Below are positions 1 through 64,000 of a DNA stretch of 64,000 nucleotides, piece by piece. A program made the position numbers and the translations under genes. Within the stretch, counting starts at the first letter, position 1. The number at the start of each line of letters is the position of its first letter. The stretch comes from a bacterium (GTDB lineage Bacteria > UBA8248). Location of the stretch: positions 1,472,001 through 1,536,000 of the forward strand of contig OZ241996.1 of assembly GCA_965204535.1 (NCBI GenBank). Reading direction: 5' to 3'. The notes below the pieces were generated by a model. It saw only the letters and a list, made by a program, of their open reading frames with translations. It searched no databases and had not been told where the DNA came from.

Positions 1-1
1 G

Positions 2-1495
2 CACCTCAAACTCCTGCGCAACGGCGCATCGCTCGAACACGTGAGCGCCAAGGCGAAGCGGATTTTCGACGAACTCCTCCCCCGCATGCTGCACCAGACG
101 CTCGACCTCCCCGAACCGGACAGGGCCATCGCGCACCTCAATAAATTCGTGGAGCGGGGGGGCGGGCGCGAATCCATCCTGGGATTCATGGCCGCGCAGG
201 AAGAATCGCTGGAAATCATTCTCAAGCTCTTCGCTTCGAGCAATTATCTGGCCGAGGTGCTGATCGAACAGCCCGGGCTCCTGGAGACGCTCTTTCAGAG
301 GGAAACGCTCACCGAGCCGCGCTCCGAGGCGCTGCTCGCCGAAGAGCTGAACAAAATAACGGGCGCCCAAATCTCGCCGGAAGAAAAATTCAACCGCCTG
401 CATCTGCTCAAGAAAAGCGAGGAGCTCGCGATAGGCATCAGAAGCATTCTCGGGGCGGCGGACATCCTCGAAACGCTCTCCGCCCTCTCCCACCTCGCCG
501 AAGCAATACTCAAGAGCGGCTACGACATCGCCCACGAGAGAATGCGGAAGCTCTACGGCGTCCCGATGGAGGAGGAGACGGGGGCGGAAGCCCGATTCGC
601 CATCATCGGCCTCGGCAAGCTGGGCAGCGGGGAGATGAACTACGGCTCGGACCTCGACCTGATATTCGTCTACAGCGCCGCCGGGACGACGAGCGGCCAA
701 TTCGACGGCAAACCAGCCGAATACCGAGCCGTCTCGAACCACGAATTCTACATCAAGGTCGCCACGTTCCTGCGCGACAGCCTGGCCGCATCGGGCTCAC
801 GTGAGAGGACATACGAGATGGACCTGCGCCTGCGGCCCGAAGGAGTGAAGGGTGCATTGGTCGCGCCGGTGGATGTGTTTGCAGATTACTTTAACAACCG
901 GGCTGAAACATGGGAAAGGCAAGCACTTACGAGATCAAGGCATGTCGCGGGATGTGAAGGGTTCGGCGCACAGTTCATGGAGTTGGTGAATGAATTCGTG
1001 TATGTGCGCGAAGCGCCCGCGGACCTCGCCGAACAGGTGCGTCACATGCGCGGACGCATCGAAAAAGAACTCTCCGCCGAGGATGAGGGAATCGCCGACA
1101 TCAAGCTCGGTCGCGGGGGGATCATCGACATCGAGTTCTTGACGCAGTATCTGTTGATAGGAAATGGAGGAGCGCATCCGGATATCCGGGTTCCGAACAC
1201 CTACCTCGCCCTGCAGGCCTTGAGGAAGGCGGGTTTTCTTTCGGGCGAGGATGCCGGGGCGTTGCTCGATGGGTACCGCTTCCTGCGCCTCGTCGAGAAC
1301 CGACTCCGCATCGGGAATGCGCAATCGATCAACATCTTTTTGAAAACGAGACACGCCATGAACATGTTGGCGCGGCGAATGAATTTCGTGGATGATATGG
1401 ATGGAAGCGCCAACGCCAAATTGTTGGCCCGGTTCGAAATGCATACGGACCGCGTGAGGCAGGTCTATGAGAAAATCGTAACCGCGAACGAGTGA
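2..1495 (+). CDS. glnE: Glutamine synthetase adenylyltransferase/adenylyl-removing enzyme, 5'-truncated by the window edge
   Basis: Frame open from base 2. Motifs IIGLGKLGSGEMNYGSDLDLIF, DLRLRPEG, WERQAL and DIKLGRGGIIDIEF are typical of the GlnE nucleotidyltransferase domain. Confidence 0.93.
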   Translation, partial: HLKLLRNGASLEHVSAKAKRIFDELLPRMLHQTLDLPEPDRAIAHLNKFVERGGGRESILGFMAAQEESLEIILKLFASSNYLAEVLIEQPGLLETLFQRETLTEPRSEALLAEELNKITGAQISPEEKFNRLHLLKKSEELAIGIRSILGAADILETLSALSHLAEAILKSGYDIAHERMRKLYGVPMEEETGAEARFAIIGLGKLGSGEMNYGSDLDLIFVYSAAGTTSGQFDGKPAEYRAVSNHEFYIKVATFLRDSLAASGSRERTYEMDLRLRPEGVKGALVAPVDVFADYFNNRAETWERQALTRSRHVAGCEGFGAQFMELVNEFVYVREAPADLAEQVRHMRGRIEKELSAEDEGIADIKLGRGGIIDIEFLTQYLLIGNGGAHPDIRVPNTYLALQALRKAGFLSGEDAGALLDGYRFLRLVENRLRIGNAQSINIFLKTRHAMNMLARRMNFVDDMDGSANAKLLARFEMHTDRVRQVYEKIVTANE

Positions 1496-1567
1496 CCCCC
1501 GGCGGGAGCCGCCGGCCGGGCAACCCCGCGCATCCCTTTTCGCACAACCAACGCCAGAGGACTCGAA

Positions 1568-2791
1568 TTGCTTATCAATCCAGATCGTTTTCGCCTGTCC
1601 ATGGAGGAGATGGCCCGGGTCGGAGCGACTAAAGGAGGCGGCGTCAACCGCCTCACGCTCACCGACGCCGACAAGGAAGCCAGGGATTTGTTCGCCGCGT
1701 GGGTGGGCGAGGCCGGCCTCGATTTGCGGATCGACGAGATGGGAAACATGTTCGCCAGGCGCGCGGGCCGGGAAAACGACGCCCCTCCCGCCATGGCGGG
1801 CAGCCACCTGGACTCCGTGCCGAACGGCGGCCGCTTCGATGGCTCGCTGGGCGTACTGGCCGCCCTGGAAACCGTGAGGACGCTGAACGACAAGAACATA
1901 TCGACGAGGCGCCCGGTAGAGATCGTCAACTGGACGAACGAGGAGGGCCCCCGCTTCCCGCCTTCGATGCTCGGAAGCGGCGTGTTCGCGGGCGCGATAC
2001 CGATCGAGGCGGCCTATGAGACGAAAGACGCTGATGGCGCGAGGTTTATCGATGAACTCGAGCGCATCGGCTACCGGGGAGATGCGCCCTGCACCCCCCG
2101 GCCTGTCGGGTCGTACCTCGAACTCCACATCGAGCAAGGCCCCGCCCTCGTGAGCGAAGGGGTTCAGGTAGGCGTCGTGGAGGGGATTTTCGGCCTCACC
2201 TGGCTGCGGGTCACCATGAAAGGAGAGCGCGACCACGCCGGCCCCACGCCGATGCACATGCGGCGCGACGCCCTGGTGGGCGCGGCGCGGACGATTGCGG
2301 CCATCCGTGAAATCCCGGGGAAACTGCATACCGAATTCGTCGCCACGGTGGGGGAATTCTCCCTCTCCCCCAATGCGATCAACGTCATTCCCGATGACGT
2401 GACGTTCTCGGTCGATTTCAGGCACAGCGACCCGGAACTGCTCGGTGAGGCGCGAAAGCTCATCGAGGAGGCCGCGCACAGAGAAGCGGAGAAGGAAAAT
2501 CTCGAGGTCGAGATTCAAGAGGTCGGCGGCTCTACCCCCACCGCGTTCAACGCAAGCGTGGCGCAGACCGTCAGGAACGCTTGCGAGGAGTCGGGCTACA
2601 GCCACCGCTCCATGTGGAGCGCCGCCGGGCACGACGCCCGCTATGCGGCAGACCTCGGGCCCACGGCCATGATCTTCGTTCCCTGCGTCGCCGGGAAGAG
2701 CCACTCCGAAGAAGAGGACCTGGACTGGGAGGACGCCTACCGGGGCTGCGACGTCCTGGCACGCGGGTTGCTGAAAACGGCGGATTCCTGA
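1568..2791 (+). CDS. M20-family Zn amidohydrolase (N-carbamoyl-amino-acid hydrolase / allantoate amidohydrolase type)
   Basis: GSHLDSVPNGGRFDG, NEEG.RF, ELHIEQGP, HAGPTPM and SAAGHDA motifs. TTG start after GAGGA. Confidence 0.9.
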   Translation: MLINPDRFRLSMEEMARVGATKGGGVNRLTLTDADKEARDLFAAWVGEAGLDLRIDEMGNMFARRAGRENDAPPAMAGSHLDSVPNGGRFDGSLGVLAALETVRTLNDKNISTRRPVEIVNWTNEEGPRFPPSMLGSGVFAGAIPIEAAYETKDADGARFIDELERIGYRGDAPCTPRPVGSYLELHIEQGPALVSEGVQVGVVEGIFGLTWLRVTMKGERDHAGPTPMHMRRDALVGAARTIAAIREIPGKLHTEFVATVGEFSLSPNAINVIPDDVTFSVDFRHSDPELLGEARKLIEEAAHREAEKENLEVEIQEVGGSTPTAFNASVAQTVRNACEESGYSHRSMWSAAGHDARYAADLGPTAMIFVPCVAGKSHSEEEDLDWEDAYRGCDVLARGLLKTADS

Positions 2792-2830
2792 GCGGAATAC
2801 TTTCCACACAGCAAGGATGAGGGGAAACGA

Positions 2831-3670
2831 ATGGCTAGAGTGAAATGGGAAAACGGGGCGCGATGCGCCGTATGTCTGACTTTCGACGTGGACGGCGAGA
2901 CGGTCTGGATGGGCCGGGACCCCTCGCTGGGGGGCCGCCCCATCCACAACTCCATGGGCGCTTACGGCCCCAAGGTGGGAATCCCGCGGATACTGAAGCT
3001 CCTAAAGAAATACAGCCTGCCCGGCGCTTTCTACATCCCGAGCTGGACGGTGGAGAAATGGCCGAAGATGACCGAATCCATCGTGAAGGCGGGCCATGAA
3101 ATCGGCCACCACGGCCACATTCACGAAAAGCCCTACCAGATGTGCGACGCCGAGCGCGAAGAGGAACTGCTCGTGCGCGCCCTCGATATATTAAGGCGCG
3201 ACACGGGGCAGGAAATCCTGGGGTCCCGCACCCCCTCGGCGGACCCGAGCGTCCACACGATGGGGCTGCTCAAGAAATACGGGCTCTTGTACCACTCGAA
3301 CATGATGGACGACGACTGGCCCTACTATCACGACTGCGGCCTCGTTGAGTTGCCCACCAAGTGGAGCCTGGATGATTTCATCTTCTTCGCCCACAGCACG
3401 AATCCGCCGCTCGGCCACGGCATCCGCGACCCCGAATCGGTCTATTCGATATGGGTCGAGGAGTTCGAGGGCACGTATGAGGAAGGCGGATACATCAACA
3501 TCATGTGCCATCCCCAGATCATCGGCCAGCACCACCGCATGCGGATGCTTGAGCGGCTGATTCAGCACATCCTCACGAAGGGCGACGCCTGGATCGCCGC
3601 ACCTGTCGACGTGGCGAAGTGCTGGGCGTCACAAAGAAAAGCACCCAGGGTGAGAAGAACGAGAAGATAA
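2831..3670 (+). CDS. Polysaccharide-deacetylase (CE4) family protein, PuuE/PgdA(HP0310)-like
   Basis: LTFDVD, YG..VG.PRIL, HEIGHHG.IH, DD.PY and HPQIIG motifs. Confidence 0.85.
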   Translation: MARVKWENGARCAVCLTFDVDGETVWMGRDPSLGGRPIHNSMGAYGPKVGIPRILKLLKKYSLPGAFYIPSWTVEKWPKMTESIVKAGHEIGHHGHIHEKPYQMCDAEREEELLVRALDILRRDTGQEILGSRTPSADPSVHTMGLLKKYGLLYHSNMMDDDWPYYHDCGLVELPTKWSLDDFIFFAHSTNPPLGHGIRDPESVYSIWVEEFEGTYEEGGYINIMCHPQIIGQHHRMRMLERLIQHILTKGDAWIAAPVDVAKCWASQRKAPRVRRTRR

Positions 3671-3684
3671 GTCGCGGCGTAGTC

Positions 3685-4122
3685 TCAGAGTATCGGGGAG
3701 AGCCAGCCCAGCAGGCCGCCATAGATCGCATGGGCGATCACGGCGGTCTGCCACGCCCTGGGGTGGAACTTTCGGCTGAAAAAACCGTGCCCCGTGATGA
3801 GCGGGTTGAAGACGCATTGGGAGAAGATCAGGAGCACCCCGCCCCAGATCAGGCCGCGCACGACGTTTGGCCCGGCAAGATACCCCGCCGCCCAGGTGGC
3901 GTATATCAGGCCGAAGATAACCCCGTTCAGATGCACGGCGATGAAGCCGAGCGCGTAAGGCGGATTCCCCTCGTACGCCTCGCCGAACAGGAGCATCGAC
4001 ACCCCCTTGCCGAAGTCCAGCCTCGCCATGCCTATCTTGTCCGCGATCAGGGCGAAGACGAGATGGGCGTAGGTGGCCAGAAAAGAGGCCGCGCAGACGA
4101 CGAAAAAGTCACCCGGGTTCAT
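3685..4122 (-). CDS. Hypothetical multi-pass membrane protein (145 aa)
   Basis: ATG at 4122 preceded by AGGAGG; about four hydrophobic segments, with several His residues in or beside them. Confidence 0.7.
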   Translation of the reverse strand: MNPGDFFVVCAASFLATYAHLVFALIADKIGMARLDFGKGVSMLLFGEAYEGNPPYALGFIAVHLNGVIFGLIYATWAAGYLAGPNVVRGLIWGGVLLIFSQCVFNPLITGHGFFSRKFHPRAWQTAVIAHAIYGGLLGWLSPIL

Positions 4123-4205
4123 AAATCCCCTCCTCGCTCGGCGGTGGAATCCTGAATTTTCCAAAAAATTCTTGCAGGGCGCATCCCCGGCGGGGAGGCG
4201 TCCCC

Positions 4206-4352
4206 ATGAAGAAGAGAATACAGGCATCGGCGCGCACTCGCCAAGCCCTGTCCGACCTGATCGAAGGCCGTCTGTCGAGTCCCGATGCGCGAACCGATCA
4301 GATAAAACCGGCCACGCGGCTCATCGTATAAGAAGCCCTTGAAGTGGAAAAC
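4206..4352 (+). pseudogene. IS256-family transposase N-terminal remnant
   Basis: GGAGG RBS, then MKKRIQASARTRQALSDLIEGRLSSPDARTDQIKPATRLIV*EALEVEN, resembling the IS256-type N-terminus (..ATRLIVEEALE.E); internal TAA at 4329-4331; rest of the gene missing. Confidence 0.6.
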
Positions 4353-4417
4353 GACATCAGGCAGCCCTCGGCCGATATGCGCCCAAAGAAATTACCCGGC
4401 ATCTACGGTACTTGACC
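4346..4417 (+). repeat. Element right-end repeat, copy 1
   Basis: ggaaaacgacatcaggcagccctcggccgatatgcgcccaaagaaattacccggcatctacggtacttgacc, closely similar to 5551-5621. Confidence 0.9.
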
Positions 4418-4550
4418 GTCGGCATGCCATTCCATCCGCAAAAAGTAACAAATGGAGACCATGAACGGGTCGTAGTTGTCGTCGGGCTTGGTTGTGGTGG
4501 GATACGAGTCGTCTTTTGTGTCCTACTTCTTCCCAGACTTTGGCTCCATC

Positions 4551-4589
4551 TTGTCGCTTGGCCTATTACAGGTTATATTACTGGTAATA
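4551..4589 (+). promoter_or_regulatory. Putative sigma70 promoter with overlapping operator for the TA operon
   Basis: TTGTCG-17 nt-TATATT. Inverted repeat TATTAC-TG-GTAATA (4576-4589) overlaps the -10 box. Confidence 0.5.
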
Positions 4590-4604
4590 ACAAGGAGGTC
4601 ACTC

Positions 4605-4907
4605 ATGAGTGATATATCCCGGAGACGTGCGACAAAAAAATATCGGAGCCGTTTGGCTGAACGCGGCATGGCCCGCTTCGAGGTCCTCGGGCGCGACGCT
4701 GACAAAGAGCTTATCCGCTCGTTAGCCAGACGTTTGGCGGAAGACTGTCCGGAAGCCGATCGTCTGAGGAGCGTCGTCAGCCAGGGCGTCACGGGGAAAC
4801 CGCCACGGAAAGGCGGAATCCTTGAAGCGCTGCGCCGCTCGCCGCTCGTCGGCGCCGAAGCCATTGCATCCCGTCCATTCGAGTCCGGTCGCAAGATTGA
4901 TCTGTGA
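4605..4907 (+). CDS. Putative antitoxin (VapB-like partner), 100 aa
   Basis: AAGGAGG RBS before ATG at 4605; small basic protein whose stop overlaps the PIN toxin start (GTGA). Confidence 0.75.
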   Translation: MSDISRRRATKKYRSRLAERGMARFEVLGRDADKELIRSLARRLAEDCPEADRLRSVVSQGVTGKPPRKGGILEALRRSPLVGAEAIASRPFESGRKIDL

Positions 4908-5338
4908 GCCGGTATCTTCTTGACACCAATATCATCAGCAGCGTCACGAAGCCTGCGCCACCGCAGTCTCTGCTGACCTGGATGGCCGGGCAGGCTGACG
5001 AAAATCTCTTCATATCCGCGCTCACCATCGCCGAGGTCCGACGCGGCGTATTGGAGAAGCCTGCCGGCCGCAAACGTGATCAACTCGAAGCGTGGTTCAC
5101 AGGTCCGGAGGGGCCACCGGCTCTTTTTGTTGGCCGCGTCCTCCCCTTCGACGAGAAGGCCGCTCTCGTATGGGCAAGACTTATGGCGGAAGGCAAGGCG
5201 CAAGGCCGTTCCCGCAGCGCGCTCGACACGATCATCGCGGCGATTGCGGAAGCCAATGAATGTATCGTCGTGACCGACAATGAAAAGGACTTCATCGGCG
5301 TCGAGACGTTCAACCCGCTTCGAAACACGGCACGATGA
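4904..5338 (+). CDS. vapC: PIN-domain ribonuclease toxin (VapC/FitB-like)
   Basis: YLLDTNI, SALTIAE, LPFD, D..IAA and VTDNEKDF PIN motifs. Confidence 0.9.
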   Translation: MSRYLLDTNIISSVTKPAPPQSLLTWMAGQADENLFISALTIAEVRRGVLEKPAGRKRDQLEAWFTGPEGPPALFVGRVLPFDEKAALVWARLMAEGKAQGRSRSALDTIIAAIAEANECIVVTDNEKDFIGVETFNPLRNTAR

Positions 5339-5392
5339 AACAGCGAGTGCTCAGCGTTCAGTTCGTTATCGCGAGTCACCAAAGAGAACAAG

Positions 5393-5560
5393 ATGTCGAA
5401 GACCCGGGTAGAGTGGACGGATGCAGCCTGGAATCCCGTGGCGGGATACGCCGTTCCGACAACCGGCTGCACCGATTGTTACGCCATGGCGATGCGAAGC
5501 GCCTGGAGGCCATGAGGTCGAGAAATATGCGGGAGCGACTCGCCGGAGCGGGAAACGACA
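5393..5560 (+). pseudogene. DUF5131 (phage Gp37/Gp68-like) N-terminal fragment, frameshifted
   Basis: MSKTRVEWTDAAWNPVAG...GCTDCYAMAM, continuing after frameshifts as AKRLEAM.VEKYAG.TRRSGKR; matches the IEWTD.TWNP..GC....GC..CYA signature. Confidence 0.7.
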
Positions 5561-5621
5561 TCAGCCAGCCTTCGGCCGAAATGCGCCAAAAGAAATTATC
5601 CGGCATCTACGGGGCTTGACC
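5551..5621 (+). repeat. Element right-end repeat, copy 2
   Basis: ggaaacgacatcagccagccttcggccgaaatgcgccaaaagaaattatccggcatctacggggcttgacc, followed by c+CGCTCGGC. Confidence 0.9.
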
Positions 5622-5672
5622 CCGCTCGGCGAATTCACCCCTTGAATCACGCACCTTCGACATCCTTTGCCC

Positions 5673-6854
5673 CTACCCGGTGTACTCCAGGATGTGCATC
5701 CCCGCTCCGTTCCGGTCGATCAGGTAGAGCAGGCCGTTCTCGTCCATGCCGATGTCGTTCGACTGGGCGTAGTCCTTACCGAAGTTCATTTCGGGGATGT
5801 AGTGTCCGACTTCCTCAGGCTTGAACGGATCCGACACATCGATGGCCCGAAGCCCCGAGTTGAAGTACGTCAGGAAGACAAGGTCCTTCCAGGGGCCTTC
5901 CGCAGGGAGATATTCAAGTATGTTGTGCGCCCCGAAGCGCCCTCCCCGGTTCATGTTCTCTTCCCTGTCGGGGATGTAGGTGGAGACGGGTATCGGGTTC
6001 GTCTCGTCCCGGATGTCCACCACCCACATGAACTGGCTGTGTTCGTAGTTCTCCCGCGCGTTCGCCTCGTCCGTCACCACCACGTACGGCCTGTCGCCGA
6101 GCGGCCAGACGGTATGCGTGGAGCCGACGAAGGGCGGCGACCAGCAAAGGCGCCCCACGCACTCGATGTTTCGCAGATCTGCGCAATCGAAAATGCCCAT
6201 GCCCGCCCCCCAGAAACCGCAGTACATGCGATCTCCGCGAATGGTGGCGGGGCCGTGGCACGTCCACGAACGCGAGAAATCCTCAGGCTCTTCGTACTCG
6301 TAATCGAGACTCAGATCCTGCTGCGGCAGACCGACGATGTTGAGCACCTCGGGCTTGAGAGGATTCGTGATGTCGAGAGTCCACATGACCCGGTTTCGCC
6401 ACCCCTCGGCATGGTTCGGCAGAAACGCGAGCCCGCGTTCGTTGTCGACGCCGAAACGATGCGGCCCTGTGCCGGGCAGATCGAAAAAGCCGACTTCCTT
6501 CGGCTCCGCCGGATTCGAGATATCGAAAATGCACAGGCCCGACCGCGCCGCCTCTCCTTCAGGCGTCTTGAGTCGCTCGTGATTCACATAGAGCAGGTCG
6601 TCCCCCACGATGCGAACCTTGTGATTGTGCAGGCCGGGGGGCGCGAACACCTCGGCGATGCGTCTCGGGTTGCTGGGGTCGGATACGTCGTGGACGGTCC
6701 AGCCCTCCGGTCCGTCGTAGCTCGCCGTTCCCACCGCGCCCACATAGGCGTATCCGTTTTTCACCTCGACGATGCTGCCCCCGCCCCATGCCGCGTCCTG
6801 GTCGTGTCCTACGAGTCTGAAATTCTTCGATTCAGCCGGTGCGCCTTTCGCCAT
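5673..6854 (-). CDS. LVIVD-repeat beta-propeller protein
   Basis: Recurring (I/V)(F/H/I)D(I/V)S(D/N)P..P.EVG units and RFGAHN; ATG at 6854 after CAGGAG. Confidence 0.8.
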   Translation of the reverse strand: MAKGAPAESKNFRLVGHDQDAAWGGGSIVEVKNGYAYVGAVGTASYDGPEGWTVHDVSDPSNPRRIAEVFAPPGLHNHKVRIVGDDLLYVNHERLKTPEGEAARSGLCIFDISNPAEPKEVGFFDLPGTGPHRFGVDNERGLAFLPNHAEGWRNRVMWTLDITNPLKPEVLNIVGLPQQDLSLDYEYEEPEDFSRSWTCHGPATIRGDRMYCGFWGAGMGIFDCADLRNIECVGRLCWSPPFVGSTHTVWPLGDRPYVVVTDEANARENYEHSQFMWVVDIRDETNPIPVSTYIPDREENMNRGGRFGAHNILEYLPAEGPWKDLVFLTYFNSGLRAIDVSDPFKPEEVGHYIPEMNFGKDYAQSNDIGMDENGLLYLIDRNGAGMHILEYTG

Positions 6855-6895
6855 TGTCCGTCTCCTGTACAGTCGCCGTGAAACCAACAATCAAC

Positions 6896-7771
6896 CTAAC
6901 GGTCCTTCCCCTCATATACTTCCACCACGCGCGCGCAGTCATCCTCCGCCCAGCCTGCCTCTTGCGCACGACGGAACATCGTCAGTCCAGCTTCCGCTAA
7001 AGTCGCATCAAATCCTTTTTCTCTCGCGAGGTCAACGCAGAGGCCGAGATCTTTCACATATATGCTCAAGGCGCCGTGAGGTGTGAAATCGCGCGCGAGT
7101 ATTTTTTCTCCCTTGAGGTCCAGGAGAACTCCTGCCGCTGCCCCCGAACGCAGACAGGACATGATCGTATCGTGCGACAAGCCCGAGCGCTCGCCCAGGA
7201 GCAATCCCTCTGTCAGCAAAGCGACGCCCGCGTTCACGATCAAGTTCGTCACCAGCTTCATGGAACACCCCGTTCCGTTGGGCCCGGTATGGAGGACGCT
7301 TTTGGCCAGGGGTTCGATGATGGGCTTGATGCGCTCGAAAATTTCTTTCTTCCCGCCCACCATGTAAGCCAGCGTTCTCGACTCCACGTGCGGCACGGTT
7401 CCCGAGACGGGAGCATCGACCATCTCCACGCTTCTGGTTTCGAGCGCACTCGCCAAATCAGCCGACCATGTCGGGTTCATCGTGCTCATCTCGATCAGGA
7501 TGAGGCCTTTCTTGCCCGCAGCGGCGATCCCTTCCGGCCCGATGGTGTTCATCTCGATGTGTTCTGGCTTGAGCAGCATGGTGAAAACGACGTCCGAACG
7601 CTCGGCCACCTCTTTTGCGTTCGCGCAAGGGGTTCCGCCTGCTTCCCGCAACTGCTCCATGCGCGCAGGATCGACGTCGAAGCCCGACACCTCATGGCCA
7701 TCGGCCAGGAGATTTTGGGTCAACGGCGTTCCCATCTTGCCCAGACCGATGAATCCCAGTTTCTCACCCAT
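6896..7771 (-). CDS. NAD(P)-dependent beta-hydroxyacid dehydrogenase (3-hydroxyisobutyrate DH / tartronate semialdehyde reductase family)
   Basis: GFIGLGKMG, DAPVSG, KLVTN and KDL motifs. Confidence 0.88.
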   Translation of the reverse strand: MGEKLGFIGLGKMGTPLTQNLLADGHEVSGFDVDPARMEQLREAGGTPCANAKEVAERSDVVFTMLLKPEHIEMNTIGPEGIAAAGKKGLILIEMSTMNPTWSADLASALETRSVEMVDAPVSGTVPHVESRTLAYMVGGKKEIFERIKPIIEPLAKSVLHTGPNGTGCSMKLVTNLIVNAGVALLTEGLLLGERSGLSHDTIMSCLRSGAAAGVLLDLKGEKILARDFTPHGALSIYVKDLGLCVDLAREKGFDATLAEAGLTMFRRAQEAGWAEDDCARVVEVYEGKDR

Positions 7772-7927
7772 GCTTCGTCTCGCCTCCCGATATGGAAAGA
7801 AAAAAATTGATATGCTTTACCCGGTTCCTTTCACCCTCGGATAGGGCGTAGAATAGAAAAGCGTTGCATTTTAGTCGGACCAATTCATTTTCCGCATTCA
7901 ACCAGACAATGCCTGGAGAGGAAACCA

Positions 7928-9004
7928 ATGTCAGCCATTCCCCTGCTCTCTTTGCATCAGGCGGCAGACGCCGAGTTCATTGAAGAAACGGGATGGCGAA
8001 TCCCCGCATCGTATGGAGACGCGGTAGCCGAGCATCTCGCTTGCAGAGAAAGCGCCGTCGCAATCGACCTGTCCCACCGGGGCAACCTCTGCTTCAGCGG
8101 CCCCGACACCGAAGAATTTCTCCACCGGATGCTTTCCAACCGCGTGAAAGAACTGATGCCCGGCGAGGGTGCGTACAACACCTTCCTGACGCGACAGGGA
8201 AAGTTTATCTCCGATCTGTATATGTACAAATCCGAAACATTTGTCGTCGCCTCGGTGGCTCCCGGAACGGCGGATACGCTCGCCGAGGAGATCGACAGGT
8301 TTATCATCATGGATCAGGTGGAAGTGGCGAACGAGACGGAAAACTCGTTTTGCTTCGGTCTTTTCGGTCCCGAATCACGGGAGATCATCGCTGAAGCGGG
8401 CATGGGCGAGCCCTCTCCCGAGGAACACGGCCATACGACTTCGGGCAACATGATGATAGCGCGGGAGCTATGGACGGGGGAAGACGGCTACCTCCTCATG
8501 GGGCCTCGCGAGAACGCGGATTCCGCTTGGCGCGCATTGTCGGACGCGGGGGCGAAACCGGCGGGCGTCGCGGCGTTCGAATCGCTCACTTTGGAGGCCG
8601 GTGTGCCCTTGTTCGGCAAGGACATGACCTCGGCCGTCAACCCCATGCAGGCGGGGCTCGAGGAAAAGGCCATCGACTTCGAGAAGGGTTGCTACATCGG
8701 GCAGGAAGTCATCGCCAAGATCAAGTACCTGGGCCAGGTGAATCGCGGGCTCGTGGGGCTTAAAGTCAGCGGTGAAACCACGCCCGAGGCGGGAGCCGCC
8801 GTCCATTCCGATGAGAAAAAAATCGGTTCCATCACCCGCTCCGCATATTGCCCGACGGTCGACGCCGTTTTGGCTTTTTCCTATCTCCCGCGCGCCCAGA
8901 TGGAGCCTGGCACCGAGGTAAGAGTCGCTTGCCGGGGCGACGACGCGAAGGCGACGGTCGAGAGTCTGCCCTTCTATCGGAAAGAAATGGAAGGCGTCCG
9001 ATGA
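7928..9004 (+). CDS. ygfZ: Folate-binding GcvT-fold protein, YgfZ family
   Basis: KGCYIGQE signature and GcvT-like N-terminus (DLSHRG). Confidence 0.85.
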   Translation: MSAIPLLSLHQAADAEFIEETGWRIPASYGDAVAEHLACRESAVAIDLSHRGNLCFSGPDTEEFLHRMLSNRVKELMPGEGAYNTFLTRQGKFISDLYMYKSETFVVASVAPGTADTLAEEIDRFIIMDQVEVANETENSFCFGLFGPESREIIAEAGMGEPSPEEHGHTTSGNMMIARELWTGEDGYLLMGPRENADSAWRALSDAGAKPAGVAAFESLTLEAGVPLFGKDMTSAVNPMQAGLEEKAIDFEKGCYIGQEVIAKIKYLGQVNRGLVGLKVSGETTPEAGAAVHSDEKKIGSITRSAYCPTVDAVLAFSYLPRAQMEPGTEVRVACRGDDAKATVESLPFYRKEMEGVR

Positions 9005-9071
9005 GGAGGAGGATTCGACAATTCCCGAAAATCCGCGCGGCGGATGAAGTGAAAGAGACCTCGGTTTGCTT

Positions 9072-9100
9072 TTGACTTCTATCATTACGCGAGGCATATT
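9072..9100 (+). promoter_or_regulatory. Putative sigma70 promoter of pckA
   Basis: TTGACT-17 nt-CATATT about 105 nt upstream of the start codon. Confidence 0.35.
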
Positions 9101-9205
9101 GCGGCCTCCTTTGGGCAAATTTTAACGGGATTTGCAACGACTTCAGGCGCATATACCGCCGCGAAAAATCTTCAGGAAACGTCGATTCCCGGGAGGAAGC
9201 AACAC

Positions 9206-10840
9206 ATGGCGTCAACCAAGGAGGGGGGAAAGGCAGCCTCCTCACCTGCGAAAATAGGGACGGCAAAGACATTCGGCCTCCATAAAATGGGCCTCAAGAA
9301 CGTCGGCAAGGTGTACCGAAATCTCCCCATTCCTACACTAAACGAAATGGCGGTCGCGCGAGGCGAAGGATTCCTCGCTCCCAACGGCGCGCTTGTCGTC
9401 CACACGGGGAAATTCTCGGGCCGCTCGCCCAAGGACAAGTTCACCGTGGATCAGGACCCCTCCAACAAGAAGATATGGTGGGGGCCCATCAACCAGAAGA
9501 TATCCACCGAAAACTGGGACAACATTTTTCAAAAAATCGCCAGCTACGCCCAACAGCGCGACCTTTTCATTTTCGACGGTTTCGTGGGCAACGACCGGAG
9601 ATACAAACTCCCCGTGCGCGTCATCTCCGAACTGGCGTGGCATTCGATGTTCTGCCAAACGCTGCTCGTCCGCCCCGAGCCAGGCGAACTCGACAACCAT
9701 AAAAATCCCTTCACGGTCATCGACATGGGCAGGTTTCTCGGAGCGGGCCCGGCGGAAGGACTCCGGCAGGAGAACTTCACGCTGGTGAACTTCGAGAAAA
9801 ACATGGCGCTCATCGGCGGTTCCGAATACGCCGGCGAGATGAAGAAATCCGCCTTTTTCATCATGAACTACCTGCTCCCGCAACAAGGCGTTTTCCCGAT
9901 GCACTGTTCGGCGAACATGGGCCACAAGGGGGACACCGCTCTTTTCTTCGGCCTCTCCGGCACGGGCAAGACCACATTGTCCGCAGATACGAACCGAAAG
10001 CTCATCGGCGACGACGAACACGGGTGGTCGGATTCGGGCATCTTCAATTTCGAGGGCGGGTGCTACGCGAAAACCATCAACTTGACGCGGGAGAAAGAAC
10101 CCCAGATTTGGGACGCCATCCGCTTCGGCTCCGTCCTTGAGAACGTCATCGTCGACCCGCTGACGCGGGAGATCGATTACGACGACATGTCGATCACCGA
10201 AAACACGCGCGCCACATATCCCAACCACTTCATCGACAACTGCGTGCTATCGGGCATGGGGGGGCATCCGAAGAACGTCTTCTTTCTCACATGCGACGCT
10301 TTCGGCGTCCTGCCCCCCATCAGCAGGCTCACGCCCGAGCAGGCCGCCTACCATTTCCTCTCCGGCTATACGGCGAAAGTGGCGGGCACCGAGGCGGGCG
10401 TCGATGAGCCGATGGCCACGTTCAGCAGTTGTTTCGGCGCGCCTTTCCTGGCCTTGCACCCCGCCGAATACGGAGAAATGCTCAAGGAGAGACTCAAAAA
10501 ACACGACGCGCAGGTCTGGCTCGTCAACACGGGCTGGATCGGCGGGGCAGCCGGCGAGGTCGACAGGATGCCGCTGCACCATACGCGCGCGCTCCTGACG
10601 GCCGCCATGACGGGCGAACTGGCCAAGGTTCCCACCCAGGACGTGCCGATATTCGAACTCCATGTTCCTACAAGCTGCCCCGGGGTGCCGAAGAAATACA
10701 TGATCCCCAGAAACCTTTGGAGAAGCAAGAAAAAATACGACGAGAAAATACGCGAGCTCGCCGGAGCGTTCCGGGAGAATTTCGAGCAGTTCGCAGATCG
10801 GGTGACGCCGGACGTCGCGGCGGCCGGCCCCAAAATCTAG
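9206..10840 (+). CDS. pckA: Phosphoenolpyruvate carboxykinase (ATP)
   Basis: GRSPKDK, YAGEMKK, MHCSAN, GLSGTGKTTLS, LIGDDEHGW and NFEGGCYAK. Confidence 0.97.
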   Translation: MASTKEGGKAASSPAKIGTAKTFGLHKMGLKNVGKVYRNLPIPTLNEMAVARGEGFLAPNGALVVHTGKFSGRSPKDKFTVDQDPSNKKIWWGPINQKISTENWDNIFQKIASYAQQRDLFIFDGFVGNDRRYKLPVRVISELAWHSMFCQTLLVRPEPGELDNHKNPFTVIDMGRFLGAGPAEGLRQENFTLVNFEKNMALIGGSEYAGEMKKSAFFIMNYLLPQQGVFPMHCSANMGHKGDTALFFGLSGTGKTTLSADTNRKLIGDDEHGWSDSGIFNFEGGCYAKTINLTREKEPQIWDAIRFGSVLENVIVDPLTREIDYDDMSITENTRATYPNHFIDNCVLSGMGGHPKNVFFLTCDAFGVLPPISRLTPEQAAYHFLSGYTAKVAGTEAGVDEPMATFSSCFGAPFLALHPAEYGEMLKERLKKHDAQVWLVNTGWIGGAAGEVDRMPLHHTRALLTAAMTGELAKVPTQDVPIFELHVPTSCPGVPKKYMIPRNLWRSKKKYDEKIRELAGAFRENFEQFADRVTPDVAAAGPKI

Positions 10841-10888
10841 GCGTTTATACCAGATATATTCACTCCCCGTTCAAAAGGAGGTATTCCG

Positions 10889-11074
10889 ATGCCCGTTGTT
10901 CAGGTAAGCCTGCTGTCAGGAAGATCGAAAGATCAGAAAAAGGCGATGGCGGATGAAATTACCGAGACCGTCCACAAGCATTCAGGCGCCCCGAAAGACG
11001 TCATCACGGTGATATTCCAGGACGTCGGGACGGATTCCTGGGCAGCGGGCGGGACTCTCTTTGAAGACCGATAG
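10889..11074 (+). CDS. 4-oxalocrotonate tautomerase family protein
   Basis: Catalytic Pro1 (MPVVQV), GRSKDQK, W..GG; 61 aa; AGGAGG RBS. Confidence 0.88.
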   Translation: MPVVQVSLLSGRSKDQKKAMADEITETVHKHSGAPKDVITVIFQDVGTDSWAAGGTLFEDR

Positions 11075-11107
11075 CGGCTGTATTCCTTTAATGGAGGAGG
11101 GATAGAG

Positions 11108-11965
11108 ATGAGCGCCGACAACTTCAGGCTCGCACTCGTGCAACCGATGGGGTATCCCCCGCCGGACGATGAAAAAAACGTGGCCGACGCGGTCCGCTAC
11201 GTGGAAGACGCCGCCGCGCAGGGGGCCGATTTCGTCGCCTTCCCCGAATCGTATCCGGGTCCATGGCGGATGCCGGCGACGTTCGACCCCACCGAGGCGA
11301 TGGAGGAAGTGGCCAAGCGCTGCGGCGTTTATGTCCAATACGGAACGCTCGAACCGCTGGACAACGAGAAGAAGACGGCCCACAACCTGCTGAACCTCGC
11401 CCGCCCCACGGGCGGCGCATCGGGGCGCTACCGCAGGACCCATCCGCCCGGCCCCTGGATATACACGGGCGGCGGCATCTGGGAGTTTCAGTACGTCGCA
11501 GGGAACGAGTACCCCGTTTTCGAGACCCAGTACGGCCAGGTCGGCATGGCGATGTGCAGCGAGGTCTACATGCCCGAGGTGACGCGCGCGCTCTCGCTGC
11601 GCGGGGCGGAAATCATCTTCCTGCCCGCGGGCGTGGACAAGAAGAGGCTGTGGGGCACTTGGCGGAACCTCATCTGGTCGCGCGCGATCGAAAACCTCGC
11701 GGTCGTCATCACCACGCAGAACCTCTTCGACAAGAGCCAGCGCGGCCTGGCGATGGTGGCGACGCCCGAGGAAGTCATTTTCGAGAGCACGAAGGCCGGC
11801 ATGTTCATGGTCGACGTGGATCTGGAGAGAATGCGCGAGCTTCGCGAGCAAAACGACGAGGTGACCTCATCGGGGCAAAACGCGGCCAAGGCCGGTGTGC
11901 TGAAGCAGTGGCAACGGCCCGAGTTGTACGACAAGTTCTTCCCAAAAGAAGGCGCGGCCAGTTAA
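11108..11965 (+). CDS. Carbon-nitrogen hydrolase (nitrilase superfamily)
   Basis: FPES, YRRTH, MCSE, RAIEN and DLE.MRE.R motifs. Confidence 0.85.
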   Translation: MSADNFRLALVQPMGYPPPDDEKNVADAVRYVEDAAAQGADFVAFPESYPGPWRMPATFDPTEAMEEVAKRCGVYVQYGTLEPLDNEKKTAHNLLNLARPTGGASGRYRRTHPPGPWIYTGGGIWEFQYVAGNEYPVFETQYGQVGMAMCSEVYMPEVTRALSLRGAEIIFLPAGVDKKRLWGTWRNLIWSRAIENLAVVITTQNLFDKSQRGLAMVATPEEVIFESTKAGMFMVDVDLERMRELREQNDEVTSSGQNAAKAGVLKQWQRPELYDKFFPKEGAAS

Positions 11966-12033
11966 TGACGCATCCACCCCCGGGGCGCAGGTCCGGGGGT
12001 CGATGCGCAAACATTTCCTGCTAGAAGATACGA

Positions 12034-12537
12034 ATGTCGAACACCTATTTCTGGCTTCTTTACGTCCATATACTGGCGGCATGTCTGTATGAGGGCGCGC
12101 TGGTCTTCTTCTGGCTCCTCATGGGGCACTTGAGGCGCAGGCTATCTCCCGAAGAATATGCGGGCGAGATCATCTCCATCCTGCGTTTCTACCACCCCTT
12201 CGTGCTCATCTGCATGGGCGTGCTCATCATGACGGGCGCGTGGTATCTGACGGGTCTCAAGATGGCGATGGGGCCTGCATTCGGGAAACTCTTTGTTCCA
12301 TTGGGACTTAAGCTACTGACGGTTTTCCTGATGATGATGGGGATCAGCTTCCAGTTCTTCGCCGTGGGACTCAGGCTCACGCGGGGGACGGGACCCGCCG
12401 GAAACGGGCGTCCCATAGGCGATACGACGGATGAGCGGGTGAAATTATTGAGGACGCTCGAACACGTGAACCTCGGGAACGCCGTGCTCGCCCTGTTCGC
12501 CATCTTCTTCGGTCTTGCGCTCAACAAGGGTTTTTAG
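12034..12537 (+). CDS. Four-TM membrane protein, CopD/DUF4149-like
   Basis: WLLYVHILAA..Y.G, L..TG and LGLKL pattern; four hydrophobic segments. Confidence 0.6.
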   Translation: MSNTYFWLLYVHILAACLYEGALVFFWLLMGHLRRRLSPEEYAGEIISILRFYHPFVLICMGVLIMTGAWYLTGLKMAMGPAFGKLFVPLGLKLLTVFLMMMGISFQFFAVGLRLTRGTGPAGNGRPIGDTTDERVKLLRTLEHVNLGNAVLALFAIFFGLALNKGF

Positions 12538-12593
12538 ACAGATATTTGCGATGCGTAATTAAAGTAACGCTTCATATATTTTTCGCTGATTTT

Positions 12594-12643
12594 ATTTATC
12601 GCAAAACCCCGTGAATTTATCCAATTTTATCGAATTTTTCAGA
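12594..12643 (+). repeat. AT-rich ~50-bp dispersed repeat, copy 1
   Basis: atttatcgcaaaaccccgtgaatttatccaattttatcgaatttttcaga; second copy at 41005-41054. Confidence 0.8.
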
Positions 12644-12660
12644 AATGATGAGGGTGTCCC

Positions 12661-13392
12661 ATGGCGACGGAACGAGAACTCGCGAGCGCGGCGAACAGGC
12701 GCCCGGCAGGCGGCGCAGAAGTCACGCCTCGCCGCTGGGAGGATTTCTCGGGCGTCGCGCTCTCGAGCCCAAGAACCTCTCTCGAACCCGTCGATGCCGA
12801 TCGCGACGCGGCCGGCATCTTCCGCGCGGCGACCATGGGCGAAGATACCGATCGGATATTCGATTACATGAACGTGGGCCCCTTCTCCACGGAAGCGCAG
12901 GTGCATGACCTCCTGGTGGAGCGGCAAGCCTCGCAGGACCCGGCCTTCGTCGTCTACCGCGACAACGAGACGGGCCGCCTCGGCGGGATGGGCAGTTTTA
13001 TGGAAATCCGCGCCCATATCGGGGTCGCCGAAATCGGCCACATCTGGTTCGGCCGCACATGGCAGCGAGACGTGCGGGCCACGGAAGTCCTCTCCCTCAA
13101 GATGCGCCACGTTCTCGACACCCTGGGCTACCGCCGCCTGGAATGGAAGTGCGACGCCTTAAACGCCGCTTCACGCGCGGCGGCCCTGCGCCTGGGTTTC
13201 CGCTACGAAGGGATATTCCTGAACCACATGATCGTCAAGGGACGCAGCCGCGACACCGCCTGGTTCTCCCTCACGGGGGAGGAATGGCCCGGCGTGCGCG
13301 ATGCCCACGACCGCTGGCTCGCGCCTGAGAATTTCGACGCCGCCGGCCGCCAGAGATGCGCCCTGAGCGACCTCACCCGCGCGCTCTGGTGA
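12661..13392 (+). CDS. GNAT N-acetyltransferase, RimJ/RimL family
   Basis: EIGHIW, LGYRRLEWKCDALNAASRAAALRLGF.YEG and KGRSRDTAWFS. Confidence 0.9.
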   Translation: MATERELASAANRRPAGGAEVTPRRWEDFSGVALSSPRTSLEPVDADRDAAGIFRAATMGEDTDRIFDYMNVGPFSTEAQVHDLLVERQASQDPAFVVYRDNETGRLGGMGSFMEIRAHIGVAEIGHIWFGRTWQRDVRATEVLSLKMRHVLDTLGYRRLEWKCDALNAASRAAALRLGFRYEGIFLNHMIVKGRSRDTAWFSLTGEEWPGVRDAHDRWLAPENFDAAGRQRCALSDLTRALW

Positions 13393-13429
13393 GAGATGCT
13401 TTCCCCTTCTCCAGACTATCCGCAACCCT

Positions 13430-13455
13430 GTAGGGACAGGTCGCGACATGTCCCT
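13430..13455. repeat. GTAG-type REP-like palindrome
   Basis: GTAGGGACAGGTCGCGACATGTCCCT between convergent genes; near-identical to 43779-43807. Confidence 0.75.
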
Positions 13456-13552
13456 GCTTTCATGGTGCAATTCACTTCGGAAATGCCGTCTCTGGAGCAA
13501 GATCGATGTGTATTCGCTTACTTTTGACGCAAGGAGCCGGCCCTTTGTTACA

Positions 13553-14395
13553 TCAAGTCGAATGGGGCGGCTGGGCGGCGCAACGGAAACCGATGTAGGC
13601 GTGGCCCGTCGCCTGCCTGCCGGGCATCACGACTTCCCGGTTCGTTGCCGTCATGCCGTCCGGCAGGCTTGCCGAATTGCCGCCCCGCACGACGCGTCCA
13701 TCGACTGCACTCAGCTTCTCGCGCCCGTCCTTTGGCTCGTAGGGATACGCCATCGCCAGAGAAGTCGTCCACTCCCATACCTGCCCCGCCATGTCGTTCA
13801 CGCCGTACGGGCTCGCGCCCCTGGGGTAGCTGCCCGCGACCGCCGTCTGCCCCCGGTAGTCTCCCAGGAACAGATATTCCCCCGACGGCTTCCGGTCTCC
13901 CCACGGGTAGAGGCGGCCGTCGGTTCCGCGCGCCGCCTTTTCCCACTGCGCCTCGGTGGGCAGCTTCTTCCTCTTCCATCGGCAGTAGGCCAGGGCGCCG
14001 CCCCAGGCCATCTCGCCCGCCGGGAATTTTTCAAAACCCTTCTCGACGACCCAGCCGTCGCCTTGGGAGACGATCTTGGCGTCGGGGTCGTCGGTATCGA
14101 GATACATCTCCCCCTGGGGCCCGGCGGGGCCTTTCTCCTTGATGAAGGGGAGGTAATCCGCCCACGTCACCAGGTTCCGGTCGATGTAATAAGCGGGCAG
14201 AAACACGCGGTGCGCGGGCTTTTCCTCATCGGGGCCGTCGTTGCGCCCCATCGTGAAAGGGCCGGCGGGGATGAGCACCATCCCTGCGTACCTGCCCTTG
14301 CCCATCTTGGGGGCGGCGGCGTGAGCCGTTTCTACAAAAGCCGCCGCCAGCAGGATCAAAACGAGCACCCAGATGCTGAGCGTTTTATTCATCAC
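13553..14395 (-). CDS. Exported FGE-sulfatase (SUMF1/EgtB/PvdO) domain protein
   Basis: Signal peptide; IPAGPF.MG, LPTEAQWEKAARG, DMAGQVWEW, RGG and GFRCA. Confidence 0.88.
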   Translation of the reverse strand: MMNKTLSIWVLVLILLAAAFVETAHAAAPKMGKGRYAGMVLIPAGPFTMGRNDGPDEEKPAHRVFLPAYYIDRNLVTWADYLPFIKEKGPAGPQGEMYLDTDDPDAKIVSQGDGWVVEKGFEKFPAGEMAWGGALAYCRWKRKKLPTEAQWEKAARGTDGRLYPWGDRKPSGEYLFLGDYRGQTAVAGSYPRGASPYGVNDMAGQVWEWTTSLAMAYPYEPKDGREKLSAVDGRVVRGGNSASLPDGMTATNREVVMPGRQATGHAYIGFRCAAQPPHST

Positions 14396-14515
14396 GCGCG
14401 CAACCCTCGAAAAGTGGATTTCCGGGGATTATAGTGGAAAGCGGTTGGAAAAACCGCACAGGGATCCAGCAAGAGTTCCCCTCGCATAACGAGATCGAGA
14501 CCCTCCAATGAGTTT

Positions 14516-14652
14516 CGTCATTCCGGCGAAAACCGGAATCCATTTGCCTTTCGTTTTTATACCGTTGTTTCCAGCCCGAGCATCGAGAAAAGAGAATGCC
14601 GCAATATGCGCGCCCCGTCTCTTTTTGGATTCCGGCTTTCGCCGGAATGACG
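14516..14652. repeat. Inverted pair of GTCATTCCGGCGAAAGCCGGAATCCA-type palindromic repeats
   Basis: cgtcattccggcgaaaaccggaatcca (14516-14542) and its inverse tggattccggctttcgccggaatgacg (14626-14652); related unit at 43731-43757. Confidence 0.85.
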
Positions 14653-14718
14653 GCGGCGGGGTTCTGCATCGCCGGAAGGGTGCAGGAGTCACATACGGGG
14701 CCGCGCGCGAACAACCCC

Positions 14719-15438
14719 CTACCCATCCTGCGGCGGCCAGATGCGGCTTGCCGCCAGTGGCGAGCCGGGGGGATGGACGAGATACCCGTGCACGCGCTTC
14801 GTCCCTTCGGTCTCTTCGAGCGCGATGTAGTTCGCCTCGCGCGCCTCTAAAGACGTGTATTCATACAGAACGGAATGCTTGGGCGAAGCCGTGGCCACCA
14901 GGTATTTCCTCGCGCCCATGCAGCCGGGCGTGTCCGCAACCCGCGCCATGCGCTCCTGGGCGTACCAGGCCTGGAGGTCCTCATCGTTGCCCCCCGCATC
15001 GTAGCGGCCCATCTGGATCGCGGGCGCCATGACGTCGGGGGCCTCCCTCTCGCCCGCGTCCGGGCCTTCCACCCGCCACTCCTCGCAAAGGATGAGTCCC
15101 CTCGCCTGAATCCGCATCCCCGTCATCGCCCGGGTCTCCTGGTTCTGGCGCTCTTTCAGCTGCACCGGACTCGGATCGTAGAAAACGCGGGTGGTCTCCC
15201 CGCCGAAGAGCGCGATGAATCCCGCGCCCGATGCGAGAGCAGGATCGTCGGTGCGGTTCAGGCGCGCAGCGATTTGCTCGAAGCGTTCGCCGGGGTGTTT
15301 CACCTCGTAGTGCGCCGCCCAGACGTAGCCGGGACGCGAGAGCTTTTCGGGGATGTGCACCCCGTGGAACCATTCCATGTACTCATCGCGCCCCTCCTCG
15401 GGCAGATCGTAGATGATCGCCCACACCGCCCTGTCCAT
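14719..15438 (-). CDS. Hypothetical protein with two tandem dimeric alpha/beta-barrel (EthD/DUF4286-like) domains
   Basis: Duplicated motif: EYMEWFHGVHIPEKLSRPGY and DLQAWYAQERMARVADTPGC; GGAGG RBS. Confidence 0.65.
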   Translation of the reverse strand: MDRAVWAIIYDLPEEGRDEYMEWFHGVHIPEKLSRPGYVWAAHYEVKHPGERFEQIAARLNRTDDPALASGAGFIALFGGETTRVFYDPSPVQLKERQNQETRAMTGMRIQARGLILCEEWRVEGPDAGEREAPDVMAPAIQMGRYDAGGNDEDLQAWYAQERMARVADTPGCMGARKYLVATASPKHSVLYEYTSLEAREANYIALEETEGTKRVHGYLVHPPGSPLAASRIWPPQDG

Positions 15439-15509
15439 GTCCCGCCTCCGTTTACGAAAAAATGATTTGTGGATGAAGATAATGCGAAGGCCACCGGTTT
15501 CGCCTCACC

Positions 15510-15857
15510 CTACACTCCCGACGCCTCTGGTTTTCGAGCCACTTCCTTCAGGTCCTGCTGAGTAAAGAGGGTCTTGCAGACCTTGTCCATGTGCGCCTTG
15601 AGCGGCGGATAGGTCGTCAGTTCGTAACTTTTCACGTCCACACTGAACGGCAGATTGCTCTCATGAAACATGGTCCAGAGGCGATCGATCTGCTTTTCTT
15701 TGATACCGCCTCGCAGTGCCAGGTCGACGTCCGAATTCGGGCGATAGTCGCCCGTGGCGCGTGAACCGAACAGTTCGACCGAGGCGATCTCCTCGGCGTA
15801 GAGCGCCAGAATTTGTTTCAAAACCGCGAGCTGGCGGTCCGAGAGTCCGTGGTTCAT
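15510..15857 (-). CDS. Minimal nucleotidyltransferase (MNT) antitoxin
   Basis: LFGSRA.G....NSDVDL motif; start overlaps the HEPN gene stop (ATGA). Confidence 0.88.
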   Translation of the reverse strand: MNHGLSDRQLAVLKQILALYAEEIASVELFGSRATGDYRPNSDVDLALRGGIKEKQIDRLWTMFHESNLPFSVDVKSYELTTYPPLKAHMDKVCKTLFTQQDLKEVARKPEASGV

Positions 15858-16279
15858 GGCCGCTCCCCGCTTTTATCAAGAAACAGGATGTGCAATGCGT
15901 CGAAGGCGCGAAGGTAGTCTTTTCTGATCTCTTCGATGACGGCTTCGAACCTTTTGAGGTCATAATTGTGCGACATCTTGTTGCGCGCATCGAGTGCGTC
16001 CATCCACGTTTGTCCATCCCCCAGCAGATTCGCTTCGAAGGCTTTCCGTATGACGGCTCTGGGCGTTACCTGCTCAAAAGCGACATTCTCACTCTCCAGA
16101 TAGTCCTTCATGAGGTTCCAGGCAAGTTCGGTCGTATATTCAAACCGCTGGATGATCCCTTCTTTTTCAAGCTGGCTCGGTTCCCTTTCGTCCATCATTT
16201 CGATGGCCTCGCGCAGCAGGGAAAATGCGCGCTTGTAATTCTCGAATCGGTATCGCCAGCGCGGGGTGTCGTCGTTCAC
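15854..16279 (-). CDS. HEPN-domain protein (HI0074-like nucleotidyltransferase partner), putative RNase toxin
   Basis: RW.YRF.NY..A, GIIQRFEYT.ELAW..MKD and ARNKMSHNY (R-X4-H). Confidence 0.88.
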   Translation of the reverse strand: MNDDTPRWRYRFENYKRAFSLLREAIEMMDEREPSQLEKEGIIQRFEYTTELAWNLMKDYLESENVAFEQVTPRAVIRKAFEANLLGDGQTWMDALDARNKMSHNYDLKRFEAVIEEIRKDYLRAFDALHILFLDKSGERP

Positions 16280-16329
16280 CGGGCTTTCCTCTCTCTTGAG
16301 CGTTCGTGGAGCCTAGACGTATATCCAGC

Positions 16330-16376
16330 TTGTGCGCACAACGAAACAACATGCTTCACGGGATGGTGCGCGTCAA
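16330..16376 (-). promoter_or_regulatory. Putative promoter and operator of the HEPN-MNT pair
   Basis: Minus-strand TTGACG-17 nt-CATGTT; perfect palindrome TTGTGCGCACAA at 16330-16341 just downstream of the -10 box. Confidence 0.45.
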
Positions 16377-16479
16377 GTATATTACTTTTCCGCGTTTCGC
16401 TATTTCATGACGCGAGGACTCCTGCCGACGTTCATTGAACAGGGGCCGTCCGCGTCCAAAACCTGGAGTTTATTCACCC

Positions 16480-17109
16480 ATGATATATGAAGTTCGCGCT
16501 TACACGTTCCCCTCAGGATTCGCTCAAGAAGGCGTGGAGGATTTCGGCAGAATCATCGAGAAACGAGCCGCGATATCCCCTTTAATCGGGTTTTTCATCT
16601 CCGCGATCGGGGGGCTGAACCGGATTCTCCACATCTGGGAGTACGAGAACTCCGCCCACCGGGAACAAGCGCGCGCCGAAGCCCTCGCCCAGCCGTGGTG
16701 GCCGCCGCTCCAGGTGGATAAGATCCTCTACCAGCAAACGCGCATCATGCGGGCGGCGCCGTTTTGTCCCAAGCCGCGGACGGGAGCGATGGGAAGCGTA
16801 TACGAGATCAGGAGCGACGTGATGCTCACGGGCAAGATGCGGGACATCAGCGCGGCGTGGGAGAAGAATCTGCCCGCACGGGAGCGCCTCTCGCCCCTGG
16901 CGGCGGCGTTCGCCAACCCGGCGGGAGAGTTCGAATCCGGCATCCTGAACGAGTTTCTGCACATCTGGCCCTACCGGGACATGAACCACTGGGCCGAAGT
17001 CCAACGGCAGGCCGAGGAACTTCCCGACTGGGGAAAAAGTTACAGGCCTTATCTTCGGAGCGAGACTTCTGAAATCTGGTATCCGGTGGCGTATTCGCCC
17101 ATGAAATAG
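16480..17109 (+). CDS. NIPSNAP family protein (two domains)
   Basis: MIYEVRAY..., LNRILHIWEY, second YEIRS unit and LNEFLHIWPY, ending P..YSP. Confidence 0.85.
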   Translation: MIYEVRAYTFPSGFAQEGVEDFGRIIEKRAAISPLIGFFISAIGGLNRILHIWEYENSAHREQARAEALAQPWWPPLQVDKILYQQTRIMRAAPFCPKPRTGAMGSVYEIRSDVMLTGKMRDISAAWEKNLPARERLSPLAAAFANPAGEFESGILNEFLHIWPYRDMNHWAEVQRQAEELPDWGKSYRPYLRSETSEIWYPVAYSPMK

Positions 17110-17149
17110 CGGGGACCGCATTCGCGACCCCCGCCGGGTGATGGATAAA

Positions 17150-17224
17150 TGGAGCGGGAAACGGGATTTGAACCCGCGACCCCAACGTTGGCAACGTTGT
17201 GCTCTACCACTGAGCTATTCCCGC
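17150..17224 (-). tRNA. tRNA-Gly (GCC)
   Basis: Reverse complement GCGGGAATAGCTCAGTGGTAGAGCACAACGTTGCCAACGTTGGGGTCGCGGGTTCAAATCCCGTTTCCCGCTCCA: cloverleaf, GCC anticodon, encoded CCA. Confidence 0.97.
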
Positions 17225-17238
17225 TTACAACCCCAAAA

Positions 17239-17266
17239 AGTTTACCCGACTCGCATCAAGAGTCAA
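17239..17266 (-). promoter_or_regulatory. Sigma70 promoter of tRNA-Gly
   Basis: TTGACT-16 nt-TAAACT immediately upstream of the tRNA. Confidence 0.6.
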
Positions 17267-17303
17267 GGGCTTCAGCGATTTGTCCTGAGTCATCCCGGTT
17301 ATG

Positions 17304-17517
17304 CGGGGTTGTTGAAAAGGCCCCTCGTCAACCGGGTTCGGCGCGTAGGGGCTGTTGAAAAGCCGGAGAGGGAAAATTAGCTTGTGTGTAGGGGTCGCAT
17401 ATATGCGACCCTGATTTTTTTCACCACCACAAGGGCCGCATATATGCGGCCCCTACAAAAACCGTCCCTTCCCAAGCCGCGTCAAACCCTCGTTAATCCG
17501 GACTTTCTCAACACCCC
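17304..17517. mobile_element. MITE-like element enclosing a GTAG-REP pair
   Basis: Inverted ends GGGGCTGTTGAAAAGCCGGA and TCCGGACTTTCTCAACACCCC, plus an extra end near 17304; internal TGTAGGGGTCGCATATATGCGACCC ... GGGCCGCATATATGCGGCCCCTACA (17387-17457). Confidence 0.65.
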
Positions 17518-18257
17518 CTTCGGGCATGAATCCGCACCGAAACCACAGGACGAAACGGAGCGTGGCCGGAAATTTCCACTTCTCGAAACCCGGCGCCCGC
17601 CAGAAGAGACTCCCATTCGGCCTCCTCGCAAACGCCGCCGAGCGAGGCGTTCCACGCCTGGGGGTCCTGGGCGATCTCGACCGGCAGTTCGCCCTCGCGT
17701 ATCAACTCACGAGCCACGAGGCGCCCGCCCGGCTTCAGGATCCTGTGCACCTCGGCGAGCGCTTTTTGCTTATCTACCGTGAGGTTGAACGACGCGTTGG
17801 CCAGCACGATATCGGCGACCCCGTCCACCAGCGGGAGGCTCTCCATGTCCCCGGCCAATAGATGCAGGCACGCCCCGCTGCGAACTCCCGCAAACGCCTC
17901 GCGCGCGCGGTGAAGCATCTGGGGCGCGAAATCCACCGCGAACAGACTGGCGCCGGCCTCCAGCCTCTCGCTCACGAGGCGCGCGTCGAGTCCCGCGCCG
18001 CATCCGAGCTCCACGACCGTCCGCACACCTTTGAGATCGACCCCATCGAGCAGATACCCGCAACCGCAATAAGAAGACGAAACGCGCTCGGGCAGTCCGT
18101 CGATGAATCGGGCGGGATAGCCCGCACCCCGCGCCCTGCCCGCGCCGCCTTCGGGGAACGCATGCGCCTCGGCCAGATGGGCGTAGCGCTTTCTGACAAA
18201 GGATTTCACCTGCTGCTCCCACGCCCTCGGCTTCGCGCCTTGAACGGTGACGGGCAT
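17508..18257 (-). CDS. Class I SAM-dependent methyltransferase, ArsM-like
   Basis: YCGCG, VVELGCGAG.D, GD.ESLPL.D...D and RILKPGG motifs. Confidence 0.8.
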   Translation of the reverse strand: MPVTVQGAKPRAWEQQVKSFVRKRYAHLAEAHAFPEGGAGRARGAGYPARFIDGLPERVSSSYCGCGYLLDGVDLKGVRTVVELGCGAGLDARLVSERLEAGASLFAVDFAPQMLHRAREAFAGVRSGACLHLLAGDMESLPLVDGVADIVLANASFNLTVDKQKALAEVHRILKPGGRLVARELIREGELPVEIAQDPQAWNASLGGVCEEAEWESLLAGAGFREVEISGHAPFRPVVSVRIHARRGC

Positions 18258-18264
18258 GGCCGGC

Positions 18265-19017
18265 CTAGTGGGGCATTTGGGCCGGGTTCCAGAATTCCCC
18301 GGTCCGCACCATCCTGGCGATTCGCTCGCCGTGAGGCATCCAGCCGTTCTCGTTCTTCTTCGCCTGCGCTTCGCAGTCGTACGCCACGCGCTTGGTCTCG
18401 ACGCGCCACTCGCCCCCGCCTTCGTATTCCACGACCGAATAGGCGGGGCGGTAGTCGCCGTCCCAGTTCATGCCCACCGCGGCGGTGCAGACGAGCGTCT
18501 GGCCGTCCACCTCGCGGACGTAGGGGCCATGCACGTGACCGAAGGCCATGATCTCCGCGTCCGTTCCCTTGATCTTCTCTTTCACCTCCTCGTCGGTGAA
18601 CCTCAGGGGAATCGCGTCCTCGATGTCGTCCGGCGTGGCGTGGAAGATATGGAAATCGTGCCCCTTCTCGGGCGTGATCGTCATCGACCACATGAGGCCG
18701 TCGAGATAGTCGATCTGCCCGGCGGAAAGTCGCTCGCGCGTCTTCTTCACCATCTCGTAGAGCCAGACGTGGTGTTCGCTCCTGGGCGGGTCGGTCTCGT
18801 CTTTTCGCTTCGATACCCACCAGTCGAGGTTTCCGGCGAGCACGTCCACGTCCTTGCGCCCCATAAAACGCTCCACCACCTCGGCGGGTTCGGGGCCGAG
18901 CATCACCAGATCGCCGATGACGATCTCGCGGTCCGCGTTTTCCTTCGCCACGGCCTCCTGCACGGCGTCCAGAGGCGCAAGCTGGGCGTGGATGTCGGAA
19001 TACAGAACAATCTTCAC
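18265..19017 (-). CDS. Calcineurin-like metallophosphoesterase (YfcE/MJ0912-like)
   Basis: SDIH, GD.V..GP, GN.D, FH and GHVH motifs; probable GTG start at 19017. Confidence 0.85.
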   Translation of the reverse strand: MKIVLYSDIHAQLAPLDAVQEAVAKENADREIVIGDLVMLGPEPAEVVERFMGRKDVDVLAGNLDWWVSKRKDETDPPRSEHHVWLYEMVKKTRERLSAGQIDYLDGLMWSMTITPEKGHDFHIFHATPDDIEDAIPLRFTDEEVKEKIKGTDAEIMAFGHVHGPYVREVDGQTLVCTAAVGMNWDGDYRPAYSVVEYEGGGEWRVETKRVAYDCEAQAKKNENGWMPHGERIARMVRTGEFWNPAQMPH

Positions 19018-19040
19018 GTCATTACCCTTTCCAAGTATCA

Positions 19041-19080
19041 AAAGAACGGGGCCGCCGCACCCGTTGGCGCGACGACCCCG
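19041..19080 (-). terminator. Intrinsic terminator-like hairpin after the ABC substrate-binding gene
   Basis: Minus strand CGGGGTCGTCGCGCC-AACG-GGTGCGGCGGCCCCG followed by TTCTTTT. Confidence 0.6.
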
Positions 19081-19103
19081 AGCCTTTGCTTGATGAAGCC
19101 TTA

Positions 19104-20117
19104 TTAAATCTTGCCGGCCTTGGCGAGCGCCGCTTTCGTCACGCTCGTGTCGACGATGTCCTCATAGGAGGGAACCTTGCCCTTGATCTTGCCGAGCCGC
19201 TTCATGTAGTCCGCCGTGAAGGCGACCGATGCCTTGGGGATGCCGTTGTTCACGCCCCAGATTTTCTCCGCCACGAAGACGTCATACGTCTTCGACATGA
19301 TCTCGGGGTTTTTCTTATAGACGGGACGCACCCATTTATTCGCCGATTTGAGGTAGCCCGCCTTGTCCTTGTAGATGGAGCGGTTGGACTGCATCATCGC
19401 CATCGCGAAACGCACGTAGGCGTCCTTGTTCGAGTTGATCTTCGAAGACGACGCGATGAACGCCCCGTAGAAGAAGTTCGGCATGGCCTTCCACAGGTCC
19501 ATCAGCTTGTTGAAGCTGGGCTTTCTCTTCTTGACGACGAGAACCTGCTCGACGTGAATGACCACGGCGTCGGCCTTGCCCTTGAGCAGAAACGGAACGC
19601 GCGCCGGCGGCGGGGTCTTGATGTACTTCACGTCCTTGTCGGTCAGACCGGCGGTCGCCAGCACGGCGAGCGCGCCCAGGTGGCTGTATCCGCCGCGCCC
19701 CTCGATGCCGATGGTCTTGCCCTTGAGGTCGGCGGGTTTCTTCACCTGATCGTTCGCGGCCATCTGCGCCTCGTTCAGGAAGGCCATGGAGTGGAAGAAC
19801 TTCATGCCGCTGCCCTTGGTGATACCCACCATGGCGATCGGCGCCGGCACCCAGGCGGCGTCCAGGCCGCTCTTCTTGCTCGTGATCGCCCGGTGCGTGG
19901 CGACGCCGCCGCGGAAGAATTTGATCTCCACGTCGAGGCCGTGTTTCTTGAAGATATCGTTATCGAGCGCGTAGAACACCGGCAGGTGCACCATGACCGG
20001 CGGACGCACGGGCATGCCGAGCACTATCTTGTCGGCGGCGACGGACTGCGCCGGCGCACTCCACACCGCTGCGGCGAGCACGAACGCCGCGACCAATACC
20101 ATCCACGTCTTTTTCAT
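19104..20117 (-). CDS. NitT/TauT-family ABC transporter substrate-binding protein
   Basis: Signal peptide MKKTW...; F.KHGLDVE and DLKGKTIGI (NMT1/THI5-like); AAGGAG RBS. Confidence 0.85.
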   Translation of the reverse strand: MKKTWMVLVAAFVLAAAVWSAPAQSVAADKIVLGMPVRPPVMVHLPVFYALDNDIFKKHGLDVEIKFFRGGVATHRAITSKKSGLDAAWVPAPIAMVGITKGSGMKFFHSMAFLNEAQMAANDQVKKPADLKGKTIGIEGRGGYSHLGALAVLATAGLTDKDVKYIKTPPPARVPFLLKGKADAVVIHVEQVLVVKKRKPSFNKLMDLWKAMPNFFYGAFIASSSKINSNKDAYVRFAMAMMQSNRSIYKDKAGYLKSANKWVRPVYKKNPEIMSKTYDVFVAEKIWGVNNGIPKASVAFTADYMKRLGKIKGKVPSYEDIVDTSVTKAALAKAGKI

Positions 20118-20170
20118 TTCGAACTCCTTAAAAAGAAAGGAAAATAGATTTTCCGGCAAGACGCCCGCCA

Positions 20171-20995
20171 TCAGGACTCCTGCCGAACCCTCCAGGATGA
20201 AAACTTCGTTTCACAGATGTTCACCACTTTCGTTAAAGCTATACCGACTACCATCAACAAGACAACAGGCGCGAGGCCCTTGTCCAGTTCCAGATCCGCA
20301 ATGTAGTCCTGGCTCAGTGCGCCCAGGCCCGAGATGCTCATCAGAAACTCGGCCACGACCATGCCCACCAGGGCGCGCCCGCACGCGAGTCCCAGTCCCG
20401 CGACGAGATAGGGGACCACGCTCGGGAAAATCAGGTCCCGCCAGCGCTGGCCCTCCGTGGAGCAGAACGAGCGCGTCACCTCGAGGAGCGAGAGATCCAC
20501 GTTCCGCACGCCGTGGTAGACGTTCACGATGATCGGCATGATGGCGAAGAAGACGACGATGGTCGTCTTGCCGACGAAGTCGACGCCAAGGACCATGGCT
20601 ATCGGGAACGCCAGCGCGACCACCGGCGTGGCGTAGAGGGCGAACACATAGGTGTCCACGGCGTACTCGAATATCTGGAAGCGCCCCATGAGAATCCCCA
20701 GCACGATGCCGAGGGGAATCGCGATGAGCAGGCCCGCCACCAGGATTTGAGAACTCTCATACGCGGCGGCTGTCATCTGGCCGCTGGCGATCAAATCCCA
20801 GAACGCAACGCATATGGCGCTCGGGTAGCTGAAAGTGACCGGGTCGATGTTCCCGGTCTGTCCCATCAGTTCCCACCCGCCGATGACAACGACGAGCGAT
20901 ATCAAGCGCACGTATACGGCGGGTTCCTTGATGCGCTCCCAGAACGCCTTCTCATCCCTCGATATGCCTGTTGCCGCCGGGGCGTCGGTAGCCAA
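20171..20995 (-). CDS. NitT/TauT-family ABC transporter permease
   Basis: GILMGRF, YHGVRNVD..L.EV.RSF and G.VVAEF motifs; hydrophobic. Confidence 0.9.
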   Translation of the reverse strand: MATDAPAATGISRDEKAFWERIKEPAVYVRLISLVVVIGGWELMGQTGNIDPVTFSYPSAICVAFWDLIASGQMTAAAYESSQILVAGLLIAIPLGIVLGILMGRFQIFEYAVDTYVFALYATPVVALAFPIAMVLGVDFVGKTTIVVFFAIMPIIVNVYHGVRNVDLSLLEVTRSFCSTEGQRWRDLIFPSVVPYLVAGLGLACGRALVGMVVAEFLMSISGLGALSQDYIADLELDKGLAPVVLLMVVGIALTKVVNICETKFSSWRVRQES

Positions 20996-21008
20996 AGATG
21001 GATGCCTC

Positions 21009-21818
21009 CTATTCCAGGGCGAGTTCGGGGACGGGCTCGGGTTCCACCTCGGGGTTGCGCATCGCTTCCCAGAGGTAATGGCGCAGCGCCTGAAAGCGCT
21101 TGCCGCCCCTGATTTCCTCCAAGTCCCTGCCGCGGCCGAAGCCGGTTTCGAACTGAAAGCGTATTCTCCCCGGGCGCGGCGTCATCACCAGAACGCGGTC
21201 GCCGAGGAGGAGCGCCTCATCGATGCTGTGGGTGATGAAGATCATCGCCTTGGGCTCCGCCTCGTTGATGCGCAGCAACTCCTCCTGCAGGGTTTCGCGC
21301 GTCAGCGCATCGAGAGCGCCGAAGGGCTCATCCATGAGCAAAACGTCGGGCTGGGCGGCGAGCGCCCGCGCCAGGCCCGCTCGTTGCTGCATCCCGCCCG
21401 AAAGCTGGGAGGGGTAGTTCGCCTCGAAACCGCCCAGGCCCACCAGTTCCGTGTAGTGGCTCACGAGGCGGTCGATTTCGCCCTTCTCCCTGCCCTGTAT
21501 CCTGAGCGCGTAGCCGATGTTCTGATCCAGGCGTTTCCAGGGGAAGAGGCCGAAATTCTGGAACACCATGGCCATCTCGGGCCTCGGGCCGTCCACCGCC
21601 TCGCCCTTGAAGGAAACCTCGCCCCTCTCGCAGAGAATGAGCCCGTTCACGATGCGAAGAAGCGTCGTCTTCCCGCATCCGCTGGGGCCCAGGATCGTCA
21701 GAATCTCCTGCGTCTTCACGTCGATGTCGATGTCATCGAGCACATGCAGGGAGCCGAACCATTTCCCCACTCCCTGGAGGCGCAGCGTCGGATTCGTGCC
21801 GTTGTCGGATGAGGACAT
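21009..21818 (-). CDS. NitT/TauT-family ABC transporter ATP-binding protein
   Basis: GPSGCGKTT, LSGGMQQR, LLMDEPFGALD and ITHSIDEA. Confidence 0.93.
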   Translation of the reverse strand: MSSSDNGTNPTLRLQGVGKWFGSLHVLDDIDIDVKTQEILTILGPSGCGKTTLLRIVNGLILCERGEVSFKGEAVDGPRPEMAMVFQNFGLFPWKRLDQNIGYALRIQGREKGEIDRLVSHYTELVGLGGFEANYPSQLSGGMQQRAGLARALAAQPDVLLMDEPFGALDALTRETLQEELLRINEAEPKAMIFITHSIDEALLLGDRVLVMTPRPGRIRFQFETGFGRGRDLEEIRGGKRFQALRHYLWEAMRNPEVEPEPVPELALE

Positions 21819-22024
21819 GGATACGAGGGTTCCTGTCGAGAAAGCGGCCCGATGCGCTTCGTTCGGATGGCGTAACGATTCACCGCGCGAATGAGGGCCA
21901 CAGGTCAGACGTATCATGAAAAACGCGACGCCCGCTCACCATCCGGAAGCGATTCAATAGTTTTGCGAGACTAGCATTCTTTAGATGAAGCGGCAAATAT
22001 GGGGTTTTGCACCCGCCCCCTGCC

Positions 22025-22417
22025 CTACTCCTCACCGATGACGGCGATGGCCTGTATCTCGACCATCATCTCGGGCTTTGCGAAACCCGCCGCCGTGATC
22101 AACGCGCTGCCCGGAAATCCATCGGGAAAATACTGCTTTCTGAGCTCGACGAACCTGTCCCCGTTCGCCCCGTCGAGGATGAACACCGTCATCGTCACGA
22201 TGTCCTGCAGCTTCCCGCCCGCACGCTCCAGGGTGCGCTCTATCTGGCGAAACGTGGCGTGCACCTGCGCGTCGAAATCCCCCGCCAGCACGTTCCCCCG
22301 CTCATCGCGCCACATCCCCACGCCGGCCAGCCAGACGTGCTCGCCGCCTTTCGTCTTGACCGCAGGCGAAAAAGAACGATCCTGCTGCCAGGTGCCCTTG
22401 AAATACTCTCGCGTCAT
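22025..22417 (-). CDS. RidA/YjgF family protein
   Basis: FS.AV, L.RAGG.L.DIV, FP.S and VEIQAIA motifs. Confidence 0.85.
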   Translation of the reverse strand: MTREYFKGTWQQDRSFSPAVKTKGGEHVWLAGVGMWRDERGNVLAGDFDAQVHATFRQIERTLERAGGKLQDIVTMTVFILDGANGDRFVELRKQYFPDGFPGSALITAAGFAKPEMMVEIQAIAVIGEE

Positions 22418-23643
22418 TTTGTCTCCTTCCTCGGGTTATCGGATATCTGCTTTTTGCCTCTTAATTGCGCTGACGTTGAAACGGCCAGCCAACTCATGAT
22501 CGCAAAACAAAAATAGCTCGCATCCAGATTTACCTGCCCGGCGAGCCAGCCGCCCAGCAAGGGAGCGAGAAAACTCAAGCCGTGGCAGGTATAGATAAAG
22601 CCGACGGATGAAGCCAGAATATCTTTTTCCGAGAAATCCGCCGCCGCGGTGAGGATAATCGGGCTTACGAACCCGACGACGCCGGTCAATGCGGACAGAA
22701 TATAAAAACCCGTTTGCCATCCCATGAACGGCAGGGCGAGAACGAAGACCCCCAGCAGCGTCATCGGCCAGAACAGGGCCGCTCTCGCGCCCCAGCGGTT
22801 ATACAGGATGCCCATCAGCGGTTTGGCCAACATGCCGAAACCGAAATGGAGCGACACGGCCACGCCGATTTGCGCCGTGGTCATCCCCAGCTTCGAGGTC
22901 GCGAGTAAGGGGAGAAACCCTATCATCCCCTTGGTGCACATGCTGCGCAAGGTGTAGGTCGCCGCCAGCCACACCGTGTTCCTGTTCTCTACGACCCGCT
23001 TGATGATGGAGAAAACTTTCAATTCCGCCGCTTTCCCCGCCTCACGTTCGATCCCGCTCTTTCCCTCAACAAACCGTGCGTTCACCAGGGGGAGGAGCGC
23101 AATGGCCGGCGCCGCGCAGGCGCCGACCGCCGCGCGCCAGCCCGCCATCGCCGCCACGGCCGCCTGGGCCAGCGGAAGGATGCTGGTTCCCAGGTTGCCG
23201 CCCAGGCTGTGCCAAGAAATAGCGAATGCGCGGTCGCGCTCGAAGCGATTCGCCGCCAGGGCCGTTCCGCACGGGTGGTAGACGGAATTTCCCGCCCCCG
23301 CCAGAAACGCCAGGGCGCACATCGGCAAGAAGCGGCTCACCCACATCATCGCAATGAAAGACGCGGCGGAGAGGCCCATGCCCGCCAGGAGTATCAGCTT
23401 TCTTCTGCCTGTATTATCCGCCAGTATGGAGAGCGGGTATTGGAAGATCATCTGCCCCAGACTGAAAGTGCTGAGCAAAACCCCCACTTCGAAGGGTGAC
23501 AGGTCGAGATCCATGACGATGAGCGCAAGAACGGGAACGAGCATGTTGGAGAACCCGTCGCTCAACCCGTGGGTCAAGCCGATGACGCTCAGATCGAAAT
23601 AATCACCGAATCTCCAGGCAGGCTTTTCCACATGAGAGGTCAT
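22414..23643 (-). CDS. MFS transporter (Fsr-like)
   Basis: LADNTGRRK motif A, G.GNSVYHP and about 12 TM segments; ATG at 23643 overlaps the upstream stop. Confidence 0.88.
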   Translation of the reverse strand: MTSHVEKPAWRFGDYFDLSVIGLTHGLSDGFSNMLVPVLALIVMDLDLSPFEVGVLLSTFSLGQMIFQYPLSILADNTGRRKLILLAGMGLSAASFIAMMWVSRFLPMCALAFLAGAGNSVYHPCGTALAANRFERDRAFAISWHSLGGNLGTSILPLAQAAVAAMAGWRAAVGACAAPAIALLPLVNARFVEGKSGIEREAGKAAELKVFSIIKRVVENRNTVWLAATYTLRSMCTKGMIGFLPLLATSKLGMTTAQIGVAVSLHFGFGMLAKPLMGILYNRWGARAALFWPMTLLGVFVLALPFMGWQTGFYILSALTGVVGFVSPIILTAAADFSEKDILASSVGFIYTCHGLSFLAPLLGGWLAGQVNLDASYFCFAIMSWLAVSTSAQLRGKKQISDNPRKETK

Positions 23644-24635
23644 TACGAAGCGGGCAGGTCTCGCCAGGCGGGAATGATTCCTCCGCCGTCGGCTTCCATG
23701 ACCGCGCGGCAAATCGCATGGCCGGCGGCCTCAATCGCCGCCGCCCCGACGACGTCGAGGGCCGCCTCGCGGTCCCCGCAAGAGAGGGCGAAGACCATGT
23801 CTCCATCCACAGTGGTGTAGGATGGGCGCACCGTTCGGATGAGTCCGTTCGCCGCCAACTGGGCGAGTTTGTGCGTTTCGGTTTTTGTGAGGCGGGCGTT
23901 CGTCGCCACGGCGACCAGCGTCGTATTCTCGGAGGTGTTGGAGAATCCCTCGAAAGGCCGCCCGTGGATCCTCAGGTGTTCTTCTGTATTCACGATTCCC
24001 TGCTCGGGGGCCATCGCTCTGGGACCTGCGACGGGTTTTCCCGTCCCCGGCTCGTACACGCCGCCAAAGGCGTTCACCGCGGCGATAGCGCCGACGACGC
24101 CGCCTCCCGGGAGTTTCACGCTCGCCGTGCCGAGGCCGCCCTTCATGGCGCGCTCCTGGCCGAAGAGTTTCCCGACCGTGGCGCCCGCTCCTCCGCCCAC
24201 GCTCCCCTGGGGACCTTCCTCGTTCGAGGCCGCCTCGCACGCGGCGCGCCCCATCGCGGCGTCCGGGCGGACGCGGCCGTCGCCGAAATGGAGATCGAAC
24301 AGCACGCCGGCGGCGACCGTGGGCACGTTGAAGAGGCCGGTAGGGAACCCCCTGCCCTGCTCCTCCAGAAAAGCCATGACGCCCTCGGCAGAAGCCAGGC
24401 CGAACGCGCTGCCTCCCGTCAGAACGATGGCGTCCACGCCTCCGACCAGGTGCTCGGCGCGCAGCGCATCCATCCCGCGCGTGGCCGTCGCCGTGCCGCG
24501 CAATTCGCACGCCCCGACCGTTCCGGGGGGGCAAAGCACCACGGAGACGCCCGTTCTCGCCGCCTCATCTTGCGCGTGGCCGAGATAAAAGCCCGGCACG
24601 TCGGTTATGCAGCCTTTGAGGTCAGAGAGTTTCAG
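23643..24635 (-). CDS. Peptidase S58 / P1 (DmpA-like) family protein
   Basis: ITDVPG..GH, LTGGSAFGL, GSVG.G.GA, NTT autoproteolysis site and DGD..F. Start inferred at CTG 24635 (see findings). Confidence 0.85.
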   Translation of the reverse strand: MKLSDLKGCITDVPGFYLGHAQDEAARTGVSVVLCPPGTVGACELRGTATATRGMDALRAEHLVGGVDAIVLTGGSAFGLASAEGVMAFLEEQGRGFPTGLFNVPTVAAGVLFDLHFGDGRVRPDAAMGRAACEAASNEEGPQGSVGGGAGATVGKLFGQERAMKGGLGTASVKLPGGGVVGAIAAVNAFGGVYEPGTGKPVAGPRAMAPEQGIVNTEEHLRIHGRPFEGFSNTSENTTLVAVATNARLTKTETHKLAQLAANGLIRTVRPSYTTVDGDMVFALSCGDREAALDVVGAAAIEAAGHAICRAVMEADGGGIIPAWRDLPAS

Positions 24636-24676
24636 AGGGGAGACTCCTCGTTTCTTCGGGCATCCATCTACCCGCT

Positions 24677-25333
24677 CTAGTCCGCGACAGGAAGCTCGCC
24701 GGACGGGCGGCCGGGCAATTCGCCGGTCTCCAGGATGCTGTCGATGACGTATCTGTATTGTTCCGCAGGCACCGCGCCGACCATCACCGCTTTGTCGTTC
24801 ACGACGACGGAGGGAATGCCAGTGATCCCCAAATTCGTGGCCTCCATGTATTCCTTGGCGGCCTTTTCCTTCAAACCCCCGCTCTCGAGAGCGTCGCGGT
24901 ATCTGTCCATGTCCAGCCCGCTTTCCTCGGCCACGTCGCTCACCACTTCCGGGTCCGAGATGTTGCGGTTATCCGTGAAGAAGGCGGCCAGAAGGTTGTC
25001 GTGGAATTTCTCCCACTCCTCAGACCCCTGGAATCTCGCCGCCAGCCCGGCTTCCGCAGACGGCATCGAGCAGTTCGGAAACGCCTCCTCGCTCTCCCAC
25101 GGGGTGAAATCGCCGGAATCGGGCTGTGAGTTCGCATTATTCCAGTGGTTTCTGCGGTAATCGTTGAACACCGCCGTGGGGTCGGGCTCGGGCCGAAGCA
25201 TAAATACCCTGTACTGGATGTCTACTTTATCGCCGTATTCTTCCTTAATCTTCTTCAGGCGCACGGCCGAGTTGAAGCACCAGGGTCACAAAAAATCGCT
25301 GTAAACGGTGAATCGCACAGGGGCGTTATCCAT
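24677..25333 (-). CDS. DsbA/FrnE-like thioredoxin-fold oxidoreductase, probable selenoprotein (UxxC)
   Basis: ATG at 25333 after GGAGAG gives MDNAPVRFTVYSDFL-TGA(25286-25288)-PWCF, in frame with the tracked ORF; cis-Pro loop GITGIP. Confidence 0.85.
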
Positions 25334-25389
25334 TATCTCTCTCCTTTGGCTCCGGGAGGATGCGACGGAGCCGGTTGATGAACGGCAGT

Positions 25390-26277
25390 CTATAGTCTCA
25401 TGTGCCGCATATGCACTTTTACTTTCTCGCCGACCTCCGCTTCCAGGAACTGCGCGGCATTTCCTTCGGGCACGAATATCTCGAGCCGCGTCCAGCTGTT
25501 GAACTGCGCCCCGAGTTCGCCCGCCTTCACCGCCTGGTAGTATTCGCTGACCCCGTTGATCGCGTGGCCGCCGATTTCGATGATCGGCAAATGCGCGGCG
25601 TCGTCCTCTCCATACTCGAAACGCCAGAAAGTCGTGGTGTCGATGTTCGTCACCAGGTTCCCGTAATGATCGACGTATATCACCTCGCCGGTGATGGTGT
25701 CGGCGTCCTCGAATTCCACCAAGGGAAAATCGAAGCGAACCGGGTCGGTGATGATGGAGCCGAAATCCTCGGGCGGAACCCCGCAGGAGAGATGCCCCGC
25801 AACGGGTGCGAAGATGTCCCTGCCGTGGAAGGTGGAGCTCACCTCGTTCAGGAAAAATGCGTCTTCTTCGAGTTCTCTCGTCCAGATGTAGAGCGGGTCG
25901 TCATACACGCAGGAGAACAGGCCGTTGTCCGGCCCCACGAAATAGTAGTTTTCCGTGGCGGCCATGACTCCCCTCCGGCTGCTGCCCACGCCCGGGTCCA
26001 CGACCGCCACGTGAATCGTCCCGCGCGGAAAATAATGCGCCGAGGAATCCAGGATCAACGACGCGGCCTTCACGTCGTACGGCTTGACGGAATGCGAAAT
26101 ATCGACGATGCGGGCCACCGGGTTTACCGCCATCACGACGCCCTTCATCACGCCGACGTAGTGCTCATCGCTGCCGAAATCCGTGAGGAGCGTAACTATC
26201 GGCTGCGCGTCGCTTTCCTCTTCGAAATCGGGCGCGCCCTCGTGAAAAGGATTCGGGCGCGATTGATCGTCCGTCAT
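25390..26277 (-). CDS. SAM hydroxide adenosyltransferase (DUF62; chlorinase/fluorinase superfamily)
   Basis: LLTDFG, VVDPGVGSSRR, GPDNG, STFHGRDIFAP and VD.YGN; start overlaps the mtaB stop. Confidence 0.9.
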   Translation of the reverse strand: MTDDQSRPNPFHEGAPDFEEESDAQPIVTLLTDFGSDEHYVGVMKGVVMAVNPVARIVDISHSVKPYDVKAASLILDSSAHYFPRGTIHVAVVDPGVGSSRRGVMAATENYYFVGPDNGLFSCVYDDPLYIWTRELEEDAFFLNEVSSTFHGRDIFAPVAGHLSCGVPPEDFGSIITDPVRFDFPLVEFEDADTITGEVIYVDHYGNLVTNIDTTTFWRFEYGEDDAAHLPIIEIGGHAINGVSEYYQAVKAGELGAQFNSWTRLEIFVPEGNAAQFLEAEVGEKVKVHMRHMRL

Positions 26278-27686
26278 GGCGCAAACTCTCCCCATAAGGC
26301 ATCCGACCTTGCGGCGATGCGGGAAAATCCGTTCTTCTCGGGCAAGGGCGCGAGCCGCATCCGAACCGTTCGGCCTATCCACTCATCGGGGCCGGAGGCC
26401 GACACGCGGATATAATTGTCCGACAAACCGGTGAGAAGGCCGTCTTCCGGGCGGCGGCTCTCGAACAGCACCTCCGTTTCCCGCCCCGTTTGCGAGGAGA
26501 CGAACGCCGCCCATTTCCTGCGCCCCAACTCCTGCAACGCGCGCGCGCGTTTTTTCTGCTCGGCTTTCTGAATTTGCTCCGGCATCTCGATGGCCGCCGT
26601 CCCCTCGCGCGGTGAATACGGAAAAACGTGCAGGTAGGCCAGCGGCGATTCCCGCACCCATTCCATGGTCCGTTCGAACGCCTCTTTGCTCTCGCCGGGG
26701 AAACCGACGATGAAATCTCCGCCGAGGCAGGCCCCGTCAATTTTCTTCGCGATCTCATCGAACCTGCTCGCGCAGCGCGCAGCGGTGTAGTTGCGTTTCA
26801 TCGCTCCCAGGGTTTCATCATCTCCGCTCTGGACGGGTATGTGGAAATGACGGCAGACGTAACTTCCCACGTTCGAGCGGCCAGAACCATATGCCTCGCT
26901 CGCCACGACGCGGATGAGTTCGCGCGTGAATTCCCCCGGCTCCACGGAGGAGAGCCTGAGGCGGAAAGTTCTTTCCATCCCGAGCAACCGGCTCACCAGA
27001 CGGCTCAGGGTGCTGCGCGGCTTCATGTCCCTGCCGTATGCGCCGAGGTGAATCCCTGTGAGCACCAGTTCCTCGTGACCGCCCGAAAGCAGCGTATCGG
27101 CGTGCTCGACGCATGAATCCACTTCCAGTGAGCGGCTCGCCCCGCGCGCGATGGTCGTCGCACAGAAAGAACAAGAGAAATTGCACCCGTCCTGCACCTT
27201 GAGATAGGCCCGCGTCCGGCTGCCGAACTGGGGCAGGACGACGCTCTCGATATCAAGACTTTCCTCGATCGGAGAAATCCGCATCTCGGGCTTTTCATCT
27301 CTCTCATGGGGCTTCGCCAGCTCCTCGGGAAGATGCAGCTTCTCCCTGTTGCCAAGCAGGAGATCGACTTCCGGGATCAGCATTTTCTCCGCGTTCGCCT
27401 GGGCGGAGCATCCCGCGATGACGACCCGGGCGTCCGGGCCGCCCATCCGCCGTGCCCGCCGCGCCAGCCGTCTGCCCTCCCGGTCGGCTTCCGCCGTGAC
27501 CGTGCAACTGTTGACGACGTAGACATCCGCCTCCCCGCTGAAAGGAACGAGCTCATATCCGGCTCCGGCGCACAGGTGCTTCATGGCTTCGCCCTCGGCG
27601 TGATTGAGCTTGCACCCCAGATTCGCCAGGGCGAGGCGCAGGGGTTTCGCGCTTGCGCTCGTATCGGCTTTGTTCGTCTCGTTCAT
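26274..27686 (-). CDS. mtaB: tRNA t6A37 methylthiotransferase MtaB
   Basis: LGCKLN.AE, NSCTVT..AD, RTRAYLKVQDGCNFSCSFC....ARG.SRS, HVFPYSPREGT.A and G.SDNY. Confidence 0.9.
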   Translation of the reverse strand: MNETNKADTSASAKPLRLALANLGCKLNHAEGEAMKHLCAGAGYELVPFSGEADVYVVNSCTVTAEADREGRRLARRARRMGGPDARVVIAGCSAQANAEKMLIPEVDLLLGNREKLHLPEELAKPHERDEKPEMRISPIEESLDIESVVLPQFGSRTRAYLKVQDGCNFSCSFCATTIARGASRSLEVDSCVEHADTLLSGGHEELVLTGIHLGAYGRDMKPRSTLSRLVSRLLGMERTFRLRLSSVEPGEFTRELIRVVASEAYGSGRSNVGSYVCRHFHIPVQSGDDETLGAMKRNYTAARCASRFDEIAKKIDGACLGGDFIVGFPGESKEAFERTMEWVRESPLAYLHVFPYSPREGTAAIEMPEQIQKAEQKKRARALQELGRRKWAAFVSSQTGRETEVLFESRRPEDGLLTGLSDNYIRVSASGPDEWIGRTVRMRLAPLPEKNGFSRIAARSDALWGEFAP

Positions 27687-27983
27687 GCGGGCTACCTTCA
27701 AGTGTTCAAAAATGCTACTTTTACAGCGAATCTTACGCTTTGCGCAATTTCACCCGCAAGGGCCGTTTCGCTTGACGGGAAAGCGGGGCAGTTGGTAGGG
27801 TAGGCTCGCCCGTACGAGAGTGAAAGTTGTTTGCCGGTCCGGTTCGCCGGAGACGCCGGACGGCCAATTCGCCCAAAGCGTTTTCCTTGGTCCCTTCCGT
27901 CGGGTATGATTCGGCTTCGTTTCAGTTTTCATTGCAGGCGTGGATTGATTCTATTTCAGACGATTTGAGGAGAGTTTCCGTTT

Positions 27984-28850
27984 ATGCGTGGTTTTGACTT
28001 CGTGGCGCCGACGACCATATCGGCCACACTAAAAGCGGCAAAAGGCAGAAATACAAAGTTCATCGCCGGAGGAACCAATTTCCTGCCCGATCTCAGGCAT
28101 CAGCACGACGGCCCCGCGAAAGTCGTCATCGACCTGATGAGAGTCTCTGCGCTACAGGGGATTTCCTCATCGAAGGGCCAGATCAAGCTGGGCGCCCTCG
28201 CAACGATGACGGATTTTCTGACGAATAAAATCATTCTCAAGGAAGCGCCGATTCTGGCGGCGATGTCGGAGAAATTCGCAGGCCCGATCATTCGCAACCG
28301 CGCCACGGTGGCCGGCAACATCATCGACGGCGGCCCGGCGGCGGACGCCGTTCCTCCCCTGCTCGCCCTGAAGGCGAAGGTGAGGCTCGCCAGCGAAAAA
28401 GGAAGGCGGACGGTCGATCTGGATAAATTCCTCACCGGATACCGCCAGACGGCCATCCGGTCCGATGAGCTGATCACCGCCGTGACCTTCCCCTCCCCCG
28501 GCAGGAACCACAAATGGGGGTATTACAAACTCGCCCGCAGAAACGCCATGGCCATCACGGTAGTGGGCGTAGCGGTCGTGCTGAAGGTGAGGCGCAAGAA
28601 GGTGGAGGAGGCGGGCATTTCGCTGGGCTCCGTGACGGCCGCCCCGATCCGCTGCTACGAGGCCGAGAAGATTCTCGAAGGCAACGCCGTGGACCTCGAA
28701 CTGGCCCAAAAGGCCGCGGAAGCCTGCGCCGCCGTGGCGACGCCCATTGACGACATTCGCGCATCGGCTGAATACCGCAAGCTGATGTGCGAAGTACTGC
28801 CGCGTCGCCTCATCTGCCAGGCGCTGGATATTTCACAGGACAACGACTAA
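27984..28850 (+). CDS. Xanthine-dehydrogenase-family FAD subunit (CoxM/CutM-like)
   Basis: AGGTN, IRNRATVAGN and PIDDIRASAEYR. Confidence 0.9.
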   Translation: MRGFDFVAPTTISATLKAAKGRNTKFIAGGTNFLPDLRHQHDGPAKVVIDLMRVSALQGISSSKGQIKLGALATMTDFLTNKIILKEAPILAAMSEKFAGPIIRNRATVAGNIIDGGPAADAVPPLLALKAKVRLASEKGRRTVDLDKFLTGYRQTAIRSDELITAVTFPSPGRNHKWGYYKLARRNAMAITVVGVAVVLKVRRKKVEEAGISLGSVTAAPIRCYEAEKILEGNAVDLELAQKAAEACAAVATPIDDIRASAEYRKLMCEVLPRRLICQALDISQDND

Positions 28851-28894
28851 AGACTTCATCGTCTCTTGCGTATTTCATTGGAGAATCCTTGAAG

Positions 28895-29443
28895 ATGGCT
28901 ACAGCGAGCAAATCGAAACGAACCGGAAAATCGAGCGCACCCGTATACGTGCCTCCCAAGAAGCTGCCCATTTCCTTCACCGTGAACGGCCAGGAAGTCA
29001 ACGCCGAAGCGCCCGCGCACACCAGTTTGCTGTATCTGCTGCGCGACCTGGGCTTCACCGAGGTGAAAAACGGCTGCGAGGCGGGCGATTGCGGCGCGTG
29101 CACGATTCTCCTGGATGGTCTGGCGATGAACGCATGCTGCGCGCTCGGCGTCCAGGCGGAAGGGCGTGAGATCACCACCGTCAAAGGCATCGGGACGGTG
29201 GACAACCTCCATCCGATACAGGTGAAATTCATCGAGCACGGCGCCATTCAGTGCGGCTTCTGCACGCCCGGAATGATAGTCGCCGCCAAGGAATTGCTCG
29301 ACGACAACCCGAACCCCAGCCGACATGAAATCAAGGCCGGCATCGCGGGCAATCTTTGCCGCTGCACCGGCTACGTGAAGATCATCGACGCTATCGAGGC
29401 CGCGGCTGAAGAACTTTCCTCGAAGAAAGGAAAAAGGAAATAA
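28895..29443 (+). CDS. Xanthine-dehydrogenase-family 2Fe-2S subunit (CoxS-like)
   Basis: GCEAGDCGACT, QCGFCTPG and GNLCRCTGY. Confidence 0.92.
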   Translation: MATASKSKRTGKSSAPVYVPPKKLPISFTVNGQEVNAEAPAHTSLLYLLRDLGFTEVKNGCEAGDCGACTILLDGLAMNACCALGVQAEGREITTVKGIGTVDNLHPIQVKFIEHGAIQCGFCTPGMIVAAKELLDDNPNPSRHEIKAGIAGNLCRCTGYVKIIDAIEAAAEELSSKKGKRK

Positions 29444-29445
29444 AC

Positions 29446-30390
29446 GTGACTGCCTCATCGAATTCCACCAAAAAGAAAAAAAGTTCCGGGCAGGGATTCA
29501 AGGACGTAGACGACGTTCAGGAATCGTTCCGGAATCTCGACTACATCTCCGACCGCACCCTGGCGACCACCCTCTTCCTGGCCACCAAACTGGAAAAACC
29601 CCTTTTCCTCGAAGGAGAAGCGGGCGTAGGAAAGACGGAACTCGCCAAGGTGCTCGCCAGCGCGATGGATACCGAACTCATCCGCCTGCAATGCTACGAG
29701 GGTCTCGACGCGAACTCGGCTCTCTATGAGTGGAACTACGCGAAGCAACTCCTCCACATCAAGATGGAGGAAGGCAGGGATTCGGACGCGAAGCAGATCG
29801 AACGGGACATCTTCAGCGAGCAATACCTCATCGAACGTCCCCTTCTTCGCGCGCTTTTGCGCTCGAAAGAAAAGCCGGTGGTCCTGCTCATCGACGAAAT
29901 CGACCGCTCCGATGAAGAATTCGAGGCGTTCCTGCTGGAAATCCTCTCCGACTACCAGATCACGATTCCCGAGATGGGAACCGTCCAGGCGGCCAGCAGA
30001 CCCCTGGTGGTGCTCACCAGCAACCGGACCCGCGAAATCCACGACGCCCTCAAGCGCCGCTGCCTGTATCTGTGGGTCGACTATCCCTCCTTCGAGAAAG
30101 AAGTGGAGATCATCACGACCAAGGTGCCCGGGGTCAGCGAGCGGCTGGCGGAGCAAATTTCGCGCTTCATGACCCAGGCGAGGCAAATGGATTTCTACAA
30201 GCGCCCCGGCGTGGCCGAATCCCTCGATTGGGCGCAGGCGCTCCTCGCACTGCACCGCAATGAATTAGACGCCGACGCCGTGCGTGAGACCATCGGCTGC
30301 ATCCTGAAATACCAGGACGACATCAAGCGCGTGGAGAGTGACGGTCTCGACAGCATGGTGGCGACGGCGCAACTGGCGCCCGACGCCTGA
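29446..30390 (+). CDS. coxD: MoxR-family AAA+ ATPase, CoxD-like
   Basis: LEGEAGVGKT, RLQCYEGLD...ALYEWNY, LIDEIDR and TSNRTREIHDALKRRC. Confidence 0.88.
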   Translation: MTASSNSTKKKKSSGQGFKDVDDVQESFRNLDYISDRTLATTLFLATKLEKPLFLEGEAGVGKTELAKVLASAMDTELIRLQCYEGLDANSALYEWNYAKQLLHIKMEEGRDSDAKQIERDIFSEQYLIERPLLRALLRSKEKPVVLLIDEIDRSDEEFEAFLLEILSDYQITIPEMGTVQAASRPLVVLTSNRTREIHDALKRRCLYLWVDYPSFEKEVEIITTKVPGVSERLAEQISRFMTQARQMDFYKRPGVAESLDWAQALLALHRNELDADAVRETIGCILKYQDDIKRVESDGLDSMVATAQLAPDA

Positions 30391-30404
30391 TCCGGACAAA
30401 CCTC

Positions 30405-31670
30405 ATGGCAACTTCCATTCGCCCCATCGTTCAGGGCACCCTGCCCAAGCGCAGGATCCGCGTAAAGGGCCGGGGCCTCAAAGGAGAGATGATCGGCTTT
30501 TGCCGCATCCTCAGGCGCGCGGGTCTCAAGATAACCTCGGGCCGCATCATCGACGTCTTCCGCTGCTTCGATTCGCTCGACGCCACGAATCTCGACAACA
30601 TCTACGTCGCCAGCAAGTCGAATCTCATCTCGAGCCAGGACGAGAGCATGATTTTCGACGCCGTGTTCCGGCAATACTGGTTCGATGAGGAAGGCAATCC
30701 TTACTCGGGCGACGAATCGGTGCAGGTCGATACCCAATTCGAGGAAGAGGGCGAAGGCCAGGCCAGCGAAGGGGGCGGCTCTTCAGAAGAAGGTGAGTCG
30801 GACGCCGAGGGCGAGGGGCAGGAAAACCCCGGGCTTCCATCGGAAGACGACGTCGAAAGCGCCGCCGAACCCGGCGAGCAGGGAGACGACGACGAGGGCG
30901 TGCCCTCCTACAGCCCCGCCGAAGTCATATCGGACAAGGATTTCTCTTCGCTGAACATGGATCAGGTCGCCGAACTGAGACGCCTCATCGCGAAGCTCGT
31001 TCCCAAGCTCGCCACCAAGATCAGCCGCCGCAAACGGCCCGACATGCGCTCCCCCGAAATCGACATGAGGCGCAGCGTCAAGAGAAGCGTCCGCTCGGGC
31101 GGCGAGGTGCTGAAGCTCTTCCGCCGCAGGAGAAAGATACAAAAAACCCAGATCGTGCTCATCTGCGACGTATCGGGCTCGATGGACAGCTACAGCCAGT
31201 TTCTGATTCAGTTTCTCTACAGCCTGCAGAACGAGATCAAATCGCTGCGCACGTTCGTCTTCAGCACGCGCCTTTCGGACGCCACGCCGTATCTGCGCCA
31301 CAAGGACGTCAACACCGCTCTCAAGCGCCTATCCATGGAGGTGCACGACTGGAGCGGCGGCACGCAGATCGGCAACTGCCTCAAAACATTCAACTACGAA
31401 TACGGCAGGACCATCCTGAACAGCCGCACCATCGTCATCATCATATCGGACGGCTGGGACCGGGGCGACACGGATACGCTGGCGGAGGAAATGAACCGCC
31501 TCAAGAAAATCTGCTACAAGCTCTTCTGGCTCAATCCATTGCTGGGCAGCCCCGGCTACCGCCCGATAGACAGAGGCATGCGAACGGCCCTGCCCTACTG
31601 CGATGAATTTCTGGCGGCCCACAACCTCGACAGCCTGATCGACATGACGAACAAGATCGCGCGCATATAA
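30405..31670 (+). CDS. coxE: vWA-domain protein, CoxE-like
   Basis: DVSGSMD MIDAS, WSGGT.IG, SDGWDRG and WLNPL; long acidic linker. Confidence 0.88.
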   Translation: MATSIRPIVQGTLPKRRIRVKGRGLKGEMIGFCRILRRAGLKITSGRIIDVFRCFDSLDATNLDNIYVASKSNLISSQDESMIFDAVFRQYWFDEEGNPYSGDESVQVDTQFEEEGEGQASEGGGSSEEGESDAEGEGQENPGLPSEDDVESAAEPGEQGDDDEGVPSYSPAEVISDKDFSSLNMDQVAELRRLIAKLVPKLATKISRRKRPDMRSPEIDMRRSVKRSVRSGGEVLKLFRRRRKIQKTQIVLICDVSGSMDSYSQFLIQFLYSLQNEIKSLRTFVFSTRLSDATPYLRHKDVNTALKRLSMEVHDWSGGTQIGNCLKTFNYEYGRTILNSRTIVIIISDGWDRGDTDTLAEEMNRLKKICYKLFWLNPLLGSPGYRPIDRGMRTALPYCDEFLAAHNLDSLIDMTNKIARI

Positions 31671-31751
31671 CAATTCCTCTTTTCTTCTCACCTCATCTGG
31701 CTGTATAAATTGCACTTTTAATTGACCCCCTATCGTGGACAGGGAAAGAAA

Positions 31752-32414
31752 TTGGCGAATCTACTGATTTACACGGCGGACAACGGATTCGCGGACGCGC
31801 TCGGGCGCGCCCTGCGGCGAGAGGGCCATTTCTGCAAGATGGTGCAGGACGAAACCACGGCCTTACAGGAAGTGCGCGCCAGGGGCCTGGCCCTCATCCT
31901 GCTCGACGACGCCCCCGCCCTGCCCAAGGTCGAGGAAATGCGGAACTGGACCACGCTGCCAATCCTCCTGCTCCTCGAGCCGGACCGCCTCGCCGTGGTT
32001 CGCACGCCCACCGAAGCCGATGACATTCTCGTAAAACCCGTCCGGGAAGAAGAACTTTTGTATCGCGTCCGCAATCTATGCCATTCCCCGGGCCAGGATT
32101 CAGAAGGTGCGCGCACCCTCAAGAGCAAGGGATTGACGCTCGATGAGAGCCGCTACGAAATCAGGCTCGACGGCGAGTTGATCGATTTGACATACCGGGA
32201 ATTCGAGCTTTTGAAGCATCTCATCAACAACCCCGAGCGCGTCTTCGACAGGGAGCAGCTTCTGAACCTCGTCTGGGGAATCGACTATCTCGGCGGCCCG
32301 CGGACGGTCGACGTTCACGTTCGCCGCATTCGCTCGAAAATCGAAGTCAGGGGATATTCGTTTATTTCGACGGTGCGGGGAGTCGGGTACAAGTTTATCG
32401 GAGAATCTTCGTGA
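31752..32414 (+). CDS. OmpR-family response regulator with atypical receiver, GlnR-like
   Basis: DLTYREFELLKHL..NP.RVF.R.QLL..VWG.DY.GG.RTVDVHVRR winged helix; no adjacent kinase; directly upstream of glnA. Confidence 0.8.
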   Translation: MANLLIYTADNGFADALGRALRREGHFCKMVQDETTALQEVRARGLALILLDDAPALPKVEEMRNWTTLPILLLLEPDRLAVVRTPTEADDILVKPVREEELLYRVRNLCHSPGQDSEGARTLKSKGLTLDESRYEIRLDGELIDLTYREFELLKHLINNPERVFDREQLLNLVWGIDYLGGPRTVDVHVRRIRSKIEVRGYSFISTVRGVGYKFIGESS

Positions 32415-32461
32415 CGCCTGATATCTTGCATTTCTTCGGAACGATGAAATACCGGCGGCAC

Positions 32462-32477
32462 GAAACCGGCGCGAAAC
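32462..32477 (+). promoter_or_regulatory. Candidate OmpR/GlnR-type tandem binding site upstream of glnA
   Basis: GAAAC-cggcgc-GAAAC (11-bp period; AC-n9-AC). Confidence 0.35.
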
Positions 32478-32535
32478 ATTCACGATATAGGCTGACTGTC
32501 CTTGTCGGGAACACCGGCTTTTACTGGAGTTCATA

Positions 32536-33882
32536 ATGCCTGACGCATTCGATGATAAAGACCGCGATTTCGTAATCAACCAGGCCCGCGAACTCGGCGT
32601 GCGTTTCATCCGCATGTGGTTCACCGACATCCTGGGCTTCCTCAAGAGTTTCGCCATCACCATCGAAGAGCTCGAAAACGCGCTCTACGAAGGACATCTT
32701 TTCGATGGGGCCGCCATAGAGGGCTTCGCGCGCATCGAGGAGAGCGACATGTTCGCCCACCCCGATCCGACGACGTTCTGCGTGCTGCCCTGGCGCCCGC
32801 AGGACGGCGGGGCCGTCGCAAGAATGTTCTGCGACATCAAGGACCCTGACGGCAACCCCTACGAGAGCGACCCGCGATACGTGCTCAGACGAACGCTCCA
32901 GAGTGCGGCAAAAAAGGGATTTACGTTTTATGCAGGCGTGGAATATGAGCACTACTATTTCAAATCCCCCGAATTGCCGATTGAAACGCTCGACCGGGGC
33001 GGGTACTTCGACCTCACGCCCCTCGACATCGCAAGCGACCTGAGGCGTGAGACCGTTCTGAACCTCGAAAAAATGGGGATCGGGGTCGAATACAGCCATC
33101 ACGAAGTCGGGCCCAGCCAGCACGAAATCGATTTGCGCTATGGAGACGCGCTCACCATGGCGGACAACGCGATGACCTACCGGCTCGTCGTCAAGGAAGT
33201 CGCCATGCGGCACGGCGTCTACGCCACTTTCATGCCGAAACCCTTGTCCGAAGAAAACGGAAACGGCATGCACACCCACCTCTCCCTGTTCCAGGGTTCG
33301 GAAAACGCATTCCACGACCCGGAAAAGCCCGGCGGACTCTCGGATACGTGCCAGGCGTTCATGGCCGGCCTTTTGAAATACGTGCCCGAGATGACACTCG
33401 TCCTCAACCAATGGGTGAACAGCTACAAACGACTCGTGCCCGGTTTCGAGGCGCCCGCCTACGTCACTTGGGCGCACAAGAGCCGCAGCGATCTAATCCG
33501 CATCCCCAGCACGCGCAAGGGTATGGAATCCGATACGCGAATCGAATTGCGCTCGCCGGACTCTGCGTGCAATCCCTATCTGGCGTTCGCCTGCATGCTG
33601 GCGGCCGGAATGGCGGGAATCGAAGAGGGCCTGACCCCGGTCCCTGCAGTAGAAGAGAACGTGTTCGAAATGAGTGAGGAGAGCCGCAAGAAACAAGGCA
33701 TCAAAAGCCTGCCGGGGAACCTGCGGGAGGCCACGATGCTGGCCGAGCAGAGTGATTTCCTGAAGAACGTGTTCGGAAACCAGTTGTTCGATAAATTCAT
33801 CGAGAACAAAAAACTCGAATGGGCGCCCTACCGCGCCCACGTCTCGGATTTCGAACTCAACAAATATCTCTCGATTCTCTAA
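32536..33882 (+). CDS. glnA: Glutamine synthetase family protein, GSI-alpha / GlnA2-like
   Basis: WFTDILG.LKS, FDG..IEGFARI.ESDM, HHEV.PSQHEI, TFMPKP....NGNGMHTH, NSYKRLVPGFEAP and RIELRSPD.ACNPYLA. Confidence 0.92.
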   Translation: MPDAFDDKDRDFVINQARELGVRFIRMWFTDILGFLKSFAITIEELENALYEGHLFDGAAIEGFARIEESDMFAHPDPTTFCVLPWRPQDGGAVARMFCDIKDPDGNPYESDPRYVLRRTLQSAAKKGFTFYAGVEYEHYYFKSPELPIETLDRGGYFDLTPLDIASDLRRETVLNLEKMGIGVEYSHHEVGPSQHEIDLRYGDALTMADNAMTYRLVVKEVAMRHGVYATFMPKPLSEENGNGMHTHLSLFQGSENAFHDPEKPGGLSDTCQAFMAGLLKYVPEMTLVLNQWVNSYKRLVPGFEAPAYVTWAHKSRSDLIRIPSTRKGMESDTRIELRSPDSACNPYLAFACMLAAGMAGIEEGLTPVPAVEENVFEMSEESRKKQGIKSLPGNLREATMLAEQSDFLKNVFGNQLFDKFIENKKLEWAPYRAHVSDFELNKYLSIL

Positions 33883-33929
33883 ATACCGTTTTTCCTCTCA
33901 GGAAAAACGAAACGAGAGAACGTGACGCG

Positions 33930-34259
33930 CTAGTCGGCGCAACTCTCCGCCAGCCATTCGAGGTAAGACGCACCCCCCTGGTCAACGGGTATGGCCAGCA
34001 CCTCCGGCACGTCGTAACTGTGGATTTGCGCCAGGTGATCGGAGAGGGCCTGCAACTTATCCTGCGTGGTCTTCATGATGAGCAGGACTTCCGCATCATC
34101 CTGAACCTCTCCTTCCCATCGATAGAGGCTGCGAACTTTCGGTACCAGGTTCACACAGGCGCACAGCTTGCGCTCGAGCAATGATCTCGCAATCCGAGCG
34201 CCCTCCTCCTCAGAACCCGCCGTGCTCAACACGATCCGGAACGCCCGACCATCCTTCAC
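33930..34259 (-). CDS. cutA: Divalent-cation tolerance protein CutA
   Basis: L.ACVN, S.Y.WEG, E.L.IMKT, H.YDVPE and YL.W. Confidence 0.92.
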   Translation of the reverse strand: MKDGRAFRIVLSTAGSEEEGARIARSLLERKLCACVNLVPKVRSLYRWEGEVQDDAEVLLIMKTTQDKLQALSDHLAQIHSYDVPEVLAIPVDQGGASYLEWLAESCAD

Positions 34260-34269
34260 TGCCTTCTCC

Positions 34270-35226
34270 TCATGCGCCCAGTATCTTCTCGGCTGCGCTG
34301 TAGGGGTCTATTCTTCGCGCGGCGACGGCGTCCAGGAGTTCATCCAACTCCCGTCCGCCCCTCACGCCGTCTCCCATGCGCTCCACCGCGAGTTCCTTCA
34401 TCACCTCTGCCAGTGTGATGCGGGCGCGCTCGCGCCCCAGGCGTCCGGCTTCATCGGGATGTTCCTGTAAAAAGGCCATGCGCGCCTCGATCTGTGCGGC
34501 CAACTCTTCCGTCCCCTCACCCGTGAGCGCTTCCGTTTTCAGCACAGGAGGCCTCCAGGAACTCGCCTCGCCGGGATGAAACTTGAAGTCCAGCATTTCC
34601 TCGATTTCCTTCACCGTGCGGTCCGCACCGTCGCGCTTCGCCTTGTTCACCACGAAAACATCGCCGATTTCGAGGATGCCCGCCTTCGCCGCCTGGATAT
34701 GGTCCCCGCCGCCGGGCGTCTGGAGCAAAACGACCACGTCCGCGCATTGCATGATGTTCACCTCGCCCTGCCCGACGCCGACGGTCTCGAGTATCACGAC
34801 ATCCCAACCCATGGCGTCCATGACGCAAAGCGCGTCTCCGGTCGCACGGGCGAGTCCGCCCAGGTGGCCGCGCGTGGCCATGCTGCGGATGAAGACTTTC
34901 GGGTCCGTGCTGTGCCTACCCATCCGGATGCGGTCGCCCAGAATCGCTCCGCCCGTGAACGGGCTCGTCGGGTCCACGGCGATAACACATATTCTCTTGT
35001 CCTGAGCGCGATAATGGGCGATCAGCTGATCGGAAAGCGTGCTCTTGCCCGCGCCGGGAGGGCCCGTAATGCCGATGACCAGGCTTTTTCCGCCTTTCAG
35101 ATACAGTTCCTGCAGAATGGGTTTCGCACGCGGGTCATTGTCTTCCACCAGCGTGATGAGCCTGGCGGCGGGTCGAACCATCCCGTCCAGGATCTGAGGA
35201 ATTTGAATTTTATTTTTATTGCTCAT
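34270..35226 (-). CDS. meaB: Methylmalonyl-CoA-mutase-associated GTPase MeaB/ArgK
   Basis: GITGPPGAGKST, VDPTSPFTGGAILGDRIRM, ETVGVGQ, KAGILEI and VNK. Confidence 0.93.
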   Translation of the reverse strand: MSNKNKIQIPQILDGMVRPAARLITLVEDNDPRAKPILQELYLKGGKSLVIGITGPPGAGKSTLSDQLIAHYRAQDKRICVIAVDPTSPFTGGAILGDRIRMGRHSTDPKVFIRSMATRGHLGGLARATGDALCVMDAMGWDVVILETVGVGQGEVNIMQCADVVVLLQTPGGGDHIQAAKAGILEIGDVFVVNKAKRDGADRTVKEIEEMLDFKFHPGEASSWRPPVLKTEALTGEGTEELAAQIEARMAFLQEHPDEAGRLGRERARITLAEVMKELAVERMGDGVRGGRELDELLDAVAARRIDPYSAAEKILGA

Positions 35227-35291
35227 ATTTAGTTATTTATCAGTAGTTTGTGAGCGGATCATCAAGTTATTTCTAATCAATGTTGCGGCCT

Positions 35292-36437
35292 TCAGGAATC
35301 GAAGAGATACCGGCATACGAGATTGCGGTGCACCTCGCTCGTGCCTTCCCCGAGCGTGAACACCCGGGCGTCGCGCCAGAACATCCCCGCCGGCGTTTCC
35401 GCGATATAGCCATACCCGCCATGAATCTGTATGCCTCTATCGCATACGCGAAGACATGCTTCCGAGGCGAACAGTTTCGCCATGGCCACCTCTTCCCTGT
35501 TGTCTCCTCCCGCGTCGCGTATTTTCGCTGCTGCTACGACCATCTCGCGCGCGGTGGCGATGTCGATGGCGCTCTCGGCCATCAGCCCTTTCAAACCTGC
35601 GAAATCGGAGACAGGTCTTCCGAACGCCTCGCGCTTCTTGGCATGGGATGCCGCCGCATCGAGCGACGCCTGAGCGATGCCGACGCACATCGCACCCAGC
35701 ACGACCCTCCCGTCGTTCAGAACCTGCATCGCCTGTCGCAGACCGGCCCCTTCTTCTCCGATGAGGCGCTCCGCCGGAACCTCACAGTTCTCAAAAAAGA
35801 TTTCCGCCGTGCCTGCCGAGCGCATCCCGAGAGTCTGCTCAAGCGGGACGCTTCTGCGCCCCTCATCGCCTTTTTCTATCAAAAACGCGCTGATTCCGTC
35901 TTTTCCCTCCGCCGTGCGCGCAAAGATGACCAGGCTTTCAAAAGCCATTCCTTGCGTGACGAACATTTTCCCGCCGTTGATGACGTAGGCGTCCCCTTGC
36001 CGCCTCGCCTCGCACTCGAGAGCCGCCGCATGGCTGCCCGCGACCCGCTCGGTGATCGCCCAAGCGCCTATGGCTCCTTTCGTGATTCGGGGAATGCAGC
36101 TATTTTTCTGGGCATCCGATCCATGATGCAGCAAGTGACCCCCGCACAGGCCCGCCGAGATGCTGATAGTGAGCGCGAAACTCGGGTCACCACCGGCCAG
36201 TTCCTCCAAGACGAGGCATTCATCGAACAAACCGAGACCGCGGCCACCCAGGCCTTCGGGTAATTTCACGCCGATAAACCCCGCCTTCGCCGCCTCCTGG
36301 TACAACTCGAAGGAGAACGTACCCGTAAGATCGCGCTCCAGGGCGCCGGGGGCGAGCATTTGTTGAGCGAACTCACGGGCATTTGCCAGGAGGGCTGTTT
36401 CTTGTTCCGTTAATTCCGTGTGCGTGGTGATAGACAA
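35292..36437 (-). CDS. Acyl-CoA dehydrogenase family protein
   Basis: WAITE..AGS, NG.KMFVT, R.AFGRP, AMAKL.ASE, QIHGGYG and GEGTSE. Confidence 0.92.
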   Translation of the reverse strand: MSITTHTELTEQETALLANAREFAQQMLAPGALERDLTGTFSFELYQEAAKAGFIGVKLPEGLGGRGLGLFDECLVLEELAGGDPSFALTISISAGLCGGHLLHHGSDAQKNSCIPRITKGAIGAWAITERVAGSHAAALECEARRQGDAYVINGGKMFVTQGMAFESLVIFARTAEGKDGISAFLIEKGDEGRRSVPLEQTLGMRSAGTAEIFFENCEVPAERLIGEEGAGLRQAMQVLNDGRVVLGAMCVGIAQASLDAAASHAKKREAFGRPVSDFAGLKGLMAESAIDIATAREMVVAAAKIRDAGGDNREEVAMAKLFASEACLRVCDRGIQIHGGYGYIAETPAGMFWRDARVFTLGEGTSEVHRNLVCRYLFDS

Positions 36438-36442
36438 GCTCG

Positions 36443-37432
36443 TTATCCTCCACCCGTCTGGAGCGCCGGGATGATCTCTTCGCCCAGGAGGGTCAGCCTG
36501 TGCGGGTTGATATCCAGATCAGGGATAGTGACCAGAATATGGTCCACGCCCGCTTTCGGGTATTCCTTGAGGCGCGCAACACAGTCATCGGGTGTTCCGT
36601 AGACGCTTCCTGATTCCGGGATGACGCTCAGCTTCTCACGAGCCGCCACGGCGGCCGCCCTGTCTTTTTCGGGAATCACCATGACCATGAGAGACGCCCT
36701 TATCGCGTCGGGGTCTCTGCCCGCCTTTTTGCATTCCGCCTCCATCTCGGGTCTTTTCTCCAGAAACTGCTCGGGCGTCCACCAGCGGCAGTTGTAGCCG
36801 TCCGCCTGGCGCGCTGAAACGCCCAGCAGTTTTGGGCCCTCGCCTCCCGTCCAGATCGGCGGGTGCGGCTTTTGCACCGGCGGCGGGTCGCAAACCCCGT
36901 TTTGGATCTGAAAATACCCACCTTCGAAATGGGGGGCCGATTCGGTCCACATCGCGCGAATCAGTTGAATGGCCTCTTCCAATTGCCCGATACGCACGGC
37001 GGCATTCGGATAGGGATATCCGAAAGAATGATATTCGTTTTCGATCCAGCCCGCGCCAATCCCGAAATCCACCCGGCCCTTGCTGATGACGTCGACAGTG
37101 GCCGCCGTCTTCGCCAGCATGGCTGGCGGCCGGTATCCCACGCACGACACCAGCGTGCCCAGACGCAAGCGTTCGGTATCACGCGCCAAGGCGGCGAGAG
37201 TCGTCCAGGGCTCCAGAATTGCGGTATCGGCGGATTGCTCTTTCTCATCCTGAGCGCCGAAGCCCGTCTGGCTCCCGTAGGAGGCGGGATCGAGCGTCAC
37301 GAAATGGTCGCAATGCCAGAGAGAACCGATGCCGAGCCTCTCCGCCTCCTGGGCGATTTCCCTCAGCTTATCGTAGTCGCCGATATACGTGCCCTTGAGG
37401 GTCAGGGCCACGATGATGCCGACTTCCACCAT
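36443..37432 (-). CDS. LLM-class (luciferase-like) oxidoreductase, probably F420-dependent
   Basis: W.CDHF, EPWTTLAALA..T.RLRLGTLV, SKGR.DFGIGAGW and P.PVQKPHPPIW.GG. Confidence 0.85.
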   Translation of the reverse strand: MVEVGIIVALTLKGTYIGDYDKLREIAQEAERLGIGSLWHCDHFVTLDPASYGSQTGFGAQDEKEQSADTAILEPWTTLAALARDTERLRLGTLVSCVGYRPPAMLAKTAATVDVISKGRVDFGIGAGWIENEYHSFGYPYPNAAVRIGQLEEAIQLIRAMWTESAPHFEGGYFQIQNGVCDPPPVQKPHPPIWTGGEGPKLLGVSARQADGYNCRWWTPEQFLEKRPEMEAECKKAGRDPDAIRASLMVMVIPEKDRAAAVAAREKLSVIPESGSVYGTPDDCVARLKEYPKAGVDHILVTIPDLDINPHRLTLLGEEIIPALQTGGG

Positions 37433-37554
37433 GATGCGCCTTTCTTGCACGGGAATACATGAAAACCGCTTTGCTCTCTCACCTTATCAGTATTGCGAGC
37501 GAGAAACGAGGGAGACCCGCATGCTCCTATCCGCATCGCTCCACCGTTGAAACC

Positions 37555-38436
37555 CTATTTGCCCAAAACGACGCCGACGGCGCCGATGACGGACAAGAGA
37601 CCACCCATGACGACGCGCAGGTTCACCGCCTCCTGTTTTCTGAAAAACACCCATGACAGAAAAATGATGAGCAGCACCGAGAGGCGATTCAGGGGGATGA
37701 TCTGAACGATCTCCCCCGTTTTTATGGATGACCAGAAGAAAAAAGCGGCCATCGCGTTCAGGCAAGCGCCGCCCAAAACGGCCAGGAGCCCTTTTCTGTC
37801 CCAGGACTTGGGCGCCCTCCCCTCCACGGACAAAGGCAGGACAAACAGCGCGAGGCAGAACGCCGTCATGCTGCCGGCCGTCATCCCCAGCGAGGCGGAT
37901 TTGATAATCTGCAGCCCGAATTTGCCGAATATGTGCGTCATCGCGAACAAAACGGCCGTTCCCAAAGGGACCAGGTAATAAAACAAGGGAATGCGCCTTT
38001 GAACCTCGCCCTTTTCATAGACCAGCAGAATCGACCCCGCCAAGATGGTCAGCGTTCCGAGCGCGATGAGCCACGTCATCCGCTCGCCCGCGAAAGCCAC
38101 CGCAAACAGCGACGCCCACACGAGGCTGGTTTGAGTGACGATGGAAGAGCGCGCCAGCCCCACCAGCTTCATGCCGACGAGGCTGAGGTAACGTCCGACG
38201 AAAGAGCCGGATATGCCCATGGCGGCGAACCAGAGGAGTCCCCCGAGCGGCCAATCCGCCACGCCGCCTTCCAGAAAATAGAAGGTCGTGCCGAAGCACA
38301 CCTGCACGGCGAGCATGAAGACGTTCATCACAATCGGGCTCAGGCGCGCCACGCCTGCGCGGTACAGCGTGCGCGCGGAGGCGATGAAACAAGCGGCGAT
38401 GAGCGCCAGGATGTTCGGGTGGATGAAGTCGACCAA
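37555..38436 (-). CDS. DMT/EamA-family transporter (copy 2)
   Basis: About 10 TM segments with internal duplication; paralog of the upstream gene (IHPNILAL, IPL.RLSVLLIIFLSW). Confidence 0.85.
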   Translation of the reverse strand: MVDFIHPNILALIAACFIASARTLYRAGVARLSPIVMNVFMLAVQVCFGTTFYFLEGGVADWPLGGLLWFAAMGISGSFVGRYLSLVGMKLVGLARSSIVTQTSLVWASLFAVAFAGERMTWLIALGTLTILAGSILLVYEKGEVQRRIPLFYYLVPLGTAVLFAMTHIFGKFGLQIIKSASLGMTAGSMTAFCLALFVLPLSVEGRAPKSWDRKGLLAVLGGACLNAMAAFFFWSSIKTGEIVQIIPLNRLSVLLIIFLSWVFFRKQEAVNLRVVMGGLLSVIGAVGVVLGK

Positions 38437-38439
38437 GGC

Positions 38440-39327
38440 TTACCTTCCCGTCACGGTAAAGAAGGCGCCCATCAGCGCGACCAATGCGCCCAGGACGACG
38501 CGCCACGTCACGTTTTCCTGCTGCCGGAACAACAGCCACGAGAGAAAGATGATCAACAGGACGGACAGGCGGGTTAAGGGGATGACGCGGGTGATCTCGC
38601 CGAGCTTCACCGAAGACCAGAAGAAGAAAATACCGCATCCCTGCAGTGCGGCTCCCAGGAGAAGGACGAAGAACCCCTTGGTGTCGCCGCTTGTACGCGG
38701 GTCTCCCTGGCTCTGTGCGAAGGGCGCCATCCCCAGCAGGAGCGCGAGCGAGGTCGTGTTGGCGACCGCCATCCCGAAGGCGGAGGATGAAATCCACTCG
38801 AACGCGAATTTTCCCACCAGATGCGCGAATGCGTACATGAGCGCGGACGCGATGGGGAGCGCATAGTAGTGAAGCGGTATCCTGCGTCCGATGTCCCCCT
38901 TGGGATTGTAGACGAGCAGGCTCGCCCCGCACATGACGCCCAGAATTCCGGCCGCTTTCTGAAGAGACATGTCCTCCCCCAATATGAAAACGGCGAGAAC
39001 CGACGACCACACCAGGACGGTCTGGCTCATGACCGACGCGCGCGCCAGGCCGGTATAGCGGATGGCGGTGAAGTTGATGTATCTGCCCAGAAAACTCCCG
39101 AAAAAACCCATGGCCATGAACCAGAAAACGCCCTGATAAGGCATCTGGTCGAGCGGCCCCTCCACCCAGAAGAAAAACCACCCGAGCGTGGTCGTCACGC
39201 ACGCCATCACCAGATTGGCCATGTGCATTTTCATGCGCGGAATCGCATAGCGCTGCGAAACGCGGGCGAAGGCGATGAGCGCGGCGCAGCAGAGCGCTAA
39301 AATGTTGGGATGAATGGCATCAAGCAA
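38440..39327 (-). CDS. DMT/EamA-family transporter (copy 1)
   Basis: About 10 TM segments with the A.FILGE EamA motif. Confidence 0.85.
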   Translation of the reverse strand: MLDAIHPNILALCCAALIAFARVSQRYAIPRMKMHMANLVMACVTTTLGWFFFWVEGPLDQMPYQGVFWFMAMGFFGSFLGRYINFTAIRYTGLARASVMSQTVLVWSSVLAVFILGEDMSLQKAAGILGVMCGASLLVYNPKGDIGRRIPLHYYALPIASALMYAFAHLVGKFAFEWISSSAFGMAVANTTSLALLLGMAPFAQSQGDPRTSGDTKGFFVLLLGAALQGCGIFFFWSSVKLGEITRVIPLTRLSVLLIIFLSWLLFRQQENVTWRVVLGALVALMGAFFTVTGR

Positions 39328-39667
39328 AATGCCGACCTTTTATGAACAACTTATCTCCCATCCGTACGCCATACGACCACGGATGCACAGGCATCGCCGC
39401 TACTTCGCCGTAAAGGTCGCTGATTCGGGACAAAACGAATACGGAAAGCGGGAAAAACGGCTTACAGGAGCTCGAAAAGGACTTGAGTATTCGGTTCAAG
39501 GAATTTCCCAACAGGCAGAATATGAAGGGCTGATTATGGCACGGAATGCTTCTTCCGGGATAGCTTCAGGCGCTGTGAAACACACGAGCCATGAAACAAC
39601 GAAATATGGTGGATTTGCTATGTGATGGGAGAAATTTGAGGATTCGCCCTCTAACCCGCGTGATCCT

Positions 39668-40174
39668 TTATTGAAACTGGTTTTCGGGAATGAATTGCAT
39701 TTCGTCCAGGCCCTTGTCGACGACTTTGGGACCCCGATACCCCGGAAAATTCTCGACGTAGGGACAATCCTCGGGAAGCCCCCCCATTTCGATGATTTCA
39801 GGCCCGATCGGCAGGCACAGCGGCTCTATATCGAAGCGCTCGGCATATACGCGGCATCGGTTCGTTTCGAGGTCGAGTTGCGGGCAGGCGCTCGTCAACA
39901 AGAGCAGCCTGTCGTCCTCCCAAACCTTGTCGTAACAACACTTTCCGCAACCGGTGCAAAGCGCCTCCCACTCGGGCGTACCGGTGGGTGGCAGGTTCTC
40001 GTCCATCCACCTCTGGATTTCATCGAGGCGGCGCTCCCTGTTCGTCTTGTACATCGGGATGACTTGCGGGGCGTCCCGTTCGAGGCGCCTCTGCTCGGGC
40101 GTCTTCCAAATACGTCTGTCTTTCTTTCCCTTTCGGGGCTTCATCCGCTTTGTGGAATTGGCCTTTTGGGGCAT
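39668..40174 (-). CDS. YcgN/YkgJ-family cysteine-cluster protein
   Basis: EWEALC.GCGKCC, C..LD..T.RC.VY..R, C and LP..C.Y motifs. Confidence 0.8.
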   Translation of the reverse strand: MPQKANSTKRMKPRKGKKDRRIWKTPEQRRLERDAPQVIPMYKTNRERRLDEIQRWMDENLPPTGTPEWEALCTGCGKCCYDKVWEDDRLLLLTSACPQLDLETNRCRVYAERFDIEPLCLPIGPEIIEMGGLPEDCPYVENFPGYRGPKVVDKGLDEMQFIPENQFQ

Positions 40175-40178
40175 GAGA

Positions 40179-40961
40179 TCAACGATCCTGGAAATCGGCG
40201 GAGCGTTTTTCGATGAACGCGTTGAGGCCTTCCTGGGAGTCTTCCGTGCTGTAGACCAGGCCGAACTTCTCCGTCTCAAGCGTCAAACCCTCATCGAGAC
40301 CGCCCTCCAGGCCGCCGTGTACGGCCTGTAAAATCAACTCGATAGCGGGCTTGCTCTTGGACGCCAGCTTCTGCGCCAGCGCCCTCGCCTCATCCATCAG
40401 GGCGTCCGGCTCGCAGACCCTGTTCACGAGGCCGATACGGTGGGCTTCCTCGGCGTTCACCGGATCGCCCGTCATGAGAATTTCCAGCGCGCGGCCCGCC
40501 CCGACGAGGCGGGTGAGGCGCTGTGTGCCGCCGTAGCCGGGGATGATGCCCAGGTTGATCTCCGGCTGGCCGAAGAGCGCGTTCGTGGACGCCAGCCTGA
40601 TCGAGCACGCCATCGCCACCTCGCAGCCGCCGCCCAGGGCGAACCCGTTCACAGCCGCAATCGAAGGTTTTCCAATGGTTTCCAGATCTCTCAGGATTTT
40701 CGTTCCATGCTCGGAGAGCCACCGCGCACTCAAGGGAGCGCGCCCCACCATGCCCTTGATGTCCGCGCCCGCGATGAAAGCGCGATCGCCCGACCCCGTT
40801 AATATCAATACTTTCAGACCGTTATCATTCTTAAACGCAGATACCACGTGAGCGAGTTCATCCATCGTCTCTGTATTCAGGGCGTTTAGCGCCTTGGGAC
40901 GATTGAACGTGCAGGTGGCGACCGGACCATCGGTTTCATATATCAAGTTGTTATAACTCAA
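40179..40961 (-). CDS. crt: Enoyl-CoA hydratase (crotonase)
   Basis: FIAGADI, AAVNGFALGGGCE and GQPEINLGIIPG.GGTQRL (both catalytic Glu present). Confidence 0.9.
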   Translation of the reverse strand: MSYNNLIYETDGPVATCTFNRPKALNALNTETMDELAHVVSAFKNDNGLKVLILTGSGDRAFIAGADIKGMVGRAPLSARWLSEHGTKILRDLETIGKPSIAAVNGFALGGGCEVAMACSIRLASTNALFGQPEINLGIIPGYGGTQRLTRLVGAGRALEILMTGDPVNAEEAHRIGLVNRVCEPDALMDEARALAQKLASKSKPAIELILQAVHGGLEGGLDEGLTLETEKFGLVYSTEDSQEGLNAFIEKRSADFQDR

Positions 40962-41004
40962 TGACTTATCATCCTATTCTTGAAGTCTGGGGTGATTGAA
41001 ACAA

Positions 41005-41054
41005 ATTTATCGAAAAACCCCGTCAATTTATCTGAATTTATCGAATTTTTCAGA
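41005..41054 (+). repeat. AT-rich ~50-bp dispersed repeat, copy 2
   Basis: atttatcgaaaaaccccgtcaatttatctgaatttatcgaatttttcaga, matching 12594-12643. Confidence 0.8.
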
Positions 41055-41055
41055 T

Positions 41056-41160
41056 TTAATCCCCGTACGCCTCGACGATGACGGACAGCCCCATGCCGCC
41101 GCCGATGCAGGCTCCGGCCAAGCCGTACTTCCCGCCCCGGCGTCTTAACTCGCGCAGCAT
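41056..41160 (-). pseudogene. Duplicated 3' end of the thiolase gene
   Basis: Encodes MLRELRRRGGKYGLAGACIGGGMGLSVIVEAYGD*; 41061-41109 is identical to 42058-42106. Confidence 0.9.
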
Positions 41161-41308
41161 AGAACGGATTCAGGGCGCTTTACCGGATGCAGGGTGGCAC
41201 AGCCTCCGGGTTCACGCAAGATGCGTCTCTCTCCGTGGTAGCGTCAATGAAGCGCGGGCTCCTCATCAGGCGCATTGACGATCAGCCGGTCGATGGCCGC
41301 GCGGGCCA

Positions 41309-41653
41309 TTAGCGGCTCTCGGGAGGAACCAACGGCTCCAATTGGGCGATCAGCACGGGCAAATCCTCCTGCACGATACGCCACACGATGCCGAGATTGA
41401 CGTCGAAATAGGCGTGAACGATGCGGTTGCGAGTTCCCACGATCTCATGCCAGGGGATTGCGGGATGTGCCTCCTTTGTTTCGATGTCCAGGCGGGCGGC
41501 CGCTTCTCCAATGACCTCCAGCGCTTTGAAAACTGCATGTTGATGCAAATCGCTCTCTTCAAATTGCAGATAAGTGATATCGGCAGCGAACGCCACTGCT
41601 TTTCGCGCCGCTTCCAGCATGTCCAGCAGAAATGACGCTTCGTCACGCCGCAT
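41309..41653 (-). CDS. HepT-like (DUF86) HEPN ribonuclease toxin
   Basis: L.DM.EA, IGEAA, P.IPW..I.G.RNRIVHAY (RX4HXY). Confidence 0.9.
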   Translation of the reverse strand: MRRDEASFLLDMLEAARKAVAFAADITYLQFEESDLHQHAVFKALEVIGEAAARLDIETKEAHPAIPWHEIVGTRNRIVHAYFDVNLGIVWRIVQEDLPVLIAQLEPLVPPESR

Positions 41654-41951
41654 AGACGACCTGCGCGGATTCGAGCACCGCCTTGCGCCGAATATAGTTC
41701 GGGCTTCGCTCCACGGCTTCCCGAGTCACCAGGTCCACCTTGCGGCCGAACAACTCTTCCAGTTCGTCGGCCATGGTGACGAAAGCGAGACCCGGTGTGC
41801 GGCCCGGCGCGAACTCGACCATGACGTCGACGTCGCTCTTCTCGGTGAAATCGTCTCGAAGCACCGAGCCGAACAGCGCGAACTCCGAAACGCCCCAGCG
41901 TTCGCAAAACGCCGCGATTTCTTCCTGCGGAACCGAAACGTTCGCGTTCAT
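41643..41951 (-). CDS. MntA-like nucleotidyltransferase antitoxin
   Basis: LFGSVLRDDF...SDVDV.VEF (GSX10DXD) and LFGRKVDLV; overlaps the HepT gene start. Confidence 0.9.
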   Translation of the reverse strand: MNANVSVPQEEIAAFCERWGVSEFALFGSVLRDDFTEKSDVDVMVEFAPGRTPGLAFVTMADELEELFGRKVDLVTREAVERSPNYIRRKAVLESAQVVYAA

Positions 41952-42052
41952 GCTTCTATTCCCCATTCACGGCTCGCGCGGCTTTTCGGACATCCAGTTC
42001 GGCGGCTGCTCTTCACGCGCCGAGCGTCCGAGACGCTCCGAAATTTCCTGCC

Positions 42053-43243
42053 CTACCCCCCGTACGCCTCGACGATGACGGACAGCCCCATGCCGCCGCC
42101 GATGCACGCACCCGCGAGGCCGTACTTGCCGCCCCGGCGCCTGAGCTCGTGCAGTATCGTGAGGGTGAGCCTTGCGCCGCTCGCGCCCACGGGATGGCCG
42201 ATGGCGATGGCGCCGCCGTTCACGTTCGTCTTCTCGCGGTCGAGGCCGAGTTCCTTTTCCACCGCGAGGTACTGGGCGGAGAACGCCTCGTTGATCTCGA
42301 TCAGGTCCATGTCGTCGAGCTGGAGGCCCGCCTTTTTGAGGGCGATGCGGCTGCTCTCCGCAGGCCCGATGCCCATGATCTTGGGGTCGCACCCCGAAAC
42401 GCCCCAGGAGACGAGCCGACCGACGGGTTTCCGGCCCAGGCGTTCGGCCGCCGCGCGCGATGATATGACCAGCGCCGCCGCCCCGTCGTTGATGCCGCTC
42501 GCGTTGCCCGCCGTCACCACGCCCTCTTCCTTGAACACGGGCCGGAGCCTGGCGAGCGATTCCTCGTTCGAATCCGCCCGGGGGTGCTCGTCGCGGTCGA
42601 AGGTAATCGTCTTTCTGCGCTCTTTCACCTCGACGGCGAAACATTCCTCCGCCAGCCGTCCGCTCTCCCACGCGTCGTGCGCGCGCGCCTGCGAGAGCGC
42701 CGCGAACTCATCCACCCCCTCCCGGTGCAGGTCGTATTGATCCGCCAGATTCTCCGCCGTGATGCCCATCGGCACGTTGGCCATCGTATCGGTGAGCGCC
42801 GTGTAGAGGCCGTCCTCCATCGGGGCCTGAAAGAGCTTCATGCCGGTTCTCGAGTTTCTGATGACGTGCGGCGTCAGGCTCATGTTCTCCGCCCCGACGG
42901 CGAGCACGACGTCGGCGTCTTCGGTCATGATCTCCTTCGCACCGCTCACCACCGCCTGAAAACCCGAGGCGCACATGCGGTTCACGCAGTAGCCGGGCCG
43001 CTCCAGCGGAACGCCCGCCGCCAGTGCGACGTGCCTGCCGATGTAGACGCCGTCCGAGTTCGACTGGATGACGTTGCCCACCACGGTGTGGTCGATATCT
43101 TCCGGCGCGACGCCTGAGCGCGTCATCGCCTCTTTCGCCGCCAGCGCGCCCAGTTCCGTGGCCGACATCTCCTTCAAGGTGCCCAGAAAACCGCCGAACG
43201 GCGTCCGCGCACCGCCCAGAAAAACGACGTCTTTATCCGACAT
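42053..43243 (-). CDS. Acetyl-CoA C-acyltransferase (thiolase)
   Basis: RTPFG, NRMCASG, TAGNASGINDGA, INEAF, GHPVGASG and CIGGG. Confidence 0.95.
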   Translation of the reverse strand: MSDKDVVFLGGARTPFGGFLGTLKEMSATELGALAAKEAMTRSGVAPEDIDHTVVGNVIQSNSDGVYIGRHVALAAGVPLERPGYCVNRMCASGFQAVVSGAKEIMTEDADVVLAVGAENMSLTPHVIRNSRTGMKLFQAPMEDGLYTALTDTMANVPMGITAENLADQYDLHREGVDEFAALSQARAHDAWESGRLAEECFAVEVKERRKTITFDRDEHPRADSNEESLARLRPVFKEEGVVTAGNASGINDGAAALVISSRAAAERLGRKPVGRLVSWGVSGCDPKIMGIGPAESSRIALKKAGLQLDDMDLIEINEAFSAQYLAVEKELGLDREKTNVNGGAIAIGHPVGASGARLTLTILHELRRRGGKYGLAGACIGGGMGLSVIVEAYGG

Positions 43244-43542
43244 TCCCCGATTCCTCCTGCTTCAGTGTAAGGAAAGAAAATTTCCGTTTTTGCCCTGCTT
43301 TATTGAGCCTCACCATAACGCCAAGGCGAAGCGATGCGCAAGGGGAGTTGATGCGGGAGGTGATGGAGGGATTGTCTCCGCTAGACCAGTTGCTCTTCCG
43401 GCACCCGGAAAACGCCCTTGATGCTGGAGGTGTCGCAGACGCATATCTGGATGTGTGTTTTCGCGCGGAAACCGGCTCCTTTATGGGGCGTTGAATAAGT
43501 CCCGATAAGGAGGGCTTGACCCGACCGCTAAAAGAGAAAGGT

Positions 43543-44090
43543 ACACTCCCCCTAGAGGGGGTTGTTGAAGAAGTCTCGCAGGACCCTGCAAATAGAAGGT
43601 TTGTAGGGACAGGCCCCTGTGCCTGTCCAAGGCCCCCATGCTTCTCCCTGCGAAGCACAGCCACGCAGATGGACATATCCGATACGGGCGGCCACGGGGG
43701 GCCGCCCCTACGGGTGAATGCGGTTTTGTTCGTCATTCCGGAGAAAGCCGGAATGACAAAGGATAACCATGCACGTCCGTAGGGACAGGTCGCGACCTGT
43801 CCCTACAAAACCTGCAATCCTCGTTCATCGGGACTTTTTCAATAGCCCCTTGAGGGGGAGTCGAAGAGGCCGAGCCTTGGCGAAGGCCGATTCGGTGGGG
43901 GGACATGCCACAGGAAAAAGCTCCCCCCACCAGTTCGCTTGCGGGCTGGCGCCCTTAGCTCACTGTCGAGCTTTCCCCTCGGGAAGCTCGACCCTCAAGG
44001 GGGGAGTTGATTTGAAATTCTCGACGTTGGAGAGCGATTTTCGTAGGGGTCGAATACCGGTTTTTTCAACACCCCCCGCAAGGGAGGAAT
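43543..44090. repeat. Nested cluster of MITE-like ends, GTAG-REPs and a ~157-bp hairpin element
   Basis: Ends GGGGTTGTTGAAGAAGTC (~43557) and GACTTTTTCAATAGCCCC (~43832); REPs at 43603-43711 and 43779-43807; GTCATTCCGG unit at 43731-43757; CCCCTTGAGGG(43846)...CCCTCAAGGGG(44002) with inner stems. Confidence 0.8.
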
Positions 44091-44124
44091 GGTTCTATTC
44101 TCATTCGTCGGTTGGTAATGCTGC

Positions 44125-44184
44125 TCAAAGACCAATTCCGCACCCGTGATATCCGAGCACGAAAGACGTCGCAAGACGGTGCAA
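44125..44184 (-). pseudogene. Truncated ORF (M)HRLATSFVLGYHGCGIGL*, possible remnant of a YHG-motif toxin-like gene
   Basis: TTG start 3 nt after the upstream stop; GYHGC motif; ends next to the repeat nest. Confidence 0.45.
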
Positions 44185-44187
44185 TTT

Positions 44188-44391
44188 CTACCTGTATCGT
44201 TTGGCGATGCGTCCGGTTGGCGTGTAGATCCCCAGCTTTTGCAAGGCTTTTTGTGCGGTTTCCTTCGTTTTCGTGACTTTCTTGAGGTATTTCTCACACG
44301 CTTTCTCGAATCTATCCGCGTCGGCGTGGTTCAATACCCCTGGGCGGACTACAATCACTTTTTGTTCCGTCTTTTTCTTTTTCTTTCCCAT
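44188..44391 (-). CDS. Small basic hypothetical protein (67 aa), possible antitoxin
   Basis: MGKKKKK...A.K.L..LGIYTPTGRIAKRYR; lower GC than flanks; own promoter upstream. Confidence 0.6.
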   Translation of the reverse strand: MGKKKKKTEQKVIVVRPGVLNHADADRFEKACEKYLKKVTKTKETAQKALQKLGIYTPTGRIAKRYR

Positions 44392-44499
44392 TCCATCACC
44401 ATTTCTTTCTTTGAGATGAATACGCCAAGGCGGAAAGCAAGCGTCCAGCATCCATTCGTGAGTCTCGATAATTTTATTAAACCATTCATTCAAATATAG

Positions 44500-44528
44500 A
44501 AGATATACTCCTTTCCGCGACTTGTCAA
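44500..44528 (-). promoter_or_regulatory. Near-consensus sigma70 promoter for the small basic ORF
   Basis: Minus-strand TTGACA-17 nt-TATCTT. Confidence 0.6.
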
Positions 44529-44551
44529 ATTCTCGACTTTTCTGAAGTCTC

Positions 44552-45589
44552 CTACATCCACGAGAGCGGCATCGCGGTGTCTCCCCGGAGTCTTCTGGCG
44601 GCGTCTTTGGCGAAATAAGTGAGGATGATGTCCGCCCCCGCGCGGCGGATGGAGGTGAGGGTTTCCATGAACGCGCGCTCGGGGTCGAGCCAACCGTTCC
44701 GGCACGCCGCGACCAGCATGGCGAATTCGCCCGAGACGTTGTAGGCCGCGACGGGCAGGTCCGTAATCTCGCGCGCCCTGGTGATTACGTCGAGATAGAC
44801 GAGCGCCGGCTTCACCATCACGATGTCCGCCCCCTCCTCGATGTCGATCCTTATCTCGCGCATCGCCTCGCGCGCGTTGGCCGGGTCCATCTGGTAGGAA
44901 CTCCTGTCGCCGAAGGCGGGCGCGCTCTCCGCCGCTTCGCGGAAGGGCCCGTAGAAGGCGCTCGCGAATTTCGACGAGTAGGCCATGATGGGTGTCTGGG
45001 CGAAGCCGCTCGCATCCAGGGTCGCGCGGATCGAGCCGACGCGCCCATCCATCATGTCCGACGGGGCAATGATGTCCGCTCCCGCCTCCGCGTGGCTCAC
45101 CGCCGTCCTGTCGAGGAGTTCGAGCGTGGGGTCGTTCAGCACCTTCTCGCCCTCGATGATGCCGCAATGGCCGTGGTCCATGTATTCACACAGACACACG
45201 TCCGTGACGACGCACAGGTCGGGATAGGCTTCCTTCAAGGCGCGCACGGCGTTCTGCACGACGCCCTCTTCCGCGTAGGCTTCGCTGGCCACGTCGTCTT
45301 TGTGATCCGGAATGCCGAACAGGATGACGCCGGGAATGTCCAAAGCGGCGATTTCCTCACAATCAGCCACCAGACGGTCGATGGAAAGCTGGTATTGACC
45401 GGGCATCGAGGAAATTTCCTCTTTGATATTCTCGCCCTCGACCACGAACATCGGGTAGATAAGGTTGTCTACGGATAGATTCGTCTCGCGCACCATGCGC
45501 CGCATGGCGGCCGTCTCCCGCGTGCGCCTCGTGCGGTTTTTTACGTCGCTCCCGGTTGCCGAGAGGGTGAAGGTATCGTTGCTCGTCAT
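44552..45589 (-). CDS. hemB: Porphobilinogen synthase (Zn-type)
   Basis: [34 protein letters not shown] and AYNVSGE. Confidence 0.96.
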
Positions 45590-45606
45590 CGGGTTCTACT
45601 CCCTAT

Positions 45607-46446
45607 TTATGAGGCGTGTTCGCCTCGCTCCGGTATTCCGTAATAAGAGACGATGGCCCGCGCCATGCCGGGAATCGTCGACTCGGCGGCCTCGATATCC
45701 GGCGCGACGCCCCACCCGCGCGCCGTGGCGGTGGTCACAGGCCCGATGGATGCCACGCGCACGCGCTGTATCCATCGCCTCGCGTTTTCTTCTCCCGCCG
45801 CTCGCATGAAGCCATCGAACGCGGAGGAACTCGTGAAGGTAAGCATATCAATTTTTCCGGCTTCAAGCTCTCCCCATACCTCGCCAAGCGCCTCGCGCCC
45901 CAAAGGCGTCGTCCGGTAAACGGCCACGTCATCCACGACGGCCCCCATTTTCAGAAGCGCCTTGGGGATGGCGTCTCTCCCTTCTTTCGCGCGGGCCAGC
46001 AAAACGCGCTCACCAGTCATGTCCTCGTCCTTGAAGAGATCGACGACGCCCTCGGCCACATATTTTCCGGCCACTTTTTGGGGCGTCCTTCCCAGATATT
46101 TCTCCACCGCAGCGGCCGTGGCGGGTCCCAGAGCTAGAATCGAGGTTTCTCCGGAAATCACCTCGGGAACGACTCCCATATCTCCCATCCTTTTCGCCAG
46201 ATATTTCGGCCCGTTCGCGCTCGTGAAGATTATCCACTGATACGCATCCAGTGCGCGGACCGCCACATCGACGGGCGCCCAATCTTGAGGATCCGCTATC
46301 CGTATCATGGGGGCAACGCGCACGCAGGCACCCAGGTCCGCGAGCATCCCGCCCATGCGCGAGGCCCCCTCTTCGGGGCGCGTGACGAGGATTGTCTTGC
46401 CCGCGAGGGGGAGCACGTTAGAACCCAAGTTGTCGACCTCACTCAT
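45607..46446 (-). CDS. hemD: Uroporphyrinogen-III synthase
   Basis: ILVTRP, IFTSANG, VY.T, FTSSS and SIGPVT. Confidence 0.92.
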   Translation of the reverse strand: MSEVDNLGSNVLPLAGKTILVTRPEEGASRMGGMLADLGACVRVAPMIRIADPQDWAPVDVAVRALDAYQWIIFTSANGPKYLAKRMGDMGVVPEVISGETSILALGPATAAAVEKYLGRTPQKVAGKYVAEGVVDLFKDEDMTGERVLLARAKEGRDAIPKALLKMGAVVDDVAVYRTTPLGREALGEVWGELEAGKIDMLTFTSSSAFDGFMRAAGEENARRWIQRVRVASIGPVTTATARGWGVAPDIEAAESTIPGMARAIVSYYGIPERGEHAS

Positions 46447-47363
46447 CGCGCATCCCTCAGTATCTCCGCCCCGCCGCTTGCGAGAACGTCCTCGGCCAAA
46501 TCTTCGGCCATACGCGCCGCATCATCGGGTGCGCCCGTTCGTTCCTTCTCCACCATCCGCTCCCCGTCGACGCTAGCGAGGCGGGCTTTGATCTGGAAAC
46601 CGGCTTTTCGCCTCTCGGCGAAAACGGCGAGGGGCAACTGGCACCCACCTTCGAGGCGCGCCATTACGACGCGTTCGGCCATCACGGCCCGTTTCGTCTC
46701 CGGGTGCTCCAGCCCTTCCATGAGGGAACGTGTGGACTCATCATCCACTCTCGTCTCGATGGCGAGCGCACCCTGCCCTGCGGCGGGCAGCATGAGTTCG
46801 GGCGCGAGCGATTCCGTCGCCCTATCCCCCAGCCCCAGACGCTTGAGGCCCGCCAGGGCGAGAACCGCGGCTTCGGCTTCTCCCGCCGCCACTTTTTCGA
46901 GGCGCGTATCCACGTTGCCGCGCAGTTCCACGATTTCCAGATCGCTGCGGTAGCGCCTTATCTGCGCGATTCGCCGCAAGCTGCTCGTACCGATTCTGCT
47001 GCCGGGCGCGAGACCGCGAATCGACTCCCCGTTTCGTGATGCCAGGGCGTCCCAGGGTTCTTCCCTTTCGGGTATCGCGGCGAGGATGAGGCCTTCCGGC
47101 ATTTCGCTCGGCAGGTCTTTCAAGCTATGGACGGCGGCGTCGATTTCCCCTCCCAGCAAGGCATCCTCAATCTCTTTCACGAAAAGGCCCTTGCCGCCCA
47201 ACTCATGAATCGGGGAACCCAGCATGGCGTCACCCCGCGTGCGGACGATGACTTCCTCGACCGCGAGACCCGGATTCAATTCCTTCAACCGCTCGGCCAC
47301 CCCCGCCGTCTGCGCGCGCGCCAGCGCACTGCCCCGCGTGCCTAAGCGCAGCGTGTCGCTCAT
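46443..47363 (-). CDS. hemC: Hydroxymethylbilane synthase
   Basis: GTRGSALA..Q, GKGLFVKEIE, VHSLKD, GTSSLRR, RGNVDTRL and EGGCQ. Confidence 0.96.
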   Translation of the reverse strand: MSDTLRLGTRGSALARAQTAGVAERLKELNPGLAVEEVIVRTRGDAMLGSPIHELGGKGLFVKEIEDALLGGEIDAAVHSLKDLPSEMPEGLILAAIPEREEPWDALASRNGESIRGLAPGSRIGTSSLRRIAQIRRYRSDLEIVELRGNVDTRLEKVAAGEAEAAVLALAGLKRLGLGDRATESLAPELMLPAAGQGALAIETRVDDESTRSLMEGLEHPETKRAVMAERVVMARLEGGCQLPLAVFAERRKAGFQIKARLASVDGERMVEKERTGAPDDAARMAEDLAEDVLASGGAEILRDAR

Positions 47364-47366
47364 TTT

Positions 47367-48677
47367 TCAGTCCGCATCTTCCGTCGATGCTTCGGGGAGA
47401 CCTTCATCGCTCTCTGGCTCCACGCCGAAGAGTTTCTGGACGGATTCGACCGAAATGCCCTCCACGTCTTCTTCCGACATCCGGCGCAGGACGGCGAAGG
47501 GGTGGTGGAGGAGTTTGTTGACGAGCGCCTTCGTCATGGCGTCGAGCGCATCGCGGCCCTCTTCGCCCAGTTCAGGCAATCTTTGAAAAGTTTTTTGGAC
47601 TTCCTCCTGCCGCATCGACTCCGCGAAAAAGCGTATGGCCGCGAAGGTGTGCCTGAGTTCCTCCGCCTGCTGCCGGGCGAGATAGGTCTGCACCTCGCTT
47701 TCGAGAATTTCACGCGCGTCGCGGGCGATTTCCTCGCGGCCCCGCAGGTTGTCCGCCGCGACGGACTGCAGATCGTCCACGTCGTAGAGATAGGCGTCTT
47801 CCAGGTCGTTCACTTCGGGCGCGACGTTCCTGGGCACGGCGATGTCGATGAGAAAAACGGGCGCGTCGCGGCGTTGCTCGAGTGCAGAGGCGACTATCGG
47901 CTTGTCCAGTATGAAACCCTGTGAGGCCGTCGATGCGATGACGATATCGGCGTCGATGAGCGCTCCTTCCAGATTGTCGAAACTCACCGTGCTTCCTTTC
48001 AGTTTTGCGGCCAGTTCCTGGGCGCGCGCGAGCGTCCTGTTCCCCACGTGGAGATTGTCGGCCCCGCTCGCCTTGAGATGCCGCGCCGCCGCCTCGCCCA
48101 TCTCCCCCGCTCCCAAGAGGAGCACGTTCTTGCCCGCCAGGGAGCCGAAAATTCTTTTCGCCAGGTCCACGGCGACCGAACTCACCGACACGGGCGACTC
48201 GCCGATGGGGGTTTGTTCGCGAATCTTCTTCGCCACGCGAAACGCGCGGGAGAAGAGGTTGGTGAGCGCCTTTCCGGCGTGGCCCGAGGCCTGGGCGACC
48301 CGGTAGGCCTCTTTCACCTGCCCCAGAATCTGCGGCTCGCCCACCACCATGGAATCGAGGCTCGACGCCACGGTGAACAGGTGCCGGGTGGCTTCAGCCT
48401 CGCGGTGAACGTAGAGGTGCGCGTTCAGTTCATCGGCGCCGATGTCGCGCGATTCCAGGAAAAAGCGGTGAATCGCGTCGAGCCCCTGCTCGAAATCCTC
48501 GGCCGCGCTGTAGACTTCCACCCGGTTGCAGGTCGAGAGGATGATGCGTTCATCCAGCCCGCTGTAGCCCGCCAGCCGGTCGAGCCACTCGTCCATGTGG
48601 GTTTCGGGGAAATAGAGGCGCTCGCGAATGCTGAGCGGCGTGTTGTGGTGGCTCACGCCGGCGAGAATGATGGACAT
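47367..48677 (-). CDS. hemA: Glutamyl-tRNA reductase
   Basis: STCNRVE, SLDSMVVGEPQILGQVK, GAGEM and DIAVPR. Confidence 0.96.
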   Translation of the reverse strand: MSIILAGVSHHNTPLSIRERLYFPETHMDEWLDRLAGYSGLDERIILSTCNRVEVYSAAEDFEQGLDAIHRFFLESRDIGADELNAHLYVHREAEATRHLFTVASSLDSMVVGEPQILGQVKEAYRVAQASGHAGKALTNLFSRAFRVAKKIREQTPIGESPVSVSSVAVDLAKRIFGSLAGKNVLLLGAGEMGEAAARHLKASGADNLHVGNRTLARAQELAAKLKGSTVSFDNLEGALIDADIVIASTASQGFILDKPIVASALEQRRDAPVFLIDIAVPRNVAPEVNDLEDAYLYDVDDLQSVAADNLRGREEIARDAREILESEVQTYLARQQAEELRHTFAAIRFFAESMRQEEVQKTFQRLPELGEEGRDALDAMTKALVNKLLHHPFAVLRRMSEEDVEGISVESVQKLFGVEPESDEGLPEASTEDAD

Positions 48678-48689
48678 TTTCCCGCTCCC

Positions 48690-49457
48690 CTAGAAGTGGG
48701 CCACCAGCGCGAAAAGCGCAGCGAAGAAGGCCACCATCGAGAAAACGGCGGAGCGCTTTCCCTTCCAGCTTCTGGTGAGCCGGCAGACGAGCAGGAGGCC
48801 GTACGCCCCCCAGATGAGTATCAGCGGCCATGTGCGCACCGGGTCGAGGCTCCAGTAGGCCCCGTGGCGCGATTTCGCCCACATCGAGCCGAGCAGCAGG
48901 CTCGCCGTCAGAAACGCGAAGCCGAAATAGAGAATCTTGTGGTTCAAATCGTCCAGAATATCGAGCGAGGGCAGCCGGTGCAGCCAGGCGCTGGGACGTC
49001 TTGATTTCAGTTGCTGGGACTGCACGAGATACATGAGCGCCGATGCGAAGAGCAGAAAAAACGCGGCCCAGCTCAACAGCGCGAGCACGGCGTGGCCTTT
49101 CAAGAGATAGCCCTGCACGGCGACCGAACCCGCGCCCCACACGCCCGGAAATGCGGCGGCGTAGCCTTCGAGAATGAAAGCCGCGGGCACGGCGAAACCG
49201 CCCAGGGCGATGTCGCGGTAGCGCGCGTAGACGACCAGGTACATCAGGATGATCACCCACGCCATGCCGCTCAGCCATGCCCCCCAGCCCTCCGGCGTGC
49301 CGGAGGCGAAGCTCACTCCCAGCATGAGAGTGTGAAGGGCGAACCCGATGAGCAGCGCACCGACCCCGTAGACGACCCCCGCAGACCTGCCCGTACAGAG
49401 CAGATACAGATGCGTGAGCGCAGAGGCGAGATAGCAGACGATCAGTATGGCGACCAA
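48690..49457 (-). CDS. ccsA: Cytochrome c biogenesis CcsA/HemX-like membrane protein
   Basis: LPSL..LD.LN, GF.FLT.....G..W and W..DP motif; upstream of hemA. Confidence 0.82.
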   Translation of the reverse strand: MVAILIVCYLASALTHLYLLCTGRSAGVVYGVGALLIGFALHTLMLGVSFASGTPEGWGAWLSGMAWVIILMYLVVYARYRDIALGGFAVPAAFILEGYAAAFPGVWGAGSVAVQGYLLKGHAVLALLSWAAFFLLFASALMYLVQSQQLKSRRPSAWLHRLPSLDILDDLNHKILYFGFAFLTASLLLGSMWAKSRHGAYWSLDPVRTWPLILIWGAYGLLLVCRLTRSWKGKRSAVFSMVAFFAALFALVAHF

Positions 49458-49708
49458 GGGATTTTCCCTCTCAGAGCGAGGCCATGACTCGCGATTGTAA
49501 AAGCAGCCCTTTTCAACTCCCTACACACCAAAGGGCGAACACGGTCATTTAGACCACCATTTCGGACATTTTGCAATAATCCGGGACGCCACCCGGTCGT
49601 GCGATGCGGATTCTGCTCCTTTCATGTTGGCTTGAGACGCCATTCCCACTATACTCCACGCATCGAGCCCGTCCGCCCGCAACTTCATCCCGGGAGGGGC
49701 AGCAGACC

Positions 49709-50644
49709 GTGATACCGCTCCCCAGGATCGACCCGCCCCTGATCAACGCCAGCGGCATCCTGAGCTACCCGGAAGTGTTCACCGCTTTCGAGAGCGCGGG
49801 CGCTTGCCTGGGCGGCTACGTCACGAAATCTGTCGGCCCCCGCGAGAAACCCGGCAACGACAATCCCGTGGTCGTATGCCCTCCCGACGGCGCGGTGCTC
49901 AACTCCCTCGCCCTGCCGACGCAAAGCGCCGAAGACTGGGAGCGCGACCTGGAGGAAATAAAGCTCAAAAACGCGAAGCTCATCGTCTCCGTCTACGGGG
50001 GAGACTCGCGGGAGTTCGCCGAGGTCACGGGCCGGATGTCGCGGTTCTCAGACGCCATCGAGGTGAACCTGGGCTGTCCCAACAAGGAGCCGGGCGAGCA
50101 GACCATCATGGAGAGCATCGGCCAGAACCCCGCCCTCTCCGCCGAGGTGATCGAGCGCGTGCGCGGTGAGACGGACAAGCCCGTCATCGCCAAGCTCTCG
50201 CCCAACAGCGATTATCTCGCCGTGGCGGATTCCTGCATGAACGCGGGCGCGGACGCCCTGGGATGCGGCAACACCCTGGGGCCGGGCCTGGCCGTGGACA
50301 TCCAGAGCCGGGCGGCGATTCTCGCGGGCACGACGGGCGGCATCAGCGGTCCGGCGCTCAAACCCGTCAACCTGCGCATGACGTATGAGGCATACGCGCG
50401 CTTTCGCTGCCCCATCGTCGCATACGGGGGCATCGAAACCTGGGAGGATGCCGTGGAATACATTCTCGCGGGGGCGAGCATCCTGGGAATCGGCACCGCC
50501 TTCATGCGAAAGAGCACACACGAGGCTGCCGCCCTCACCCGGGATATCTGGGAGGGGATTCAGGAATATCTGGACGGCGAGCCCATGTCCGCCCTCATCG
50601 GCGCGGCGCACCGTGCGGCGGAGGGAGGCAATTCCGGTGCGTAG
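49709..50644 (+). CDS. pyrD: Dihydroorotate dehydrogenase family 1B catalytic subunit
   Basis: NASG, VTKS, NLGCPN, KLSPN, NT and GGISGPALKP; GTG start after GGGAGG. Confidence 0.88.
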   Translation: MIPLPRIDPPLINASGILSYPEVFTAFESAGACLGGYVTKSVGPREKPGNDNPVVVCPPDGAVLNSLALPTQSAEDWERDLEEIKLKNAKLIVSVYGGDSREFAEVTGRMSRFSDAIEVNLGCPNKEPGEQTIMESIGQNPALSAEVIERVRGETDKPVIAKLSPNSDYLAVADSCMNAGADALGCGNTLGPGLAVDIQSRAAILAGTTGGISGPALKPVNLRMTYEAYARFRCPIVAYGGIETWEDAVEYILAGASILGIGTAFMRKSTHEAAALTRDIWEGIQEYLDGEPMSALIGAAHRAAEGGNSGA

Positions 50645-51362
50645 CGTTTACACGGTCGTCGAGAATCGCCGGGAAAGCGAGTGGACGCACACGATTTTCT
50701 TCGACGAGGAAATTGAATCACAGCCCGGGCAGTTCATGATGGTCTGGCTGCCGCGTATGGGAGAAAAGCCCTTCACCCTCTCCTACCCCAATGCCGTCAC
50801 CGTGAAAAAAGCGGGCGCGTTTACCGAACAACTGGCCGCGGTGGAGCCTGGAGACGAAATCGGGCTGCGCGGCCCCCTGGGCCAGGGCTACCCTGTCCTA
50901 AAGAGACCCGCTCTCATCGGCGGCGGCGTGGGGATTGCGGAGTTGAGGCTCCTGGCCCTCGCTTCAGAGGAGCCTTCCTTCGTCCTCGGTGGGCGCACGG
51001 CGGATGAGATTCTCTTCTACGAGGAATTCAGGGAACTCGGGCCCGTCCACGTCGCCACCGAAGACGGCGCCTTGGGACACAAGGGGCTGGTGACCGAGCT
51101 GTTGCCCGTCGAGGCGGAGAGCTACGCCGTCTGCGGCCCGGAGCGAATGATGGCCGCGTGCCTGCCGAAACTGCCCGCCGAGCGGACTTATTTCGCGGTT
51201 GAAAGATACATGAAGTGCGCCGTCGGCCTTTGCGGCCAATGCACCTGTTCGGGCTGGCGCGTCTGCACGGACGGCCCCATATTCCCCGCCGCTACCGTCG
51301 CCCAAATGGATGATTTCGGGAAGCGCAGACGCTCGAAGAGCGGGAGGTGGGAAGCCGTTTAG
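50637..51362 (+). CDS. pyrK: Dihydroorotate dehydrogenase electron-transfer subunit
   Basis: PGQF.MVW, RGPLG.G, GGGVG.A, CGP..M and MKC.VG.CG.C....VC.DGP.F; overlaps the pyrD end. Confidence 0.9.
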   Translation: MRSVYTVVENRRESEWTHTIFFDEEIESQPGQFMMVWLPRMGEKPFTLSYPNAVTVKKAGAFTEQLAAVEPGDEIGLRGPLGQGYPVLKRPALIGGGVGIAELRLLALASEEPSFVLGGRTADEILFYEEFRELGPVHVATEDGALGHKGLVTELLPVEAESYAVCGPERMMAACLPKLPAERTYFAVERYMKCAVGLCGQCTCSGWRVCTDGPIFPAATVAQMDDFGKRRRSKSGRWEAV

Positions 51363-51458
51363 GAAATAACATCTTCCCAAGACGATTCGCCTGTGCCTAT
51401 AATCGGGCGGCGAGCAGGAGATTTTTACCTTCACGAGGTTCAGGGCGGAGGAGAGGCC

Positions 51459-52220
51459 ATCCAATTCCGTGTGCTGGGCTGCGCGGGCGGTAAAGCGCCC
51501 GGATGTCATCTGACGTCTTTCCTCATCAACGAAGAGTTGCTGCTCGAGGGCGGTTCGGCCGCCTCGGGCCTCACCATCGAGGAGCAGGCCCGGCTCACCG
51601 GCGTCGTGGTCTCCCACGCGCATCTGGACCACATCGCGGAACTGCCCTACCTCGCCGACAACATCTTCGGCCTGCGGGAGGATTCGCTCAAGGTCATCGG
51701 CGCGCGCGACGTTCTGGAGCAGATTCAAAAATCCATCTTCAACAACGCCGTCTGGCCGGATTTTTGCGAGATTTGCCACGAAGATAAACCGATACTCGAT
51801 TTCTCCGCTATCGAGGAAATGGAAACCCGCTCCCTGGGCGGAATCCGTATTACTCCCTACGCGGTCGACCACAAGGGCACCACTTTCGGCTTCATCTTCG
51901 AGGACGGAGAAAGCGCGCTGCTCTATACCAGCGACACGGGGCCGACCAAGGCCATCTGGCGGGGCGCCGCCGAAGTGGCCAATCTGCGCGCCATCATCAC
52001 CGAAGTGTCGTTTCCGAACAGGATGGAGGAGCTCGCGCGCATGACCAAACATCTCACGCCCGCCATGCTCCATGCGGAGATGCAAAAAATACCGCCTGAT
52101 GTTCCCGTCTACATCTTTCACATCAAGGCCCAATACGGCGATGAGACGAAGGCGGAAATCGATGCGCTGGGTGAAGCGAGAATCGAAGTGCTCGAAGAGG
52201 GGAAGACGTATCACCTGTAG
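51459..52220 (+). CDS. Class II cyclic-nucleotide phosphodiesterase (metallo-beta-lactamase fold)
   Basis: RVLGC.G, SHAHLDHI, FN..VWPDF, SDTG.T, E.SFPN, HLTP and HIK. Start inferred at ATC 51459; alternative GTG 51393. Confidence 0.82.
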   Translation: MQFRVLGCAGGKAPGCHLTSFLINEELLLEGGSAASGLTIEEQARLTGVVVSHAHLDHIAELPYLADNIFGLREDSLKVIGARDVLEQIQKSIFNNAVWPDFCEICHEDKPILDFSAIEEMETRSLGGIRITPYAVDHKGTTFGFIFEDGESALLYTSDTGPTKAIWRGAAEVANLRAIITEVSFPNRMEELARMTKHLTPAMLHAEMQKIPPDVPVYIFHIKAQYGDETKAEIDALGEARIEVLEEGKTYHL

Positions 52221-52359
52221 GCTTTCATGACGCCTCAACTTCTGCTAAGAGCAGGAGGGTATGGCAAGACGCGGAAAAGCGGCGATGCGAGGGATGAGGA
52301 GAAGACATCCAGCGCATCGCTTCATTGGAAATCACCGAAATGGATGGGGAGACGCTTTC

Positions 52360-52605
52360 GTGGAAGACATCGAAGCGCAGAGAAAATACAGCCGCATCAT
52401 GGCCGAGCGCATCAGCGGCATTCTGGCCGGAGAGATCGATGGCGTCGACGCGGACATCCGCTACAGCTACCAGGAGAAGAGTTTCAGGCTCTGGTGGGGA
52501 GAGCGCGGCGACCCGGACACCACCGCCCTCATCACCTTCGAGCAAATCGCCACGCTGAACGACGAGGAGTTGCGCCAGATCATCCGCTCATCCGTCATCG
52601 GTTAG
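52360..52605 (+). CDS. Hypothetical protein (81 aa)
   Basis: GTG after GGGAGA; GC3-rich codon usage and globular-looking sequence (MEDIEAQRKYSRIMAERI...). Confidence 0.6.
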   Translation: MEDIEAQRKYSRIMAERISGILAGEIDGVDADIRYSYQEKSFRLWWGERGDPDTTALITFEQIATLNDEELRQIIRSSVIG

Positions 52606-52810
52606 GATGCGTCGGTTGGCGAGGCGCAAGAACGCTTCCGATCTGAATCGAAACACAATTATACTTCAATTAGTTACAACGAATAACTAAAGCGAAATAT
52701 CGTTCTTTTTTGCCATCCGGCGCTCTTCTCAAAACACAGGCTCACGCCATGGGCGGCGAGAAACCGGGCCATTCCCGCGAGCCCCGAAGGGCGTTTCCTG
52801 CCATCCGGCA

Positions 52811-53695
52811 TCAGGCGATATTCGCCAACTCCTGGTAAATGCGGAAAATCGAGCTGCCGTCCTCATGCTGCCTGCCCTTGCTGCGCTGGGCCATGAAGAA
52901 GTGCTCCAGCAACCCGCCGAGCGGCACGGGCACGTCCAGGTCCTTGGCGGAGTCGATGGCGCATTCGAGGTCCTTCAGCACGATCCATATCGGGCCGGAT
53001 TCGGGGAAATTGCCGGCCAGCATGTCCTTGCCGCGAACCTCGAGCACGTTCGAACCCGCGGCACCCGAACAGAGTGTCTCCAGCATGACGTCTTCGGGGA
53101 TCCCCGCCTTGAGGCCCAGCGTGAGTCCCTCGCACGCACCCGCCATGTTGATGAAGAGCACCAGATTCACCACGAGCTTGAGCTGGGCGGCGAGACCGTT
53201 CTGCTCGCTCACGAAAACCGTCTTCTTCCCGATAGCGTCGAAGGCGGGCTTCGCCTTCTCATATGCGGCCCTGGGGCCGGCGGCCATCACCACCAGGTCC
53301 TTCACGGCGGCCTGTTTGCCCACGCCGCTTACGGGGCAATCGAGCCAGTTCACGCCTTGCTCAGCGGCTTTTTCCGCCATCTCCTTGGAGAATTTGGGCG
53401 GAACCGTGCTCATATCGGCGATAATGCCGCCTTCGGAAATCCCCTCCAGGACCCCTCCCTCGCCCGTCACCGCCTCTCCGACGACCTGATAGTTCGGGAG
53501 CGAGGTCATCACCAGGTCGGCACCGGCGGCTGCGTCCGCGGGCGAGGACGCCCGGCGCAGATTCTTGCCCTCGAATTTCTCGTACATCGCATCGAGCGGG
53601 TCGTAGCCCGCCACTTCCATGCCGGCGTCCAGCATGTGGCCCGAAAACGCGCCCCCCATGACGCCCAAACCCACGACTCCCACTTTCATGCTCAC
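52811..53695 (-). CDS. NAD(P)-dependent beta-hydroxyacid dehydrogenase family protein
   Basis: GVVGLGVMG, DCPVSG, KLVVN and KDL. Confidence 0.88.
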   Translation of the reverse strand: MSMKVGVVGLGVMGGAFSGHMLDAGMEVAGYDPLDAMYEKFEGKNLRRASSPADAAAGADLVMTSLPNYQVVGEAVTGEGGVLEGISEGGIIADMSTVPPKFSKEMAEKAAEQGVNWLDCPVSGVGKQAAVKDLVVMAAGPRAAYEKAKPAFDAIGKKTVFVSEQNGLAAQLKLVVNLVLFINMAGACEGLTLGLKAGIPEDVMLETLCSGAAGSNVLEVRGKDMLAGNFPESGPIWIVLKDLECAIDSAKDLDVPVPLGGLLEHFFMAQRSKGRQHEDGSSIFRIYQELANIA

Positions 53696-53782
53696 GGCTC
53701 AAGCTCCTTTTGAATGCGGCGTATGGAGGATGACCCTCCCCCGCCGATATCGGATACGAAAAGTTCTTCAACACCTGCATCG

Positions 53783-54541
53783 TCAATGAATGATATACCC
53801 GCCGTCCACCACGAGGTTGTGCCCGTGCACGAAAGAAGCGTCCCCGGAAGCGAGAAACAACACCGCGCTCGCTATCTCGGCAGGCTCTCCGAAACGCCCT
53901 ATGGGCACCGTTCCCAGGCGCTGGGCCCGTTCCTCGGGCGTCTTGTAGGCGTGTTTCTTCAAATATTCCGTCGCCGTGGGCCCGGGGCTGACGGCGTTCA
54001 CCAGGATGTTCTCGCCGGCGAGTTCGAGCGCCATGGAGCGCGTGAGTTGTATAAGCGCCGCCTTGGTCGCGCTGTAGAGCGCTGTATTGCGCGCCGCCAC
54101 GGAGCCCAACTGGCTCGCGATGTGGATGATACGCCCGCCTCCCGCCTCTCGCATGAGCGGCAGCACCGCCTGGCTCGCGAAAAAAGGAGCGCGCAGGTTC
54201 ACGGCGACCACGCGGCTAAAATCCGCATACGAGAAAGTCCCGAAGGGCTGGCTCGCGCGAATACCTGCGTTGTTCACGAGAACGTCCACGCCGCCCAGAG
54301 CGTCCGCGGCCGCCTCCACCATCCGCTCGGCAGCGCCCTCTTCCGCCAGATCGAAGATGCCGAAAGAAGCCGAGCCTCCGGCGGCCTCGCACTCACGCGC
54401 GACGTTTTCGAGTTCCTCCTGCGTTCCGTCCGCGGCCAGATACAGGTTCGCCCCCTCCGCCGCGAAGCGAAGCGCGGCGCATTCGCCGATTCCGCGCGAC
54501 CCGCCCGTCACGAGCGCCTTTTTACCGTCCAAACGACCCAA
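53783..54541 (-). CDS. Short-chain dehydrogenase/reductase
   Basis: TGGSRGIG, NNAG, YSATK, NAVSPG and VDGG; TTG start after CAGGAG. Confidence 0.9.
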   Translation of the reverse strand: MGRLDGKKALVTGGSRGIGECAALRFAAEGANLYLAADGTQEELENVARECEAAGGSASFGIFDLAEEGAAERMVEAAADALGGVDVLVNNAGIRASQPFGTFSYADFSRVVAVNLRAPFFASQAVLPLMREAGGGRIIHIASQLGSVAARNTALYSATKAALIQLTRSMALELAGENILVNAVSPGPTATEYLKKHAYKTPEERAQRLGTVPIGRFGEPAEIASAVLFLASGDASFVHGHNLVVDGGYIIH

Positions 54542-54633
54542 GCTGCGTTTCTCCTGCGGAAAAGTTGCGCTACTATTGTTCCCGGCGCGACGCCGCGCGC
54601 CCCGGATGACCAAAGACCAAGGAGAAATGCGCG

Positions 54634-55236
54634 ATGCCCCGACCGGAAACCTCGTTCGTAGAACTCCAGCACGTCGCCGTCAAGGTGTCGGACATCGAGG
54701 AATCTTTGAAATTCTACACCGAGATTCTCGGCTTCACGCTCTCGGAGCGTCACGGCCCCGACGAACACCCGAGCCTCAACATGGGCCTTTGCTTCCTGCG
54801 CTGCGGCGCGTTTCATCACGATTTGAACCTAGTATACCACACCGGCGATCAGCCCGCGCTGGAGGAGCTCAAGGTCGACGATCAGGGTCCCGTGAAGGAC
54901 CTGGGGTTGCATCATTTCGCGTTTCGGGTAAAAGACCGCACGGAGTTCTTCGCCTGGCGGGACTGGCTCGAGGAATGCGGAATCAAAATCGTGCGCGGCC
55001 CCGTGGTGCACAGCCCCACCCACCCCGAGGGCGACGGCACGTGGGGGGAGAACAGGGCCATGTATTTCTGCGACCCCGACGGTCACCGGATTGAGATATT
55101 CTGCGACTTGGCCCCGATGGACGAGGCCAACGGGGTCGAGAAGGAATGGTATGACAATCGACTTCGCCGGGAGGGAATCGACCCCGCCCCGCATCCGCCC
55201 GTGGGACCTCATCCGTCAGGGGCTCTCACACGCTGA
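54634..55236 (+). CDS. VOC-family (glyoxalase/extradiol-dioxygenase-like) protein
   Basis: HVAVKV.D...S..FY..ILG, HHD, HHFAF and YF.DPDGHRIE. Confidence 0.85.
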   Translation: MPRPETSFVELQHVAVKVSDIEESLKFYTEILGFTLSERHGPDEHPSLNMGLCFLRCGAFHHDLNLVYHTGDQPALEELKVDDQGPVKDLGLHHFAFRVKDRTEFFAWRDWLEECGIKIVRGPVVHSPTHPEGDGTWGENRAMYFCDPDGHRIEIFCDLAPMDEANGVEKEWYDNRLRREGIDPAPHPPVGPHPSGALTR

Positions 55237-55251
55237 ACCGCCGCCCCGGGA

Positions 55252-57039
55252 ATGTTTCTCCATGAGCGAGACGTCTTGAGCTGGAAAAATTTTCGCATAC
55301 GGCTTCTCGGCTGGCTGCTCCATTTCGATTTCTCGGACGACGGCATCTTCTACTTCACGACCATCATCGTGGGGGCGTTGGCCGGGTTCGTCGCCGTCTG
55401 TTTTCACGTCGCGCTGGGCTGGGCGCACCTCGTTCTCTTCGGCTCCCATGACCTCTCCGAGATTCACCGGGCCTGGTATTTGGTGGCGCTCATCCCCGCG
55501 GGGGGCGCATTCATCTCCGCAGTCTTCCTCCAGTATTTCGCGCCCGAAGCCCGGGGCAGCGGCATCCCGCAGACGAAAATCGCGTACGTCGCCCACAACG
55601 GCCACATCGACAAGCGCGTGTGGATAAGCAAGTTCCTCATCGGGGTGCTCAACATCGGCTCCGGTTCGAGCCTGGGGCGTGAAGGCCCCACCGTGCAGAT
55701 ATGCTCGGGCGCGGCGAGCTGGATAGGCGAGACGTTCTCGCTGAAAAGACGCCGCGTGCAGGCGCTCGTCCCCGTGGGCTGCGCCGCCGCTCTGGCCGCC
55801 GCGTTCAACACGCCGATAGCGGCCGTCACCTTCACCCTGGAAGAACTCGTGGGCGACCTGAACGCGCGGGTACTCGGCTCCATCGTGTTCGCGGCGGTGT
55901 CCGCCTCGGTCGTCTCGCGCGCCATGCTCGGCAACGAACCTGTTTTCTCCGTGCCGGCCTATGCGCTGGACAGCTCTCTCGAACTGTTCCTCTACGCCTT
56001 CGTCGGCGTGGTATGCGCGCTCGTGGGCGTGGCGTTCATCAAGGGGCTGCTGTTCATCCGCTCGGGGTGGAAACGCCTGCGAGGGTTCCGCGGCGTCATC
56101 GCCACCGGTCTCGGCGGTCTGTTCGTGGGCGTGGTCGGGGTCTGGGTTCCCGAGGTGTTCGCGGTGGGATACCCCGCCGTGAGCAAGGCGCTCACGCACA
56201 GCTACACGCTGCCTTTTCTCTTGTCCCTGCTCGTCTTGAAGCTCATCGCCACCGCGGTATCTTACGGGACCGGCTCTCTGGGCGGCATCTTCGCGCCGAC
56301 GCTGTTCATGGGCGCGATGGCGGGCGGCGCCGTGGCGTCTCTCGCCGAGTTCGCCTTTCCCGGCTTCGTGGCCCATCCGGGCGGATACGCGCTCGTGGGC
56401 ATGGGCGCGGCCTTCGCGGCCGTCATCCGCGCGCCCATGACGTCGGTGCTCATCATCTTCGAACTCACGCAGGACTACAACATCATTCTCGCGCTCATGG
56501 TGGCCAACGCCATATCGCTCTCTCTGGCGCGCTACTGGCACCCCGAGCCGATTTACAGCGCTCTCTCCTCACAGGACGGCGTCGCCCTGCCCGACCACGA
56601 GACGGAGCACCTCCTGCACGAGATTCACGTATCGGACGCCATGATCAGCGGCGTCATCACCCTGCCCGAGGACATCACGATACAAGAGGCTATCGAGAGA
56701 ACGAGAGGGAGCGCCATCACCGGATATCCCGTCCTGAACGCAAGCGGGAAGCTCTCCGGCATGGCGAGCAACTATGACTTCAGCCAGGCGCAGGCCGCCG
56801 GCATTCTGCAAAGCCCCCTGAGAGAGATTGCGAAGAAGAAATACATCATGCACGCGCACCCGGACCAGTCGCTCGATTCGGTGATGGCGAAACTCGGCGA
56901 CAGGCGCATCTCGCGCCTGCCCGTGGTGAGCCGCGAGGACCCGACCGAACTTCTGGGAATCATCACCGCCGAGGACGTGATCCACGCCTTCGGCAAGGTG
57001 TGGCACGGGCAGGAACACCACCAGCACGACACCGACTAA
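55252..57039 (+). CDS. ClC-family Cl-/H+ antiporter with CBS domains
   Basis: GSGIP, GREGP, FTLEE, GIFAP and PIY; two C-terminal CBS repeats. Confidence 0.92.
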   Translation: MFLHERDVLSWKNFRIRLLGWLLHFDFSDDGIFYFTTIIVGALAGFVAVCFHVALGWAHLVLFGSHDLSEIHRAWYLVALIPAGGAFISAVFLQYFAPEARGSGIPQTKIAYVAHNGHIDKRVWISKFLIGVLNIGSGSSLGREGPTVQICSGAASWIGETFSLKRRRVQALVPVGCAAALAAAFNTPIAAVTFTLEELVGDLNARVLGSIVFAAVSASVVSRAMLGNEPVFSVPAYALDSSLELFLYAFVGVVCALVGVAFIKGLLFIRSGWKRLRGFRGVIATGLGGLFVGVVGVWVPEVFAVGYPAVSKALTHSYTLPFLLSLLVLKLIATAVSYGTGSLGGIFAPTLFMGAMAGGAVASLAEFAFPGFVAHPGGYALVGMGAAFAAVIRAPMTSVLIIFELTQDYNIILALMVANAISLSLARYWHPEPIYSALSSQDGVALPDHETEHLLHEIHVSDAMISGVITLPEDITIQEAIERTRGSAITGYPVLNASGKLSGMASNYDFSQAQAAGILQSPLREIAKKKYIMHAHPDQSLDSVMAKLGDRRISRLPVVSREDPTELLGIITAEDVIHAFGKVWHGQEHHQHDTD

Positions 57040-57176
57040 GCGCCGCTTCCCAAACGCTTTGCAGATGAAGCGAATATTTTAATATGATGAACCCGGAGAA
57101 ACCCTTCGCTCCATACCCGGGAGGAGCACACTTCCGGCAAGGAGGAACCCGGCATCGGAGTGCCGGAAACGACAAG

Positions 57177-57857
57177 ATGAGCACGCAACATCTGACCATC
57201 CTGCCCTCAAGCGGCCAGCCGACCTGGCTGAAAAAGATTTTCCAGGCCGGATTCCGGCTCGCTTTCGGCGGCGTCGACGTCCAGGGCATGCGCAACGTGC
57301 CGCCCGGCGGCCCGCTGATCGTCGCCTCGAACCATCGCAGCTATCTCGACCCCGTGATCCTCGCCTCCTTCCTGCCGAGGCGGGTGCACCACATGGCCAA
57401 GCGCGAGTTGTTCCGCAATCCACTGTTCGCGAGGCTCATCACCTACTTCGGGGCCTTTCCGGTGGATCGGGAAGGAACAGCGCGCGCCAGCACCTTCCGG
57501 ATGGCGCGCACACTCCTGGGTCTGGGCGGAGCGGTGGTGATTTTCCCCGAGGGCGGCATCGTGAATTCGATCGCCGAGATGGGCGTGAAAGAAGGCGTCG
57601 CCACCCTCTCCGCCATCAGCCGCGCGCCCGTTCTCCCGGTCTATATCGCAGGGTCGAATACGCTGATCAGCCCGCGGGGGATACTGAATCCCTGGCTCGT
57701 CATTCGGGTGGGCGAACCCATCTCGCCGCTGCACGGGAAGAACGGCAGGGAGTACCGCCGGGAATTCGCCCAGAGCATCTTCGACGCGATCCTGAAACTC
57801 GAGGCAGATTTTCTGGCCTCGCGGCAGGGGAAGAAACAGGCGGGGCGAGGCGCGTAG
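57177..57857 (+). CDS. plsC: 1-acyl-sn-glycerol-3-phosphate acyltransferase
   Basis: NHRSYLD, MAK.ELF, FPVDR and FPEG. Confidence 0.85.
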   Translation: MSTQHLTILPSSGQPTWLKKIFQAGFRLAFGGVDVQGMRNVPPGGPLIVASNHRSYLDPVILASFLPRRVHHMAKRELFRNPLFARLITYFGAFPVDREGTARASTFRMARTLLGLGGAVVIFPEGGIVNSIAEMGVKEGVATLSAISRAPVLPVYIAGSNTLISPRGILNPWLVIRVGEPISPLHGKNGREYRREFAQSIFDAILKLEADFLASRQGKKQAGRGA

Positions 57858-57928
57858 CAGGCGATTGAAATTTCAGGTGCGAGGGCTTTGTTTTGTTGCA
57901 ATCCGGCTGTTGCTGATCCCGACCGGTA

Positions 57929-58374
57929 GGAGGTTGTTGAAAAAGTCCTGCGCACCCCTCGAATGGAGGCCGTAGGGGTCAGACATATATGTCTGACCCT
58001 GTGGCCGCCCGTCGGTCGTATTCACCTCGATATAGGAAGGGCACGAGAACCACGGACAGGCACGGGGGCCTGTCCCTACGGATACCTGGTCGACATTGAC
58101 CGCCGCCGGAATGACGAACGAAAACTTCTCGGCAAACGGGAAATTGCCGTGTAGGGGTCGCATACATGCGACCCGCCCCGCGGACACAAAACCAGGGCCG
58201 CATATATGCGGCCCCTACAAAACCATCGTATCCCCACCGCTTGAGAGGGCCTTTTCAACAGCCCTGACAAGGGGGGGTAGGGGGGTTGCCTTTCCAGTCC
58301 GAGAGTGCATCCTTCGATACGGCGCTTGCGCGCCTATTCAGGATGAGGTGGATAGGGCTTTTCCAACAGCCCCG
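57929..58374. repeat. Nested MITE-like ends with GTAG-REP hairpins
   Basis: GGTTGTTGAAAAAGTCC (~57932), GGGCCTTTTCAACAGCCC (~58247) and GGGCTTTTCCAACAGCCCC (~58356); REPs at 57972-57999, 58054-58080 and 58150-58219. Confidence 0.8.
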
Positions 58375-58442
58375 ACAGGGCCAATCGGCTGAAAGACCCG
58401 CCCGGGGCCGTGGACTCCCGCCCACGGCCCCGGCGGAGCATC

Positions 58443-59789
58443 CTAGAAGCTATACACAAAACCCAACTGCAGGCGCGTCGCGTCGCCCTCCTCGCCGCGG
58501 TTCGTCTCGCGCCAGCCCTGAATGATCTCCGCACCAATCCTCGTCTTGGGCGCGGGTGACCACCAGACGTTGGCGTGCAGCGTCTGGAGCGACTGGCTGA
58601 GGGCCGGATACACCGCCTTGGCGGCATCTTCAAAATCGTTCTCCACCCAGCCGTAATACAGGCCTGAACTCACGGAGCCGCTCCAGTTGTGCGTGATGCC
58701 GACGAAACCGCCCATGGAATCCAGCGCCTCCAGCTCGTTGTTCGCCCCCAGAATGGCGGCGGCGGAAGCCCCGAGCATGGATTTATCCAATCCGCCTGCG
58801 CCGACGTTGAACGTGCCCCACAGGCGGGTGTCCTTGCCCAAGCCGATGTTCGCGCCGAGGTGGAGGGCGGAGATCGTGACGCTTTCTTCCACCGCGCCAC
58901 TTTCGTAGAGAACCTGCCCCAGCAACCCCGACACGTTTATGGCGCCCCAACTCGTTTTCAGGCGCAGAGCAGCTACAAGATTCGGCAACCGCTCCTGTGA
59001 GGACTTCGTGAGGAAATCCGGTTCACCGGCCTCCCCCCTTTTTGGATTGTTAGTCAGAATAGTCGGGGCGTTTGGATCCTCGAGCGCGACCTGCATTGTG
59101 AGGTTCTTTCCCATGGCCTGGGAGTAGCGGACTTGTGGCCGGCGCGTGGCGATCACGCCCACCGGGCCTTCGAAATCGATCGTATCGGCGTAGGTGTTTT
59201 CATCCATCAACGTCGTCCAGGTCTGGCCCGCCAGCACCCCGCCCAAAGAGGCGTAGGCATGACGCAGGCGCAGTGCGTTGCCGCCGCCGTAGAAATCGGT
59301 TTCGATCCGTGTCTTGAGCCCGCCCATTTTCGTCGACGTCAGGCTGTCGAAGCGGAGGCGCGTCTGCCTGGCGTGCAGGGAGGCTTTGCGCTGACCACTG
59401 TCATCGCCCTCCAGGAGAATGCCGCTCGCGCCGCCTCCCCAGTCATAGCCGAAAAAGGAATCGCCCAGATCCTGGTCGAGATCGTAGATGGCGTCGAGTT
59501 TCACGTAGCCGCTGAACGAGACGGAAGTGTTCGATCCCGGCATCTTCCAGGAACCCGGAAAGTCGCCGGTGGCCACGGCCTTTTTCTGGGCGGCTTCCTG
59601 GGCGGCCATCATATCGGCCTTCATCTTCTTCTCCCGGGCTTCGAGAGCTTCGAGCCGCTCCATGAGCGCCTTGATCTGCGCCTTGAGATCGTCTATCTCG
59701 CCTCCGGCGGCCGGCGCGGCGAACAACGCCAAGGCCGTTACACACCCAAGAAGCGCCAAACCGAAACGATTTGCCCGATTTCTCTTCAT
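58443..59789 (-). CDS. DcaP-family outer-membrane porin
   Basis: Signal peptide, N-terminal coiled coil, GYVKLD, ETDF, RLRHAY, GQTW, R.PQ.RY and C-terminal YSF. Confidence 0.85.
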   Translation of the reverse strand: MKRNRANRFGLALLGCVTALALFAAPAAGGEIDDLKAQIKALMERLEALEAREKKMKADMMAAQEAAQKKAVATGDFPGSWKMPGSNTSVSFSGYVKLDAIYDLDQDLGDSFFGYDWGGGASGILLEGDDSGQRKASLHARQTRLRFDSLTSTKMGGLKTRIETDFYGGGNALRLRHAYASLGGVLAGQTWTTLMDENTYADTIDFEGPVGVIATRRPQVRYSQAMGKNLTMQVALEDPNAPTILTNNPKRGEAGEPDFLTKSSQERLPNLVAALRLKTSWGAINVSGLLGQVLYESGAVEESVTISALHLGANIGLGKDTRLWGTFNVGAGGLDKSMLGASAAAILGANNELEALDSMGGFVGITHNWSGSVSSGLYYGWVENDFEDAAKAVYPALSQSLQTLHANVWWSPAPKTRIGAEIIQGWRETNRGEEGDATRLQLGFVYSF

Positions 59790-60010
59790 ATCTCTCTCCC
59801 CCGTGAGAAGTTCTGCAAAAGGCGTCCTGTACATGATGAGGCGATTGCACACACAACCACCTCTTCGGGTTATATGTATTCCTTGTCGAGCGAATAATCG
59901 GGTGGATGCCTCGCCCATCCCTACCCGAGGGCGCAATCAAGCATATTTATGAACAGTAGTATCCCACATCAATCCTCAAAATTCGAGAAAAAAGACCGAG
60001 GCCGCCAGGG

Positions 60011-60877
60011 TCAGGACGCGCCCAGGGCCTTCAGGATGGTTCGACGAACCAGAACGGGCGTCACCTGCCGCCTGTAATCGCTGCTGGCGCGGATATCGGT
60101 CAGAGGCTCCAGGTCATCGAGCGTGTCCGCGAGTACGGCGTCGATGTTCTCCTGGTTGAGTTCCTCCCCCCGGAGGCCCTCTTCCGCCGCCGTGAGACGC
60201 CTGAATACGGCCTCCACGCCGCCCAGGCCGATCCTCGCTTCTTTTGCAGTCTTGCCGTCTTCTTCGGTGAGCACCGCCGTGGAGACGGATACGCAGGGCT
60301 TGTCCTCTTTCGAGCGCGTGGTGAAGCGCGTGCACGCCGTCCGGAAGCCGTCCGGCAGCGGGTCGACCTCTATCGAGCACAGCAATTCATCCTCTTCCAG
60401 CGCGCATTCGTAATAGCCCGTCCAGAACTCCGCCGCGGGAATCACGCGCTCCGTTCCGTCCGCCTTCCTGGCGTTCATCCGGGCCTCGAGAGCCAGAAAC
60501 GCGCCCGGGGGATCGGAGGCCGGCTCCGCAAAGCACAGGTTGCCGCCCACCGTCCCCTGGTTTCGGATGCGAATGGTCGCCACGTTGTGGAAGATTTCCG
60601 CAAGCAGCGGGAATCGCTCCTGCACGAGCGGGGAGGTTTCGATCTTGCGGTGCACCGTCTTCGCCCCGATGCGGAGGCCGCCGTTGTCGGTTCCTTCGAT
60701 GAAATCCAGATCCCCCGCGCCCGCGATGTCAATCAACACCTCGGGTTCGTATACCCGCGATTTCATGAGGATCGAGAGGGCCACGCCGCCGGCGAACACT
60801 TTCCCGTCCTCGCCGTGCTCCTTCAGGGCGGCGAGCGTTTCCTCCGCGCTGTTCGCGGGTAGATGCCGAAAAGCCAT
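60011..60877 (-). CDS. Xanthine-dehydrogenase-family FAD subunit
   Basis: AGG..L, IRNQGTVGGN....PASD and DIRASSDYR. Confidence 0.9.
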   Translation of the reverse strand: MAFRHLPANSAEETLAALKEHGEDGKVFAGGVALSILMKSRVYEPEVLIDIAGAGDLDFIEGTDNGGLRIGAKTVHRKIETSPLVQERFPLLAEIFHNVATIRIRNQGTVGGNLCFAEPASDPPGAFLALEARMNARKADGTERVIPAAEFWTGYYECALEEDELLCSIEVDPLPDGFRTACTRFTTRSKEDKPCVSVSTAVLTEEDGKTAKEARIGLGGVEAVFRRLTAAEEGLRGEELNQENIDAVLADTLDDLEPLTDIRASSDYRRQVTPVLVRRTILKALGAS

Positions 60878-60896
60878 TTTTTCTCCCCTCTCCTCG

Positions 60897-63182
60897 TTAT
60901 TCGCCGTTTTTCTCGTTGAGCGCGGTCAGCACCTTCTCCGGCGTTATCGGCAGCGACGTGATCCGCACGCCGACGGCGTCGTAGATCGCGTTGCCTATCG
61001 CCGCCGAGGTTCCCAGCTGCGCCATCTCACCCAGCCCCTTTGCGCCGAAAGGCCCTGAGGGATTCTCCGTCTCGATGAGCACCGCCTCGAGCTCGGGCAA
61101 ATCCTGGGTGGTGGGCAGCTTGTAATCGAGCCAGTTCGGATTCACCGGCTGGCCGTCTTCGACCTCGAAATCCTCCATCATGGCGTAGCCCACGCCCATG
61201 ACCGCGCCGCCGTCCAACTGACCCTGCGCGCCGGCGGGATTCACGATGGTTCCGCAGTCGTTCGTGCTGATGACGCGCAACACCTCGAACGCGCCGGTCT
61301 CGGTGTCCACTTCCACCTCGGCCACCTTCGCGCCGTATGCGTAGGCCGCGGACCAGTTCCCGTAGCCCGTCACGGGGTCGGGCGTCTCGCTCGGCGAGTC
61401 GTACGAAGACGCCGTGTAGACGGCCTCGCTGCCCTCTTTCTCGTATATCTTCATGTAGGCTTCGCTGTGGGTCACCTGCCGCTCGGGAGAGCTGGTGACG
61501 AAAATCCTGCCCTCGCGGGCGTCCAGGTCGTTCGGGTCGCACTCGAGCAATTCCGCCGCGCCCTTGAAGAGCATGTTCCTCGCCTGGACCGACGCCAGGC
61601 GCGTGGCCTCGCCGTCGATGGTCGTCGTGCGGCTTCCGCGCACGCCCCACCCGTAGGGGTTCACCGCGGTATCGCCGTTGATGATCCGCACGTCTTCCAC
61701 GCGTACCCCGATCGCCTCGGCGCAAATCTGCGCCAGCGTGGTGTCCGAGCCGTTGCCCATCTCGATGGTCCCCGAGAGCAACTGCACGGTGCCGTCCTTG
61801 TTCATCTTGATGAACGCGCCCGCCGTCTCCGGCCCCATCGCGCGCGCGCCGGTGAAGTGAACCGCAGCGGCCAGCCCGTAGCCGCGCCTTTTCCCGTTGC
61901 TGCCCGGCTGCTTCTGCCTCCAGGGCACGCGCTTGACCGCCTCCTCCACGCATTCGGAAACGCCGCAACTGGTGATCTTGGCCCCGATGATGGTGGTGTC
62001 GCCCTTTTTCACGAAGTTCTTGATGCGAAACTCCGCCGGGTCCATGCCGATCTCCTCGGCGTGTTTCTCCATGGCGAGTTCGGAGCCGAACGCATAGCCG
62101 GCGTTGCCGATTCCGCGCATCGCGCCGCCGGGCGGCACGTTCGTGCAGACCACGTCGGCGTGGTGGCGATAGGCCTTGTAGTTGTAGATGCTCCCGCCCA
62201 TGTGGGCCGTGATGCCGCCGACCGCCGGGCCGTAATCCGAATAGCCGCCGTTTTCCACCACCATCTTGGTGTCGCGCGCGAGCAGCATGCCGTCCTTGTC
62301 GGTGGCGATGCGCCACACGTGAAACTGCTTCGTCCGGTGGGTGCCCAGGAGGAACTCCTCTTCGCGCGTGTAGTAGAATTTCACGGGGCGGTCCAGCATC
62401 TTCGCCGCGATGATGGAGAGGAAATCGATGTTGAACTTGCTCGTCGCCTTGCCGCCGAAACCCCCGCCCACGTAGTTCGTGATCACGCGAATCTGGGCCT
62501 CGGGAATCTTCAGGAGTTTCGCGAAATACTGGCTCGAAAGACTCGGGCACTGCGAGGAGTTGTAAACCGTCACGTCGCCTTTGCGCGACCATTCGGCGAT
62601 GGAGACGTGCGCCTCCAGGGAGCCGTGCATCTGGCGTGAGGAGGAAGTGGCCAACTCGCTCACGTGGTGGGCCTCGTCGAACATGCGGTCCACGTCGCCG
62701 AATTCCATATGCTTGGTGAAGGCGATGTTGTTCGGGTACCTGTCGTGGATGACGGGGGCGCCCTCTTCCATCGCTTCTCTCGGGTCGAAGACGGCGGGAA
62801 GCTCCTCGTAGTCGACGTCGATCAGATCGAGCGCTTCCACCGCGATGTCTTCTGAAGTCGCCACGACGGCCGCCACCGAGTCGCCCACGTGGCGCACCTT
62901 GTCCGAGGCGAGGGGACGCTGGTCGTAGCAAACGGGCACGACGCCCCACTCCACGCCCTCGGGGATATCCTTGTACGTCAATATGCGCTTGACGCCGGGG
63001 AGCTTCTCGGCCCGGCTGGTGTCGATGTTCTTGATCCGCGCGTGCGGCAGGGGACTCCCCAGCAGCCTGCCGTGGAGCATTTTGGGCAACTGCAGGTCCA
63101 GGGTGAACATGGCCCGGCCCGTTACCTTTTCCGGCCCATCGACGCGCGGTACGCTTTTCCCGATGTATGAGAGTTCAGCCAT
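60897..63182 (-). CDS. Xanthine-dehydrogenase-family molybdopterin-binding large subunit
   Basis: KVTG.A.F..D, VGGGFGGK, GAMRGIG, GSRTT, GQLDGG..MG and GP.GAKGLGE. Confidence 0.92.
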   Translation of the reverse strand: MAELSYIGKSVPRVDGPEKVTGRAMFTLDLQLPKMLHGRLLGSPLPHARIKNIDTSRAEKLPGVKRILTYKDIPEGVEWGVVPVCYDQRPLASDKVRHVGDSVAAVVATSEDIAVEALDLIDVDYEELPAVFDPREAMEEGAPVIHDRYPNNIAFTKHMEFGDVDRMFDEAHHVSELATSSSRQMHGSLEAHVSIAEWSRKGDVTVYNSSQCPSLSSQYFAKLLKIPEAQIRVITNYVGGGFGGKATSKFNIDFLSIIAAKMLDRPVKFYYTREEEFLLGTHRTKQFHVWRIATDKDGMLLARDTKMVVENGGYSDYGPAVGGITAHMGGSIYNYKAYRHHADVVCTNVPPGGAMRGIGNAGYAFGSELAMEKHAEEIGMDPAEFRIKNFVKKGDTTIIGAKITSCGVSECVEEAVKRVPWRQKQPGSNGKRRGYGLAAAVHFTGARAMGPETAGAFIKMNKDGTVQLLSGTIEMGNGSDTTLAQICAEAIGVRVEDVRIINGDTAVNPYGWGVRGSRTTTIDGEATRLASVQARNMLFKGAAELLECDPNDLDAREGRIFVTSSPERQVTHSEAYMKIYEKEGSEAVYTASSYDSPSETPDPVTGYGNWSAAYAYGAKVAEVEVDTETGAFEVLRVISTNDCGTIVNPAGAQGQLDGGAVMGVGYAMMEDFEVEDGQPVNPNWLDYKLPTTQDLPELEAVLIETENPSGPFGAKGLGEMAQLGTSAAIGNAIYDAVGVRITSLPITPEKVLTALNEKNGE

Positions 63183-63525
63183 CACAACCTCCACTCGTTA
63201 GCGGCGCCGAACCGCATGCCGCAGGGCGTTTTTATGTTCTTATCCTTTGTTTGATTTTCGAATGAATAGACCATCCCCCCATCGCCATCCCCTCGGGACT
63301 CGGCAGAACGCGACGGTATTTCGCTTGCTTTCGATTCTCGCATTATAACAACACGAAGGAGAAAACAAAACATCAAAAATCGACGCGGAGAGGCTCCTTG
63401 CGCCATTCCGGGGAACCCCTCCCTCCCGCTTTCTCCCCTTCGGTTTGTGGTGTATCATCCGCCGTACTGAAACCGGAAAATAAACTTTCGAAACATCCCG
63501 CAAACACCAGAACTGGAGTATCGTA

Positions 63526-64000
63526 ATGCCCATTCGTTTTGATTTTCAGGGCCGAAAGGTCATTCTCACGGGCGCGGCGGGCGCGATGGGAAGCCGCATC
63601 CTGCAGGGATACATCGAGGCCGGCGCCAAAGTTTTCGCCACCGACAGGGAAGGCCCGGCGTTCGACGCCATCGAAGGCCCGTCCGATCAGCTCTTCAAGC
63701 TCCCCTGCGACCTGGCCGACGTGGACGCCATCCGCACCACCATGCGCGCGGCGCTCGAATGGCTGGGCGGCTGCGACGTGCTGGCGAACGTGGCCGGCTA
63801 CATGCCGATTCGCCCGCCGATGGAACTCGAAGAAGACGACTGGAACGTCGTGCTGAACGTGAACCTGCTGGCGCCCTATTTCTGCATCCAGGAGACCATC
63901 GAGGCGCTCAAGGCCTCGGGAACGGGGCGCATCGTCAGCTTCGCGTCCATCGCGGGGAAAATGGGGGGTATCGGCCCCAATCTCACCTACTCCGCCGCCA
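63526..64000 (+). CDS. Short-chain dehydrogenase/reductase, 3'-truncated by the window edge
   Basis: GGAG RBS; MPIRFDFQGRKVILTGAAGAMG, NVAG, W.....VNL, GRIV..ASI and start of YSAA(K). Confidence 0.85.
   Translation, partial: MPIRFDFQGRKVILTGAAGAMGSRILQGYIEAGAKVFATDREGPAFDAIEGPSDQLFKLPCDLADVDAIRTTMRAALEWLGGCDVLANVAGYMPIRPPMELEEDDWNVVLNVNLLAPYFCIQETIEALKASGTGRIVSFASIAGKMGGIGPNLTYSAA

Follow-up and report, generated by a model that had tools for sequence, protein, structure and literature searches.

Tn4001 is an example of a composite transposon of the IS256 family. ISCth4 (PMC7780238), ISPsy17 (PMC3189936), and p-MULT 1 (PMC3942029) serve here as comparators for this family, and target duplications of 8 or 9 bp are described for it (PMC3189936). 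In composite transposons and their relics, e.g., Tn6330 (ISApl1-mcr-1-ISApl1), IS-derived ends lie in direct orientation and one duplication surrounds the unit. IS loss at microhomologies leaves the Tn6330 cargo fixed, and about one whole IS (~1070 bp) is deleted at 2-4-bp microhomologies (10.1101/2023.06.07.543989). Cargo fixation by IS decay is known from another report (PMC9330008). MITEs and mobile insertion cassettes are non-autonomous, internally deleted ISs with terminal repeats and a duplication (PMC5444012, PMC3189936), and cassettes with a passenger coding sequence are known (PMC5444012). Toxin-antitoxin (TA) modules are passengers in 39 of 190 Tn3-family transposons, PIN toxins included. 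These type II pairs lie inside the transposable unit, beside the resolution site of autonomous elements, and are proposed to stabilise it. How Tn3-family transposons acquire them molecularly is stated to be unclear (PMC7157771).

An IS256-bounded unit of 1479 bp is found at 4143-5621 of the window (the whole 64,000-nucleotide stretch of DNA that was analysed). It works like a composite transposon or a mobile insertion cassette with IS256 ends and is not an autonomous IS. Its likeness to the IS256 family lies in a parent element, whose transposase exceeds the family's cut-off, whose terminal inverted repeats (~26-29 bp) are imperfect, and which makes duplications of 8 or 9 bp; unlike the family, the unit itself has a truncated transposase, one left and two right ends, and cargo. 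As in composite transposons, the cargo lies between IS-derived ends in direct orientation and one duplication surrounds the whole unit. Its left side has a short IS and its right side just a 75-bp right end, which may or may not derive from a second IS. Unlike in Tn6330, it is the interiors that are lost, through microhomologies of 8-10 bp, while the ends stay; the cargo here is a TA-like pair. The unit resembles MITEs and mobile insertion cassettes in having no transposase, IS-derived ends, and a passenger. It differs from them in being known from a single site, with a degenerate left end, an extra internal right end, and no sign of spread. Compared with the Tn3-family passengers, the TA pair here has IS256 ends around it and its own promoter-like region, and no transposase accompanies it. 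In the literature searched (the IS databases ISfinder and TnCentral lay outside the search), no IS256-bounded TA cassette was found.

Very probably this unit transposed once and is now a fossil. It belongs to an ordinary class of elements and is preserved in a condition that can be read clearly: the parent IS, the donor locus, the empty site, and both junctions are recoverable. As such it is a natural record of an IS256 element that carried a TA pair to a new chromosomal site in a sponge-associated bacterium and probably lost its mobility there, and one readable case of TA acquisition from a transposon family other than Tn3.

Layout of the unit and its parent IS

On the forward strand the unit begins at 4143 with the sequence GGTGGAATCC, which opens a degenerate IS256 left end and leader (4143-4205) with a 43-bp deletion relative to the parent. 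A 5' remnant of the transposase gene follows (4206-4345, ~85% nucleotide identity to parent copies), and then a first right end, R1 (4346-4417, 65/69 identical to the nearest parent copy). Next come captured upstream DNA (4418-4604), a putative antitoxin gene of 100 aa (4605-4907), a predicted PIN-domain (VapC/FitB-like) toxin gene of 144 aa (4904-5338), and a 5' fragment of a DUF5131 gene (5393-5552). The second right end, R2 (5547-5621), is the outer end of the unit and is 62/69 identical to both R1 and the nearest parent copy. R1 and R2 belong to a 75-nt direct repeat (4343-4417 and 5547-5621, 88% identical). The first-pass annotation, made from the sequence alone, had listed a weak left end, a 41-codon transposase N-terminus broken by TAA, two right ends, a TA pair, and a DUF5131 fragment; all these parts are present where it had put them. 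No known RNA family is matched inside the unit at gathering score.

The 41-codon reading frame occupies 4206-4331 and ends in TAA at 4329-4331. Forty-seven transposase codons are kept from the 5' end and 22 from the 3' end, and no DDE transposase is encoded, owing to a deletion of 1095 bp and the TAA stop. The 41-aa peptide alone matches no Pfam family. The IS256 origin that the annotation had proposed is supported by a full-length parent in the same genome, an intact 1414-bp element (G000 C1:197454-198867) whose transposase scores 254.6 bits on NF033543 (cut-off 150) and whose ends match those of the unit: 19/26 for the left end, and 22/26 and 23/26 for R1 and R2. The full-length partner transposase for which it had suggested a search is also present, since two parent copies encode an intact 435-aa protein. 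The transposase 5' end has seven other matches in the window genome, one of which is probably a contig-end duplicate.

The terminal inverted repeats of the parent (GGTTAAGTCC and GGACTTGACC) match each other at 25 of 29 positions. A subterminal TGCTGGA is found in all 12 near-full-length parent copies (from seven genomes) and is lost from the left end in the window. Among these 12 copies, three have exact 8-bp duplications, three have exact 9-bp duplications, one has 8/9 bp, and five have none. Relative to the parent, window 4143-4417 (275 bp) lacks the 43 bp of the leader and the 1095 bp of the interior. The latter deletion is in frame and is joined at an 8-bp repeat, GAGGCGGA, the sole exact 8-mer that is found both in the first 300 bases of the IS and in its last 160.

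Several other IS256 copies of the genus have features of their own. Orthologous copies in the window genome (G000 C1:750862-752202) and its sister G002 (C1:2061315-2062726) have the right flank in common but not the left, and no duplication, which points to an IS-mediated rearrangement. Twin remnants in the window genome (C2:361721-362284 and C2:914671-915234, locus L026) carry the same two internal deletions and lack ends. Group II introns lie in or against the IS256 5' end in G020 (L070:2202-2500, L071:2225-2312) and G022 (L029:4127-6121). In G020, two left ends break off at IS position 36 and continue into similar sequence, with an RF02005 match in L070. In G022 the intron lies directly against an IS left end of 100 bp, immediately 5' of that genome's TA pair.

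An assembly artefact is ruled out: one or both flank junctions are bridged by short-read contigs in 7 runs of DNA type, which come from 6 studies (possibly the source study, and five others). None of the listed contig pieces covers the entire stretch. Three of these runs are labelled sponge metagenome.

No second copy of the short IS or of the cassette was found in the window genome, in 50 other genomes of the phylum, or in a plasmid search. A pattern scan of JGI metagenomes gave two hits, both unrelated and matching just the 23 pattern bases. A mobile MITE phase was rejected on these samples, which are incomplete, and no such phase of the short form is documented. Elements of the IS256 family transpose via a circular intermediate; no end-to-end joint is listed in 8 sequencing runs, whose assembled contigs are uninformative on rare circles.

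Target site and flanking genes

The 8-mer CGCTCGGC is found at 4135-4142 and 5623-5630. Note that the right end stops at 5621 and a single C (5622) precedes the second 8-mer, which makes the duplication 9 bp long, with one mismatch between the left copy (4134-4142, TCGCTCGGC) and the right copy (5622-5630, CCGCTCGGC). In the sister genome the left copy is CCGCTCGGC and the right copy is CCGCTCAGC, with the mismatch at another position. Position 4134, the first base of the left copy, is C in the sister and in three other strains (contigs of three of four sequencing runs), so the ancestral duplication is taken to be a perfect 9-mer. An 8-bp duplication plus a stray base is ruled out by the 9 bp seen in the sister and in three runs. 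The annotation was right about a target duplication and one base short in its length, which it had given as 8 bp.

The flanking genes are matched in 22/22 genomes of the genus, and the whole region is spanned by the sister alone (96%). The annotation had advised looking for an empty site in relatives. Among 19 non-self loci, 17 are cleanly empty, one is filled (the sister), and one is uninformative. In the 17 empty loci, the two flanking genes are 43-68 nt apart without an insert, and one copy of a similar 9-mer is present in the empty alleles of four relatives. A search across 51 genomes of the phylum (50 and the window genome) finds the element in the window genome and the sister only, and the filled allele in the sister and in strains from the sequencing runs is always at one and the same site. 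Since the duplication encloses the left end and R2, it was this pair of ends that moved together, on one occasion. The proposed insertion as one unit is borne out by the 9-bp duplication around the whole of it and by the empty site in relatives. Neither a lack of IS256 similarity nor the lack of a clean empty site, the two outcomes named beforehand as speaking against that proposal, is found.

The spacer between the flanking genes (window 4123-4142 and 5631-5672) has 37-66% identity to this allele within the genus, and the genes on both sides are well conserved. One contig of run X8 matches as far as the outermost base of R2 (5621) and continues into unrelated DNA; it may represent another IS copy or a second site of the unit.

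The element lies between two intact host genes on the minus strand, a 145-aa membrane-type protein gene without a Pfam family (3685-4122) and an LVIVD-repeat protein gene (5673-6854). It is inserted 20 nt before the start of the membrane gene, whose ribosome-binding site is left in place. The dN/dS of the membrane gene is 0.15 against the sister and 0.08-0.16 against 11 empty-site relatives. It had been suggested that the insertion may have split an operon. The gene layout agrees with this; harm to the membrane gene is not seen, as the gene is intact and under selection as in the empty-site relatives. A weak minus-strand promoter-like sequence (TTGTTA-17-TGTAAT from 4593) matches 9/12 positions and is not called by the promoter scan. 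A hybrid promoter from the TTGACC at either right end was rejected, as neither has a -10 box at 16-18 nt. Likewise, a minus-strand terminator-like hairpin at 5561-5579 is not above chance (3 sites vs 1.6 +/- 1.3 in shuffles).

Captured cargo and the TA pair

Window 4418-5562 matches a locus in another genome of the genus, G017, at 89%. The match runs from exactly the first base after R1 (4418) to the R2 junction, and that locus has no IS there. The DUF5131 gene is intact in G017 and G022 (259-268 aa), and in G017 tcmP comes after it. The cargo is a slice of a TA / DUF5131 / TcmP locus that is intact in relatives. In the window, the fragment starts at 5393 and matches PF07505 (E 3e-8), which bears out the frameshifted DUF5131 fragment of the annotation; one frameshift is common to the sister and the second is private to the window strain. 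The fragment passes into R2 on a 9/10 microhomology (GCGGCAAACG vs GCGGAAAACG). Nothing useful on DUF5131/TcmP was found in the literature searched.

The order TA-DUF5131-TcmP recurs at 3 of 80 loci, most of them distant; at 73 of the 80 the available sequence was long enough for it to be seen. TA, DUF5131, and tcmP form a recurring four-gene module, found in the genus (L028:1125-3135, G017) and at the three distant loci (L142, L145, L146). At none of the 80 homologous TA loci is an IS256 transposase matched nearby. Close toxin homologs exist in 7/23 genomes of the genus, one with an internal stop. Their contexts differ, which indicates that the TA module circulates in the genus. Without these IS ends, the pair is present in five or more further contexts in the genus. 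The closest free copy (G011, L030:6006-7005) ends ~80 bp from a tRNA-Ser gene, like the edge of an integrated island. Among plasmids, 59 records match, and the best ones cover the TA genes alone at 66-70%.

The predicted toxin is a PIN protein (PF01850, E 8e-13, 49.5 bits vs a cut-off of 23.6), and its nearest solved structure is FitB (PDB 2h1o, E 5e-20). Its D7, E44, and D108 align with acidic positions of FitB; among 58 homologs, D7 is invariant and E44 and D108 are present in at least 90%. At the fourth acidic position the toxin has N126, where FitB has D. The sister's toxin (L034) has Ser at codon 48, where all 58 aligned homologs have Gly, and its activity may be reduced by this change.

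A small gene adjoins the 5' side of the toxin gene in 78/80 homologous loci and overlaps it by 4 or 1 bp in 70/70 clean-ORF pairs. From its position, its conservation, and what is established about type II TA loci, it is a putative antitoxin gene. Antitoxins of such pairs have a DNA-binding fold such as RHH, AbrB, HTH, or Phd; this protein has no match in Pfam, NCBIfam, or PDB sequences, and its monomer model (pLDDT 71) has no fold match. One neighbour cluster in the Atlas is auto-named Antitoxin, and RefSeq plasmid homologs are annotated as hypothetical. A promoter-like TTGTCG-17-TATATT lies at 4551-4579, and the palindrome TATTACTGGTAATA at 4576-4589 is a likely operator. By inspection, each of the 25 homologous upstream regions has a TATAT box ahead of its ribosome-binding site, and the strict palindrome pattern is found in 7/25. 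The pair is like VapBC and FitAB in its PIN toxin with conserved acidic residues, its small overlapping upstream gene, and the palindrome over the -10 box. What sets it apart is the upstream protein, for which Pfam, NCBIfam, and PDB give no match.

Between the window genome and the sister, the two TA genes differ by 10 and 19 synonymous and 5 and 7 non-synonymous changes. Their dN/dS is 0.16 and 0.11 (pooled p 3e-10), in keeping with the intact antitoxin-PIN pair of the annotation. By this comparison, purifying selection acts on the TA genes; stops, frameshifts, and deletions are found in the IS parts and in the DUF5131 fragment. X20, the one RNA run examined, contains only TA pieces that are 94%-like and no element junction, and so is uninformative on expression.

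Proposed order of events, and decay of the unit

Chances are about even that the cassette arose when a shortened IS256 beside the TA locus gained a second right end and that the product then jumped once. In the proposed order, an IS256 copy would have inserted 187 bp upstream of the antitoxin gene and would then have lost 1095 bp between its two GAGGCGGA repeats. A template switch from DUF5131 (GCGGCAAACG) to the IS (GCGGAAAACG) would have duplicated the right end downstream of the toxin. Intact IS256 transposase, supplied by another copy, would then have joined the left end with the outer right end, and the unit would have inserted between the LVIVD and membrane genes. Its ends would later have decayed while the TA pair persisted, probably because loss of the pair, e.g., by recombination between R1 and R2, would free the toxin. 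If the short form were shown to have jumped, the element would document gene capture by an end-copying route that needs only one IS, and would gain in importance.

This order draws on the positions of the two internal junctions. Both lie on microhomologies of 8-10 bp and both are within IS positions 1335-1347. A full IS offers 22-23 possible microhomology clusters, of which this site is one, and the parts retained in the short IS offer 4-5, so the coincidence favours the short IS coming first by ~5-fold. The two right ends also have two changes in common (CCGGCATCTACGG), and the first of these occurs in none of the 19 other right ends listed; this too speaks for the proposed order, though two sister IS copies would account for the shared changes equally well. 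The first-pass annotation had placed the deletion before capture and jump. Its one-unit move holds; its order is favoured only to that extent, and no other copy of the short IS is found.

A somewhat less probable origin is an ordinary composite transposon that became shorter at its present site. It would have moved by its own transposase, with TA-DUF5131(-TcmP) enclosed by two full IS256 copies of the same orientation. One later microhomology deletion would have taken out the interior of the left IS, and another would have removed the DNA from DUF5131 up to the final 75 bp of the right IS. Composite formation followed by decay is the common route, and no transposase in trans is required. The genus has many internally deleted copies of the parent IS (with 5-7-bp microhomology in two of the four examined), no mobile short IS was found in the window genome, the 50 others, or the metagenome pattern scan, and the mcr-1 transposon Tn6330 is reported to lose its flanking ISs at short microhomologies (10.1101/2023.06.07.543989). 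However, two independent deletions would need end points no more than ~10 bp apart in an IS of 1.4 kb (1 of 22-23 sites). Other right-end remnants begin at scattered IS positions (~690 to 1370), and the junction has no strong DNA hairpin. A deletion hotspot or hairpin at IS ~1340 finds no support, the local fold being -1.5 to -4.6 kcal/mol vs an IS mean of -5.9 kcal/mol.

It is unlikely, though conceivable, that the remnants also have a present function. A transposase-less IS256 would have copied its own right end into a neighbour gene via the 10-bp microhomology, its remnants would since have been domesticated to serve expression of the membrane gene, and the TA pair would block deletion between R1 and R2. 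Such self-end-copying would parallel, in a bacterium, the way non-autonomous Mutator-like elements capture genes. Functional remnants, if real, would also raise the importance of the element.

An improbable variant has one full-length IS256 gain its second right end by microhomology duplication, move autonomously as a ~2.6-kb form, and lose its transposase afterwards. A single IS with a cis-acting transposase would then supply the one left end and the two related right ends, but the coincidence of the junctions is left unexplained and the 2.6-kb form is present in 0/51 genomes. Hardly credible is a TA island that came by another route, with independent IS remnants on its two sides and a chance flanking repeat: the pair does occur in other contexts of the genus without these ends, and the window TA genes are no closer to the sister's than to the tRNA-Ser-adjacent copy of G011, but the 9-bp repeat lies flush against both the left end and R2 (in 200000 trials, 55 random 9-mer pairs at the same spacing agree to within one mismatch), its length is one made by the parent IS, and the empty sites, four of them with one similar 9-mer, largely refute such an origin.

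After the single jump of the favoured reading, decay spared the TA genes. Among the indels listed in 8 runs, none is inside these genes; those listed lie in the IS, spacer, and DUF5131 parts and include, in other strains, a 17-bp deletion in the leader, several 1-bp indels (among them 1-bp deletions in R2), and indels in the spacer. Old changes number 10/141 in the transposase remnant and 9/158 in the DUF5131 fragment, loads too alike to tell which of the two was disabled first. Decay has gone furthest in the left end (9/48 old changes), which points to a long time after insertion in which the deletions, too, could have taken place; both observations speak against the proposed order. With its left-end motif lost and no second copy, the element is likely to be immobile now. 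The transposase of ISCth4 binds end base pairs 14-25, though a partly substituted recipient end still integrates in vitro (PMC7780238).

The IS parts of the window genome and the sister differ at 9/344 bases. For comparison, 968/9461 four-fold sites in 62 genes (0.017-0.21 per gene) and 295/4771 sites in short non-coding stretches differ; the nominal p for the IS parts is 2e-7, with sites that are not independent. Old shared vs post-split changes are 38 vs 16 in the remnants and 5 vs 41 in the TA genes. The informative sites that relate the window TA genes to those of the sister and G011 number 6, 8, and 3 and do not settle the fork. The simplest reading is that the genes and the TA pair recombine with the genus pool and the junction DNA cannot, in which case the remnants would show the true clonal distance. 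Alternatively, the low divergence of the remnants may reflect constraint on them. Either way, distances in the flanking genes cannot date the insertion.

In run X13, from a more distant strain, the element is at the same site, and 125 bases (5495-5619) are replaced by 135 other letters. The replaced stretch covers the tail of the DUF5131 fragment and most of R2.

Follow-up and report, generated by a model that had tools for sequence, protein, structure and literature searches.

Does the single in-frame TGA near the start of a DsbA-like gene in a UBA8248 bacterium end a protein or encode selenocysteine (Sec), and, if Sec, what would the enzyme do? The gene lies on the reverse strand, at 25333–24677, of the 64 000-nucleotide stretch analysed here (the window; contig OZ241996.1, positions 1,472,001 to 1,536,000). 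A sequence-only reading, made without database searches, had proposed a hidden selenoprotein that standard annotation would truncate. On our reading, the gene product is a selenoprotein of 218 residues with the DsbA/FrnE fold, predicted to work as a cytoplasmic disulfide reductase with Sec16 as the attacking residue, and we put the probability of this whole reading at roughly 0.63. Codon 16 itself is very likely read as Sec.

The reading frame and its product

A plain open reading frame finder starts the gene at a GTG (25264) and returns 195 residues in which, as had been stated, the redox motif is missing. The upstream ATG favoured by the sequence-only reading (25333) does follow a purine-rich site, the Shine-Dalgarno-like AGGAG at 25345–25341 (reverse strand) with a 7-nt spacer, and most orthologs also have a purine-rich stretch ahead of the start. 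From this ATG the observed frame is MDNAPVRFTVYSDFL-U-PWCFNSAVRLKK, closed by a TAG at 24679–24677, and it has the expected 218 residues and only one TGA, at 25288–25286 (reverse strand).

The product contains a DSBA-like thioredoxin domain (PF01323), matched in a Pfam scan at 85.6 bits against a cut-off of 25.6 over residues 10–197. A sequence search of solved structures aligned residue 16 with the leading Cys of SDIACPWC in Deinococcus radiodurans FrnE (E = 5.6e-13), which is where the TGA had been placed from motif likeness. The frame, the Pfam match, the FrnE alignment and a structural model together give an active site of U16-P-W-C19, with the TGA as predicted Sec16 in the attacking position of the CxxC and Cys19 (25279–25277, reverse strand; C in 30 of 30 loci) as the predicted resolving residue; the only other Cys is at 88. 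Pro174 (24814–24812, reverse strand), in G-I-T-G-I-P-S-V, occupies the position of the thioredoxin-fold cis-proline, is P in 30 of 30 loci and aligns to GITGVP of FrnE, so that its geometry is presumably cis.

An AlphaFold model computed from a 13-sequence alignment has the DsbA fold (mean pLDDT 85.4), with the thioredoxin-fold strand beginning at residue 6; judged on this model, the 195-residue form is without the first strand and the active site. A Foldseek search with the model returned FrnE, YjbH, SCO1869 and DsbM-type chains, with TM scores of 0.73–0.78 for the top 11 and about 20% identity. By hydropathy no hydrophobic N-terminus was found, the most hydrophobic 15-mer starting at residue 176, and since the thioredoxin-fold strand already begins at residue 6, the protein is probably cytoplasmic.

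Standard annotation does shorten the protein, as had been foreseen: the exact 195-residue form belongs to a public sequence cluster with 124 members, 40 of which were covered here, and all 15 of the members listed have 195 residues. The public records thus carry a fragment without its active site, and the present frame amounts to an annotation correction. Multi-domain DsbA repeats made up most of what a profile search of representatives returned, and the top two matches of that search were N-truncated orthologs.

Conservation of the TGA and its cysteine counterparts

Searches of 41 genomes gave 33 matches (E up to 1.3e-60) in 31 of them, each with exactly one TGA and no other stop inside. This TGA stands at codon 16 in all 30 orthologous loci that were fetched, down to about 48% identity, and the 15 codons ahead of it are conserved as protein. 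A wider scan of GTDB confirmed 351 relatives, and in the best 80 of these 351, a set that overlaps with the 30 loci, codon 16 was TGA in 42, TGC in 26 and TGT in 12, and nothing else. The pairing of TGA with Cys across orthologs is thus observed directly: Cys lies opposite the TGA in 38 of the 80 GTDB loci, as it does in FrnE. Most of the 42 TGA loci, which come from independently assembled genomes, are closely related (seven distinct 15-mers).

The nearest named relatives are Nitrospinota metagenome-assembled genomes. Cys forms come from Rokubacteria, Myxococcota, Binatia, Chloroflexota and Actinomycetota, and TGA is also found in two genomes outside the lineage. The distribution is therefore not that of a solitary TGA among TGC and TGT relatives, which would have told against the proposal; within the lineage TGA predominates, and Cys forms appear at greater distance. 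Nor does the TGA look like an assembly error, as contigs from four sequencing runs span codon 16 and no other letter was seen there among the matches listed (40, with 69 more beyond these). One run (X2) may be the source sample itself. Eleven of the 23 sequencing runs are labelled sponge metagenome, and three of these eleven were compared with the locus. One RNA library yielded a 529-base contig of a related strain that spans the TGA, although a contig cannot show transcription.

We built a quick tree of 59 rows, comprising 16 of the 42 TGA loci, all 38 Cys loci, the query and four paralogs. It groups the 15 Sec rows of the Nitrospinota lineage with weak support (82), and because its base is open and the paralog branches are long, it gives neither the direction nor the number of Sec/Cys changes. 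The natural Sec/Cys ortholog pairs offer a way to test what selenium adds to a FrnE-type enzyme. In class-level orthologs (L042, L044–L046), a Cys stands directly ahead of Sec (DYC-U-PWC) and C88 is missing.

Sec decoding in the host

The sequence-only reading implied a Sec-decoding host and called for a search for selA, selB, selC and selD, and all four were observed in the genome. The protein genes each exceed their curated cut-offs (selA 572.8, selB 389 and selD 331.5 bits), and a tRNA-SeC(tca) at C2:1945499 folds like a standard tRNA-Sec. The host selD itself carries a TGA, followed by a hairpin with a GGAG loop. TGA is the commonest stop in the genome (1065 of 2171 long open reading frames), so the code is not generally reassigned. 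By gene content, the host is able to decode UGA as Sec.

selA was found in 29 of the 30 relatives with a TGA ortholog (the miss being a 79% complete genome), in both outside TGA genomes, and in 32 of 33 members of the same class. It also exceeded the cut-off in 31 of the 37 Cys-form genomes tested (a set without L106), so the presence of selA, though needed as context, does not separate Sec from Cys forms; the whole subfamily seems for this reason to occur mostly in Sec-using bacteria, which may reflect the phyla sampled.

A predicted SECIS hairpin

Downstream of the UGA we predict the upper hairpin of a SECIS element at +16 to +31 (25270–25255, reverse strand), with stem UCGGC / GCC-U-GA, loop CGUGC and a loop G at +22. 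This G (25264) is shared with the GTG at which gene callers begin the gene. The sequence-only reading had drawn a different hairpin, GGUGC/GCGCC, with a GG about 17 nt after the UGA. The GG is there, at +18/+19, but that pairing is less likely: it is the minimum free energy fold only in a 39-nt cut, and in a 45-nt context its five pairs have a probability of 0.0, against 0.90–0.93 for G18-C28, G19-C27 and C20-G26 of the hairpin at +16 to +31. From these pair probabilities, the GG probably sits in the stem, with the loop G at +22.

The published bacterial SECIS consensus has a loop of 3–9 nt with a G in its first two positions, lies 16–37 nt from the UGA, and has a stem of 4–16 bp and a minimum free energy of at most -7.5 (PMC13188914). 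The present hairpin falls within these bounds, with a 5-nt loop, G second, a 20-nt spacer and 5 bp with one bulge, and its energy of -7.5 (42 nt) to -11.2 (45 nt) kcal/mol does so marginally.

A looser hairpin test let through about a third of background sites (198 of 600 ordinary TGA stops and 133 of 362 in-gene Cys codons) and also 21 of 38 Cys orthologs, so a hairpin alone is weak evidence. When G+22 was fixed in the loop, a hairpin at or near minimum energy was present in 41 of 42 TGA loci versus nine of 38 Cys loci. Constraint on the RNA past the UGA is also observed directly: among 25 family-level orthologs, seven of 68 four-fold sites are invariant, and four of those seven lie in codons 22–26, a clustering with a hypergeometric probability of 2e-4 that ignores kinship and the choice of window. 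The folding energy is no better than that of shuffled sequences (z from +0.77 to -0.67), and covariation counts gave two-sided changes in none of the five pairs in fixed register, and none for the GGUGC/GCGCC stem either. Given these null results and the background passes, the SECIS assignment leans on synonymous constraint and position, not on energy, and is to that extent a prediction. In the class-level orthologs L042 and L044–L046, two synonymous changes move the SECIS stem by one base.

Relation to known families

DsbA-like selenoproteins are not new. Nine Sargasso Sea members with a UXXC site (COG2761) were reported in 2005 (PMC1088965) and the group was listed again in 2006 (PMC1794560), and Table 1 of PMC13188914 catalogues a 'DsbA-like protein form 1' (PF01323, UxxC), there marked as predicted and not experimentally verified. 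Compared with that entry as given, our gene has the same Pfam domain, a UxxC site (here UPWC), an in-frame TGA with a downstream hairpin, and widespread Cys homologs. The assignment to form 1 (COG2761; representative NIP15863.1) is made at the level of PF01323 and UxxC. The gene is thus a further member of a selenoprotein family known since 2005 and will not surprise a specialist. In BSepDB, three of the top ten places go to UBA8248 genomes, which have 54, 50 and 48 selenoprotein genes (PMC13326102); a 67% identical TGA ortholog (L080) is linked to the 54-gene genome, and so orthologs of our gene are probably already curated there. The terms we sought gave no match in the BSepDB supplement (3,999,962 characters, possibly part of the file) or in deep-Sep (PMC12013277).

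Among characterized proteins, the best sequence match of known structure is FrnE of D. radiodurans (DR_0659; PDB 5CNW, 5CP1), which shares the SD..CPWC and GITG.P motifs, a TM score of 0.73–0.74 and the lack of a signal peptide. It differs in having Cys where Sec is predicted here, in its C-terminal CxxxxC, which is missing from our protein, and in overall sequence (about 21% identity). Set against the FrnE subfamily (cd03024), the protein has the CxxC-type site in a DsbA-like domain without an export signal, and not the C-terminal CxxxxC. FrnE proteins are described as cytoplasmic disulfide reductases of which many, not all, carry this CxxxxC, where it helps to regenerate the active site (PMC8945050). 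By analogy our protein would be FrnE-like in its working, yet we do not file it as an ortholog of drFrnE. No NCBIfam model scored over its cut-off for the protein, and the best match, over residues 91–199, was the DsbG-like (seleno)lipoprotein model NF041057 (Rcas_1661), also a UxxC selenoprotein of the same fold; the match is weak, at 46.8 bits versus a cut-off of 190, and the lipoprotein leader is absent here.

Proposed function and its alternatives

Given Sec insertion, a role as disulfide reductase is the probable one by analogy, with the proviso that function is here transferred over a long distance, since identity to characterized enzymes is about 20%. In such a mechanism, the UGA would be decoded as Sec once SelB, carrying Sec-tRNA, has bound the +16 to +31 hairpin. 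The Sec16 selenolate would then attack a substrate disulfide, as the equivalent residue does in thioredoxin-fold enzymes, and Cys19 would resolve the mixed bond to leave a Se-S ring. Because the C-terminal CxxxxC is absent, an outside reductant, such as thioredoxin reductase or a small thiol, would be needed to recycle the enzyme. The invariant PDP..FNDYR...W segment might, as a guess, form the specificity surface.

The same selenoprotein could instead act on a small molecule or a mixed disulfide and not on protein disulfides, in the manner of DsbM, Rv2466c-like or kappa-GST/HCCA-isomerase proteins and possibly together with a hydrolase encoded next to it. We hold this to be possible though unlikely. 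Kappa GST (TM 0.65), DsbM (0.67) and an HCCA isomerase-like chain (0.68) are indeed among the structural matches, but higher scores went to FrnE and YjbH. In all 13 aligned orthologs the FNDYR segment is unchanged, and two paralogs have lost the second Cys; against this, all 30 loci keep a whole UxxC. The hydrolase would be the downstream neighbour, a peptidase family S58 gene (PF03576; 24599–23643, reverse strand), which lies at most 3 kb away in 38 of the 42 TGA loci, but this synteny belongs to one class only, the gene being near none of the 38 Cys loci and neither of the two outside TGA loci, and so may be no more than inherited gene order.

It is improbable that the selenoprotein is a redox-sensing adaptor or chaperone like YjbH, as opposed to a turnover enzyme. 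YjbH (PDB 6GHO, 6GHB) shares the DsbA-like fold and is the top Foldseek match (E = 4.9e-10, TM 0.77), with a sequence match at E = 3.6e-7; nevertheless FrnE is nearer by sequence, identity to YjbH is only about 20%, and our protein is some 55–80 residues shorter than the YjbH chains (274–298 aa). A selenoprotein candidate of the ArsC/Spx fold (L179), Spx being the partner of YjbH, does occur in the genome, but it exceeds the cut-off of an ArsC selenoprotein model and not those of the Spx models.

A periplasmic DsbA-type oxidase that forms disulfides is less credible still. The Pfam family name suggests one and DsbA chains appear among the weaker matches, but by hydropathy the N-terminus does not resemble a signal peptide, residue 6 already belongs to the motif region, and in relatives the sequence just ahead of the start contains stops or is not conserved.

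Least credible of all is that the TGA really terminates the protein, marks a decayed pseudogene, stems from an assembly error or is read as another residue, with a product of 195 residues or none: public records of that length and a thermodynamically unremarkable hairpin would fit, but the same TGA recurs in 42 independently assembled genomes with no other stop in 33 ortholog matches, the codons ahead of it are kept as protein, the short form would have neither first strand nor active site, a genome in which TGA is the commonest stop has no general reassignment, and, though insertion of Cys at UGA by a special tRNA exists, the tRNA found here folds like a standard tRNA-Sec.

Other genes in the window

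Upstream of the selenoprotein gene lie a gene of the SAM hydroxide adenosyltransferase family (PF01887/PF20257) and mtaB (TIGR01579, over cut-off), together spanning 27701–25390 on the reverse strand. Neighbour synteny is confined to the lineage and indicates no clear substrate. Further along the same strand, an ArsM-like methyltransferase (18257–17508) has an all-Cys motif, YCGCG; its best NCBIfam matches include arsenite-methyltransferase selenoprotein models, all below cut-off. Two short overlapping frames at 16279–15510 (reverse strand) may be a toxin-antitoxin pair, looking like a nucleotidyltransferase with its substrate-binding partner.

The selenoproteome of the host genome

Five of the six PF01323 matches in the genome have a TGA at the attacking position, giving the active sites UPWC, UPFC, UPYA, UPWA and UAWC. 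The first of these is our gene; the other four are paralogs on contig C1 (L048, L050, L051 and L052), two of them without the resolving Cys. All four have a G at +22 in a hairpin whose loop opens at +21 or +22. Three of the four genes are clustered within about 60 kb, near one DUF442 and one TlpA candidate.

A genome screen combining a coding score, a hairpin filter and a paralog search passed 80 candidates to family scans, of which 51 were accepted; with the five DsbA genes and selD this makes 57 candidate selenoprotein genes. The other 29 were rejected for having no domain or one that does not span the TGA. A second pass listed 65 more sites, and none of the eight new ones examined in full was accepted. 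By type, the 57 comprise AhpD/CMD (14), UGSC (8), DsbA (5), GrdB/PrdB-like (4), OsmC (4), Prx/TlpA (4), deiodinase-like (3), Grx (2), rhodanese (2) and DUF442-like (2) proteins, and one each of SelD, GrdA, Trx, DsrE, Rdx, ArsC, Ogt, DUF3179 and CoA-transferase. The count of 57 is a judgement, partly circular with the hairpin filter and not exhaustive, and the assembly behind it has 5.26% contamination. The figure agrees with the 48–54 given for UBA8248 genomes in BSepDB, though methods differ and the numbers are not strictly comparable, and is below the published ceiling of 63.

A more ambitious reading would make our gene the founder of a distinct UPWC/FNDYR Sec subfamily that serves a small-molecule substrate together with the adjacent S58 hydrolase. 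The five Sec-DsbA paralogs would then divide this chemistry, some using two-residue and others single-Sec sites, and the full selenoproteome of this sponge-associated lineage would pass 63 once unlisted families are counted. Taken as a whole, this combination seems to us doubtful.

Formate dehydrogenase is the commonest bacterial selenoprotein. With a PF00384 query its Sec form was not found in this very Sec-rich genome: in all nine matches the matched stretch is free of TGA. The same candidate sites turn up both on C1 (~188–220 kb) and on C2 (~2961–2970 kb and 4–33 kb), which suggests that assembly sequence is duplicated there; all 57 counted sites lie elsewhere.

The more interesting leads lie outside the window, in the five-paralog DsbA expansion and in Sec candidates of two further folds. 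The first is a CoA-transferase subunit A fold (PF01144; L184, C2:146772–147605, forward strand) with EHA-U-AS followed by a strong hairpin; each of its 20 best matches, which come from 19 genomes of the genus, has one TGA, and a paralog in the host genome has Cys at that position. The second comprises two sulfur-transferase folds like DUF442/TIGR01244 (PF04273), L161 (C2:1924214–1923732, reverse strand) and L162 (C1:709018–709563, forward strand), with VH-U-K..GRAG at the catalytic position. Matches of this type with TGA occur in 20 of 20 other genomes of the genus, and the same query found none in 13 more distant genomes. These two types, three of the 57 genes, are absent from the 119-family table of PMC13188914, and titles and abstract openings yielded no published description of a DUF442-like or CoA-transferase selenoprotein. 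Finally, an AhpD-like gene (L146; C2:2008853–2008491 and upstream, reverse strand) carries a pair of TGA codons spaced by three residues (U-Y-G-U), whereas the paralog L141 reads C-Y-G-U at the same place; as the fetched stretch began at its first TGA, it was counted by paralogy, and its sequence points to a possible double-Sec active site.
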